Positions 1 through 64,000 of a DNA stretch of 64,000 bases are shown here, piece after piece. The stretch spans positions 14,944,001 through 15,008,000 of the forward strand of contig NC_087250.1 of NCBI RefSeq assembly GCF_037042905.1, written 5' to 3'. The stretch comes from Lytechinus pictus. Lineage: Eukaryota. The notes below the pieces were generated by a model, which was not told the origin of the DNA, searched no databases, and saw nothing but the letters and a program-made list of their open reading frames with translations. Numbering within the stretch: the first letter of the stretch is position 1; every line of letters begins with the position of its first letter. A program made the translations under genes and the position numbers.

Positions 1-1146
1 ATTACAAGGCGAGAGTCAGAACCGCTACACCACGACGCTTCCATCATCAAGAAATTTACCCACATTGTGCTGCACTCAACCCAGCTGAGATGAATAGGTA
101 CCTGACTACCTGGTAGGAAAAAAATCCTCAAATGTGTGAGTGCCTGTAGGCAGCACGGCCAAAGCCAGAGTAACAATAACATTTTGGAATCCACAGTTGA
201 GTATATACTGTACATTGTGCAATACAATGAATTATTATGATTATTTTCAACAAACAACTTTTAATCAATGCTCGTATCCACTCTGCACAGAGCTTGAGGC
301 AGCAATCATCACATAGAGAGTATTATTTGGACCAATCTCCAAAAAGTACTAAACTTTATGTAACAAGGGCTTATATAGTCAATTCAAATTCTGTGAAAAA
401 AACTTGACATTGTATTTCAAAATTGTTGAGGGTCATTCAAATAAGTTGAATAATAAATTTAGTGTTCCAACGGTCCCCTTGACACAAAAGTTAGTGATTG
501 ACCATGGGGCTGAGTTAGTTCTACGATTGGTTGCATTCATTACAGAGTATGATCAACCATATAAATCATTTCTATAATCAATTATAAGCTTTTTGTTAAT
601 AGGGACCTTAGCCTTTGTCTTGGGGTGCTTTGAAAGAAAATATTGACAGTCAATTGCAAATTTATATTGCAATTTTACATTTGATTGATCAAATTTAGCA
701 GTAGGAAAATCAGATTAGAATCCTTGTAAGATGTTGGATAAGCACATCAGGGCATAAAAGTTACTATTACAGTAACTTTGCCATCCAATAATAACTACCA
801 TGGTAACTCTGATCACCAACCAAACAAATCAAAATTAAGGATTCTAGACAAGTTACCATTGGATGGCAAAGAACACTTATGCAACGGGGTCCAGAGCCCC
901 GTAACACAGAGATTAGTGGCTAATTTGAAAGATCAATATTGATCCTTGTCAGTCTACTGAGCAAAATGCACATGCAACAATGATCTTGATAGGTCATTTC
1001 ATTTAATAGCTATTAATCGCTAACCGTTGTGTTACAATCAATAGCAAATTTGCAATTAATTGCAAGACATGTTCGAATGTTGGACCCCACAGTAGATTTG
1101 CGATTGATTGTAAAATTCCTTGTATGTAAGGCCCCCCAAATCTTAC

Positions 1147-1319
1147 CATGGGTTTATCGTAGAAAGGAAAGCCCTGCATGGACCGCAGTGCGCTGGTAGC
1201 CGACATGATGTCTTTGAAGATTACAAAAGCTTGACCTCGCATCTTGAGGGTCTTCAACGCTACGATGTCCAAGATCTGACCAAACTGGGAGAAGATGGCA
1301 TACAGCGACTTCTTGAGTT
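1147..1319 (-). CDS. snf: U1A/U2B''(SNF)-family snRNP protein, coding exon 2 ([58 protein letters not shown]); gene continues beyond position 1
   Basis: RRM1 with RNP1 [18 protein letters not shown] is SNF/U2B''-like; acceptor cacAG at 1321-1320, donor GTAAGA at 1146. Confidence 0.95.
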
Positions 1320-2323
1320 CTGTGATGGTGAGAATGGAGACATATCGATGGCAATAGGTAAATTCAGATCACATAGTTCGTGCTGTATTATAAACTGCCA
1401 AACAGGGTTTTAGCTTGAGTTCATCTACTAGCAAGTCTTTCTTAGTAGGGATGTCAACCTGAAAATTCATATCTAATTCAGATGTTGAAGATGGCCAGTG
1501 AAAACAAAAGGCCTTTGCAATTGATTTAAAATAACACTAAGAATATGGTCAAATTCTGACCAGTGGTTGCCGAGATACAGCAATTCAAATTTCCAGAAAA
1601 GGGCAATTTTCTGGCGCCAATGCAGTTTCTCACCGGCCGATACCACTACCAGTATACCTCACCACCAATATATGTCATGACAAGTCTCTCACTCTTAAAA
1701 TCTAAGTCACATTACGAGGCGAGGTCAACATAATATACCCATCATTTTTCCACATATTGCGATCGGGAATGGCTGTATTTCGGCTTCGAGTTCCGTGTCG
1801 ACGTCATCGTTCGAATTCTCAGTCAGACATAGCTTCACTTGGATTCACCATGCGCCATAATGTTGATACGGGCTGAGGTTAGCGACCAAATCATTCAAAC
1901 GAACTACCGCTGGCATGGGAATCTTTTTTAGTTTTGGTCGCTAATTTTCAGTCCATATCAACATTACGGAGAGCTAGAGCGGCGAAGCAATGTCTGATTC
2001 TGAGCCTTTCGAACAATCAATTTTGTCGAGATCAGTCAAAATACAGCCGTTACTAGTCGTTACCAATCGCGATATTTTGAAAAGCGGCGGGTTTCATGCC
2101 ATGGCATGGGTACGTATACTGACACTACTGAACTCAAAATGCGACTTAGCTGAAAAACTTGCTATGATGAGTATGACTATGACTGAGTGAACCATTTTAC
2201 TGGTGGTGAGCATGGTGAGGTATGCTGGTATTCAGCCAGGGAAACTGTGTATAACTATGAGATATGAGCGCCGATTTTCTGCCTAACGCTAAGAGTAAGA
2301 CTAAGAATAAGATTAAAGATTAA

Positions 2324-5300
2324 AGGACACATTCGAAGAATCAGAAGTATTTTATAATGACTTTATATGGTCATCATTGTAAAGGGGAAGTATTAATAAT
2401 CAGATATATAACTTCACTTTTCAAAATAGTGATCAGAGTTTGCAGAAATCAGCTCTCAAAAATGATTTATTTTCATGCCATATTTCTGCCTTCCACCGGT
2501 CCTCTTGCGAGCTCCAGCTGAGTGACGTCACACAATGAGCAGAGCAGCTGAGCTGACAGCAGCCCATTGGAGACGATCTTTCCAATCATCGTTTGTTGCT
2601 CTTAGAATTGTTTATTGCTCTTAATATTGGTCTTGTTATATAGATAAAAGTTTGAATTTACTGAACAGTGAAAAAAAGTGTACATTTAACGTATTTTGGT
2701 AACCGATATTTAGCTTAGAATTTTTTTTTTTTCAAGAAATATATGTGAATAAACAAAGCATATTTTCACGTAGAAATCACACTTGCGTCACATTAATATT
2801 ATAATCAATATAAAGCATAGACATTCTTCTTTATGACTGAACAAAAATTATGAAATTTCATTAAGTAGCAAAGTCAGGAACCACAAAAAAAACATGGCAA
2901 TATCCATCGCGAAATGACTGAAATTGCAGTTGAATTGCCGAAGCATTATTAGGCAACAGCGGCGAGCAGACTTTATTTCATACATCTTAAAAATGCCTTT
3001 ACGGTAAGGCAATGGTCTGTGGCCAAATGCGTTGGCCAATGTTTTGTCATGTGCGAGGACCCTGGTTCGAAACTCGTATTTTTTTCTGGACATTTTTTTT
3101 TATTCCTTCCCCGTCCCTACCCATCTTTTTTTCTCTTTTTATTTTCTTGTGAAATTCTATTCAGACCTGTATTTATCAAATCTTGCTTCTTAATTGCTGC
3201 TTTTGATTTTCAAGTTCTTGATTAGATCATTTCTACTCTTATTTGGGATGGGAGGGGTAGAGTTAAAAGTCAAGTCCACATCAACTAAAAATTATTTGAA
3301 TAGAGTAATTTCCCTTGTTGTTTTTACTAAAAACAGTCATATACACAAAACAATGATATGCAAATTAGAGTTGTCACCCACATCACATTCATTTCTATTT
3401 TTTGTGGCATTTTGTTTTTTATTCTTTGCAGATTTGAATCAAAGTTTTTACGAAATTTCCTGCAATATCTTGTTATTTTTCTTTAAATTCAAATGAATTT
3501 TTGATTGCATGGACTTCTCCTTTACTCTTAATGTAGGGAATGCATAGCAAAAAATTTTCAGAACCAAAATTGTCTTAATAGAATATGCAAATCAGTAATT
3601 GGACACATGTTCACTTTTCTTTCATCCAGGCCACTTCCTCACATCCACCAGGCTTTCAGTCTTATAACAAAAATGATGAACCATCACACAACAGCACACA
3701 ACATTCACAGTGCTTCACAATAAATATTTCACTTCTGTTCATACATGCAATAAATATTGTGGAAAACAAATAAAAGGCGTACCCATATTCAAATACTGTT
3801 TAAAAGGACAAATATATTATACCTTTCGAGAAAAATCAGCACGTTAAATATCTGATAACAAAACATAATTATGGGGCACTGCAAGAAACTTATGTTCAAT
3901 TGCAAATCAAGCGTAAGTCTTAAATTCAAATTCAAGCGTAATAAGGTCGAGTTGCAATCGCAATTCAACTACATGTTTAATCAAAGGACTTACCCTTGAT
4001 TTGGGACGTGTGATTGAGACATTTCTCGCAAAATGCCCTAGTAACATTAAAATTGTTCTTTCGTTTTAAATTGTGTGTTATTATTTTTGACAAGCTGTAT
4101 TCCTGTCCAAGTCAAATTTCTTAGTTCTCTCCAAAACTGTGCTCAAAATTGTTTCCAAGATTGATAAAGAAAATTTTTCTTTTGTATCATTATCATTCCA
4201 CAACTTGCAAACCGTAGGTCCTGGAAAGAGTGAAGAAAAAAATGGCTATATCCATATCATAGTAAAAGGACATGATGGAATCTCCCAGATTGAGGTAGCA
4301 AGCAGAGACCAGAAGTCACCAGAGTCAGCAAGTGTGCAGATCTGTGTGTAGAAGAGAGAAAAAAAGAAATAGTTTAAATAATCAAATCAAAGTATGAATT
4401 CAATTATCGTGATGATTGATGACGTGCGGTGGCATGTAATTCCCGGTCAACAACAAATGATAGTAGGTTTAGACACCTGAAAAGTTCCACTCAGAACACT
4501 GATGCTCTACCTCAAGTGATGTTTGTGTAAGCCCCACTCCACTTCACTACCGTACATGTACGCCACACCTACCCAGGTAGGTGTGTAGCGTAGTGTAGGC
4601 TGTAGCAGTAGTGAAGTGGAGACTACACGAACATCATTTGAGGTACGGTGCTCTATGAGTCTCTGTGTCATTACAAAGATTGCATTTATCTTCATTGTTG
4701 AAGGCATTACGCATGCATATATGCAGCAACACTCTAATCAGAAAGAAACACCAGACTCTAATTATGGCCCACCCAAGGGTTCATTACATGCCGCCGCGCA
4801 AAGAAAATTCAAGCCATAGAAGTCGTGTGTTGTGGACCCAAGAAGTGAGATCCCAGCACGCGCGACCCACTAGTTAGAAATCCACTGCCAAAAACGCGGT
4901 TCGTGGTGCGAGGTTAGTATACTAATACTAACCTCGCAATACGTGTGAGTGATTTTGGCCAGGAATCAGGGTAATCACTGCTGAAAATTTGTCTGGCTTC
5001 ATGACATCGGCATCATGGTGATATATTTCTGTGTATAATAAAAACTTAAACATTCCTCTGAAACAACAGATTTTCAGCCATGGTCCATACCAGTGATCCT
5101 AAATAATTTAATCGCCTGCCCGAGTCCTGACCAGTTTTAGAAATCTGAAGAAAAAATCTGCTGGAATTGTGCAAAAACATTATTTCTATAAAAAAAACTT
5201 TTTAATTTTAATAGTATACGCCAAAATGCATGATTCTAAACTTATATCAGATCTGTATCTGTCATCTGACCTGAATGCATCGTCAGAACAAGTACAGTTT

Positions 5301-5880
5301 CCAAACATGCTTACCTTGACTTTTGACTGGATCAAACAGCGTAACCTGCAGTGCAACATGCATCGGGAGCAAGTGAATGGGACCGTGCAGCTTGGAGTTT
5401 TTCAATAGTTTAAGTTAGTAGAGCAACACAACGTAGACTGTCGAGTGGACAAAATCGATCTTTCCAGTTCACAATTCAATAAAAACCGGGCAAAATAACA
5501 CAGTTCTGGTTCCCTTAATAGTCTGAAGTTGTCGAAAACAGAATTCGGATATCACAATACATGAAGAAAACGGTAAATTCGAAGAAAAATAGAGACCAGG
5601 AAGGTGAATCAGCTATCACTCAGTGTACTGCTGGCAGAGCGGCTGAGTGAGTCGATCATCATGTGACGTCATTATTCTCGACTGTATTTCATCGCGTTAG
5701 TGTGTGTCTGGGGGCGGATGGGGGGCTGAGAAGGGTCTCTAATAATTTCATTTCTTGCATTTCCACGACATCAATAAGACTTTTTAGTGACATATTTGTG
5801 TATAAAAAGACAAGACCTTTCCATTCATATATAATTTGTCTATAATCATCACTTTCGTGAATTTTCTTTGGATGTATACT
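2324..5880. mobile_element. Possible 3.6-kb non-autonomous Kolobok-like element in snf intron 1
   Basis: TTAA at 2320-2323 and 5881-5884; imperfect TIR AGGACACATTCGAAGAA vs AGTATACATCCAAAGAA (13/17); similar cagagc.gctgag and gtgacgtca motifs near both ends. Confidence 0.5.
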
Positions 5881-6309
5881 TTAAGAATTTTTATAAAATA
5901 GCTGTATTATTTCAAGCATCGCGATTGGTCAATACGCGTCACATGACATCCAACTTTTTTTGTGCACTGCACGGTAGTGCAAAAGGTGTGCAACGAAAAT
6001 TGACATTGCACGCTCGAGCAAACCAGTGCGGTAAAGTCCTACAAAACTGTACTGTAACTTTTTAAAAAATTGTTTCTGTGTTGCTATTTTATAAAACAAA
6101 TAATGCACTTGCTCTGTCGTGCGTAAAAGTAAATGCAGAGAAAGCTCGGTTTCTTCAGATGGAGCACACTGGGCACTCGCCGCAAGCGGCTCGTGCACAG
6201 TGCGACTCCTATCTAAAGAAACCTCGCGTGCTCTGCATTTCCACTAACGCACTCGGCTGCATGCATTATTTGTATACTAACGTCAACGAGCATGACTTTT
6301 TTAACTTAC

Positions 6310-6370
6310 CATCTTTCTTTATCTTTTCATTAAGGTTGTTGATGTAAATTGTGTGATTTGGAGCAGCCAT
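6310..6370 (-). CDS. snf: U1A/U2B''(SNF)-family snRNP protein, coding exon 1 (MAAPNHTIYINNLNEKIKKD/E)
   Basis: ATG at 6370-6368 in gagATGG context; RNP2 motif IYINNL; donor G|GTAAGT at 6309. Joins in frame to the 1147-1319 exon (61+173=234 nt). Not in the ORF track. Confidence 0.93.
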
Positions 6371-7164
6371 CTCGACTTGGATTCTCACTTTTTCAGTTGC
6401 TGTAGGTTAGAATCTGACTGAAGAAAAATTAAGAGTTGAGACGAGTCAGAAAAAAATTACCCGAAATCTCGCCCAGTCAAAATTACACGAAATAGTATAT
6501 CTGGGACCACGTAATAAATACGATTATTTTCAAATACTCAAAATACAAAAACATATATTACTTTGGGATCGAAACATCCAGGTATGATAGCAATAAATAT
6601 AATTCAATTGAAAGAATATACAAATCAAGATGGATGAATGATTAAAAAGTATGATTTTGAACGATTCTCAAGTGACAACACATACCCTCTCACAACACAT
6701 AAACGCCAACAGTGTAATTAAATAAAATAAGCGGAAATATTTATCCTAATTTTATTGCCAATTTGATTACTAAAATGATTGCTAGTACATAACCGAAAGT
6801 TGGCGCGGGGGTCTAATGTTTTATTTTCCGGTGAGGAGGGGGGGGGGGGCGAAAAATATTTAGAATGTTATAAAGTAATTTTCTTTGCAAATAAACTGAA
6901 AATCTTACACAGCCCTAAAAGCGAGCGGGCAAAACGTTCTAGGCTGATAAAGTGTGCATTTTATTTTTATTTTATTTATTTATCATCCAGTAATCACTAT
7001 TTCTTTTGTATTTTATTATATGAAATACTGAATATTTGAATTTTCACTTCATTGTCAAGTGAATCAAAGATTAATTCCTCCCTGAACATGTGGAATTAAC
7101 ATTATTTTGATACTATATGGGCCCGTATAGTGGGTCAGTCAAGTTGGCCCTTCCCTGATAGCAG

Positions 7165-7740
7165 AAACTGGTAAAAATGACGTTATATTTACGTCATTTT
7201 TACGACGAGTCTCACGTCATATTGACGTCGTAACATGACGTCTTAATCACGGGATCTTGCACCCGCGAATAACGTCATTATGACGTCGTATATTGACGTC
7301 ATTATGACGTCTCCAAGAGTGACTACGACGTCTTAATGACGTCTTTGCAACGTTTTTACAACGTTTTCCTGACCAGTATCAAGGGTCAGATTGACGTCGT
7401 GTATTGACGTGATTATGACGTCTTCGAGAGTCAACCACGACGTCTTAATGACATCCGTGCAACGTGTTCCTGACCGGTTTTAGACGTCATATTGATGTAA
7501 TTATGACGTCTTTAAAAGTCATCTACGACGTCTTAATGACAATTTTGCAACGTATTCCTGACCAGTTTCAGACGTCATAGTGATGTAATTATGACGTCTT
7601 TATAAGTCATCTACGACGTCTGAATGACGACTTTGCAACATATTGCTGACTAGTAATAGACGTCATATTGACGTCGCATATAGAAATGAATATGACGTCT
7701 TTTGGAGTCAACTATGATATCTGAACGTATTCTGACGTGA
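7165..7740. repeat. GACGTC/TGACGTCA-rich degenerate subterminal tandem array
   Basis: Many gacgtc, tatgacgtc and cgacgtcttaatgac units; mirrored by a related array at 14340-14420 and 16135-16520. Confidence 0.9.
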
Positions 7741-8529
7741 TAATGACCTTAACATTAAATTCTACATGCAATGTACATACACACATCACTTCAAAGACCT
7801 TGTCATTGAGGATTATCTATATTTGGTGAATACTGAGGTGGTCTGAAAATGTCTAGCATTCCCAGTAACAATATAATGATCCTCCATGCCAGGGCCTTGC
7901 ATAACTTGTCTCAGTCTCAAGAACATGACCCCCCCCCCCCCCCCCCGAAAAAGAATATATACAAAAATGGAAAACGAAATCAAATACATGTACGCATTTC
8001 AATTACGAAATCGTGGCAAATATTCTATTAATAAATAAAAGTTGCATAACATGATATTACCAGCAAAAAAAAGGAAAACCAAAAAGTTGAAAACTCTAAA
8101 TAGATTTTTTAAAAACCCCACTTTTCTATGAAAATGCAGTATTAGGGTCAAAGGAATGAAATTACAATGTTTGTTATACCAATACATACAATTGAAAATG
8201 TATAAATACACATTAATACATAACAGAGGCATAATGATTTCCAAGAATAAAGCTTTTTCGTTGAAATTGTAATTAAATATACCTTCAACTTTAGACAACT
8301 ATGTAATGTATTTTTTAAAAAATACCTGAGTTGGAATAATTTCATGATTTATGGAAGCTCGCATTTGGGTGAAAGAATCATACATGTACATTAATTCTTA
8401 TGAAAAGTTTGGGTTGTATTACACTATCACTTAGGGGTAAAAGAGAGTAGTTGCAGCAAACAATTAATTCTTCGGAAAGTCTTTTAAATTATGGTTAATT
8501 GTCAAAATATTGTACATAATCTAGATCTG

Positions 8530-8801
8530 GGCCCCGTCTTACAAAGAGTTACGATTGATCTGATCAATCATAACTCTAAGGAAACCCATCAGTGTCATAA
8601 TTTTTTTTCTACGAAAAATTTGCACAATGTCCTTTGTATGCAAAGAGAAGCGCAGCAAATTTTTGAGAAAACAATGAATGCATGAACATACATCATAGCT
8701 AGAAAATATTTTGAACAAACATGCTTAATAGATGTTAACGTTGCTGACCGTCCATATTTGCGATTGATCGGATCAATCATAACTCTTTGTAAGACGGGGC
8801 C
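8530..8801. mobile_element. Harbinger-like MITE with CWG target duplication
   Basis: TIR GGCCCCGTCTTACAAAGAGTTA, CTG TSD; empty site visible in the paralogous copy at about 9760. Relatives at about 470-610, 895-1090, 32059-32215 and 41088-41244. Confidence 0.9.
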
Positions 8802-8855
8802 CTGGTAAATTAATGTAAACTTGTATCTTTGTAAAATCATGAATTTTGAACTTAA

Positions 8856-9249
8856 AGAGAAGTTCCAGTAGTTGCAGTAAACACTGATTTCATGAGAAAG
8901 TCTGTAAAACAAGGCTTAATTGGCAGTATATCATCGAGGATCTAGATCTGGTACAGTTACATAAACTGAACTTTGTGAAATCCTGAAATCTACGCTGAAA
9001 AATGTTCACACTGAAGATCACCAACACAGATAGGCACACGTGGGACAGTGTATTATTATTGCTGGAATAAAGACCCGACGGAAGTGACCGAATCCGCGCT
9101 TATTTTGCTTATTTCTCAGCAATTACACAATTTCTTCCAGAATCCTTTGGCACATATTTTTTATTCATACAAACAAACACTTGGGTGGTCATTATATTAG
9201 ATTCTGTAAAAAGTCATTTTGAGATCGTTACCAAAACTGGAATTTATCT
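8856..9249. mobile_element. TTAA-site (Kolobok-like) MITE nested in a related element
   Basis: AGAGAAGTTCCAGT / ACTGGAATTTATCT termini, TTAA TSD; empty site at about 9812. Confidence 0.82.
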
Positions 9250-10303
9250 TTAAAATCAATAATTCTGATGATCACTAACACAGAAAAGCATATGAGGGAC
9301 TGGACAGTGTATTATGATTGATTCGAAAAATACTCGACATTTGATAGAATTACATGCTTATTTTGCTCATTTCTCAGCAATTACACATTTTCTTCCCGAG
9401 CTATTTGGCACACATCTTTTATATATACACTTTGCTGGTAATTCTGTTGGATTCTGTTCGAACTCATTTTAAGATAGTTACTACTAGAGGTGGGCTATTA
9501 ACTTAAGGCAACTATGTAATGTAGGAAAAAATATACTGTATTTTAAAAAAATACCTGAGTTGCAAGGTTTTCATGATTTATGGAAGCTTGCATTTGGGTG
9601 AAAGAATCATACATTAATAAGTCTGATGAAAATAGTTTGTGGAACTGTTGTATTACACTATCACTTAGAAGGAAAAGACAGTAGTTGCAGCAAACAATTA
9701 TTTCTTGAGAAAATCTATAAAATCAAAGTTAATTGTCAATATATTGTACATAATCTACATCTGGTACATTAATGTAAACTTGTATCTTTGTAAAATCATG
9801 AATTTTTAAACTTAAAATCGATAATTCTGATGATCGCTATAAACACAGAAAAGCATATGTGGGACAGTGTATTATAATCGATTCGAAAAATACCTGACAT
9901 TTGATAGAATTACATGCTTATTTTGCTCATTTCTCAGCAATTACGCATTTTCATTTTCTTCCCTACATGTAGCTACGTTGGCTTTTTATGTGAGCTGAGA
10001 GATTTCATACCAGATTTCCTATGCTTGATAAAGTTCTTATGATAGTCTGTGTATCAGCATAGCATGTGTTCAGTGTTTTGAACCCACTGGAAATTGTGCA
10101 TCATATCTTTATGTATGGAAGTCATTTTGCGTCTGCGGTCTCCATGGTTTTTTCAGGATCTATGTGTTGACTAGACCAGTCCCATATTGATATTTTCATG
10201 CTGTGTCACTTTGGAAGGCCGTCTCTAATTGGTTGACTGGTGAGTTGGCAGATGCACAGCCCATCCCACTTTTCAATTATATCATTACGTAATCTCTAAC
10301 ATC

Positions 10304-10920
10304 ATGTCTAAGATATCCACCAGATCAAGAGGCCGCTTGCACTCGGCTAACGCATGTACACAATCCTCTGATTCATCATTAACTGGATCTAAACAAAGCC
10401 CAGCATACCTAAATCATATTGATACAGTCGTTCAAAGAGCGGCGGCCGTGGCAATGGAACGCGAGAGACAAAAACTCAATGATGACATGGATAAGCACGA
10501 AAATAAATTGCGTGAAATTCTTGATGAAAAACTCACTAGTCCACACGTTCTTGAAATATCTATCGATACTAAATTGAAGCAACTCCGTGATTTAAAAAAA
10601 TCTGTTTCTGATAACATGACTAACACCATAATGCTTTGTCAAATAGGCTTGACCACATCGAGCAGTACTCCTGTCGCAATAATATCCGTATCCGTATGAG
10701 ATTGTTCGAAATGCAGCAAAGCAGATTGGTATCGATCTTACTCCATGCGACATTGATCGATCCCATCACCTTCGCCGACCAACTAGCAGTCATGATGTTC
10801 AACCCCAAGGATCATACCCCAGCGTGGCCCTGTAATGCCAACTTAGCAGCTCCACCAATCAATGTGAAATTCACTTCATACAAGCCGAAACGAACGATGA
10901 TGAAAAATAGAGCAGGCAGG
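10304..10920 (+). pseudogene. Decayed LINE ORF1 fragment inside the 9.4-kb transposon
   Basis: Coiled coil followed, after a frameshift, by SNRLDHIEQYSCRNNIRI (the EQYSRRNNIRI-type ORF1 motif). Confidence 0.65.
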
Positions 10921-12043
10921 CAAGGCAGTTCAGGTGGGATGAAAATTTAATGGCAGGACACCTTCCATTTCAATTTACAGCATCTGCAAAAATAACAGAA
11001 GAGGAGAAACATAAAAACCTTTTCTACATAAACTATTTATTAATCTTCATTAAAAACTAGATGGTTTCAATATTAATTTCCAATTTATTTCAAATGATTT
11101 AAAAATGATGTGGGGTTTGTTACAGATTTTATACTTCAAATATTAACATGTACAGTCAAGTCGGGGGGGTGGGCATGATGCCCTCACGACCTTTAACCAT
11201 CTCTGTATAAGGAAGGAAAATTTTAGAATCAATTTATTTGACACATAAAACTTTTTTTTTTTTATTATTACAATTTTAATTCAAGCCTTTTTATGTGTTT
11301 TAAATGGTTATGGGGTAACCAGGACTGTCAGGACTGAGAATTTGAACTTCAAGGCCGAAATACAGCCATTCCCTATGCCTGATTTGGCTTAAATTAAGGT
11401 CAACTGGTCAAGGATCAATTAAATATATATTTTGCAAAAAAAATCTGACAAATTTTGAGGTGGAATTAGTTTTCTTGCATCGCGAGATCGACCAATGCTA
11501 AATTTTATTAGCGCCAATTTACCATCTAAACTTTTCATTGAAATTAGAACATCCAAACCGATCCACTATGTCAGCCTGGAATCTAGTACCAGTACTAGCA
11601 CAATCAATCAGCTATGCATGTGCACCAATTCTGTATTTCTTGCATACGTACGTCACTCGAGTTAAAATTCATGTCATTGCGTTATATAGCGTGGGAACTG
11701 GAAGTGATCCTTCAAAATTTTTACCTTCCTACGATTAACATTTTTTAAGCCTTTGTATGCATTTAGAGTACAAAAGCTTACAAATTGGACAAATTAGCAT
11801 TTTCTAGGGAAATCCATCTTAGTGTACAAAGTTCTACAGGCAACAGAGACTTGTCTAGGCTCCGTGAATGAAAATACAATGAAAAAATGATAAAAATATC
11901 ACAGAGTCCTCGAAGTACAGTCAGGACCATTGACAGATTATAAGGTGCCCCAAGTTTGCGCACACCCAAATCTGCGTGATTCTGATAATAGAGATTCCCA
12001 ATGAACCCAAATAAAAAATAAGCTTTACATCTGAAATAGCCTT

Positions 12044-12237
12044 CTTACTTACCTACTGCCCGATGCCTCCTAGCATGTAGGGCAGCAACGAAGGATCTCC
12101 ACTCCTGGCATCTGACGATTCTGGGCCTTCTTCTGGAAACTCCCCCAGGCCAGGTCATATTCACTGACTTCATCTCCTCCTCAACTCCTCATGTGTGACA
12201 CCGAGACAGGTGGTTTTTGTGTCTCCCTCTCTTTCTC
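12044..12237 (-). mobile_element. 3'-end fragment of an RTE-clade LINE
   Basis: Minus strand encodes ...VEEEMK...QKKAQNRQ..EWRSFVAALHARRH followed by a (TAAG)n-type tail. Confidence 0.7.
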
Positions 12238-12336
12238 CTGAAATGTCAAACAGAACTTTTCATTAAAAATCTTACTCAAAATGGTGCTTTTGGTAGAAAA
12301 ATAATGAATATAGGGCATTTCATATGACGGCCTTAA

Positions 12337-13036
12337 CCCTTATTAAACTGGGGGGGGGGGGGGGGGGGGGGCGCTCACTGACTTTTTACTTTCAAGTCTC
12401 GCGCAAATTTTGAGACCAAATTTGTGATGCCCAGGTACGTGGTTACGACATTACGCAACATTATGTAAGTGCATGTCAGACCCAAAATTGCTCATAAACA
12501 TGATTTCATGTACAATTCCAATGCAAATTGTGCATTTAGCCAAAATTCATAAATTTATCATTATTTCTACTTTTACTGATTAAACTTAATTAGTTTTGCC
12601 TTGTTTATGATTATAATTAAGTCTGGAACGATTTCCATCGAAAATACGATTAAAAACAAAAAGTAAAAAACAAAGAAATAAAAAAAACAAAATACATAAG
12701 AAATCGGTCTTGGTACCAGAATTTCTTTTATTCACAATTGTTAGGAATGCTTTAAAGAATATTTTCACCCAAAAAATAGCATTCTAGGAGCTTTATTTAG
12801 TGAATCAGAGCAAAAAGTATGATTTCATGAATGAGCATAATTCATATAAAATAAAAATATATGAATTCAGATTCAGTGAAATTTACCAATGCAACTACGT
12901 AGATTACGTCATTCTCTACCATCATGCAAATTTTCGTTGTGATCGCGCAATTCGCGGCTGAGATCTTATAGGGGGGCAATAATGCCCCCCCCCCCCCGGG
13001 AATGACAAGAATCAAAATACCCCGGGAGATTTAGGG
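12337..13036. mobile_element. piggyBac-like MITE
   Basis: TTAA-CCCT...AGGG-TTAA termini with subterminal G/C runs. Confidence 0.75.
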
Positions 13037-13499
13037 TTAATTGTCAGTATATCATCGTGGATCTACATGTATTGTAGATCTGGTAGTGGTACAGTTACAT
13101 TAACTGAACTTTGTGAAATCTTGAAATCTACGCTGAAAAATGTTCACACTGAAGATCACCAACACAGGTAAAAGCATGTGGGACAGTGTATTATTATTGC
13201 TCTGAATGTCGGCCCGACGCTTGACCCGAATCCTGTGCTTTCTTTGCTGTCATTGATTTCTCAGCAATTACACAATTTCTTCCACCAGAATCCTTGGCTT
13301 TGGCACATATATTATTTATAAATATAGACAGACACTTTGGTGGTCATTTCATTGGATTCTGTACGAACTCATTTTGAATTTGATATCGGACGTTACCACA
13401 ACTGGCATAATTTACCAATTAAAGTGTGCAGACTTGGGCGACCCCCAATGCCCATGACCCCACCAACTCAGCCTGTCCTATAGTACAGTACAGTATGCC

Positions 13500-13624
13500 T
13501 AGCCAGGCGGTTTCTTGAGAGTAAAAATCATTTACTAACGTAGGCTTACTTTCATTGAGAGTAAGCCTACGTTAGTCGTTAGTAAATGATTTTCACTCTT
13601 AAGTCTTAAGAAGCCGCCTGGCTA
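13500..13624. repeat. 125-bp hairpin / mini-MITE
   Basis: TAGCCAGGCGG...CTAACGTAGGCTTACT loop AGTAAGCCTACGTTAG...CCGCCTGGCTA. Confidence 0.85.
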
Positions 13625-14424
13625 AGTACCGGTATGCCGGCGCTCGGCGCAGCCACCCCGGCCGGGCCGGGCAGTGTCAGTGCACGAAATCTAAAGCCAA
13701 AGGCAAGCAAGCTACGCCTACGGTACGTAGCTGCAAGCCGCGCTCCGAAAAGAAAATCTTAGAAAATGGTAATCTAACTTACTGTTTGGTCTACTGCGAA
13801 TGCCTTCGAAGTCGTTGTCCAAATCTGACCCGTGTTCTTAAAGTAGTAGAACTATTATTAACGGCCATCTTCGTCGCACTAAATTCTCGATCCAAAATAC
13901 TGCAACATTAACGGCGAAAAACGGGCGCATACCTTTTTCAAATGATTGCCGCTTGCCAGTTGCGCTGCATGCAGTGCAGCGCGCATGCGCAGGCCCGACG
14001 CCCGGCGAATTAATTCTGCGGATCATGACTTTTTTAAAGGGGGTGAGCCCGGGGGTGGGGGGGGGGGGGGGTGAGTTTTAAAATAGATATAAACTTCTTT
14101 GATATTATTTTAAGCTTCCTCTTGTTTGGTTTGGTTGGCAACCAGTTAAGAAATTATTATTTTTGCCACTGCTTTTGAAGCTTAATTTTTTTCTTTGAAG
14201 AATGATATACTTTACCTAAAAAAAAAAATTCTGTACTATTTTTTTAGTTTTACTTTTCCTTTTCTAAGTAGAAATAGCCTTGCTAACATGGCAAGGTTGA
14301 AAAAATGGCAAAATAGTATGTGGCTTTGAAATTAAACTTGTAAATTTCCTCGTCGTTGATTGGTATAAATAAATGATGTCATAATCACGTCATAATGTGG
14401 TCATATGAAAACGCTAATTTCTTT

Positions 14425-16132
14425 CCCAGGACCAAAATCCAATTGAAACCAGTTGGATTTCCAACTGGTTTCAATTGGTTTCAATTGGTTTTAACTGGTT
14501 TCAATTGGTCTTAACTGGAATTTAATAATTTCCAGTTGAAACCAATTGAAACCAGTTGGGCAACTGGAAATCCTAACTAGAACCAGTTGGGTAACTGGAA
14601 ATGACTTCCAATTGGAAATGATTTCTAACTGGAACCAGTTGAGTAACTGGAAATCCCAACTGGAACCAGTTGGGCAACTGGAAATCCTAACTGGAACCAG
14701 TTGGGTAACTGGAAATGACTTCCAATTGGAAATGATTTCTAACTGGAACCAGTTGAGTAACTGGAAATCCCAACTGGAACCAGTTGGGCAACTGGGAATC
14801 CTAACTGGAACCAGTTGGGTAACTGGAAATGACTTCCAATTGGAAATGATTTTTAACTGGAACCAGTTGAGTAACTGGAAATCCCAACTGGAACCAGTTG
14901 GGCAACTGGAAATCCTAACTGGAACCAGTTGGGTAACTGGAAATGACTTCCAATTGGAAATGATTTCTAACTGGAACCAGTTGAGTAACTGGAAATCCCA
15001 ACTGGAACCAGTTGGGCAACTGGAAATCCTAACTGGAACCAGTTGGGTAACTGGAAATGACTTCCAATTGGAAATGATTTCTAACTGGAACCAGTTGAGT
15101 AACTGGAAATCCCAACTGGAACCAGTTGGGCAACTGGAAATCCTAACTGGAACCAGTTGGGTAACTGGAAATGACTTCCACTTGGAAATGATTTCTAACT
15201 GGAACCAGTTGAGTAACTGGAAATCCAAACTGGAACCAGTTGGGCAACTGGAAATCCTAACTGGAACCAGTTGGGTAACTGGAAATGATTTCCAATTGGT
15301 TTCCAATTGGAAATTTTCCAGTTACCCAACTGGATCCAATTGAAACCAGTTAATTTGCATATTATCTGCCAGTGTGCACAGATTAATGTTTTATGAGATT
15401 CATCATCATTAACAATGTATCTATTTTTCTCTTTTCAATTACAAGTACCACACTTTTTAAAGATAAGTATTTAGAATACTTTGCAGTGAAAACCATGTTC
15501 ATAAATGTTATAGATTATAATTAAAACAGATTAAAGGATAATTAGTACACCACTAACTGTTACCAAATTACATGAAATGAAAATACATATATTTGAAGAT
15601 CTTCCATATAAATATATGTACATATGAAAGTCTGTATTTTATCAATGCCCTTTACATTGGTATCAATAGACATATAACATTGCTTCTGTGTTGGCATGAG
15701 CAATAGTTAGTGCAAATGCTAATTAATTTGTAACTAATTAAGTTAATTCCAACTGGAAGTTCCAATTGGATCCAGTTGGAAACCAATTGGTTTCAACTGG
15801 TTCCAGTTGAAACCAGTTGCCTCCAATTGGTTTCAACTGGAACCAATTGAAACCAGTTGCCTCCAATTGGATTCAACTGGTTTTAATAGGGAAATTGGAA
15901 CAACTGGAACCAATTGACACAAATTGCCAACTGGTTCCAGTTGCTCAATTGGTTTTAACTGGAACCAATTGGCAACTGGTTTTCAATTGGAACCAATTGG
16001 TTTTAACTGGAACCAATTGGCAACTGGTTTTCGATTGGAACCAGTTGTTCCAATTTCCCTATTGAAACCAGTTGGCCAACTGGTTTCAATTGGTTTTACT
16101 CTAATTGGTTTTAACTGGATTTTGGTCCTGGG
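14425..16132. mobile_element. Nested 1.7-kb CCC...GGG/2-bp-TSD non-autonomous element with internal satellite
   Basis: TIR CCCAGGACCAAAATCCA / TGGATTTTGGTCCTGGG, TT TSD, AACTGG/CCAGTT subterminal arrays; interrupts one subterminal repeat of the 9.4-kb element. Confidence 0.88.
14548..15300. repeat. 114-bp tandem repeat, about 6.5 near-identical copies
   Basis: gggcaactggaaatcct recurs at 14558, 14672 and onward; explains the 38-aa periodic ORFs on both strands. Confidence 0.95.
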
Positions 16133-16537
16133 TTGTCGTTGTTTGGTAAATAAATGATGTCATAATCACGTCATAATGTGGTCATATAAAAATGCTAATT
16201 TATTTGTCGCAGATGGGTCAATAAATGACGTCGTAATCACGTCATAACCTGGTCATATAAGAAAGCAAATTTACTTGTCGTAAATTGGTCAGTAAATGAC
16301 GTCGTAATCACGTCATAATTTGGTCCAATAAAAAAACAAATTTACTTGTCGTAAATTGGTCAGTAAATGACGTCGTAATCACGTCATAGTCTGGTCAAAT
16401 AAAAATGCAAAAGAAAGTTGCCATTCTAAGTCGTCAAAATGACGTCGTAAGAACGTCATAAATACGACGACATGACGAGTATTACCACTTTACGATCAGT
16501 TAATGACGTCATTACGACCGTGTCTGCTATCAGGGTT

Positions 16538-17903
16538 GTTGTCAAATCTGTAAAATTGAAAAATTGTATAATTCAGTCAATATAAAACAAAAGAAGTAGT
16601 GAGTGAGTGACATCATCGACTCTCTCATTTTCATGTCACTATATAAGTTGTGCATATATAACTGTTTTATGAAAAATGAGCGAAACTTAAAAATGCCATA
16701 ACTTAATTTTGTTTTACATCCGATTTTGATCAAATTTTCAGCAAGTATGCTATAATTTGATTATATTCCAATTAACATTTTTCTGGGGTGGACTTTACCT
16801 TTAAAGGACGGCCATCCCAACAAAAAAGTTGATTCGAATAAAAAGATAAAAATCCAACTAGCATAACTCTGAAAATTTAATCAAAATCTGATATAAAATA
16901 AGACTCGTCATGACATTTTAAAATTTTGCTTAATTTTACAAAACAGTTATCCTGGTCGGTATGATCGATATGCAAATGAGGAGACTGTGACGTCAAGCAT
17001 CCACTCACTATAATGAAATATTCTATTTTTCTCCTCATTGTCAAGTGAAACAACGAATTCTTCCCTATAACCCGTGGTTTATATGGTTCAGTCAAGTTAA
17101 TTGGTCTTAATTATTGTCAAATATGTAAAAAATAAAATATTGTATAATTCACACAACAAAAATAAAACAAAAGAAATAGAAAGTGAAGGACATCATCGAT
17201 CTGCCTCATTTGCATATGTCACTGAATTGTGCATATACATCACTATTTTGTGAAAAATAAGCGAAACTTTAAAATTTCTTATTTTACCGATTTTGAGGAA
17301 ATTTTCAGCGTTATGCTATAGTTGGATTTTTCTCTATTTTTTTAAAATGTTATATCACGATTCACTTTTCTCCCCGGACTCCTTTAAGGTCAAGTCCACC
17401 CCAGAAAAATGTTGATTTCAATAAATACAGAAAAATCAAAGTACTAGTATAGCATATAATAGAAAATTTCATCCAAATCGGATGTAAAATACTAAGTTAT
17501 ATGACATTTCAAAGTTTCGCTTATTTTTCACAAAACATTGATATGCACAAAACAGTGACATGCAAATGAGATTGTCGATGATGTCCCTCACTCACTATTT
17601 CTTTTGTTTTTTATTGTTTGAATTATACAATATTTCATATATAAAGGACCAACTTAAATGAACCATAATGTTATTCCACATGTTCAGGGAAGAATTACCA
17701 TTGTTTCGCTTGACAATGAGGAGAAAATTAGAACATTTCACATTTCAAAGAAATAGTGAGTGGATGACGCGGGATGACGTCATCAGCAAAACATTAAAAT
17801 TTTATTTTACATCCGATTTTGATGAAATTTTTAGTGTTATGCTTGTTGGATTTTTCTCTTTTTATTCAAATCAATTTTTTGTTGGGGTGGACTTGTCCTA
17901 TAA
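16538..17903. mobile_element. Three abutting copies of one TTAA-site MITE family (aggtcaagtccacccc...ggggtggacttg)
   Basis: Copies share TTAA junctions at 16801-16804 and 17384-17387; other members at about 47005-47528 and 53840-53977. Confidence 0.8.
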
Positions 17904-18263
17904 ATAATGCAGGATTTACTGATGGTTTACTGCCGAGATAATCCATGGCTCAAACTTAGATACATTTTTTTCACAACTTTAATTTGAGATAATTATTTTG
18001 ATTTAATTTCATCAAAATAATATATGCAAATGCACCAGGTAATGACTGTTCCATTTTCTCTCCGAATCAGTATTTATTCATTTCTGTATCAAATATTTTA
18101 TTCCCCTGTTTATTTATTTATTTATTTTTTTTAAATAAATATCTTTATTTTATTTTGATAAATGATCAGCACTCAAATTGGCCACATGCGATACCTTATT
18201 CGTACGTATACACAAGTTGCTAAGTTTTTCTCATTCATCTTTTGCTGTATCACGTTGAAAAGG

Positions 18264-18311
18264 ATGGCCACCACAAATCTTGAAGATAAGTCAATTTGGG
18301 AGGATGGAGAG
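18264..18311 (+). CDS. PSMC3: 26S proteasome regulatory ATPase Rpt5 (subunit 6A), exon 1 (MATTNLEDKSIWEDGE)
   Basis: aggATGG start; peptide resembles invertebrate Rpt5 N-termini; phase-0 donor GAG|GTAAAT matches the phase-0 exon at 28989. Confidence 0.85.
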
Positions 18312-21300
18312 GTAAATTGATTTTTAAATATGCTGTAATGTTACCCATTATATTTGCGTATGAATTTCTGTTGTTTTGGTGCAGGAATCTTTTGTCAAAG
18401 AAAACGAATTTGCCTCTTTCAGACAGTCTCTATGACTATGGCTCTGCTCTGCTCTGCACAGCTAGCCACAGGCTGCCACGCACAGGGCATTTTCTCCGGC
18501 GCGGCCGGCCTGGCCTGGCAAGCCGCGCTGCTCCGCTGCCTCCGCTCCGCGCCGTACATATTACTAGATCAATCAGAGACAGAGTTGGGAGGAGCTCCCG
18601 CAAGTCCGGCGAATACGGTAGAATGCTTGCTTCGGCGGTGACGGATCTCCTTCGCCAAGCTACGAGAGCCCAAGCTATATCATTATCAATTTCATTTTTA
18701 AACCAGAATTCATTTAATAAATGAGAAAAATATGATAAAAGGAGAAAACTTGCCGTGATTTAAATATGTCTCCATCTTGTTCTCTTTTTTTTTCTTTGTT
18801 TTTCGCAGTAGGGCCTACAACAGTTACAAGACGATTATCTAAAGTACTATATTAAAAACTAAATTGGTCCTGCACTGTACTATAATATAGGTATGTGACA
18901 AAAAAAATGAAAATCATCAAATATGAATAAATTTGGTATCACTTGAATTATAGGGTGGACAAATTGAAATCCTAAAATTTTTATTTGAACGTCTTCACAT
19001 TTTTATTTACAATGACATGAAAGAGAAAACAAAATCAAAGCAAACATACCAACTCCCAGTTCCAAAGGTTTCCAAAAAGTGAAGATATTAAGTGTCAAAC
19101 TATGGCCTTTGTGAGACCAGAAAGGGACAGAGATAACCGATTCAGCCCCCTAACTTCCCTGAAGCTAGTTGTCACGTAAAATGGTCGATGAATAGCTAGT
19201 TTCGAACGACCTCCTTAAATTAATATTCAATTTTAAATTTGCCGCTGCAGCCCGGCTCGTAGTCTGTGGTAGCTTGTGCACGAGACGTTATTTACGAAAA
19301 ATGCATTCTAAAAAGTAAAACTCTCCCCATAAATAGAAATTTACGATTTACTTTAAAAATAAACGATGATTCATATTTCATACCTATAAAATGATGATCA
19401 TTTGACATATCCGACTTCTAGATCATGTTTTTGGTGGAAGTTATTTCCATCTTTTCTTCTCCGTCAGAACTCCGAACGTAGCCACGGACATGCCACGGCC
19501 AGCGCACCCGGTACTGATGCACTGCCTATACGGTACTAGACGACCGGCCTTAGCCACAGTCATGACATGCCGTTGCCAATTTTAGGATATTATTTTTAGT
19601 AATTATAAATATTTTTTTCCCCCTTTTTTAAACGTAACAGCCATTAAAAATAAATGAATCTAGTTTACTTTTATTTTTTACATAATATTTATAATACTGA
19701 TTAGCCTCATTACACCTCATTTTTATTTCATCAGCAACATGTCCTGAAACTTGCTTCCAATTCCCACTGTACAATTTTTTTTAGTACTCACCTAGTAAAA
19801 CTTAAAAACTTGGCACGTGCCGATAACTTCTTCCAATCCAGGTCCTTGGCCATTGATTAAATGTATTATCACGTCGAAATTTTGAAAAAAAATGAAAAAA
19901 TGAACTTCTTGAAACGAATCATGCAAATAATTAATGTTATGTATTCTGGAAAATGTACTGATCAAACTAATATAATAAATAGAACTTGTGATGAGTGCTC
20001 CTTTTACCGGAAAATTATAAAAAACTGAACAAATTTGCGCTCTTCTATCTAAGTTGCGGAGATCCATGATGAGAAATGCCAGACGAGTTGGGTCTTGTTT
20101 TCATCGTTAAAGTTTGAAAGTTCATTTATTAATGGGGGTGACTTGAACACATCGGTAAAAGTATCAGTAGAAACAAACATAATTTACCTCTATATCATAA
20201 ACATTAATTTTACCTCTAAATCATAAACATCCATAACAATATAGCACTGTATCAAACATATCAATTATTTCAGTTTTATGGTTAGAATACTCTTTTATGT
20301 TTGAGTGGAATTTCCCCATTTACAAGTTCAAGTTACTCTGTGCCCTTTGGTTCACGGTCATGAAACCCGTTCTTATTTTCATTTCATTCATCAAATCAAA
20401 TACGATACGGTGCAGTGCAACACGTGCAACAATGCCTGCTGTGGCGTATTGCAAAGATATCAATGTCTTTATGACATTAAAGGCATATTCTTTTGTTTAT
20501 CATATCAAATGCAGCAGTTTTTGTCTCCACGAAGATATATATTTATTCTTTTACTCCAACGAGGAAGCTGCCCAGGTGGAATGGTGGAGCTGGTGCAAGT
20601 TCATCACAGAAGATACGCCCAGATTTGCATACCTCTAGGTAACAATTTACACCCCCCCCCCAAAAAAAAAAAAAAATAGAAAATAAAATATAAAAAATGA
20701 GTCAAGCAGAGTAAAAGCAACAGTGGAAAATCTTTGATAAAGGCAAGTAGAAAAAGTAATAAAAACAGGTCTAAACAAATAACAATTATATCTATTTTTT
20801 TAGAGCTAAATTATAAAAATAACTTTTTAGTTTAAATAACAGTTTCATTGTATTATCAGCAATTTAATCCCAGATATTCCCCCCCCCTATATCTCTCACG
20901 CTCTCTCATCCTCTCTGAATTTTATTTCTTCAAATAGAATGTTGAAGCCCATCGATCAAGCTTTGAATTTCTGCGTCAATCAGGGGAATTCCCTGGGTCT
21001 CTTGACAGGCTTGGGGTCGAACATGTGCCATTTGATCTCTCGCATGCGGTCTTTCCATTCAAGTTGTGGAAAATTCCATTCATAAATAATTTAGACTAAT
21101 ATCCAGTCTTTTATTTTTTTCATTCGATTGATTTTCCTCACTTTACATGGCAGCGACTGTATTTCTCTTAATATTTAAAAAAAAAGGACTGTTTTTTAGA
21201 CTAGACGTAAAAGTCAAGCGTCGCGCCACGCTACCGATTCATCAATATTCATGAGGAATCGTAACCACGTGATCGAAAAGATCGTCGGAAACGTGAATAT

Positions 21301-24300
21301 TCAACAGCACTGGATGACGTCATTTTTAGTTTTTTGCTTGGGAATCCAAAACCCTGATAGGTATTGGCATGAAACCAACAGGAATAACACTAGAATACGA
21401 TTTTCTAACGACCATATAATGTGCAGCTCAAAAAATGCACGGGATCATATTTTTTTTTAGTTTTTTCATCATTATTTCTGGATTGAGGGGGCGGGGCCTA
21501 TGTACTTTTGACGTCAGAATCTCTATCAAAAGTTCTTTCGCTGAAGTTAGCCCACATTTTTCATAGACTTACCAGTTGCCAATCCCAAGCAATTTAATGA
21601 TCAAAATGTGGAAAAACACGGTCACTTCCGCATTGGTCTCGCCGTGCGTTTAGAGAGAAAACTCGGGAGGAATTGGGTACAAAATCCACTGAAATCTTCG
21701 GCATCGGCCAGTTTTTAGATAACGAACGATAATAGTAGGGACAAGTATAGTATTTGTGAGTATGAGTGTTGTTTTTATCTTGAAGATGTTAAGATTTATA
21801 TTTTTAAAAGATTTTTTATTGTATTTATCGTGTTTTCATTTTGCATCAACATTGGCAAAGATACTTTGACATTGGGACCATTTGCGAGCTGCGGCTTCCT
21901 CGCAGGCAGTGTCGCGGGTTCCAGGATGCTCGTTGTCCTCCCTACTTGAAAGCTCTTAAAAAGACCTTTAAAATGATACCAAGAACTTTGATTTTCATCA
22001 AGAAATTATAAAGTTATTCCAGTTTAAGTCGCACATATTCATCCAAATTTGTGGTCATTGTCTTAATGTAAAGTCAATGGAGTACAGAACCGATTTTTGT
22101 GACCATTTTGTGACCATTTTGAACCCAAGTCTTCAACAGGCTCTAACTTCTTTGTTTTTTAGCCCTATGAAGTAATTTAGGTATCAATGGAAAGGTGAGA
22201 GAAGGCTCATTTGATGTGTATCAATTCATCTTGTAATTTTTCTTATTATATGTAAAATAATTTCTTCTAATTAATTCTAATTAATTATGCAAATAACAGA
22301 AAATCACAATTACTGGCCTCTTTTTTTTTGCCAAATGAAGGTGATTATGATAGATAATTCATATAATTTAGTTGGCATCAAAACAGCATCATGTAGATAA
22401 TTTCCTAATGAATTTGTCTAAAGTATTGTTTTTGTAATTTCTAATGTATTTCTTTGTTTTTCTGATATAAATTACAAGCTCTTTTTCAACTTAGTATTGT
22501 AATTTTGTATATAAAAAAATTCTTTTGTACTTTGTATGACCAAATAAAAATATGTGTGCTTTTTTCTGATGTATTTGATTGTTTCACCAATTTCTTATGT
22601 ATTCTATTGTTTCAACAATTTGTTATAATATGTAGCTTTTGATTTGAGAGACAATGGACATGTGATTACATTTTTTTAGAAGGAATGAGCAGCTGAGTGT
22701 AAAATATGTATGTAGAATTGTATGCAATTTATTTCAAGTATCAAGAAGGACGAAAATGAAGTTTTAATATATTCTATCAGTATCAGTTGTCAATTTCTTA
22801 GATTTGTATACATACATTGTATTACAAAGGCCCTGTTTGAGCTCTCTTTTTAAAGAAAAATAAATAAATTCAAATTATTAGTCAAAGCCAAAAGAAAAGG
22901 AAAAGAGTGGTCTATTTCTTTCAAAACAAAACAAAAAACAACCAGGAAAAATATATAACAAAGCTTTAAACAACAACAAAACAGACATCAAAGCTCCAAA
23001 CAAGCACTAAAAACAAGAGAAACAAAAGTGACACAAAAACTTGTACCAATCCCATCCCCATTTTCCAATTCAAAACACAACCCCCACCTGCACCCCTAAA
23101 AAAAGAAAAGTGAATAAAAAATAAATAGTACAATTAATAATAAAGAAAACATAAATACAGGAGTTAGACCCATCTGGAAATGAAATATCCTTTCCTCTGA
23201 GTTTTCATGTATTTTCTCATAAGAGTGAAAAAATTACAAAAATAAAAAATAAACAACATCTAGTTCGTGCATTTTAATAAAAAAGTCAACATTTATGATA
23301 TTCCCCTTTCAAAAGCAAATCCAGTCTCAAAATAATGAAACATGATTGAAAAGTTTCAAAATATTTTTTTTTTCTACAAAAGAAAAAAAAGAAACACTAT
23401 AGATTTTGCATTTTAATTTAATAAGTCAACATTAATATTCCACTTCCAAAAGAATCCAGTTTCCAAATGATAAAACATGATTGAACAATCAAAGTAAAAC
23501 ATGTTCATGTTGACTCTATAACCTTAGGAGGAAAGTTTTTGTGACAAAATGTATATATTTAAATCAATATCAGAATAACCATCTATGGTATAATGACAGA
23601 CATTTTCAGAAAAAGGCACAATATTATCAAGTGAAAAATTTAGATCCAGTTCAATCCAGCATGAACGACTCACTATCGACCACTCCTGTCACCAAGCCCT
23701 CCGCATCGGTTACCGGTAGCTCGACTGCCGAAAGACCGTCGGGAGCCCACCGCATCGGGCAGCTCGACTGCCGAGAGACCGGCTGTGACAAGGGTAGCTC
23801 GCGTCTCTTATATCTGGACTGCTCCACGATAGAATCTTTTTATTTGACTTTTTTTTTCAATTTGAATATATCTATAACAATAAGGATACATAATTGGATC
23901 GTAGTTCTACTTACCATAAAAAAAATTCGATCATTTGTGCATCCAAAAATTTGATGAACTTTCAAGCTCCGATATCCCCACTTCACAGGCGAGTATCCAC
24001 ATTGAAACTTTATATGTACAGAAAGAGCAAGTTTTCAACTGTCTGTATCAAGGCACGAGATTGCATCAACTATGTGCGCATGCGCATGAAACCCCATTTT
24101 CGATGAGCCGCCCAGACAGAGGTGATGCCACTTGCAGCAAAACCCGCGCGAAAACCGTGCAGCCAAAACCAGCGCTCGCGATGCGCCTGTATTCGCACAT
24201 ACCTATACATCCATAGGCCTATATAGAAAAAAAGAAAGAAAAGAAATATACAGGAAGAAGTGAGAAAGAAAATATTACAGATGCAATGATGTAGGTCATC

Positions 24301-24705
24301 TTTTGTAGGTTGGAAAAGAAAGGCCAAGGTTGCAATAAAATGAAATATAATTATAAAAAAAACAGAAAAAGAAAAGAATGAGAGAGAGGAGCCTGAACTA
24401 AGTAGAAGAAAGACATGAAAGAACTAAGATAGAAGAAAAGTGAAAAAAAAACTGGAAAGAAAAGGAAAAGCTTATCGAAAAGAAAAGGAAACAAATTCAT
24501 GACAAAGTTGTCATTTTCTTACACTTTTTTTAAAATCTACACACAAAGATAATAATTCTGGCCAAACTTGATGCATCATGAACTTCCTTGTCACTTTGCA
24601 GCAGATATAGTTGGGCATCTCTTCTCAGTCAAAAACATGTTAGGTGGTTTGTCTCATGAAAATAATACCAGTGTCCTGTAACACAAACGCTAGCAATCAT
24701 CATAT

Positions 24706-27700
24706 GGGCAATTCCATGGAAAATGTTCACTTTAGAGAAATAAAATGAAGTTTCAGATCTCACTTAAGCAGTCATAGTTTCTTAAAAAGTAATCTATAAA
24801 GTTTCAATTTCCTATAGAAAAATCGCAATATTGACAAAATTTTGTAGTTTTTTCCATCATCAAAAAAATAGAATGGTAAATTGCAAAATCTAAAAATTGT
24901 GGCTATTTTTAAACAATTCATCTTTCCTGTCTCTACTAAAAGCAAATAAGGTCACAGAGGTCTCTTTTAACTTATGAATAGTTGATTAATGTTTACATCA
25001 ACAGAAAATCATCAATTTTAGAGAAATCGATCTTCAGATTTGTGTGATTTCTTTATCATTATCAGTGTCATGTCCGTTACGTTTTTCACTTAAAGTTTTC
25101 ACAGCTTTCAGGAAATTTGTCTGAAGGTACTGCAGATTCAGATTCTATGTTAGAATTAAACCCCCTACCATGTGTAGCAATCATTTTCCCTTACCACTTC
25201 TCATTTTCATAAAAATGGCGTAACTGACATGACAGGTTGCGTAACGGACATGACGCCTTATATATGACAAAAGGCAGCATTCACAAAAACAAAATATTAG
25301 GCTCAGTGTCACAGACTGAGGTCAGTCTCAATTGCTTGAGGATAGCTGGATGTAATAACTCCTAGAATCTGCATGTCATTCAAGCTATTTTTAGTAGTTG
25401 GTAAATGATGAAAGTTCAGCTCTTGTTCTGGTATATTTTTCTGAGAATTAACGGTATGCCACATAATATTAGGATAAGATGCAGCTAGATCTGGCAACAT
25501 ACTCAGATCACAATCTGCATCATTTGTGTTTGAACAATACAATTGATTATCTAATATGCTTTTCACACTGCACTTTTTGTCCTAAATTGTTGGGGCTAAG
25601 GGGGGGGGGGGGGTCTTAGCCCCACCAATTTCCCGGGGTTAAGCTTAGCCCACTTCGTTTTCACACTACGTTTTAGCAAAGTGGGCTAGCACGGTAAATA
25701 GTACGGTACTATCTGGCCCTGCAAAAAAGCAGGGTTAGCCGGCTTATTGTGGTGCTAGCACCACAATTGCGGTGCTAAGAGATGCAATGTGAAACGAAAC
25801 AGGGCTAAGCAAAAGCGGGGCTAAGCATTAGCCAATCACAGAAGTCGAAATTGCACGTTAATCGCGCTCTGTATGGTAAAATCATCAATATTTATGAGCT
25901 GTGTGATTGCCCGGGGTTAAGGCGTAACCCCGGCTAAGCAATAGTACGGGGTTAAGAAAGACAGTGTGAATCGAAAAAAAGATAGTATGGGGTTAAGGAT
26001 AGTCTGGGGTTAAGGAAATGCAGTGTGAAAAGCATATACTAGGTGTTTGCTGACAGTTTGGAGCATGATAAAATTCCAACTTGTGAATTCATGAGATCAT
26101 TGATGATATTGCTTCAAAGTATCTGACTTTCACCAACCTCAAATTCTTCAGTGATGGCACGGGCTCACATTTAAAAACAAGTTTGTATTCAGATATCTGT
26201 GTTACATGATGCAGCTCTATGAATCCATGAATCTACAGTGGCACTTCTTTGCAATATCACAAAGCAAAGGGGCCGTGGAAGGAATGTGGTGCAATCAATA
26301 AATTATGTCATCATAGTATTTTGGTCAACCATAATCACGATTTGAATGATGTATCTTCATTTGTACACAAGCAGTGCAGACAATGCAACAAAATTAGATA
26401 CAGCCAGTTGCCACATTTGTTAGCAAGCAAGATCGTAAGATTTAGAACATCCAAGATTTGATGAAAGGATGATTATACTCAGGATGATATTTATTTTGAA
26501 TGAAAAAATATCTCAGAAGCAATTTACAAACATTCCGATTACTTTCAACTCATACATAATCGATAATGAAAGACTGGTTTCCAGGTACTGCTATTAAATT
26601 TTAAAATACTTTTTTATATCATTTTTTTTAATCTTAAAAGTGACATTAATACTAGTACATTCTTTATCACAAAATACATTTCATAATATATGTTCATCTT
26701 GGATTTATACAGGTCTGGTACATATTGTTTTCTTCTCACAAAAATGAGATTTGGTCTTCTCAGTGTGCCGTAGTGGTACTATGTAAGCATTGTATTCTAT
26801 ATAAAATTATCATGTAGGCTATAGCTATTAAATTAATAATACCTGCCAATAATATCTACATGTTTTTCATAAGAATGTTAGTAAAGGTACTTTGCTGTTA
26901 CATAATTACATTCATTATTCATATTTCTTTCATTTTGATATTAAGAAATGCTGATGAAGTTCATCGTAAGGGTGTCATGTCCGTTACGCTAGTGTATATT
27001 GTCAAAGAGTAAGCCATGAATAAAAAATAATCTTTACTATCAACTTTTTCTCTTTTAATTAGGTGTGGCTGATGGTAGTAACTGGAAAATACTCATTAAC
27101 TGTTGTTAACTGGTGTTAAAGACATTTTTCTAAAAATTTTTTGGTTTTATAAATATTGTACGAAAAGCCCCTCACTCAAATTGCAAAATAATAGGAGATA
27201 TTACAGATTACCAGTTATGATGTGTGTCTCTAACCTCTAGCCTTAACATGTAAACAATAAGACTTGTACCATATCTTGTAATAACATAATTATATCCGCT
27301 TACAAAAAGTGGACGAAACTGTCATGTCCGTTACGCTTCATGTGTCATGTCCGTTACGCTACATTTTGAGCTATGAATACAGAATGCACTGCAAAACTGT
27401 TGTTAAACACCATTTTATGAACAGAGCATGATCTTAAGGTTAAATTAACACCAACATCAGGTGCATACGTTCTAAGAATTCACAGGAATATCGATGAGCC
27501 ATAGGAGGTAAAAATGCTTCGTCCATTTCGTGTCATGTCCGTTACGCTCACAAAGAGTGCGATTTCTCCACAACTGTTCAACGAAACGATTTGAAATTTC
27601 ATGTGTATGTAACTGATACTTAAATGTGTCTGATCTGCTCAGTAACAATTATCAAAAGACTGCTAATTCTACTGTATAAAGCTTTGAATTACAAAAATTT

Positions 27701-27735
27701 GTCTGAACGTCATGTCCGTTATGCTGGAATTGACC
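24706..27735 (+). mobile_element. Decayed Sola2-like DNA transposon, 3.0 kb, 4-bp TSD
   Basis: GGGCAATTCCA / TGGAATTGACC TIR, ATAT TSD; frameshifted transposase remnant at about 26130-26300 (FFSDGTGSH/KNKFVF ... QWHFFA..S.SKGAVEG); repeated TGTCATGTCCGTTACG motif; splits an older MITE. Confidence 0.78.
25555..26036. mobile_element. Harbinger-like MITE nested in the Sola2-like element
   Basis: TIR TATGCTTTTCACACTGCA / TGCAGTGTGAAAAGCATA. Confidence 0.78.
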
Positions 27736-28078
27736 ATATCTAACATTTCTTTTACAATTGATTGCATTGACTACAATGTACAATCACTCGTCAAAATCAA
27801 GCTTGCATCCTTTGGCAAGGTGTTTATCTACATTTGCCACTCTTCACCCAGGTGTGGTAAATGGGTACCAGGTACATGTAGGAAGGAATTCCTTGAATGC
27901 TTAAGCACCCAAGCAGGGTTGCAGTGGTAAAGCCGGGGTATTAGTATGCAGTGGTTTGAAACATTGTATTGAATAAATGTTGCATATCATTATTAATATT
28001 TGTGTGTAGTTTTCTTTAATTTTGGCTCACATGAGTACAGACACTACAGAGATAAGACTGGACACTTCAGTACATTAA

Positions 28079-28860
28079 AGGAGAATGAAACCCTTGAAAC
28101 CATCTGAATCCATATAAAAGAGAAAAATCAAAGAAACATATTGTTGAAAGTTTGAGGAAGATTGAATGAATAATAAGAAAGTTATGAGCATTTGAATATT
28201 GAGATCACTAATGCCATGTAGATCCTCCCATTGGCAATGCGACCAAGATCTGTGATGTCACACACGTACAACTCCCTCATTACTTTAGTACTTATTTCAC
28301 TTATATTCTCACTTTTATAGAGTCTATCACAAGGTGAGGTGTTCTCTTTATGAGAGGACAAGTACAGAGGTTTCACAACATTATATCATTGATGAATCGT
28401 TTGTCATATGATTAGAATGAGCAAAAAGAGATGTTTTGGGGTATATTTTCAGTGTCCAAAACTGGACAACTCTCCCCTTTTGGACACTGAAAATGTACCC
28501 CAAAACATCTCTTTTTGCTCATTCTAATCATATGACAAACGATTCATCATTGATATAATGTTGCGAAACCTCTGTACTTGTCCTCTCATAAAGAGAACAC
28601 CTCACCTTGTGATAGACTCTATAAAAGTGAGAATATAAGTGAAATAAGTACTAAAGTAATGAGGGAGTTGTACGTGTGTGACATCACAGATCTTGGTTGC
28701 ATTGCCAATGGGAGGATCTACATGGCATTAGTGATCTCAATTTTCAAATGCTCATAACTTTCTTATTATTCATTCAATCTTCCTCAAACTTTCAACAATA
28801 TGTTTCTTTGATTTTTCTCTTTGATATGGATTCAGCTGGTTTCAAGGGTTTCATTTTCCT
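28079..28860. mobile_element. Foldback (palindromic) TTAA-site MITE, Kolobok-like termini
   Basis: 383-bp arms (28079-28461 and 28478-28860), 16-nt loop, TTAA on both sides, AGG...CCT ends. Confidence 0.92.
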
Positions 28861-28988
28861 TTAAACTTGCATACATGTACGTCAGTAGTAACTTTTAAGA
28901 GTTAGAACATTTCTCATTAATATGCTAATGTGTTTTCTGTGTCCCTTAAAAATGCAAGTGGTAAAATTGAGTAATTTCTTTCCCCTAG

Positions 28989-29069
28989 GACTCCGTGGGT
29001 GAGGAGGTGTTACGAATGTCAACAGATGAAATCATAGGAAGGACAAGACTGTTAGACAATGAAGTCAAG
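28989..29069 (+). CDS. PSMC3: Rpt5 exon 2 (DSVGEEVLRMSTDEIIGRTRLLDNEVK)
   Basis: ccctAG acceptor, AAG|GTGAGT donor, conserved Rpt5 peptide. Confidence 0.95.
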
Positions 29070-29134
29070 GTGAGTGATGGAGGTTGTTTGAAAGAAATTT
29101 ACTCTTCTATGGAAAATACATTATATGAAGCAGA

Positions 29135-29520
29135 AGGGGAGGAGAGGAGAAGAACAAGAAGGAGCAGGATAGGGAGAAGGAGAAAAGGAAGATGGGAAGA
29201 AGTAGAAAAAGAAAGAAAAGAAAAGGAAGTGGGAGGAGAGGAGTGGGAGAAGGAGAAGAAGGAGAAAGAGACGAAGGAGATGGAGAAGGAGAAGGAGAAA
29301 GGGAAGAAGAAGAAGGAGGAGGAGAAGGGGAAGAAGAAGAAGGAGAAAAAGATGAAGGAGAAAGGGAAGAAGAAGAAGCATCAGAAGAAGGTGGAGGAGA
29401 AGAAGGAGAAGGGGAAGAAGAAGAAGAAAATGGAGGAGGAGTAGACAAAAAAGGGAGGAGGAGGAAGAAGAAGAAAATGATGAGTAGGATTAAGAGAGAA
29501 AAGGATGATGCAGAGAAAGA
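29135..29520 (+). repeat. Polypurine (GAA/GGA)n low-complexity tract in PSMC3 intron 2
   Basis: Almost pure A/G on the + strand; source of spurious K/E-, G/E- and S/P-rich ORFs. Confidence 0.95.
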
Positions 29521-29786
29521 GTATAATTAACTTTGTATAGTGTGTTTGCCTTGTATTATTTTATTGTTTTGTTTGTTAAGCTTTATTTTTGTTAATATTG
29601 CCTTTTATTACAATAAATCTGATCTGTTTTTAATAAGTTGTAAATATTGTAATTTTACCTTGATTATGATTTTTGATTTAATAAAACATACAAATATAAA
29701 AAGGAGTATAATTATCATGTGATAAAGACAAACATTCTTGACATTTTGTTCTTTTCATATTCAATTTGTCATTTCCATCCATGCAG

Positions 29787-29912
29787 ATAATGAAGAGTGA
29801 AATCATGAGGATACAGCATGAACATCAAGCACAAAAAGACAAGATCAAAGAAAATGAAGAGAAGATTAAAGTCAACAAGACCCTGCCATATTTAGTTTCC
29901 AATGTTATTGAG
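29787..29912 (+). CDS. PSMC3: Rpt5 exon 3 (IMKSE...[13 protein letters not shown])
   Basis: tgcAG acceptor, GAG|GTAAGT donor, conserved coiled-coil/OB start. Confidence 0.96.
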
Positions 29913-30149
29913 GTAAGTCTGATAGGACTCCATATTAGCCTTCCTTTTCTTGTTTGTGATGAAGTTTATTGATTTGTAAGTTTTTTTTTTTAGTAGGGTG
30001 GCTCCATCAGTAATTGGCATACTTTTTTCCTGGGAGGCCCTACAACAAAAATACAAACATAACAGACATAATTATGAAAAGTGTACAATGTGAAATTATG
30101 ACGAACAAACTGTAAGGAAGAGAACAACACAAAGGGCCGGTTTATAAAT

Positions 30150-30520
30150 TAAGGCTATTATAATGCCAAAATAAAAGACTAAATGGGGATTCTGATCAGG
30201 CAGTTCTTAAAACATTACATGTAGGTGAATTATTCCAAATGAGTGCACCAGCAATAGAAAAACTTGTCTTCATTTCCGTTCGAACTTTGGGCAAAATCAA
30301 ACCTGTGCTTTGTGCACTACGAGTACGAATACTATGTACAGTTTCAGAGTTTTCAAAAGATATTTAACAAATAGTCTGAATTTTGACTAAGGAAAACAGA
30401 AAATATCATTTTACATTTAAAATAATTCCATCGATCTTCGATGGGAATCCATTTTAGTGTGCTTAAATTAATTCGGGTAGGAGTTCTTAGATTGTCTTTC
30501 AGGATTACTCTGGCCATTTT
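30150..30520 (-). mobile_element. Old LINE 3' (RT C-terminal) remnant
   Basis: Minus strand encodes ...LPKVRTE/KTSFSIAGALIWNN; similar L2-type 3' remnants at about 38250-38605 (+) and 48120-48475 (-, ATT tail). Confidence 0.6.
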
Positions 30521-31024
30521 TTTTTGTGTTGTTTAATCATGACATCTTTTGTATTTAAAGTTGATCAACTTCATATTGAAATTAATACTTGAAAGTCTGC
30601 ATATATGCAGGTGAACAACAAGACTTAGCCATATTTATTTTCCAATGTTGTAGAGATAAGTTGTGGACGACCCACCTTTCTTGTTTATGATAAAGTTGAT
30701 TGACCTTGTTTTGAAATTAATACAGTAAAATTTGCAAAAATCAGGCGTGGTTCCAGAGTGAGACTTTTTTTGTGCAAAATTTGTCCGAAAACTTTTTTAA
30801 GCAAGAAAAATTCTGTCTTCCGAAAAATTTGACAAAGAAAGAAAAGTAGTATTCGCTTGCTGCTTGTTGGTAAACTTGTCAAATGTAACGATTGTTCGAG
30901 TTTTACTCCCAGGCCTACCGATAATCACTCACATGTGAGATGAGAATTATCACTTGGCATAAATTAATTATAACATTATGAATAGTTTTAACATGACCCT
31001 GTCTTGTCGATGACTTTTAATCAG

Positions 31025-31132
31025 CTCCTTGATGTCCAACCAGACGAGGATGAAGAGACGGAGGGAGCGAATGTTGATCTGGACTCACAACGGAAAGGAA
31101 AATGTGCTGTAATCAAGACGTCAACAAGACAA
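31025..31132 (+). CDS. PSMC3: Rpt5 exon 4 (LLDVQPD...[23 protein letters not shown])
   Basis: atcAG acceptor, CAA|GTAAGA donor, diagnostic Rpt5 peptide. Confidence 0.96.
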
Positions 31133-31282
31133 GTAAGATTATGGGAGAGTGAAGGGGTGGGAAGGGGGTGGGGTGAGGGAGGAGATAGAGAAAGAGGAAA
31201 CTTATGGGATTGACAGAACAAATGTTGATCTGGACTCACAACGGAAAGGAAAATGTGATCAAGACATCAACAAGACAAGTAG

Positions 31283-31741
31283 GACACCATTCTCACTACC
31301 TTCCTAAAATTAGTTTACTGGAAACTAGTTTAGTGGAAACTAGTTCAACGTGTAATGAGAACGGTCGAAGCTATCTTCCAAACCGGTTCATAAAACCACC
31401 TCACGGTGTAGTTTTCAAGATCGCTTTGCCTTGTTCAACTGGTTTTGGTGTAAGTGAGGACACAACCGTTCTTCGGGAAGCGATATTCGCACATTTTGAG
31501 CGTGCTACTCCACACGACACTCGACAGGTGTAGAATGCCTACGCTGCGGTTTCGTATTTCGCGCGAAACGTGTCACCCCACTGAGAGCGTTTCCATAGCA
31601 ACAATATCGCTTTACGTGAAGTGATTTTGTAAACCACTTTCGTGTGATCAAATGGGAACGCTAGCAAAGGGGTCTTCCAAACTGGTTTCCTGAACCAGTT
31701 TCCAGTAAACTAGTTTTAGAAAGCGTAATGAGAACAGTGTC
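31283..31741. mobile_element. Harbinger-like MITE inserted at the donor of a duplicated exon-4 copy
   Basis: GACACCATTCTCACTAC / GTAATGAGAACAGTGTC imperfect TIR, long internal inverted repeat (aactagtttactggaaact), TAG/TAA flanks. Confidence 0.78.
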
Positions 31742-32241
31742 TAATATCATGGGGGTGAAGGGATGGGAAGGGAAGGGTGGGGAGTGAAGGGGGAGATAAA
31801 GAAAGAGGAAAATTATGGGATTGACAGAAAAAATGCTGAAGTAGATTCACAGAGGAGAGGAAAATGTGCTGTGATCACGAGGTGCTGTGATCACGAGGTC
31901 AACAAGACAATTAAGAATATGGCGAGTGAATGGGTGGAGGATTGGGGGGGGGGGGGTTAAAAGAGGGGAAAGAGTGAACAGGGTAAGGGGAAGATGGAGG
32001 TGGGGAGTAGAGAGGGAAGGGGAGAAAGATGATTGGTGACAGAGTGAATGTTGATCTCGGCCCCATAACACAAACGTTAGCGATCAATCGCTCATTTGAA
32101 AGAACAATTCTGATTGGTTCCTAGTCAGTGCACTGAGCAAATGTGCATGCAACGATGATCTGGATTGGCCATTCCATTTAGCAATTAATCGCCAACTCCC
32201 TTGTGTAACTTGACCCTGGACTCAACGAGAAATTTGAGGAA

Positions 32242-32817
32242 ATGAAGTTGAAGGCCGAGAAGATTGAAAAGGAGAACAGAGAACTGAGGGAGCAGAACAT
32301 CTGTCTTCAGAAGAGGTTCAGTGAGTTGACCTTCCAGCTTAACGATCTTGACCAGTACCACAGGAGAGTCAACTTGGAGGTGGCAGGTGTACCAGAACGA
32401 CCGGGAGAGGTTCCTGAAAGGATCATACTCAATATTGCAAAACACATCAGCCCAGAGCTTGCAGCATCCGACTTCGATGTGGTTCATCGGCTGGGTTCCA
32501 AGCGCCAAGCTGATAACAGAGCCCGTCCAATCATCGTGCGATTCACCACAAGACGTGCTCGGAACATCATGTATGATGGAAGAAGAAAGCTGAAGACCCT
32601 CAGCACAAAAGATCTTGGATACAACAGCGATGGCAAAATCTACCTCAATGAAAACTTGATCGCTTCCACTAAGGAGCTAATGAAAGATCTCAACAAGGCC
32701 CGCCGAGATGCCGGATACAAGTTCTTGTGGACCCAGAATGGCCGAATCTATGTAAGGAAGGATGAGAAGTGTCAACCCATCATCATTCATTCCAGAGAGG
32801 ACTTTTCCAAACTGTAG
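32242..32817 (+). CDS. LINE ORF1 C-terminal fragment (coiled coil + RRM + CTD)
   Basis: LDQYHRRVNLEVAGVPE, VHRLG, RPIIVRF, IYLNENL, YKFLWTQNGRIYVRK motifs. Confidence 0.85.
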   Translation: MKLKAEKIEKENRELREQNICLQKRFSELTFQLNDLDQYHRRVNLEVAGVPERPGEVPERIILNIAKHISPELAASDFDVVHRLGSKRQADNRARPIIVRFTTRRARNIMYDGRRKLKTLSTKDLGYNSDGKIYLNENLIASTKELMKDLNKARRDAGYKFLWTQNGRIYVRKDEKCQPIIIHSREDFSKL

Positions 32818-33198
32818 TAGGACTATCCTTTATCCATTCCATGTTATTCGATTTTCCAGTATTCTTTTCATTTATTATGAAATTCTCGTCCCAAAATTTT
32901 TCGCATTGTTCAATATCTGTGTTATTTTCCGTGGTGTATTTTGCATTCCTTCACTGCCCTTTCAATAATGTTTCAATACCAGACATTTTATGGAGGTCAT
33001 TTTACTTATTTTTGTGTGCAAATATTCTTCATCGCCCGTTAATAATTGTATTAGATAATCTTTATTTTGTTAACTATTACAACTGTAGTATTTTCCGAAC
33101 TCGAATTTTGGGTCATGATGGTATCAAATCTAAAAAATGCTTTATATGCTTAGCTTACAAAGATTTTGTTTTAAAATGGCAATATATTATATTTCATA

Positions 33199-36100
33199 AT
33201 GGTGGATAATATGCGTGATTTCCCCTTTTATCATCTGAATAATGATGATTTCTTATTACTAAATCATCAAGATAAAAGCAATGTTATCTCAAATCATTAT
33301 ACTCCATTTCAGCATTTGATAGATTTTCTACTGATATTCTTACAAATAATTTTGATGAACTTCAAGTTGAATTCGATATTCATGATAAAGCATACAATCT
33401 TTCCTCTTCTCCATATTATACAGAAAATTCATTCAAAGACTATGCTAAATTGATTGGAGAAGATGATGTTTTTATTTTGCATTTGAATATAAGAAGCGCT
33501 AACCAAAACTTCGAGAAATGACGATTATTATTAGAAAATACACAGTTTGCCAATCCCCCAATTATTGCTCTTACTGAAACTTGGTTCACGGAAACCCCAA
33601 ATTCCTTATGCACCCTCCCGAATTATGATATTGTTATAAACAATAGGAAAAATAAAATTGGAGGTGGACTAGCATTATATATTCCGTCTTCATTTGATTA
33701 TGCAATTAGACATGAATTTGAATATATGAATGAAATCATCGAATCCTTATTTGTAGAAGTAAAAATTCAAAAAGATAAGAAAACTCTAATAGGTGTCATC
33801 TACAGACCTCCTCAAACTTCTTGTATAGAAGATTTTTTACTTGCTACTAATGAACTTTTGCAAAACGGAGAATTGATAAATAACAATTGTATCATCACTG
33901 GTGATTTCAATATTAATCTCTTGACCAGTAATCACTCTTTAACAAATGATTTCCTTGAATTAATGTTATCTTCTACTTTTTTGCCTATTATTTCTAGACC
34001 AACCCGTATTACTGATCATTCTGCTACGCTTATAGATAATATATTCTGTAACTCTCATCCTCTTCCGAAAGCTGGCATTGTAACGACAGACATATCCGAT
34101 CATTTTCTTATTTTTACCCATATCCAAACAATGCAATCACTCGCAAAAATGGAAAAGAAATATAGGATCTGTCGCAACTTTAGTGATAAAAATATTGAAC
34201 GCCTTCAAGAAGATTTAAGCTCTGTTGATTGGTCTGACGTTTATAACTCGAATGTGAATGTCGATGACTCATTTGACATATTTTTGAAATCTTTCAATGA
34301 CTGCTTAGATTCTTGTGTTCCTTTAAAGAAATGTCGAAATTACGATTATAAACGTGTTCCAAAGCTCCCATGGGTTTCAAAATTGATATTAAGGTCTATA
34401 AATCGGAAAAATAATCTGTATGTTTCTTATATATCAAATCCAAATGATATTTCAAGGAATAGATACACGTCTTATAAAAATACCTTAACAACTACTCTCC
34501 GAATAGCAAAAAAGAGGTTTTATTCAGAAAAATTAAATTCATATAAAAACGACCTTAAAAATACATGGAAAACAATAAATGGGGCCCTAAACAAAATTAA
34601 CAAATCTAGTGCTGTTCATAAATTATGTGTAGATGGAAATATGGTTGAAGATACTCATTCTATAGCAAATGAATTTAATACATATTTCTCTCAAATTGGA
34701 CCAAAGTTAGCTGGAAATATTATGCCTGTAGAAAATTCGTTTAAGGACTTTTTGGATAAACAAAATGAAAGTTCAATATTTCTTACTCCAGTTCATAGAG
34801 AAGAATTACTTGAGATTGTATTTAATTTGAAAGCAGAAAAGACTCCCGGTTATGATGGCATTACAAATAGAGTTGTGAAAAACATTATACATTCTCTTGC
34901 TGATCCTCTGCTTCATATATTTAATTTATCGTTGCAGCTTGGCCAGGTCCCAAAGAAGATGAAAATAGCTAAAGTTATACCCATTTTCAAGAAGGGAGAC
35001 CAATTAATTACTAGTAATTACCGCCCAATATCTTTGTTAACTTCGTTCTCAAAAATTCTTGAAAGGATAATTTATAAAAGGACAGTTGCTTTCCTTAAGA
35101 AATATAGTATTATATGTGATAATCAATTCGGTTTTAGAGAAAAACATAATACAACTCATGCTATATTGACATTAATAAATAAAATATCTACTTCTTTTGA
35201 CGATTCTGATCACACCGTAGGGTTATTTCTCGACTTCTCAAAAGCGTTTGATACAATAGATCATGAAATACTATTATGTAAGCTATCAAATTACGGTATC
35301 AGAGGGACAGCTTTACAATGGTTTAGGAGTTATCTTACTGATAGAATTCAGTTTGTTACAGTAAATGAATCAGAATCTCCAACAAGGCCAGTTTCCTGTG
35401 GAATTCCACAAGGTAGTATTCTTGGCCCTTTGCTATTTGTACTTTATGTTAATGATATGAAAAATTCATCTCATGTTCTCTCATTTATTCTCTTTGCTGA
35501 TGATTCCAATATTTTCTTTACACATCATGATCCACATGTACTTGTGAGCACGATGAATGCAGAATTTAAAAAAGTAACAAACTGGATTAAAGCCAACAAA
35601 CTGTCATTGAATCTGCAAAAAACTAATTATATGCTTTTTAGTCATTCATTGAAACATCTACCGCATCAAATACTTTTAGATAATACTGAAATCAAAGAAG
35701 TGCAAACAACAAAATTCTTAGGTCTTACTATTGATCACAAGCTTACGTGGAATGCTCATATCAACAATATTTGCAAAACTGTGGCAAGAAATATTGGAGT
35801 CATCAATAAGCTTAAAAACACTCTTCCAGCACAGGCGCTATCCATGTTGTATTGTGCATTAATTCTACCATATCTTAATTATGGAATTCTGGCATGGGGT
35901 AATGCCTCTCAAACGAGACTCAATAAAGTCTTGCTACTTCAGAAAAAAGTACTGAGAATAATATGCAATGTGTCCTTTAGAGCTCATACAGATGAATTGT
36001 TTCGTCATAAACGTATCCTTAAAGTCAATGACCTGTACCGCTTGCAACTATTCCAATTCATGTATCAGCTAGATAGAAATAGTGTACCTAATGTCCTACA

Positions 36101-36314
36101 AAAGAAATTTATGAAAAACAATACTTTACATTCATATAATACGAGACATTCAAATGACTATCACTTACCCAAAAGTAGAACAGTATTTTCTAGCAAAACT
36201 GTATTTTTCACAGGACCAAAACTCTGGAATTCTCTGGACAGAGTAATAAAAGAGGCAGCTAATCTAAACCGATTTAAATTACTCATCAAAAAATTTATTC
36301 TGAATTCTTATTGA
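33199..36314 (+). pseudogene. LINE ORF2 (APE+RT) with two N-terminal lesions; open from 33522 to 36314
   Basis: ATG 33199 (DFPFYHLNNDDF); frameshift between about 33276 and 33320; EN motif HLNIRS followed by in-frame TGA at 33519-33521; then LTETW, GDFN, SDH, PQGSILGP, FADD. Confidence 0.87.
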
Positions 36315-37328
36315 TTCAATCAAATATTTTGTGAACCTCATACTTACCCACGGTAGTATTGATTATTTTAAAGTCAATATTTAATTTTGTATATAGTGTA
36401 AATACATTTGTGTTACAGTGTTTATATATAATTTTATAGAATTTTGCTGATTATTTTACTCTACTTATATCATATTACCCTTGTATAAAATTTTGATAGG
36501 GGGTCTACATTTTACAAGCTTTGCTTTTTAGTAGGCCCCTCCACTTTTTTTCATTTCATTGCTACGTTTCAATCCTGTGTGTTATGCATTTTTTTCAGTG
36601 TTAAAATGATTTATTATAAATGTACTTTGATGATTGTGGAATATGAATATATCAATAAATAAATAAATAAAATAAAAAAGATGAAAAGAAAGTATGCTGT
36701 GATTAAGACGTCAACTAGACAAGTAAAGGGGTTGAGGGGGAGGGGGAGTAGAAAGAGGGTAGTGAAGTCATAGTGACAAATGTCATTGGCACTTTGATAC
36801 TCAGTGTCACCAAGTGGTCACCAGGTAGCATAGTGACAATTATGTTGATATTTTCTTCTAAAAACAGAAATCTTGGGTATTTAGCTACCTGACTTGACAA
36901 GTAAATGTGCATATTGTATCAAGTTTTGGTCAATTTAATTCACATGATTAGAATTTTAGGACCAAATCAAATGTAAATATCATGATGCTACAGTCGTTGC
37001 TACTTGGAGACAGTGTTGATGTTCTATCGGTATACACTGTTTTGCTCAGTAACAAATTAGTCAAAATTGCACAAGATTTCCAGTGAAATGTATGGTCTTA
37101 TGAAATTGTAAAGCATACAAACAATCATTGTGTAGTATAATTTGAGTAATACTAAAATGTCAAAATTTATGCCCCGACTTTATGGAAAGACTCACATAGA
37201 TTTCTGTCTGCTGTTGTTTGATTTCAAAGCACTGGCATATCCAGGGGGGTGCACATCCGGCCCATTCCCCCCCCCCCTTTTGAGAGGCCTGCATAATAAA
37301 AATTTCTAATGTAAATTTGCCGTTCTAA

Positions 37329-37571
<243 letters not shown>

Positions 37572-37843
37572 TAAGTATTTCTTTTATGAACAGGGGAGTC
37601 TTTCATGGCACAATAGTGATTTTTCTACTGACTATTTGGCATAAGCTAAAATACTTGCTTCTGATTGGCTCACAGCTAAACTATTATTGGCAGTTCACTG
37701 ATTATTTGTTTTATTTTATGATCAGATTTGATTCTCGAGTGAAAGCCATGGAGGTTGATCAGAGACCAAAGATTGATTTGTTATAAGGTACTAAAATACT
37801 TGCATCTGATTGGCTCACAGCTAAACTATCAGTAATTCACTGA

Positions 37844-37966
<123 letters not shown>

Positions 37967-38586
37967 TGACCAATGTTTTCTTCTTTATCTTCTTATTCTC
38001 CTCCTCATCCTCCTTCTTCGTCTTCTTCTTCTTCTTCATATCCTTCTCCTCCTCCTCCTCCTCCTCCATCTTTGTCTTTCAGGACCCTGTAGTATTTAGC
38101 TTAGTGATTAATTGTGGAGATGATTATAACGATTGAAATGTGTATGATTGTGTATGATCATTCATAACAATTAGCCCCAATTTGCATCTCCCTTGAATGA
38201 AATATATTTTCTGCTCTATTTTTCACTGTACAGTTTCATGATACAGGTATATCAATGTAATCATTGTATAAATCTGTCAGCCACCCTTCCTTCTTATATT
38301 TCTTCATTTTTTCAGCAACAAAGATCTACATACTCCATTCGTTCTTCAGCTGCTCCTTCCCATGTCATTCCAAAATCCAGAAAACAGGCTGGCATCAATT
38401 CTTTTTAATCTCTTGCCCCTCCCCGACCTTGAGAACAAACTACCTCCATCTCTCCGAAACATCTCTTCTCTTGACCTCTTCAAAAAACATCTTAAAACAC
38501 ACTTATATAACCATAAACCTTAACTTGTCATATGCCATTAACAACTCTTTGAATCCTCTGGAAAAAGTTCTATATAAATCCAATAA

Positions 38587-38793
<207 letters not shown>

Positions 38794-39077
38794 TAATGAC
38801 CACAATTTACTTTAGCAAGATATTATTACGCTGCACTCAACCCAGGTGGGGTCAACTGGGATCTGGCAGGAATTGATTCCTTGAAATGCAATGCTTGTGA
38901 CAACTGCTCTGCTAAAGCCAGAGTTATTAGATGCATTAACTGTCGAGCAATTAAAGACTCCTGATAAAGTAAATGTTAAGTGATATAAAGCAAGTAGTAT
39001 TATTGACATTTTTATGACTAATATAAATGATGCTTATTGTTATTGTTATCAGTTGATATGATTTTTTTTTCATTCAG

Positions 39078-39323
39078 TCTACGTTCCTAAAGTTAGCCGG
39101 CCCTCAGCTTGTTCAGATGTTCATCGGAGACGGGGCTAAGCTCGTCAGGGATGCATTCGCACTCGCCAAGGAGAAGCTTCCAGCGATCATCTTCATCGAT
39201 GAGTTGGATGCAATCGGTACCAAGAGGTTTGATAGTGAGAAGGCCGGAGACAGGGAAGTTCAACGAACTATGCTGGAACTTTTGAATCAGCTAGATGGAT
39301 TTAGTTCATCAGAAGAAATCAAG
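39078..39323 (+). CDS. PSMC3: Rpt5 exon 8 (Walker [25 protein letters not shown])
   Basis: ttcAG acceptor, AAG|GTATGC donor. Confidence 0.97.
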
Positions 39324-40047
39324 GTATGCCTCTTTTTTTCTATCGAATAAAAAATCTCAGCTCCGTAGTATGCATAATATTGTACCTGCATACTTGTCTG
39401 ACAATTACTTCAAGCATGTTTTTGGTAAGTTCCCTCAAATGTTTCCTTCACTATTAAAATTCATTTCTATGTTATATGAATGTATATGCCCTAAAATCGC
39501 TATGACGTGGATGAATAAAACAAAACAAAAAAAAACGAAAAGGTGGTTTACAGGATATATATTGTTTTAATTGAAAATTTATTTTGCCCAATTGAAATGA
39601 AATATCTTCATGTGTTATGTTTATGAAACTTATTTCAAGTTATGGAATAGGATTAAATGTCAGGATATAATCTTTCTTTGTAGCTTTGAAATATCGAATG
39701 TTTAAGTGTTCAAAGTGCTTTTTTTAGAATAAAAATGAACACAGAAAGAGGGTGTTTGAATTTTAACAGTTGAAGAAAGCTCCAATGAGGACTACACTTT
39801 TGTATGAATGGAATTTTTCATGATATTTGAGTTATAACGCACATTATTTACCCTTTAAGCTTTCACTGGTATTTGAAGAATAATTCCAATATCTGTTGAC
39901 TTTTCAGCTGAAATAAACAAATGTTTGTTTTGTTTTTACTTTTATTGATTGACTTATCAATGCAGTTTATGGATTCATCCCAATAGCTTCTTGCAATAAA
40001 GGAAGACTGGGATAAACTGGTATGCTTTGAACCAAAAGTTTAATTAG

Positions 40048-40236
<189 letters not shown>

Positions 40237-40337
40237 TGAGTGCATACCTATCAAGTGTTCGCATTTAATACGCAAGGTACTCCAGGAAAATAATATCTAA
40301 ATAAATAGCGTAAAATTTATCAAGTGTTCCTGGTTAA

Positions 40338-40897
40338 AGTGGTACTCCAGGCTGAAAATAATATCTAAATAAGTAGAGTATAATTCACTGAGCAAAATGC
40401 TAAAAAATTTCATCCAAATCTGAGAACAACCAACAAAGTTATTGAATTTTAAAGTTTAGCAATATTTTGTGAAAACAGTTATATGCACATCGTCATGAAT
40501 ATTCATTAGGTGGGCTGATGATGTCATGTCCTCATTTTGCTTTTTCCTATATTATTACCTGAAATCAAAATTATTTCATATTTTCTTACATGTTTATGAT
40601 ATGTCCTCCTTGTAAGCAGTTGCCAATCCATTTTTTTTACTCTTGGAGGACAAAATTTGAATAAATATGATATCACATTTTTAGATACAAAAGAACAATT
40701 GGGGATTATGACACCATCAATTTGCTCATGGAATATTCGTGAAGACATGCATAGAACTGTGTCATCGAAATAATGCAAAATTTTATATTGTAATAACTTT
40801 GTTATTCCTTGTCTGATTTTGATCAAATTTTCGATGTTTTGTTTGCCTGATTTTTCTCTATCTGTTTGATCATATTATTTTCAGCCTGAAGTATCCC
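40338..40897. mobile_element. TTAA-site MITE with long TIRs
   Basis: TTAA flanks; tactccaggctgaaaataat / attattttcagcctgaagta; same family as 53155-53737. Confidence 0.8.
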
Positions 40898-41680
40898 TTA
40901 AATAGGAATATTACTATTATTGGGAAAAGAAAGGTGCCATTTAAACTGTATAATCCTAGTTCCGTGAACAAAAATTCTGTATTATTGAATTAGAAAATGT
41001 AAGAATTTATTCCTATTTCGGAGTAATTTGTGTATATTCCTTGGCTGTCAGTGTTGGCAGATATGTTCAGAGCAGAATAATATTCAGGGCTCTGTTACAC
41101 AAAGGATAGTGATTGATCGCTAATTTGAAAGAACAATTCTGATTGGTTCCATATCACTCTGTTGAGCAAAATGCGCATGCAACAATGGTCTTGATATGCC
41201 ATTTCATTTAGCGATTAATCGCTAACCTTTGTGTTATTGGACCCAGGTAGGGGCTTAGCAATAATGTTTAAACCCCATTCAAACAACTGTTAAAAGCATA
41301 AACATTTTCCAATTTTTACAACAGTTTGACCTTATGGAGAGAGAGAGTGTTTAAAAAAATTCCCCAAAAGTTGCTGAAATTTCAAATTTCACATCTCTAC
41401 ATCCATGATATGACCATCTATTCTCCATATTTCCTTGAAATGATTTTTATTTATTGGGGAACTATAAAGAAAATGAAGAATATGCCTTCTTTATTAACTC
41501 TGAAAGATTGTTTTCAGTTAAAGTTACTCTCTGTCTACCTACACGAAAGTCTATATTTGGGACCACAATATGTATTAATATGTTTGAACAGACTATGAAT
41601 TCATCTGTTAACCACTTTGATGATTTTCTGTGACCTTATATTATTACTTTTCATAATATTTGGAATCCATGAAAGTATAA

Positions 41681-41854
<174 letters not shown>

Positions 41855-42319
41855 TGAGAATGTGACCCCGGGGAAAAAGCTTGGGAAAGAAAACATACCC
41901 TAAATATGTTTGACCCTGCAATTGACCATTGACCAGTCTTTCAAAACCACCCTTTTTCTTGAAAATCTGTGTTTTTGATACCCTTAACGAGTGCATGCGT
42001 GGCCCGCATCCAAAACTGAAAAAAACACCCCTTTAAACGCGTTTTTGGTCACGCATGTGTAAAGCAATATATTTGACTGCCCCCCCCCCCCTGGGACTTA
42101 TTCAACACTTAAATCATCTTTCCTGTGAACTTGGTGTCCAATACTACATGTTCCTTTCATGTCTCCTAGGTATATTTTTTTTCGTTATAATTTTCCAATA
42201 GGAAAAGAATGCATAGGGACATGCAATCTGCTATGTGTGATGCGCTAGAAAAGAACCAAGTATTATTATTATTACTAGGATTTGGCTTTAAGAAAATATT
42301 TTTTTATCTTTGTTTTCAG

Positions 42320-42430
42320 GGTATGATCGCTTTGCGTCGTGGAGCCACTGAACTCATGCACGAAGACTACATGGATGGTATCCTGGAAGTACAATCCAAA
42401 AAGAAAGCAAATCTCAACTATTATGCTTAA
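42320..42430 (+). CDS. PSMC3: Rpt5 exon 11 (GMIALRR...[10 protein letters not shown], HbYX C-terminus)
   Basis: ttcAG acceptor; the 11 exons sum to 1293 nt = 430 aa + stop; YYA C-terminus is characteristic of Rpt5. Confidence 0.97.
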
Positions 42431-42989
42431 TTAATTTAGTTTTATAGCTATTATATATAGTCCCAATTGGTTCCATTTGTGTTAACAATGATACCGTCTG
42501 CGGACTAGATTTCCCAGCATTAATCACAATACTATGGGCCACATATCTTCTGGGGGGTGTTTCACAAAGATTTAAGTATGACTTAAAGTCAAACTTAAAT
42601 GCCTAGTTGCCTGCGATATAAAAGGCATGAATGCATCGGTCAGATGCCAAGAGGACGCGCACTACTGTGCATTGATCAATAAGATTGCGCTCTGCATATC
42701 ATGTTCGCGTCAGAATTTGATTTGCGATTCTTAATACTTGACTCTTTGTGAACCCCCCCCCCCCCCCCCCCCCCGCTTAAGCTTCCTTGCAATATACCTT
42801 TGCACAGCGAACCTGCCAGCTGTCCATGTTTTATACAGACGGTCCTATTTGGGAAAAGAGAAAGCCCCTTTGACCATTGTGTCCCTGTTTTTGAAAAGTT
42901 TGTTTGCAAAAATGAATAGAACACTCTGCAATGTCCCTATTTTCAGCCCTTGTATGCCCGATTTGTCCCACTTTCATGGGCTTCAGGGT

Positions 42990-44010
42990 TAGCAGTTAAT
43001 GCAATCTGTGAGTATGGGAATTTCAGTTTAAAAAAAAAATTGTCCTTCATGAATGGGTATTTGAGCGATTCCATGACATTTGCTCCGCTCTCAATTCCAC
43101 ACACTAATCGAATGACCAACTTCTCCATATTGGCATGAGAAGAACAGCAAATGAACCCATTTTTTCGTCTTTGATATTGCTCAGGTTTTGAATATCTGAC
43201 CTGTCGATCTGTGCGATATTATCAATCAATACTGTGAGAGGGAATTTCAGTATAATGGCGTTTCTTCATGATTGGGTACTTGTGCAGATAGCTCACCATA
43301 TTGGCACAAGAATAACACTTGGCAGATTCTCAAACTAAACTCATTTTTTGTCTTTATATTGCCAACTTTTTGAAATATAACCTGTCATATTGTTTGAAAA
43401 CTCTGGGAATATTATCTAGGAGCCTTCCTTCATAAATGGGTATTTATGCAAATAAATTGCCCTTTTTTGCACAAGAACAGCACTTGGTAGACGCTCAATT
43501 TAAATCGATTTCATCTTTGATATTGCCAAGGTTTTGACATTTGACCCGTCAATTTGTATGATATTATCAATCAATACTCTGTGTGAATTCAGTATAAGCG
43601 CCTTTCTTTCATAAGAAGGAATTTGTGCAAATAAATCTCCCTTTTGCACAAACACAACACTTGGCAGACTCTCAAGTTAAACACATTTGTAATCTTTGAT
43701 ATTGCTCAGGTTTTTACATTTGATTTGTGTGATAATATTATCAATTGATACTGTTGAGTAAGGGAATTTCAGTCAGAGAGCCCTCTTTCATGAATGGGTA
43801 TTTATGTGGATAGCTCACTCAATTGGTATGTGAAAAACACTGGTAAACCCTAAAATTAATCCCATTTCTTCATAGGGGGTAAATGTGAAAATTACAAGTA
43901 GATAGATGGCCAGCTCAAGGATGTTCAACACTCAGATCACCCCGGCCCACTCGGGTATTTTGACAGTTTAGGTATCGACAAGGTTTTCACATTTGACCCC
44001 ATCCAATTTG
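42990..44010. repeat. Degenerate tandem repeat of about 170-220 bp, about 5 copies, downstream of the PSMC3 stop
   Basis: Recurrent gggaatttcagt, cttcatgaatgggtattt, gcacaagaacagcacttgg and tctttgatattgc blocks. Confidence 0.75.
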
Positions 44011-44410
44011 GTGGATTCACAATACGGTGCGCCATCTATTGTTTGCTGCGGACAGGCCGAAATTTGCAATGCCTTATGGGGAAAAAGTCGACATCTGATG
44101 TGCACGTGCATGCAAAATGCTGCACTGGCCATGGCGGTTCGACTGGTTTGCATGAAATTACGCTGTATACCAGGGACCAGGAGGTTGGAGAGAAATTTGT
44201 AAAAATAAAGAAGAAAATATTGATTTGCGAAATATAGACCATTTTCGGTGAATTCTTCCTCCGCTTTTGCCATTATGGTTTTCATTTTTGAAGCATCACA
44301 GTCACGTAGCACTATGCGCTGCCTGCCCCTTCACGTGATGTTGACCCAAAGTTAGAAATTGGGCGTGTCCGCTGCAACTGATAAATGGCACACCGTATTG
44401 TAAATCCACC
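44010..44410. mobile_element. MITE
   Basis: TIR GGTGGATTCACAATACGGTGCGCCAT / ATGGCACACCGTATTGTAAATCCACC. Confidence 0.78.
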
Positions 44411-45109
44411 GAATGGTTTGATATTGACTATAGAATGATTGGCTCATCCCCTTCGTTAATCAGGGGGATGTTTCACCAAACCGTTTGTTAGTTATATTTG
44501 ACATTATATGATTGACTAGAACGTGTTCCTGTGCAAAGTGAAATACCCAATATATTCTTGTGATAGATTGGATGCCTCAAATTTGCCCTGGTGTTTTCTT
44601 TTTCCATCATCCAAGGTACATGTTCCTCTATTTGTGAAGAAAGCCAATGATTAGTGACCAACTTCTTATTTTTTATTGATTTTTTGTTGGAAGGGGGGGG
44701 GGGGGTGGGTCACCGACACCCGACTTAGAAATAAGGTCTTTATTCAAGGGTCCTTAGGAATGCTTTGTAAAAAAAAATGAATGTACATGTAGAAATGTGA
44801 TTTATGATATTGTTTTGGTAATGTTTATCTTGGTGTAACCAGGATAATAAAATAAGTTTAAACTGTTAAAACACCGGAGCAGTCTCTGTACTTTCATGAT
44901 TTCTATTCTATATATGTATGCGAGTTTGATTTGTGAGGTGGAGTGTATCTGTGGACATGCATTTACAGTGAAATTGTGAGAGGAAGAGAGAGGGGAAAGG
45001 CAGAGGGATAAAGAGAGAGAGGTAGAGGGAAGAGGGGGGGGGGGGTCAAAGGTTACATTTTTCGTTGAGTATACATGATGGATGTGAAGCAATCAAGTCG
45101 CACTATATA

Positions 45110-45593
45110 CAGTGCATCCCAGAAAAAAGGAAAGCGGGATTCCCGGCAAATGAATTTTGATATTTCATCTGAATATTCATATCATTTTTATAACTAATTT
45201 AGGACAAACACTTCATGCATTAATGAGTAAGACGAGTTCGAAATTTAATGTCAATACCAGGTTGCGCAGAAAAATTGGACAAGATTGTTTCATGATACGA
45301 CCGTGCATATTCGACGATTGGCTCATTAGCATTTCTTTTGAATTCTTAGTTAAGCATTTCTCACTGATCCCTGAAATGAGAGTGGAATCAGATTCACACG
45401 TAAGTTTCTGCGCATATTGTTTCTGATACACCTCAATATTTATTGTTTGTAACATGCCATGCGTGAATGACTTGCTAAGCTGTTGAGAGATGAGATTCCA
45501 CTCTTGCCATGAGTATACAATTTATAATAAAAACATTTAATAATTGTGAAATCTATCTCTGAAAACTGGTTTCCTTTTTGGTGGGACGCCCTG
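45110..45593. mobile_element. Tc1/mariner-type MITE
   Basis: TA-CAGTGCATCCCAGAAAAAAGGAAA...TTTCCTTTTTGGTGGGACGCCCTG-TA. Confidence 0.82.
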
Positions 45594-47930
45594 TATATAT
45601 TTATATTGCAATCTGATTTTTATCTGGAAAATTTGAAATTTATTTTGGCCTGATCTGAAGACTGCAAAAATTGTCCAAGTTTAAATATGGACGAGATGTT
45701 TTGCAATGGTTCAAGAAAATGTTCATGTGTATTATATTGTCTACAACCCTCACAAACATCTTGTCCTGCATTAAACTCGGCTGATTTTTATTTGGAACAT
45801 AACAAATTTGCAGATAATCTGAATTTTTATTATTTCTGTTTTGAAATATGAAATAGCAAATATAAAGCCCTGGATAATGAAATAATACAATTAGCATATT
45901 TTTCAAATCACTTCACAGAGTTTCCTACAACACAACAGTTCTTTTAAAAATGCAAGTCAAGTCATAATGCACAGCCAAGAGGTTTTTGTCAAAATTTGGT
46001 GGACCAGGACAGCAGATCGATAAAAAATTGTTAATATGTCATTTGTCCAGGATGACACTCTGTTTTGATTCACCGATGATCGACAAAGGCTGTTTAGTCA
46101 TTGAAGGGCCTTGACAAAAGATTCTCTGCGTTATAGAAAGCGTCTGCATAGCGATTGTAAAAATGCCCTAATAATGTCTCCAAAAAGTATCCGAAAAAAT
46201 TGCATCTCTGATCTTGTGGCGACACAGCATTTGCCCTTGCGACAATTGCTCCGGTCTCAAGATCTCAGAAAAACATAGGATTAGAGTTAGGATTGTAAGA
46301 GTTTTCGGTTCAGAATAATGTAAAGATTGAATTAGGGTTTATTTAGTTTTGGAGGTTAGGTTTAGTTTAATGTGCAGATTTCCATCAGAGCAATTGTCGC
46401 AGGAGCAAATGTCATGGAATCGATCTTGTATCTTATATTGCGATTGGGCGGAATTAGCCTCTCCCCAACAATCAATATTTTAGGTGCCCATTCTTATTTC
46501 CAGTAACAAAGAGATATTGTTTTTCATCACTCCTTATCAGTTCCAATAATTTGATCGTACAAAAGTTTATAGAGTGATTTTTTACTGTGAGAAAATTGCA
46601 TCACTTTTTGACTCCAAGAATTGGGCCACAAATTCAGACCATCATTTATGTTGCGTATTGTTAAAAGTAAAGTTCACCACAAGAAAAAGTTTATTTGAAT
46701 GGCTTGTCATAAATTGCATCTTTTGAGATAACTATAAGTAAAAACGAGGATGAATTGGCCTAAAATTTTGTTGGAGTAGAGAAAGGGAGAAACTTTAATG
46801 TTTTTAAAAGAAAAATGCCCGTTTTGCTATTTGGTTACCTAATCATTGCAATATGTATGTAATGAACAGTGAAATTGTGTGATCATTCAAGTGGGCCTAA
46901 AATACAAGACTACACTCCACAGAATGTTGCATTATGGGTAATGGTTCTTGCCAGATACTAGTAAATGAGGACTTGAGGTGGAGCTATTAAGGCTGATGCC
47001 TGATGGGTCAAGTCCACCCCAGAAAATTGTCGATTTTAATCAAGAGAGAAAAAATAAACAAGCATAATGCTGAAAATTTCATCACAATCGAAGGAAAAAT
47101 ATGAAAGTTATGGCTTTTTAAAGTTTCGCTTATTTTTCACAACTCAGTGATATGCAAATGGGAGAGTCGATGATGTCCCTCACTATTTCTTTTGTTTTTT
47201 ATTGTTTGAATCATATAATATTTCAATTTTTACAGATTTGACCATAAGGATCAACTTGACTGAACCAGAAAATGATAAAACAATGAATGATATTTCCACA
47301 TGTTCAGGGAGGAAGAATACTTTGTTTTACAGGAGAATGAGGAAAAAATTAGAATATTTCATTTTTCATGTAATAAATTACAAGAGATAGTGAGCGAGTG
47401 ACGTCATCACTCCACACATTTGCGTACCGATCAGGATGTGCCTATAACTGTCAAATTTTCAGCGTTATGCTTGTTGGATTTTGCTCCTTTTATTCACATC
47501 AACTTTTTGGGGGTGGACTTATCCATTAACATCTGCTTCAGAAGAAATTTTCAGAATTAAAGCTGGTTTGATTTTTATCTTTTCATTATATTAAATCAAT
47601 TTTTCTTGTGCAATCTTGACTTTACAAATATAGGCCATTACAAAACCAAACTCAATGAGATAACCGCACTCTTACGAAACAAATAAAACAAACACTTCAT
47701 GTACTTTGTGTATGTGGCTCTTCCTTTGTTGGGTTTATTGTGTGTTTCGTTCAAAGCATGAAAAGAAACAGTTGTTGCAACATCAGTATACCTCTGCCAA
47801 CCAGAATATTCCAAGTTACTTTCAATCCATCGAGATGTCCTGTGATTATGTTTCGGGTACAAGTAGTTGATTATTCAAATTGATATCCCATAATAGTCTA
47901 TGTATGTGAAATGTCCTCGAGGTCACATGA

Positions 47931-48089
47931 TCATTCGTTCTCCTCGCTGCGGAGCCTGGCGTTGCCGTTGGTAACCTTGATAGCGAGCTGTTGGGCTCGC
48001 TCCACGATGGACTTGCGCTTGCGAGAGGAGACACCGTGGGCGATCTCGGCGGCAAATTTCCTGTTGCTCATCATCAGAACTTCAAGTTC
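47931..48089 (-). CDS. RPL32: RPL32 last coding exon (ELEVLMM...[10 protein letters not shown])
   Basis: atcAG acceptor; conserved C-terminus; 136 aa in total. Confidence 0.97.
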
Positions 48090-49088
48090 CTGATTAAGAG
48101 AAAACAAAGAGTTATTGTTAAATAATAATAATAATAATAATAATACATGAGATTTATATAGCGCACTTTCCATCTTGATTAGATGCTCAAGGCGCTTCAG
48201 AGCCGAACAACAAAAACTATTTACATATAATACATGTCTGAACAATAAGTCAATGTCTATCAAAAGACACTCTTATACAGGTATGTTTTCAGGTTGCATT
48301 TGAAGGTGGTCACTGAAGTCTGGGTTTTCAAACTGTTTGGGAGAGAATTCCACAAGCTAGGCCCTGCATGAGCAAAGGCCCGCTCCCCGCATGATTTCTT
48401 AGCAACTGGAATTTGTAAGAGATTAGATGATGAGGATCATAAATTTCTTGAGGGTTAAAGAATGACACTTGTATTTTATGGGGGGGGGGGGGGAGGAAGG
48501 AAGGTGAATTACTGATGTCCAAGAATAAAAGGCACTATGCCAGGTTCACTTTGAATGTCTCATATCATAATAAAGTCAGCATCTTCACCACTCTTGCAGA
48601 GTGGATATGAGCATTTCAAGTCAGACGGGCGTTGGCTTTCATGGAGAATTGATAATTATTTGCTGACCCCTTTTAATACAATACTAAAGAGAATTTGAAA
48701 TGCCTGTAACAGAGACATCTTTGGAAAAAAGCAATCGTGGTGTACTAGCAAGAAATTCGGCCAAGCCTACTTAGCTTCGGCCAACTGGCAGGTCAGGCCT
48801 TTAATAAATTACAATATCATCACTGCGCACAGAGAATAAAGTCAAAATATAATGTGTAATGTACATTCATTACACATTCTTGTACATTCTTCCAAGACCG
48901 CGGTGGGATTCGAACACACGACCCTCTGTTCAAAAGGCGAGAGCCAGAACCACTACACCACGGCTGTCCAACATTGATCTTCATCTAAAACCAATCAATG
49001 GATATCATGTTCATCCAATCAAAGAAATCAATAGTATGATTAATTGCTCAGCATAGTGTGACGACCCCAGAAGGAGGTACATACATAC

Positions 49089-49241
49089 CTTAACATTGTG
49101 GACGAGGAACTTGCGGAAGCCAGAGGGGAGCATATGGCGTGTCTTCTTGGCGCTTCCATAACCGACGTTGGGCATACGAAGCTGACCCTTGAATCGCCTC
49201 CTCACACGGTTATCAATACCCTTTGGACGACGCCAGCTTGG
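49089..49241 (-). CDS. RPL32: RPL32 second coding exon ([19 protein letters not shown]...HNVK)
   Basis: Signature [17 protein letters not shown]; tacAG acceptor, AAG|GTATGT donor. Confidence 0.97.
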
Positions 49242-50131
49242 CTGTAGAGGAAGCACAGATAGGTTTGTGATAAATAATTAAAATATTTCCAAACAAATTG
49301 GTAACTTGAGGGAGGGGTGAGAAAAAGTAGTCTGGGGATTAGATCTTTGATCAACAAGTAGGTATTCATATATCAAAAGACTAGTGTTTGGAATTTGCTG
49401 TTTTAATATGAGGGCCTTCAGTACACAAGACATTGCAGGCGGTTCCATGACAATTGCTCCGCTCTAAATTCAACACACTAATTCAGAGATGCCAACCTGA
49501 TCAAGAACATTTCAGTATTTCAAAGGCTGAAAATCAGTATTTTCACAGAAATACCATAAGACAGCACATAAACATAAACTTTAGAAATCATTATTTTGCA
49601 TGAAATCACCAGTATTCTTTTTAATTTTTCAGTAATAATTACTGAAAACCAGTACTACTTGGCAGCTCTGCAGTAATCGAATGACCAACTTTAACCCTGG
49701 TTTAACACTATACCCTACCCTAACCTAACCCTAAACCTAACATAAAACCCTATTGCAAACCTAACCCTACATTGTCGCAGGAAATAGTGTTGCGTCACCT
49801 TGCAGGCCGTGTATTCAGACCACATTACTTGAGTGAAGGATTTGCACAGCAGATGGGGAGGGAGAGAGAATGGTGTTAGTTCTAGGAGTGTTCATGATGT
49901 TTCAAGAAAAATTCAAAAATATATAAAGTTTTTTCCCCCCACAATCATCTCAAAGTTAAATCTGTATCTCATTTTCACAAGTAGACCTGATTACCTTTGC
50001 TTTAACTTAACAATTTTAATGATGTTAATCTTTAATTTGATTGGCTGTTGACCCCTGTTTAATACTATGGCAGTTAACAAACATGGATCATAAAAATGGT
50101 TTCTTGATGCAGGCACCTGAACATGTATGGA

Positions 50132-50266
50132 ATATGTAGTCAGATCTTAAATCCAGTAACTCATTGCCTGGGTCAGTGGAAGTTATAATCTGACTGGGTT
50201 TTCTCTAGCACCGACTACAAGCCCAGGGAGTACAAAGAACTCCTTGGGTCTGCTCAATTTGGTGCA
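50132..50266 (-). ncRNA. Intronic H/ACA snoRNA, copy 1 (RPL32 intron 2)
   Basis: Sense to host. Hairpin 1 GCACC...GGUGC, H box AGAGAA (50206-50201), hairpin 2 AGUCAGAU...AUCUGACU, ACA box (50137-50135) plus 3 nt; 135 nt; conserved in the second copy. Confidence 0.88.
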
Positions 50267-51396
50267 CAGTCCTTGAAGAGTAATGAACAGTGCCAGCCGC
50301 ACAGAAACATTGTTAGCCTAACAGAGCGCTAAGTCCAGTCACATCTTAAGAATTGTGAAGTCAAAACATTTATTTCAATGTGTAAGTAATGCATTGTAGT
50401 AACACTAGGCATCACTGCCACATTAACGGTTGTAACTGGACCTCTGTTGGTGCATTGTTAGCGCTAACAACGTTTCTGTGCGGTCAGTACAGGATTAAAA
50501 ACACAAACAAACAGAAATGAAATATGTCAAAAGAAACGTTGCCCCCAAATCTCCAAAATAGCTCCTCAAAATTGGAAAAGAATGATCATCAATTGGTCAG
50601 TACAGGATTAAAAAAAAAAAAAAAAAAACGAAATGAAATATGTCAAAGGAACGTTGCCCCCAAATCCCCAAAGAAGCTCCTCAAAATTGGAAAAGAATGA
50701 TCATCAATTGTTAGTTTCAATGCAAAGTGTAATTTGGCATGATCAGAAAAAAGAAATTGGCCCCAATCCAGAGAATATTTATTAGATTCTTTCCCTGCTC
50801 ATGAATATTTCCAATGTATACAACATCATTTTATTATCAATATATAATACTAGTTAATTCTTTTTTATTGGGGGATGTGGATGGAGGAAACAATCTCATA
50901 TTATGAATAATTGCTATAAATTATTCCTTTATTTCTTTGCTTTTTTTTGGGGGGGGGAGGGGTACAGGGAGGATCTGAATATAAGATAGGTAAGAGGCAA
51001 TCTCATTATATATTTCCTTTTAAAGTTTTAGCAATTTATTTATTTTTATTTTTTTGGGGGGAGTGCAAGAAGGTTCTGGATAAAAGAGGCAACCTCAGTA
51101 TGACTTTCTTTTATTCATTCATTCATTTGTTGGGGTAGGGATGAGCTGGACAAAGGAGGCAATCACACTATATTCATTTCTTTCACTCACTCAATAAATA
51201 AAAGTGATTTATTTATTAATTTATTTATTATTATCATTAACTTTATTGGGGGCTTGGATGGGGGCAGTAGGGAGGATCAGGATAGGAGAGGCAATTTCAG
51301 TATATGATTTTTTTTCTTCATATTTTGTCAGGGAGGGGGCTAGAGAAGATGGATAAAAAAAACTGCTATGAAAGGGTGAAAACAATGAACTCTTAC

Positions 51397-51495
51397 ATGG
51401 ACTCTCAGGTAGCGATCGCACTGATGACGCTTGAAATGCTTCAGCTTCTTCTTGACGATGGTCGGCTTGATAAGGGGCCTCACTGATGGAGCCAT
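51397..51495 (-). CDS. RPL32: 60S ribosomal protein L32 (eL32), first coding exon (MAPSVRPLIKPTIVKKKLKHFKRHQCDRYLRVH)
   Basis: ATG at 51495-51493; acceptor tgcAG at 51523-51522 (exon starts 51521); donor GTAAGA at 51396. Confidence 0.95.
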
Positions 51496-52269
51496 GCTGA
51501 TTCTTGTCGCTTATTCACCGTCTGCATGGAGGAAAGATTGAAATTTTCATTGAACTTAATCTTTGATTTGTTCAGATTATACCAGGGAAAAAAATTCATA
51601 CACTGTACAGGGCTCGGGGAGATTTTAGCCCCTGAAATGCTCAAAAGAGCACTCTACAATAAAAAAACACAAAGAGCCCTGGAAAATTACAATTCACTGC
51701 AATGCTTCATGTACATATTCAGCCAGTAGGTTGGGAAAAGTAGCCCTTTAAAAATAAATATTTGTATATATTTGCCTGGTTTATACACTTCTATGGATCT
51801 TTAAAATGAAACCCTGGACTTTCCTGTGGTGCTATTAATGCATGTTCATGTAATATTTTGACTTGTGTGTTTTGTGGTGATACATGTAGGTTGTGTTGGC
51901 TTGCAATAATTCGGTAGAGCAATGGCAAACTTATCACAGGTTCATTTCGATGCAAATGCAACATGTATACAAAATGCTGTCAGATCTTAAATCTTGCACA
52001 GCAGACTGGGGTAGGGGGGGGGGGGGGGAGAGAATGGTGTAAGGTTAGTTCTAGGAGGGCTTCATTATTTTTCAAGAAAAAAAAAAAAAAGTTTTTCGCA
52101 ATCATCTCAAAGTAATAAACAAGTAGACATGATTAGCTTTGCTTTTACTCAACAATTTTACTGATGTTAATATTTATTTTGATTGGCTGTTGAATCCTGT
52201 TACTATGGCAGTTAACAAGAATGGATCATAAAAATGTTTTCTTGATACAGGCACCTGAACATGTATGGA

Positions 52270-52404
52270 ATATGTAGTCAGATCTTAAATCCAGTAACTC
52301 ATTGCCTGGGTCAGTGGTAGTTATAATCTGACTGGGTTTTCTCTCGCACCGACTACAAGCCCAGGGAGTACAAAGAACTCCTCGGGTCTGCTCAATTTGG
52401 TGCA
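52270..52404 (-). ncRNA. Intronic H/ACA snoRNA, copy 2 (RPL32 intron 1)
   Basis: Near-identical to 50132-50266 (3 substitutions by eye); H and ACA boxes intact. Confidence 0.86.
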
Positions 52405-53154
52405 CAATCCTTGTAGTGAAATAATACAATTAAAATTGGAAACATATAAGGACATTTTATAGTGGAGGTAAAATGCAATGCACATATTGTTAACTTTGCC
52501 CTAAAAGATAGACCACCCCAAAAAGGGGGAAAAAGACCCCCCCCTAGAAAGAATGAGAGCGTAAAATTTTTCAGTGGGTTTGATACTGTCATTACTGTGT
52601 CATGATGCAAGTAGTATGAAAGCACCCTGTTAAGAAAAAATATTTTATCATAGGCTTTTGATTGACATTAAAAGCTTAGAATAAACAAGTAAGGGATTTC
52701 CAGCCATTCTATGATCAGCTTGATGGTCCCTGAGCTTTGGAAATATGCACGAGCGACTCACTAGTTAGAAATCCACTGCCAGTGAGTGGGTTAGGCCTAT
52801 AATCAGTAGAGGCGCTGGTCAGAAAATTGGGATCATCCCAGTTTACAGGGACTGTCTCAGTTTTCAAAGATTTTTCCACACAAGAAATCAATGAAAGTTC
52901 ATTCACCTGTCAAGTGCCGACATCAGAGTGCACGAGTCAATGTAAACATATCAGGTTTAACAAGATTATTGGAAGACGGCAAGTCGTGAAAAGACGATGA
53001 ACTGAGGGGAATTGAGGTCACTGAATCTATTTTCAGCAATATTAATCCCTGTAATTGCCGTCTATGTCCCGCAGGGTAGGCAAAAAAAAAAGCCGTCTCC
53101 ATAAACAAGGACAATCTCAGGTTATCAAGACATGATTGATTTGTCCTGGTTTAA

Positions 53155-53737
53155 AGGGATGGTCCGGGGTGAAAATATGTATAGCTTAATAAATAGAGTA
53201 GAATTCACTGAGCAAAACGCAGAAAATTTCATCAAAATCGGATAAAAAATTACAAAGTTATTGAATTTTAAAGTTTAGCAATATTTTGTGAAAAGAGTAG
53301 TCATGAATATTCATTAGGTGGACTGATGATGTCACATCTCCACTTGTTCTTTTGTATTTTTATTATATGAAATTAGGTTTATTCAAATTTTTTCCTCCAA
53401 GAACTAGAAAAATTGGATTGACGACTGAATAGTGCTTTAGATATTGCTGCAACTTATTTCATTATAAGGGAGACATATTATTGACACAAGTATGAAATAA
53501 TGAAAAAATAATGATTTTATGTAATAACGTAAGAAACAGAAAGTGGAGATGTGACATCATCAGCCCACCTAATGAATATTCATGACGACTGTTTTTACGA
53601 AATATTGCTAAACTATAAACCTCAATTACTTTAATTATTTGTTATCCGATTTCGATGAAATTTTCGGCATTTTGCTCAGTGAATTCTACTCTATCATTTT
53701 TCTATGTATTGAAATATTTTCAGCCCGGACCATCCCT
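53155..53737. mobile_element. TTAA-site MITE with about 200-bp TIRs
   Basis: TTAA-AGGGATGGTCCGGG...CCCGGACCATCCCT-TTAA. Confidence 0.88.
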
Positions 53738-54481
53738 TTAAGAGGATATCCTTGTTTTCTGGGAAAATCCCATTTGTTGGACCAGCGGCAGTGCCTCTAC
53801 TACTTTTACTAGTACTACCATGACTACTGTTTCAAATATCATAACTTTATTTTTGATCTAGTCTAGGCCTACATCCGATTTTGATGAAATTTTCAGCATT
53901 AGGGCCTATGCCAGTTTGATTTTCCTCTAGATCTATTCATTCATATCAACATTTTTCTGGGGGTGGGCTTGAACTTTCCATTAGAATTCTTTCGACTGCG
54001 TTCCCCTTCCACTTGCTAGTCACAATCACACAGCTCCGCACTCCAGACCGTCTCCGTCATCATTCGCATCGATCACGCAGCTCTCTCTCTCAATTCTCAT
54101 GTCACTCTGCCTTTCGATCTTTAGTTTTATTGGCATTAAAAGATTTATGCGCATGCGTGAGGAGTTCGGACGTCTCTTTTGCTTTCTCTGATTTTTCAAA
54201 ATTAAATTTATTGAAAATTCCTTTTGGTCATCGCAAAAGTCGTCTTTTTGCCTTGCATATATATCTCCAACTTGTTGGAGTGCAGCTAGGAAGGTTTTTT
54301 GAGTTTATGCTTGACAAGAAAAGCAGGAATTTACCAGCTAAAAAACGAGTGTGGTTAGCACATCAGGTCAAGACCCCCGGGGCATATCAAGGTCAGCGTT
54401 TCTCTTTCCCGAAGCCGGGCCGTGCCGGGTGATCGTGGCAGTAGTACCAAGGTCAAGCTAAGGTCATTGGATTTGGAAAGA

Positions 54482-56071
54482 ATGGATGTACTTCACAAAA
54501 CTTTTTCCAAGCTATCTCCATTTAGCAAAGATAAAAATGAAGACATAAAAAATAATGAAAATTATTCAGAGGATGAAGAAGTAGAAATGAAGAAAAATAG
54601 CCAACCGTATCCTGGCCAGAATGAAAATGCCCCGGATGTAGAGAACCAAGGCACAGCCGGAGCTTCGCCGCCCGCACCCAACGACCGTACCGGAGTACGT
54701 AGGCAGCAGGGCGAGAAGGGAAAAGTACGAGCAGCTGCAGGAACAAGGAAAGTAAACGAAGGGGCCAAAGGAAGAGGACCTGATAAAGCCTCCAAGCCAA
54801 AAGCCATGCGTTCTGTATCCTTTACAGAATTAAACAAGGCTGCTCAAGAAAACAAGAAAGGTCAGGAGAAATTGAATAAACTCAAACCTACATCAAAGAA
54901 ATCATCAGGAAAGAAAGGTGAAGGTGCAAGCACAAGTAAGGATACATATGACTGTGAGTACTGCCATGAGGAAGGTGTTACACATATGATTGAATGTGAG
55001 GCATGTGAGAGATGGTCATGCATGACCTGCCATTATATGACACTTGACATGTACCATTTCTTCACAAATGAATCAAATAGAGCACATTGGTTCTGTGTCG
55101 ATTGCGAAAAGGAAGCAATTGACGCAGCAAAGTTAAAGGTGAAAAATAAAAAGACAACAACAAACTTATGTAGTAACGTTGAAAAAGAATTGGGTGAAGC
55201 TGTTGGGAAAATCTTACAAAATGCTCAACAGACAATGAAAGAAATGGTTGATGATGGTCTAAAACAGGTGAAAAAATCCTATGCAGAAGCATGCGAGCAA
55301 GGGCTAACCAATGCTGGTTCAGGTCAAGCAAGGCAAAGAGTAACTATACTCCAGAAGTCAGAACTAGAAACTGATAAAAGATCTACAAGATATGACAAAA
55401 ACAGTGAAAATATTGGCCATGTTGACACAAATAGTGGCATTGAGAGTGTTGTAAGCATGATCACGATGGAAGAACTAGTTGACAGAGAGCGAAGGAAAAA
55501 TAATATTGTATTCTACAATGTACCAGAATCAAAACAAGTTCAGATCCAAGATAGGGTAGCTGAAGACAAGAAACTCATTACAGACCTTGTCACAAATAGC
55601 CTCAAAGTTAAAGATGTCATCATTAATAAGGCTATCCGTCTTGGAGGTCAAAGGCAAGTTAAGGATAAAGCAAGAGTTCTGCTTGTACACTTGGAGAACG
55701 AGAGCATGAAGAGGGACATTCTAGCAGCATCAAGGAACTTGCGTGAGAATGAAAGATGGAGAAACACGTACATTGCTCCTGACATGACGAAGCAGCAGCG
55801 TGAAGAGAGCTGGAAGCTACGCCAAGAGCTGAGGGCAAGGAGGGATCAAGGCGAACATAACCTGATGATACGACATGGTAAGATAGTATCACGATGGAGA
55901 AAGAAGGACTTTACAAAAGATGATAGAGCAAAACCAGCCCATCAAGAAGAAAATCTCAGGGAAAATGTGAGTAATACATCTCCTCCAACATCTAGCGATG
56001 AAGTTAGTGATAGTGATATTGAGATAGATGGCACATTTGGAGCAGTTGGTGGGGCTCCTAAAACAGTATGA
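54482..56071 (+). CDS. LINE ORF1 protein (529 aa from first ATG): low-complexity N-terminus, PHD finger, coiled coil, RRM/CTD-like region
   Basis: CEYC...CEAC...C..CH...HWFCVDC; ERRKNNIVFYNVPE; RLG; YIAPDMT motifs of CR1-group ORF1. The track start at 54422 is GTG; first ATG is 54482. Confidence 0.88.
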   Translation: MDVLHKTFSKLSPFSKDKNEDIKNNENYSEDEEVEMKKNSQPYPGQNENAPDVENQGTAGASPPAPNDRTGVRRQQGEKGKVRAAAGTRKVNEGAKGRGPDKASKPKAMRSVSFTELNKAAQENKKGQEKLNKLKPTSKKSSGKKGEGASTSKDTYDCEYCHEEGVTHMIECEACERWSCMTCHYMTLDMYHFFTNESNRAHWFCVDCEKEAIDAAKLKVKNKKTTTNLCSNVEKELGEAVGKILQNAQQTMKEMVDDGLKQVKKSYAEACEQGLTNAGSGQARQRVTILQKSELETDKRSTRYDKNSENIGHVDTNSGIESVVSMITMEELVDRERRKNNIVFYNVPESKQVQIQDRVAEDKKLITDLVTNSLKVKDVIINKAIRLGGQRQVKDKARVLLVHLENESMKRDILAASRNLRENERWRNTYIAPDMTKQQREESWKLRQELRARRDQGEHNLMIRHGKIVSRWRKKDFTKDDRAKPAHQEENLRENVSNTSPPTSSDEVSDSDIEIDGTFGAVGGAPKTV

Positions 56072-58975
56072 CTCGAGGGAGCTACTGGAGAACAAGTGAA
56101 TAATGGCATACAACTCAACCGAAACAATTTGAAAGTGCTATACACGAATTCTGACTCGTTACTAAACAAAATGGAAAATCTACTCATTATGATTGGGGTG
56201 CAAAAACCAGATTTGATTATGATATGTGAAGTAGCACCAAAATCAAGTTTGTTCAAAGCAACCCCGGAAGTGTTAAGACTAGAGGGATTTCAGACATTTA
56301 CAAACATTGATCGGGAATCCAGTCTTCGTGGAGTGGTAGTATATATTAGTAATAGACTAAATGCCCATGAAGTTTTCTTTTCTGTAGACTTTACCGAATC
56401 CATATGGTGTTCAATCCAGCTAACTGGAAAAGATAGAATGTTGGTAGGATGTATCTACAGGAGTCCATCAAGTTCAAAAGAAAATAACAGGAAACTGTGT
56501 GATCTTATTAAAGCAGCCAGTGAGAATGGAGAAAAGTACTTATTGATCACTGGAGATTTCAATTATCCCGAAGTAGACTGGGAGAAGTCATATGTGAAAG
56601 CATCGCCCAATCATCCTTCGAACATGTTCCTAACTGCTACTCAAGAATCATTTCTTATACAACATGTATTGGAACCAACACGACATAGAAGCGGACAGAA
56701 GTCCAACACTTTGGACTTAATGCTTGCTAACTCTGACACCATAGTTACTGCACTGCAATATCTTCCACCTTTAGGACTTAGTGATCATGTATGCTTATTT
56801 GCCCATTTGAATATAGATAATGACCTGAGAATGTTGGAAACAAAAGAAACTCGTATGATATTTCAGAAAGGAGATTATGAATCTATGAAACTTTCTCTTG
56901 AACCTATCAATTGGGAGGATGAACTTGAATTACTTGATTGTGATCGAGCATGGAATTTGCTGCGAGAGAAAGTGGAAGTTCTTGTCAAAAAGTATGTTCC
57001 AATGAGACAATGTAGTAAAGACAAAAGACGGAACATCTATATTACTAAACCAATCCTGAAACTTTCTAAGAAAAAAGCACGAAAATGGAAACGCTATACC
57101 AAAAGTGTTTATAGAAATGAAGACGAGAAACAAGCAGACTTAAATTCATATAAGAAGGCAAGAAATGAGCTAAGAAAGGCAACAAGAGCAGCCAGTCGTA
57201 ACTTTGAAGATGACCTAGTGGAAAGTATCAACTTTAATCCTAAGGCTTTTTGGAGGTACGCAAATAGCAAGATTAAAGGTAGAAGTCAGATAGGAAGTCT
57301 TAGAAGAGATGATGGATCTCTAGTAGAAACTGATAAGGAAAAGGCAGATGTCCTTAACAAATACTTTTGTGAAGTATTTACTGTTGAAGACTTACAAAAC
57401 TTTCCAGATTATGTGACCGGAGTAGACGCTGATATACCTTGTATGGAAAAGTTAGGATTTGAAACATCAGATGTGACAAAAATGATCAAAACCTTAAATG
57501 TGAATAAATCAGCTGGCCCAGACGGGATCCATCCTAAAGTGCTGAAGGAGTTGGGTGAAGTTATTGCAGAACCACTATCTATCATATTCAACAAGTCAAT
57601 GCATGAAGGTAAAATTCCAGCTGACTGGAAAAAGGGAATTGTAATTCCTCTTCCCAAGAAAGGAACTAGAACACAGATTTCTAACTACAGACCGGTGAGT
57701 CTTACATCGATAGCAGGAAAACTAATGGAAAAGATTGTGAGGAATGCTGTAGTGGATCATTTGCAAGATAATCAATTGTTGTATTATAACCAACATGGAT
57801 TCATCCCAGGACGGTCATGTTCCACACAACTTCTGTATGTGCTTGAAGAATGGACGCAGATGCTTGATGAAGGGAAGCCAATCGATGTTTTGTACTTAGA
57901 TTTTCGCAAAGCATTTGACAGTGTTCCCCATGAAAGGCTACTACGTAAACTAGAGAGACACGGAATTACGGGCCAACTTCTTATCTGGATGCGAGAATTT
58001 TTGACAGGAAGAGTTCAGCGTGTACGAGTAAACAGGGAACTATCTCCATGGTCTCCAGTATCAAGCGGAATACCGCAAGGGAGTGTTCTCGGACCTATTC
58101 TCTTCCTAGTCTTTATCAATGACCTATCATCTGCTGTCAACAAGAGTAATGTTGCTTTATTTGCCGACGACACCAAACTTTACAATATAGTGAGTGACTT
58201 ATCAAAGATCAAAGATCTTCAAGAAGACCTGGATAGACTACAATTATGGTCAGCGAAATGGCAGTTACCTTTCAATAGCAGTAAATGTAAAGTTCTACAC
58301 ATCGGAAGGAATAATCCAGAAGCAAAATTTTATATGTTGGAACAAGAAGTGAAGTCAGTAGCTACCGAAAAGGATCTTGGGGTAACAGTTGATAATCAAT
58401 TGAAATTTCATCAGCATGTGTCTCTAGCTGTTAATAAGGCATACCAACTGCTTGGAATCGTAAAGAGAACTTTCACTCAACTAAACAAATCTACATTGCC
58501 CATTCTCTTCAAGACATTAATTAGACCACATCTGGAATATGGGAGCGTCATCTGGAACGGTAGATTTACAGAACATGCTAAGAAGGTTGAGAGAGTACAG
58601 AGGCGAGCAACAAAACTAGTGAAGGACTTGAGAAACGTACCGTATGAAAGGAGACTCAGGGAACTTAACATGTACTCACTCTATTATAGAAGGAGGAGAG
58701 GAGATATGATAATGGTCCACCAGATTATGCATGGATTGGTCAACATTTCTCCAGACCATTTCTTCTCCAAGTCTGGTAGTAACTCTACAAGAGGTCACTC
58801 CATGAAATTATTGAAATCCCATAGCAAACTGGATGTGAGAAATAAGTCTTTCAGTAGAAGAGTCATCAATGACTGGAATAGTCTTCCTGAAAACCTAATA
58901 CAAATGCCAACAACAGACAAATTTAAAAGAAATATTGATATTTTTTGGCAAAAAAACCACTTTGAGCTTCCATGA
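56072..58975 (+). CDS. LINE ORF2: AP endonuclease + reverse transcriptase, uninterrupted
   Basis: EN motifs YTN, ICE, IYRSP, GDFN, LDL, SDH; RT motifs YRPVSLTS, DFRKAFD, GIPQGSVLGP, LFADD, KDLGV; C-terminal TRGH. Frame is open directly from the ORF1 stop. Confidence 0.93.
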   Translation, partial: LEGATGEQVNNGIQLNRNNLKVLYTNSDSLLNKMENLLIMIGVQKPDLIMICEVAPKSSLFKATPEVLRLEGFQTFTNIDRESSLRGVVVYISNRLNAHEVFFSVDFTESIWCSIQLTGKDRMLVGCIYRSPSSSKENNRKLCDLIKAASENGEKYLLITGDFNYPEVDWEKSYVKASPNHPSNMFLTATQESFLIQHVLEPTRHRSGQKSNTLDLMLANSDTIVTALQYLPPLGLSDHVCLFAHLNIDNDLRMLETKETRMIFQKGDYESMKLSLEPINWEDELELLDCDRAWNLLREKVEVLVKKYVPMRQCSKDKRRNIYITKPILKLSKKKARKWKRYTKSVYRNEDEKQADLNSYKKARNELRKATRAASRNFEDDLVESINFNPKAFWRYANSKIKGRSQIGSLRRDDGSLVETDKEKADVLNKYFCEVFTVEDLQNFPDYVTGVDADIPCMEKLGFETSDVTKMIKTLNVNKSAGPDGIHPKVLKELGEVIAEPLSIIFNKSMHEGKIPADWKKGIVIPLPKKGTRTQISNYRPVSLTSIAGKLMEKIVRNAVVDHLQDNQLLYYNQHGFIPGRSCSTQLLYVLEEWTQMLDEGKPIDVLYLDFRKAFDSVPHERLLRKLERHGITGQLLIWMREFLTGRVQRVRVNRELSPWSPVSSGIPQGSVLGPILFLVFINDLSSAVNKSNVALFADDTKLYNIVSDLSKIKDLQEDLDRLQLWSAKWQLPFNSSKCKVLHIGRNNPEAKFYMLEQEVKSVATEKDLGVTVDNQLKFHQHVSLAVNKAYQLLGIVKRTFTQLNKSTLPILFKTLIRPHLEYGSVIWNGRFTEHAKKVERVQRRATKLVKDLRNVPYERRLRELNMYSLYYRRRRGDMIMVHQIMHGLVNISPDHFFSKSGSNSTRGHSMKLLKSHSKLDVRNKSFSRRVINDWNSLPENLIQMPTTDKFKRNIDIFWQKNHFELP

Positions 58976-59724
58976 CTCCTCACGCAAGCTCATGTCTTCA
59001 TGAAGTAGTAATTTTCAGTGACCAATCATACAAGAAACGACCGGGAATTACAGGCTTGCGCCTTCATCCCGTACCAGATGATGATGATGATGATGATGAT
59101 TAATTATCCTGGTTTAAGTCACCACTCCATTCACTGCCTTTTATTTCGTCAGCGGCAGTGCACGACTTCTTTCATCTCCCATTGACTTTGTCTTTGTAGT
59201 TGTACACAGCTAGCGCACACACACACACACAAGTCGAGAATTAGTATTACCAGTACTATTAGAACGTTTTAGAAGAGAGCCGACTTATTTCAGGATAATG
59301 CCCTCTTATTTCTGTCTCCAGCCAAGCCCAGGCCAAGATATAAGTCGATTCTCAGGCATGGGAAATTAATGACAATGATATGGTCTGTACATAGGAATCT
59401 GTTACTGAGGTGTTCCGGACCGGGAGTCGATGATCCTACGACTAGTACGAGTACGAGATTCATACCCCCACACATCATACTGACAGACATGACATACGGT
59501 ACACGAAATGCAATGGGTGGGCCAAGGGGAAATTCATACAAAACGAACACTGCAAGCTCTAAGAAAATTGGATAAAATCGATAGATTTTATGATGTTTGT
59601 TATCAAATCGCTATATTTATGACACTTTCATATTATGAGTAATCTTTTAATATTAATTAAAAACACTGATGATAGACATAAATAATAAATTTGCCCCGAT
59701 TTTAAGAATTATGTGTACTCTTAC

Positions 59725-59775
59725 GTACATAGAAAGAGCGACGTTTGTAAAAGAAAGATCAACGGTGAGGGCGCA
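59725..59775 (-). promoter_or_regulatory. RPL32: Probable RPL32 core promoter (TCT / 5'TOP initiator) and short non-coding exon 1
   Basis: Minus strand reads gcgccctcaccgttga-TCTTTCTTTT-acaaacgtcgctctttctat-GTAC-GTAAGA. A pyrimidine initiator followed about 30 nt later by a donor is typical of ribosomal protein genes, and the ATG exon has an acceptor needing an upstream exon. Confidence 0.75.
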
Positions 59776-61441
59776 ATATATTTTTGTAATCATGCTCGAT
59801 CGCTAGAAGTGGATAATATTATTATGTGCTCGATAGTCGTGCATCTTTGTTTTTAGGAACCTCATTCTATCTACCTATAGGGGGGGGGGGGGGGTGCGTT
59901 TAAAAGGTAGTTTTCATGTCATGATAGGAGGGGGGGGGGGTTGATTCCTTGATTGAATATACGGATCCCGGATACGGATATAGAAATCCTCACTTGGTTT
60001 TTGTCAATTTTAATTCCCCCTCTTAATTTTTTTCATTTGAGAAATCATAGGGGGTCGCAGTCGCACTGCCCGGCCTACCCTTGCTTTTAATAGATATAAA
60101 TGTCAAATGATAATATGTCCACCATCCCCTCTCTCTCAGTTTAGCCCATCTGCACCATGACAGGATCATGATTTTTCCCAAATTATTTTTTAAATTTTAA
60201 TGATGATACTAAAAACCCACTCATAATCTCAGGCATTTTCCATGCAGTCTTATTATCATTTTACATATAGATAAGTAAACGAGAAGACACAACCCATCAA
60301 TTTTCATGACTTGTTATTTTTGTTATGATATTTCACATGACAAAAATATCATGAACAAATTTCCAGGGCGCAATTAAACGGGACCGGGAGGGGCGGGGGT
60401 CCCTGGGAGAGAATTGCTCTCTATTAATTGGGCTATGATTTTCAAGCAGTAAAAAAGAGAACAAAAGAAGTGGAGGATGAAATTAAGAATAATTAATGTC
60501 AAGAAGTGAGAAGTTTAGTCATGTAAATCAAGTACCTGTTTTATTCAATTAAGAACAAAACGACCAAAAAAAAAAACCCACAACAATAAACAAACAAAAC
60601 ACACACACAAAATAGACACCCCAAACACAAAGAAAACAACCCTTTGCTTAACGGTCGCCTATCCATACAATGAATACGTGTATCCAAGTCTTGCTGGCTC
60701 TGCATGCCCAAACTGTTTCTATTTCTTCTCTTAAAAAAATGAGTTTTTCTTCTCATCTCTAGTCTCTTGCACACCTCCGACTCTCCTGATATAGTCTACC
60801 CCCATCTCCCTCCCTGCCCTCCCTCCCCCTCTCTCTCTCTCTGTGACTTCAATTTATTCTTGCTTTCGCGTCTGACAATCTTTATTTTTTGTTCCCGTAA
60901 TAATTTTACTTGATGTAAATATACCTCCTGCATGGCCCCTCACCCCAAAAAAAAACATTTGGGACATATATCGATCAGGTTTCAAACACTTTGGTTTATT
61001 TTGCATAACTTATGCATTTGGTATAATAATAACTATATATGTATAGGCCTATGTTACAATGTACCATATAACTTCTTTCTAATAGGGAAGAAGCCAAAAG
61101 GAATTGATTGGGGGTTATTAGAATTATCGTTCAGATTGATAAACTCTCTAACACATATTTACGACAATAATATGAAGATAAAATGCTCTTGCATTTTGTT
61201 TGTACGAAGTTGATGTAATATCGAGACCTATATCCACACTCTCAAACTTTTTGGCCAGTATTCTGAAGTCAGGTATAAGTTAAACCATGGTCTTAGTCAT
61301 GCAGTGTTGAAATTATGGAAAGCCAAAAATGTCAAAATTACATACGTACATTATATGTTTGCTATCTTGGCTTTTCCCCCATGATTTAATGATTTGAAGA
61401 GACCTACAGTAGTTCAGTACTTATTCTCAGTCAGTAATAAT

Positions 61442-61803
61442 CGCATACATTTGTAATTCCGAAGCTTCGTTATTCCGAAGGTTTGTTAATCTGAAAACGA
61501 AATAAGGTTCGTTAGTCCGAAAATGAAATGATTAACGAATCTTATTTCGTTTTCGGACTAACGAACCTTCGGAACAACGAACCTTTTTTCGTTTTCAGAC
61601 TAACGAACCTTCGGAACAACGAACCTTATTTCGTTTTCAGATGAACGAACCTTCGGAACATCGAACCTTATTTCGTTTTCGGATTATCGAACTTTCGGAA
61701 TAACGCCACAAATGTTCGGATTAACGAACCCTTTTACGTTTTCGGAATAACGAACATCGAGGTATAGACAATTTACGTGTTTCGGAATTACGAAGTGTAA
61801 CCG
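61442..61803. mobile_element. MITE with internal short tandem repeats (ttcggactaacgaacc)
   Basis: taattccgaa / ttcggaatta TIR core; taataat on both flanks. Confidence 0.75.
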
Positions 61804-61809
61804 TAATAA

Positions 61810-62056
61810 TAATACTAATAATATGTCTATTTATATAGCGCAGTTACTATGTGCATATACTAAACTGCGCTTTGACACTTTCGTTCAAGCGTTCAAGGAA
61901 TAAATCCTACCGGGTACCCATTCACCTCACCTGGGTCGAGTGCAGCACAATGTGGATAAATTTCTTCCCAAGGAAATTATGCCATGGCTGTGATTCGAAC
62001 CCACCACCCTCTGTTTCAAAGTCCGGAGACTAATCCACTGGGCCACAACGCTCCAC
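61810..62056 (-). mobile_element. tRNA-derived SINE
   Basis: A box TGGCCCAGTGG, B box GGTTCGAATCA, conserved core tgctgcactcgacccaggtg, (ATT)n-like tail; fragments at 1-120, 27820-27990, 38825-38930 and 48895-48965. Confidence 0.85.
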
Positions 62057-63144
62057 AAACGAATGATTTGAGTGTCAAATGAGCCGATAGATTGAACATA
62101 TTGGCTATCCATAGTTAAACTACAACTTCAGAACACAATTTAATTAAACTCCTGAGTTCAGAATATGGGCCGTAGACTTGAGTACAATCACTCAAATTTT
62201 AAGAATACAGAAGCTGATAGGCAACAAATAAATACTGAGAATTACATGCAATAAATTACAGGCAAGAATTAAATCTGAGATGCTTAACATTAAATACCAT
62301 ATGCAGGTCTTGAGTAACCTCATTATAAGGGGTACATGTAGGTCTTTTTGGCATTCTTTCTTTTGAGTTACTTTTTTAAAGATAAGAGTGATGATAATGA
62401 TGATAATAATAAAAATAATAACACTTACAATTATCAATCTTAAGAACCATGATGAGGATGATGATAATAATAATAATGATAATAACAATAATACTAATAC
62501 CGATAAAACAGTACAGGCCAGAAAAATAATATCAATAGTCCATTATAACATAGCAATAGCAATAACAATTTCACAATAATATTGATAAAGAAAACTAACG
62601 GTTGTAATGAAAATGAAAAAAGAAACAATAAGCACCACTATAATGATATCATATTGATGATAACAATTCAAACTATCTGTAGTTTCTAAAAACACTCTAG
62701 CATGCATTAAAGAAAAACCATGTTATTTCAAAAATAAAAACAAGATTTTCTTTAGAAAAATACAAAACATGGGTACTAAAATAATAAAAAGCTAGATACA
62801 GGATTTTCCAAAAGGGAGAAGGGGGGCACATTTTCCTGAAGAAAATTTGACCCCAAAAAAAAAGAAAAAAAAAGGTCCTCCTTGTTTATGAATGACATAT
62901 TCCCATTAAAACTATAGGCTGCGACTTTAAAAGTGGGGAGCACACTTGGGTAAAAACAGCATATTTACATTAAATTGATTAATTATGGCTCTCAAAGGGG
63001 GGGGGGGGGCACGGGCCGGATGTGCCCCCCCCCCCCGATCTGCTACTGATTATCATTAGTGTCATTCATAATTCATAAAGGATTTGCAACCCCTCTCTGT
63101 TATCATTTCGAAGAGCCCCAATTTCGGATTATAACAGATCAAAT

Positions 63145-63728
63145 CCGGGGGGGGGGGGGCCACTTACATTGACGAGTGGATACCATGCGCGACCAAAAAA
63201 ACACGTAAAAAGGATATCTTTTTCAAGATAGGACACGTTACGTACGTAACGTGATAAGGGTGTCAAAAACACAAAAATAAGGAAAAAAGGGTATCTATTT
63301 CGGAAGGAAAAATACGTGTTTAGGGTTAAATTTGTGGAGATGATAAAACAAAATTAAAATGTTGTAAGAAGGATGTCCTTTTTGCCCCAAAACTACGTGT
63401 TTAGACTTACAGTCCGATTTGCGCGAGGTGAGGTAGGTGGGGCTGTACTAAACCAAATGGGGTGTATAAAAGGCAAAACCGAGGACCGATCGACGGACCC
63501 GTGACACAACAATAAAATATCGCTGTACTTGTTTAGGGGTTCATTTCAGGGAATACTTACCAAGAGTATCGTTTCGTTTCCAATACTCGTTAAGGGTAGG
63601 GTTTCAGACGCCAATACTTGTTAAGGGGTGCATTTTCAGAATAAGGAAAATACGTGTTTAGGGTGCTTTTCGAGACCCCATGGTCGCGCATGGTATCCAC
63701 TCGTCAATGGAAGTGGCCCCCCCCCGGG
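63145..63728. mobile_element. MITE with 8-bp TSD (hAT-like)
   Basis: TIR ccgggg..gccactt.cattgacgagtggataccatgcgcgacca; GATCAAAT duplicated at 63137-63144 and 63729-63736. Confidence 0.9.
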
Positions 63729-64000
63729 GATCAAATACCCTAATAAAAATTATTAATAATGAATCTTGCATCATGGCAGAGATGAATAATGGTTCTTTTG
63801 TCTTTAAAGGTGAAAGAAAGTAGTTGCAGCTAACAATAATTTCATGACAAAGTCTTTTAAATCAAGGTTAACGGTTACAATTATATATCATCACTGATCT
63901 ACACCTGGTACATTAATGTAAACTTATCTTTGTGAAATCATGAAATCTTAGCTGAAAACCGATAATTCTGATGATCACTAACACAGAAAAGCAAATGTGG

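Follow-up and report, generated by a model that had tools for sequence, protein, structure and literature searches.

Probable programmed readthrough of a UGA-C stop codon between the two genes of a CR1-like LINE in Lytechinus pictus

The second gene (ORF2) of a LINE lying in a 64,000-nucleotide window of Lytechinus pictus (contig NC_087250.1, positions 14,944,001 to 15,008,000) is probably translated by programmed readthrough of the stop codon that ends the first (ORF1), as judged from sequence comparison. The initial annotation had proposed such readthrough together with RNA pairings around the stop; the readthrough finds strong, indirect support in the stop contexts of those related families in which both genes share one frame, and in the age and stability of the stop itself, while the pairings did not stand. 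The element is an intact young CR1-like LINE on the plus strand, the label CR1-like being taken from its domain content and from general knowledge of the clade, and its features, numbered from the first letter of the window, are the following.

54148..54481, + strand: probable 5′ leader; left edge approximate (record 1 of run X1 starts 852 letters before 55000)
54482..56071, + strand: ORF1, 529 aa, ending in TGA (reading-frame analysis)
56039..56053, + strand: GAVGG motif, separated from the stop by five codons and common to the closest ORF1 relatives; a role as peptide or as RNA is possible
56068..56103, + strand: ATG overlapping the stop (ATGA, ATG at 56068-70), in another frame of 11 codons that is not ORF2 (sequence)
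56069..56072, + strand: candidate readthrough site, a single in-frame TGA followed by C (sequence; context statistics)
56072..56128, + strand: 19-codon linker without ATG; near-cognate GTG 56096 and ATA 56108, followed by TTG 56129
56129..56791, + strand: APE-type endonuclease domain of ORF2 (Pfam PF03372, PF14529; alignment A1)
57653..58333, + strand: reverse transcriptase domain of ORF2 (Pfam PF00078, E 1.4e-34)
58973..58978, + strand: ORF2 stop, TGA-CTC (sequence)
59077..59100, + strand: (GAT)8 tail, with which the element ends; some 100 nt of 3′ UTR precede it (sequence)

The start of the leader was placed on the assumption that record 1 of X1 runs without gaps, X1 and X9 being sequencing runs whose contigs come from two organisms (a further run, X10, does not cover the junction), and a target-site duplication sought at the ends of the element gave one 7-mer only, which does not adjoin the tail. 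ORF1 is composed, in order, of a low-complexity N-terminus, a PHD finger, a coiled coil, an L1-like RRM/CTD and an acidic tail; the PHD was recognized from the profile of alignment A3 (best E 3.5e-12), 14 of whose 29 members carry the Pfam PHD, and the ORF1 model matches human L1 ORF1p (E 3.7e-6). In ORF2, the APE endonuclease is followed by the reverse transcriptase (Pfam), to which human L1 ORF2p is the nearest solved protein, and Pfam found neither an RNase H (E<=0.01) nor a protease domain in the element. LINEs of the CR1 clade are not known to carry RNase H and characteristically end in short tandem repeats rather than poly(A), a feature with which the (GAT)8 in place of poly(A) agrees. 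The PHD and L1-like ORF1 (types IIC/IIIB) is known from both the CR1 and L2 lineages (PMC4120745), and because it is also present in L2 it is not diagnostic of CR1. Raw RNA data contributed 8 reads from about 6% of one run, too few to speak of expression or mechanism.

At the junction, the layout that the initial annotation had described was verified in all its coordinates: ORF1 ends in GTA TGA at 56066-56071, the same frame continues open from 56072 to 58975, for 967 codons after the single TGA-C, its first ATG (56171) lies downstream of the first endonuclease motif, GTG stands at 56096, and the product counted from ATG 54482 would have 1497 aa (529+1+967). The ATGA overlap at 56068 and TTG 56129, which is placed at the first endonuclease strand, were absent from that description. 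The linker reads EGATG at its start, resembling the motif of the ORF1 tail, which in the form GA[VTAS]GG occurs in 11 of the 150 ORF1 relatives, always with at least one copy lying 1-15 residues before the C-terminus; GAVGG is also present in L128, a family whose ORF2 lies in the -1 frame. The stop context is UGA-CUC, and since the stop of ORF2 itself is the identical hexamer, a lone TGA-C is weak evidence. By eye, no NPGP of the 2A (StopGo) type was seen near the junction, which holds a true stop codon; in the non-LTR elements that use 2A, D(V/I)ExNPGP lies within an uninterrupted frame (PMC3708506). Selenocysteine recoding would need a SECIS element in the RNA; Rfam, at E<=1, matched nothing between 53500 and 59500, a search that divergent forms of SECIS could escape.

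The evidence that carries the readthrough reading comes from 111 related LINE families, 35 with both genes in the same frame and 76 out of frame. ORF1 ends in TGA-C or TAG-G in 29/35 of the former and 8/76 of the latter (Fisher p 8e-14, not corrected for the tree), and in 28/34 same-frame families when the present element is left out. Taken separately, TGA stops have C at +4 in 10/11 same-frame against 2/9 out-of-frame families (p 0.0045), and TAG stops have G at +4 in 19/21 against 6/27, the TAG-G half being a test set up after the pattern had been spotted in the data, with most of its families coming from two source genomes; TAA ends ORF1 in 3/35 against 40/76. Such leaky contexts are found in only 2/32 terminal stops of ORF2, in 11/76 incidental stops and in 11.8% of 3565 off-frame stop triplets, which served as controls. 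The difference is maintained when ORF1 is called by profile only (13/17 same-frame vs 7/69 out-of-frame), among the families close to CR1 (7/9 vs 7/65), within the source genomes G002 and G191 (19/22 vs 2/17), and after single-linkage clustering at 60% (21/26 vs 6/66), 50% (16/20 vs 2/42) and 45% (14/17 vs 0/20). On a quick tree the same-frame label changes 14 times, at least 8 of them forced by well-supported branches, and the nearest neighbours of this element, with weak support, are -1-frame families, a class in which the frame of ORF2 overlaps ORF1 by a median of 43 codons and slippery heptamers are enriched. The excess of leaky contexts among same-frame families has the appearance of selection.

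The two contexts may go with the host, TGA-C being found in the source genomes G001, G433 and G386 as well as in this element, and TAG-G in G002 and G191; the hexamer UGA-CUA occurs at the ORF1 stop of five families (L108, L119, L122, L212 and L213). No in-frame ATG precedes the endonuclease in 24/35 same-frame families, and 7/35 have neither ATG nor near-cognate start, the stop in some of them abutting the first endonuclease strand. The ATG is likewise missing in 37/76 out-of-frame families, and because of this an AUG-independent route without readthrough must exist in the group. An altered genetic code of the host was considered and rejected: TAG does not occur in the long ORF2 frames, and in the same genomes it serves as the stop of out-of-frame ORF1s. 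Among viral contigs the pattern was matched 47 times and confirmed in none.

As regards RNA structure, GCTCC (56054-58) and the two GGAGC copies (56039-43 and 56078-82) are located as the initial annotation had given them, but the pairings that it drew between them are at chance level, with folding z from -0.58 to +0.58 in all five folding windows; five-bp stems near the junction number 3 against 1.7 in shuffles (P=0.27), and the best long-range duplex at the junction was equalled or bettered by 23 of 30 shuffles. Single-sequence folding of this element revealed no stimulatory structure 3′ of the stop (z +1.7 and +0.5), none of 10 TGA-C families reached z<-2, and hairpin covariation in the zinc-knuckle clade was not above shuffles (221/500). 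What counts against readthrough is this lack of 3′ structure, a UGA-CUC that is not the canonical UGA-CUA/CGG, and the identity of the stop of ORF2, together with the position of TTG 56129 at the Met of relatives and the out-of-frame families without ATG.

The position of the stop is old and stable, as the sequences of relatives show, and a mutation private to this copy is unlikely. The protein nearest to this ORF1 comes from Lytechinus pictus. P0122, P0123 and P0124, whose ORF1s are 51, 64 and 39% identical, stop at the same place, and the end of ORF1 is identical in 9/11 members of one related cluster. No ORF1-ORF2 fusion was found among the 150 ORF1 relatives (the longest has 764 aa), by profile among 120 ORF2 relatives, or, in a weak search, among 3616 long candidates, and a search for proteins spanning the junction gave 11 matches, all on the endonuclease side only. 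The N-terminal extensions of the ORF2 relatives P0002, P0006 and P0007 are long but were discarded as not being ORF1 fusions. Record 2 of X1 (55995-56963) and records 13-15 of X9 (55844-56566) have 0 gaps, and these contigs list no indel between 55766 and 56652; in X1 every T is unchanged across the junction, TGT or TAA being still compatible at the stop, and none of the five displayed differences common to X1 and X9 falls at the stop, the X9 letters 56069-71 lying outside the display.

An origin of the TGA by nonsense mutation, in this one copy of a single-ORF element, is scarcely credible in the face of these relatives with the same stop, of the missing fusions and of shared differences that all lie away from the stop, even if TGT could stand in X1, the stop letters of X9 are not displayed, and EGATG after the stop resembles the ORF1 tail motif. 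It is also very improbable that ORF2 is reached by a stop-start coupling of the SART1 kind at ATGA 56068-71, with an indel in this copy or a frameshift within the 11-codon mini-frame: the ATG does overlap the stop, and in the -1 families L020 and L024 an ATGA overlap has ORF2 in frame, but this explanation, already disfavoured, is opposed by X1 and X9 contigs without gaps or listed indels at the junction. Splicing, or some other shortening of the RNA, could in principle remove the stop and give ORF2, TAG-G resembling a splice acceptor and X1 containing a joined form without 56025-57935. However, the stop here is TGA, no pyrimidine tract precedes the TAG-G stops (0.44 vs 0.37), for which the splice-acceptor reading was rejected, no joints are listed within 55000-57200, and the joined form of X1 is without GT-AG ends and has lost the endonuclease and half of the reverse transcriptase, all of which makes this route highly doubtful.

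A termination followed by an AUG-independent restart at GTG 56096, ATA 56108 or TTG 56129, which would give a separate ORF2 protein, is rather unlikely, but has more to be said for it. According to it, the common frame would be a one-in-three accident, and the RNA coding for GAVGG may help to hold the ribosome. Three near-cognate codons are available, of which TTG has a purine at -3 and aligns with the start Met of P0013, P0020 and P0043; because it sits where relatives have Met, such a restart retains some probability here. Almost half of the out-of-frame families do without ATG, the GAVGG motif lies 1-15 codons before the stop in those 11 of 150 relatives and also in L128, and the start of ORF2 in L1 and SART1 is described as unconventional and dependent on ORF1 (PMC5972666, PMC5009743, PMC2881922). 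Against this, a restart fails to predict that leaky contexts would be tied to coinciding frames, and seven same-frame families have none of the listed start codons.

If programmed readthrough is accepted, a single two-gene RNA would have been transcribed from the LINE, on which ribosomes would start at ATG 54482 and mostly end at UGA 56069, so that the RNA-binding ORF1 protein is made in abundance. In a small fraction of ribosomes a near-cognate tRNA, aided by the C at +4, would decode the UGA, and these ribosomes would go on through the 19-codon linker into the endonuclease and reverse transcriptase, producing the 1497-aa ORF1-ORF2 fusion. The outcome would be a high ORF1:ORF2 ratio, and the fusion could anchor the enzyme in the ORF1 particle, in the manner of Gag-Pol readthrough. 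What the sequences show is the layout, the old stop, a junction free of indels in related contigs and the skewed stop contexts; from these we infer the readthrough itself, how often it happens, and the fusion protein with its function.

In the literature searched, from which subscription journals and Repbase Reports were mostly outside, so that absence is unproven, no report of readthrough in an animal LINE was found; the words 'readthrough' and 'read-through' do not occur in the main text of PMC4120745, and in their passages on ORF2 translation in LINEs, reviews cite only reinitiation models, for human L1 and silkworm SART1 (PMC3708506, PMC5972666, PMC5009743, PMC2881922). We propose tentatively that several clades of invertebrate LINEs may have come repeatedly and convergently to readthrough as their way of making ORF2, using a leaky context that suits the host, and that, together with the -1-frame class, a fusion like Gag-Pol may be a common strategy of LINEs, contrary to the separate-protein model of L1 and SART1. 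The translation of the second gene in LINEs is a standing question, and if the proposal is true, some of them make a retroviral Gag-Pol-like ORF1-ORF2 fusion, which matters for cis preference and for how the enzyme enters the particle. The signature in the stop context offers a sharp and inexpensive test and natural variants, including the families whose stop abuts the endonuclease without any start codon, and a caution to consensus builders and gene callers, for whom such stops should not be decay, nor ORF2 be made to start at an internal Met.

Among known systems, the LINEs of the CR1/L2 lineages are alike in the PHD, coiled coil and RRM/CTD of ORF1 and the APE and reverse transcriptase of ORF2 (PMC4120745). 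Readthrough has already been suggested for Paramecium LINE Group 3 (Guerin et al. 2017, PMC5405496), which belongs to a ciliate clade and where the basis given is the frame, without context statistics or assay, whereas the LINE described here is CR1-like, comes from an animal and has an ORF1 of the PHD/RRM kind. Mammalian L1 and silkworm SART1 also have a two-gene LINE RNA with an ORF2 dependent on translation of ORF1 (PMC5972666, PMC3708506, PMC2881922), but in L1 the two genes are separated by a 63-nt spacer and ORF2 has an AUG, where this element has neither spacer nor in-frame AUG, and in SART1 stop and start overlap as UAAUG, whose AUG is in the frame of ORF2, while here ATG 56068 opens 11 codons only. 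The copia-type elements VdLTRE5 and Tca2, whose gag and pol are divided by a leaky stop, share the single in-frame UGA between two retroelement ORFs, but are LTR elements with protease-processed polyproteins (PMC3441728), and no protease is found here. Finally, the published readthrough contexts include UGA-C, or type II (UGA-CUA/CGG, in alphaviruses and tobraviruses), and UAG-G, or type III (in gammaretrovirus Gag-Pol) (PMC3159437, PMC4615788); this element departs from them in its UGA-CUC, in a 3′ stem-loop or pseudoknot that was not detected, and in being a non-LTR retrotransposon, but it resembles them in that a polymerase lies behind a single leaky stop, UGA-C here and UAG-G in many of the related families.

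The junction lies in an intact CR1-like LINE, the parts of which are arranged as follows:

about 54150-59100, plus strand: intact LINE, comprising ORF1, ORF2 and a 3′ terminus of (GAT)8
ATG 54482 to TGA 56069-71, plus strand: ORF1, 529 aa, with PHD finger, coiled coil and L1-like RRM/CTD
56069-71, plus strand: ORF1/ORF2 stop, TGA, then C
up to TGA 58973-75, plus strand: ORF2, 967 codons in ORF1's frame, with APE endonuclease and RT

The initial annotation had placed ORF1 and ORF2 in one frame, with 967 codons open past the TGA, and the coordinates agree; its claim that the first in-frame ATG after the stop (56171) follows the first endonuclease motif is likewise borne out by the codon positions. 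Upstream of that ATG the frame holds the near-cognate codons GTG 56096, ATA 56108, TTG 56129, GTG 56135 and ACG 56144, and the ATG overlapping the ORF1 stop opens a frame of 11 codons only. The junction is real and not an artefact, and the closest relative of ORF1 is a sea-urchin protein, which makes a sea-urchin host probable. A few ribosomes would decode the UGA and carry on into ORF2, and low-level readthrough of this kind probably gives a 1497-aa ORF1-ORF2 fusion; the layout and the enrichment of stop contexts in related families are observed, and from them we infer the event itself. A single TGA-CTC is little proof, as ORF2's own terminal stop is the same hexamer. GAVGG (56039-56053), before the stop, and EGATG (56075-56089), after it, are similar to a motif that 11 of the 150 relatives listed carry near the end of ORF1.

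Elsewhere in the window, a second, different LINE (32209-36314) consists of a 202-codon ORF1 fragment and then ORF2, in which an in-frame stop (33519-21) inside the endonuclease domain parts its start (33276-33521) from a 930-codon remainder; it looks like a damaged copy. A 114-bp tandem array (14542-15299; 6.6 copies, 98% matches) yields long open frames on both strands.

Related LINE loci were gathered with an endonuclease alignment, 80 from metagenomes (the best 80 of 502 confirmed) and 23 from genome contigs, together with LINE contigs inside genome bins, all presumably eukaryote DNA binned with bacteria. LINE contigs of eukaryote type are numerous in the bacterial bins G001, G002, G007 and G191, with 56 matches in G002; this contamination is at the same time a supply of LINE family sequences. 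An endonuclease start was located in 185 members of a set made up of 219 loci and two window stretches, and these gave 156 families at 80% identity, of which 44 without an ORF1 call and one with a spacer were left out of the frame comparison. ORF2 is in the frame of ORF1 in 35 families, in minus-one in 58 and in plus-one in 18; in two families the members disagreed, and the longest one set the class. A profile identified ORF1 in 86 families; in the other 25 it was taken to be the longest frame upstream, under a distance limit widened partway through the analysis.

The ORF1 stop is TGA-C or TAG-G in 29/35 same-frame families vs 8/76 out-of-frame ones, with Fisher values that take no account of family relatedness, and in 29/32 vs 6/58 where ORF2 is unbroken; the three same-frame families with broken ORF2 have neither context. 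The UGA-C prediction alone, made beforehand in the initial annotation, holds up, as C follows TGA in 10 of 11 same-frame families against 2 of 9 out-of-frame, while TAG-G was not fixed in advance, having been noticed in the data before it was matched to the published type III (UAG-G). Among controls, the two contexts occur at 2/32 ORF2 stops (one being the window's), at 11/76 incidental stops, in 11.8% of off-frame stop triplets, and in 9/38 families with a bounding stop and no ORF1 call. The enrichment persists with profile-only ORF1 calls, with coarser clustering and within sources. A quick endonuclease tree of 106 of the 111 families, built without five whose domains were short, requires 14 changes of the same-frame state, of which at least 8 are forced, and the window's LINE groups there, weakly, with minus-one families. 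Same-frame TAG-G is found in 19/22 families from G002/G191 and TGA-C in 7/7 from G001/G433/G386, a split by source possibly reflecting host-specific suppressor tRNA pools.

In ten families 44-79% identical (L165-L167, L170, L172-L175, L214, L215), ORF1 terminates in UAG a few codons past a zinc knuckle, and a GGC..GCC stem six bases 3′ of the UAG is invariant, third codon positions included, around a variable loop (control fourfold columns invariant, 0/14); the stem shows no covariation within this clade. Across the classes, TAG-G junctions show only a mild gain in folding strength at 90 nt, and TGA-C junctions show none.

Other arrangements were also seen. In the minus-one class (e.g. L004, L007, L012, L022, L024) the ORF2 frame is open for a median of 43 codons 5′ of the ORF1 stop vs 6 in control stretches (38 families), and slippery heptamers, present in 17/38 families, number 19 per 1726 overlap codons vs 37 per 12161 elsewhere; these families possibly use -1 frameshifting, a signal that A-rich tails may inflate. 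By eye, one group of differing frames (L017, L029, L031, L081, L104, L112, L115, L125, L202, L204, L205, L206) repeatedly shows a T-run then A, for example TGTTTTA, at 5-20 nt 3′ of the ORF1 stop. The close ORF2 relatives L001, L002, P0002, P0006 and P0007 bear repetitive N-terminal extensions of 430-630 residues with no detectable ORF1 domain, and are apparently single-ORF elements.

That the stop might be private to this copy was considered with related sequencing runs, 4 of the 23 listed being aligned to window 55000-57200. In X1 (contigs of organism A) one record covers 55995-56963 with three other letters and no gap. No T is altered in X1, and every change in the run save a single A>T and a single G>A is displayed away from the stop, so that its stop could differ only as TGT or TAA and an ATG at 56129 is excluded there. 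Three records of X9 (organism B, about 5% different) span 55844-56566 gap-free, and the five differences common to X1 and X9, among those displayed (49 X9 rows, including the stop letters, being undisplayed), lie away from the stop. Each of the three best relatives of ORF1 stops at this point too, following the shared GAVGG motif, the longest of the 150 listed has 764 aa, and protein-level searches found no fused ORF1-ORF2 form. Given the gap-free contigs, the common end point and the lack of fused relatives, a copy-specific nonsense change or indel at the ORF1 stop is unlikely; as accounts of ORF2 expression, a nonsense mutation in the window's copy, stop-start coupling with an indel at the junction, and splicing are each extremely improbable. 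A third X1 record joins ORF1 in frame to the second half of RT, bypassing the stop; it lacks positions 56025-57935 (1911 nt), has no GT-AG ends and stands at depth 6 vs 5.8 for the intact junction, and is probably an internally deleted copy.

A more serious, though still doubtful, alternative is that ORF2 is made by AUG-independent restart downstream of the stop, as TTG 56129 falls where some relatives have their Met, and 37/76 out-of-frame families likewise have no ATG ahead of the endonuclease. Such a restart leaves unexplained why leaky contexts appear only with coinciding frames. Of the same-frame families, 24/35 have no ATG in frame ahead of the endonuclease, and 7/35 have no listed near-cognate codon there either; in L096, L119 and L212 three codons or fewer separate the stop from the first endonuclease motif, and more than 100 ATG-free codons precede the endonuclease in L167 and L174.

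The GCTCC/GGAGC pairing proposed for the junction is present as matches but does not rise above chance, with folding z from -0.58 to +0.58 in 5/5 windows and three five-bp stems vs a mean of 1.7 expected; folding and duplex searches gave no outstanding downstream or long-range structure.

Published papers suggest read-through for Paramecium LINE Group 3 (PMC5405496), set out the readthrough types (PMC3159437, PMC4615788), report a leaky UGA in a copia element (PMC3441728), present the translation of LINE ORF2 either as reinitiation or as unclear (PMC3708506, PMC5972666, PMC5009743, PMC2881922) and treat LINE ORF1 types (PMC4120745). A literature search, which did not extend to subscription journals, Repbase Reports or preprint supplements, found neither readthrough described for an animal LINE nor the present enrichment of stop contexts. 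Although the window's junction departs from the CUA/CGG consensus and 3′ structure of type II viral readthrough (UGA-CUA/CGG), and for that reason is not classed as a member, low-level readthrough of its UGA-C would work in the same way.
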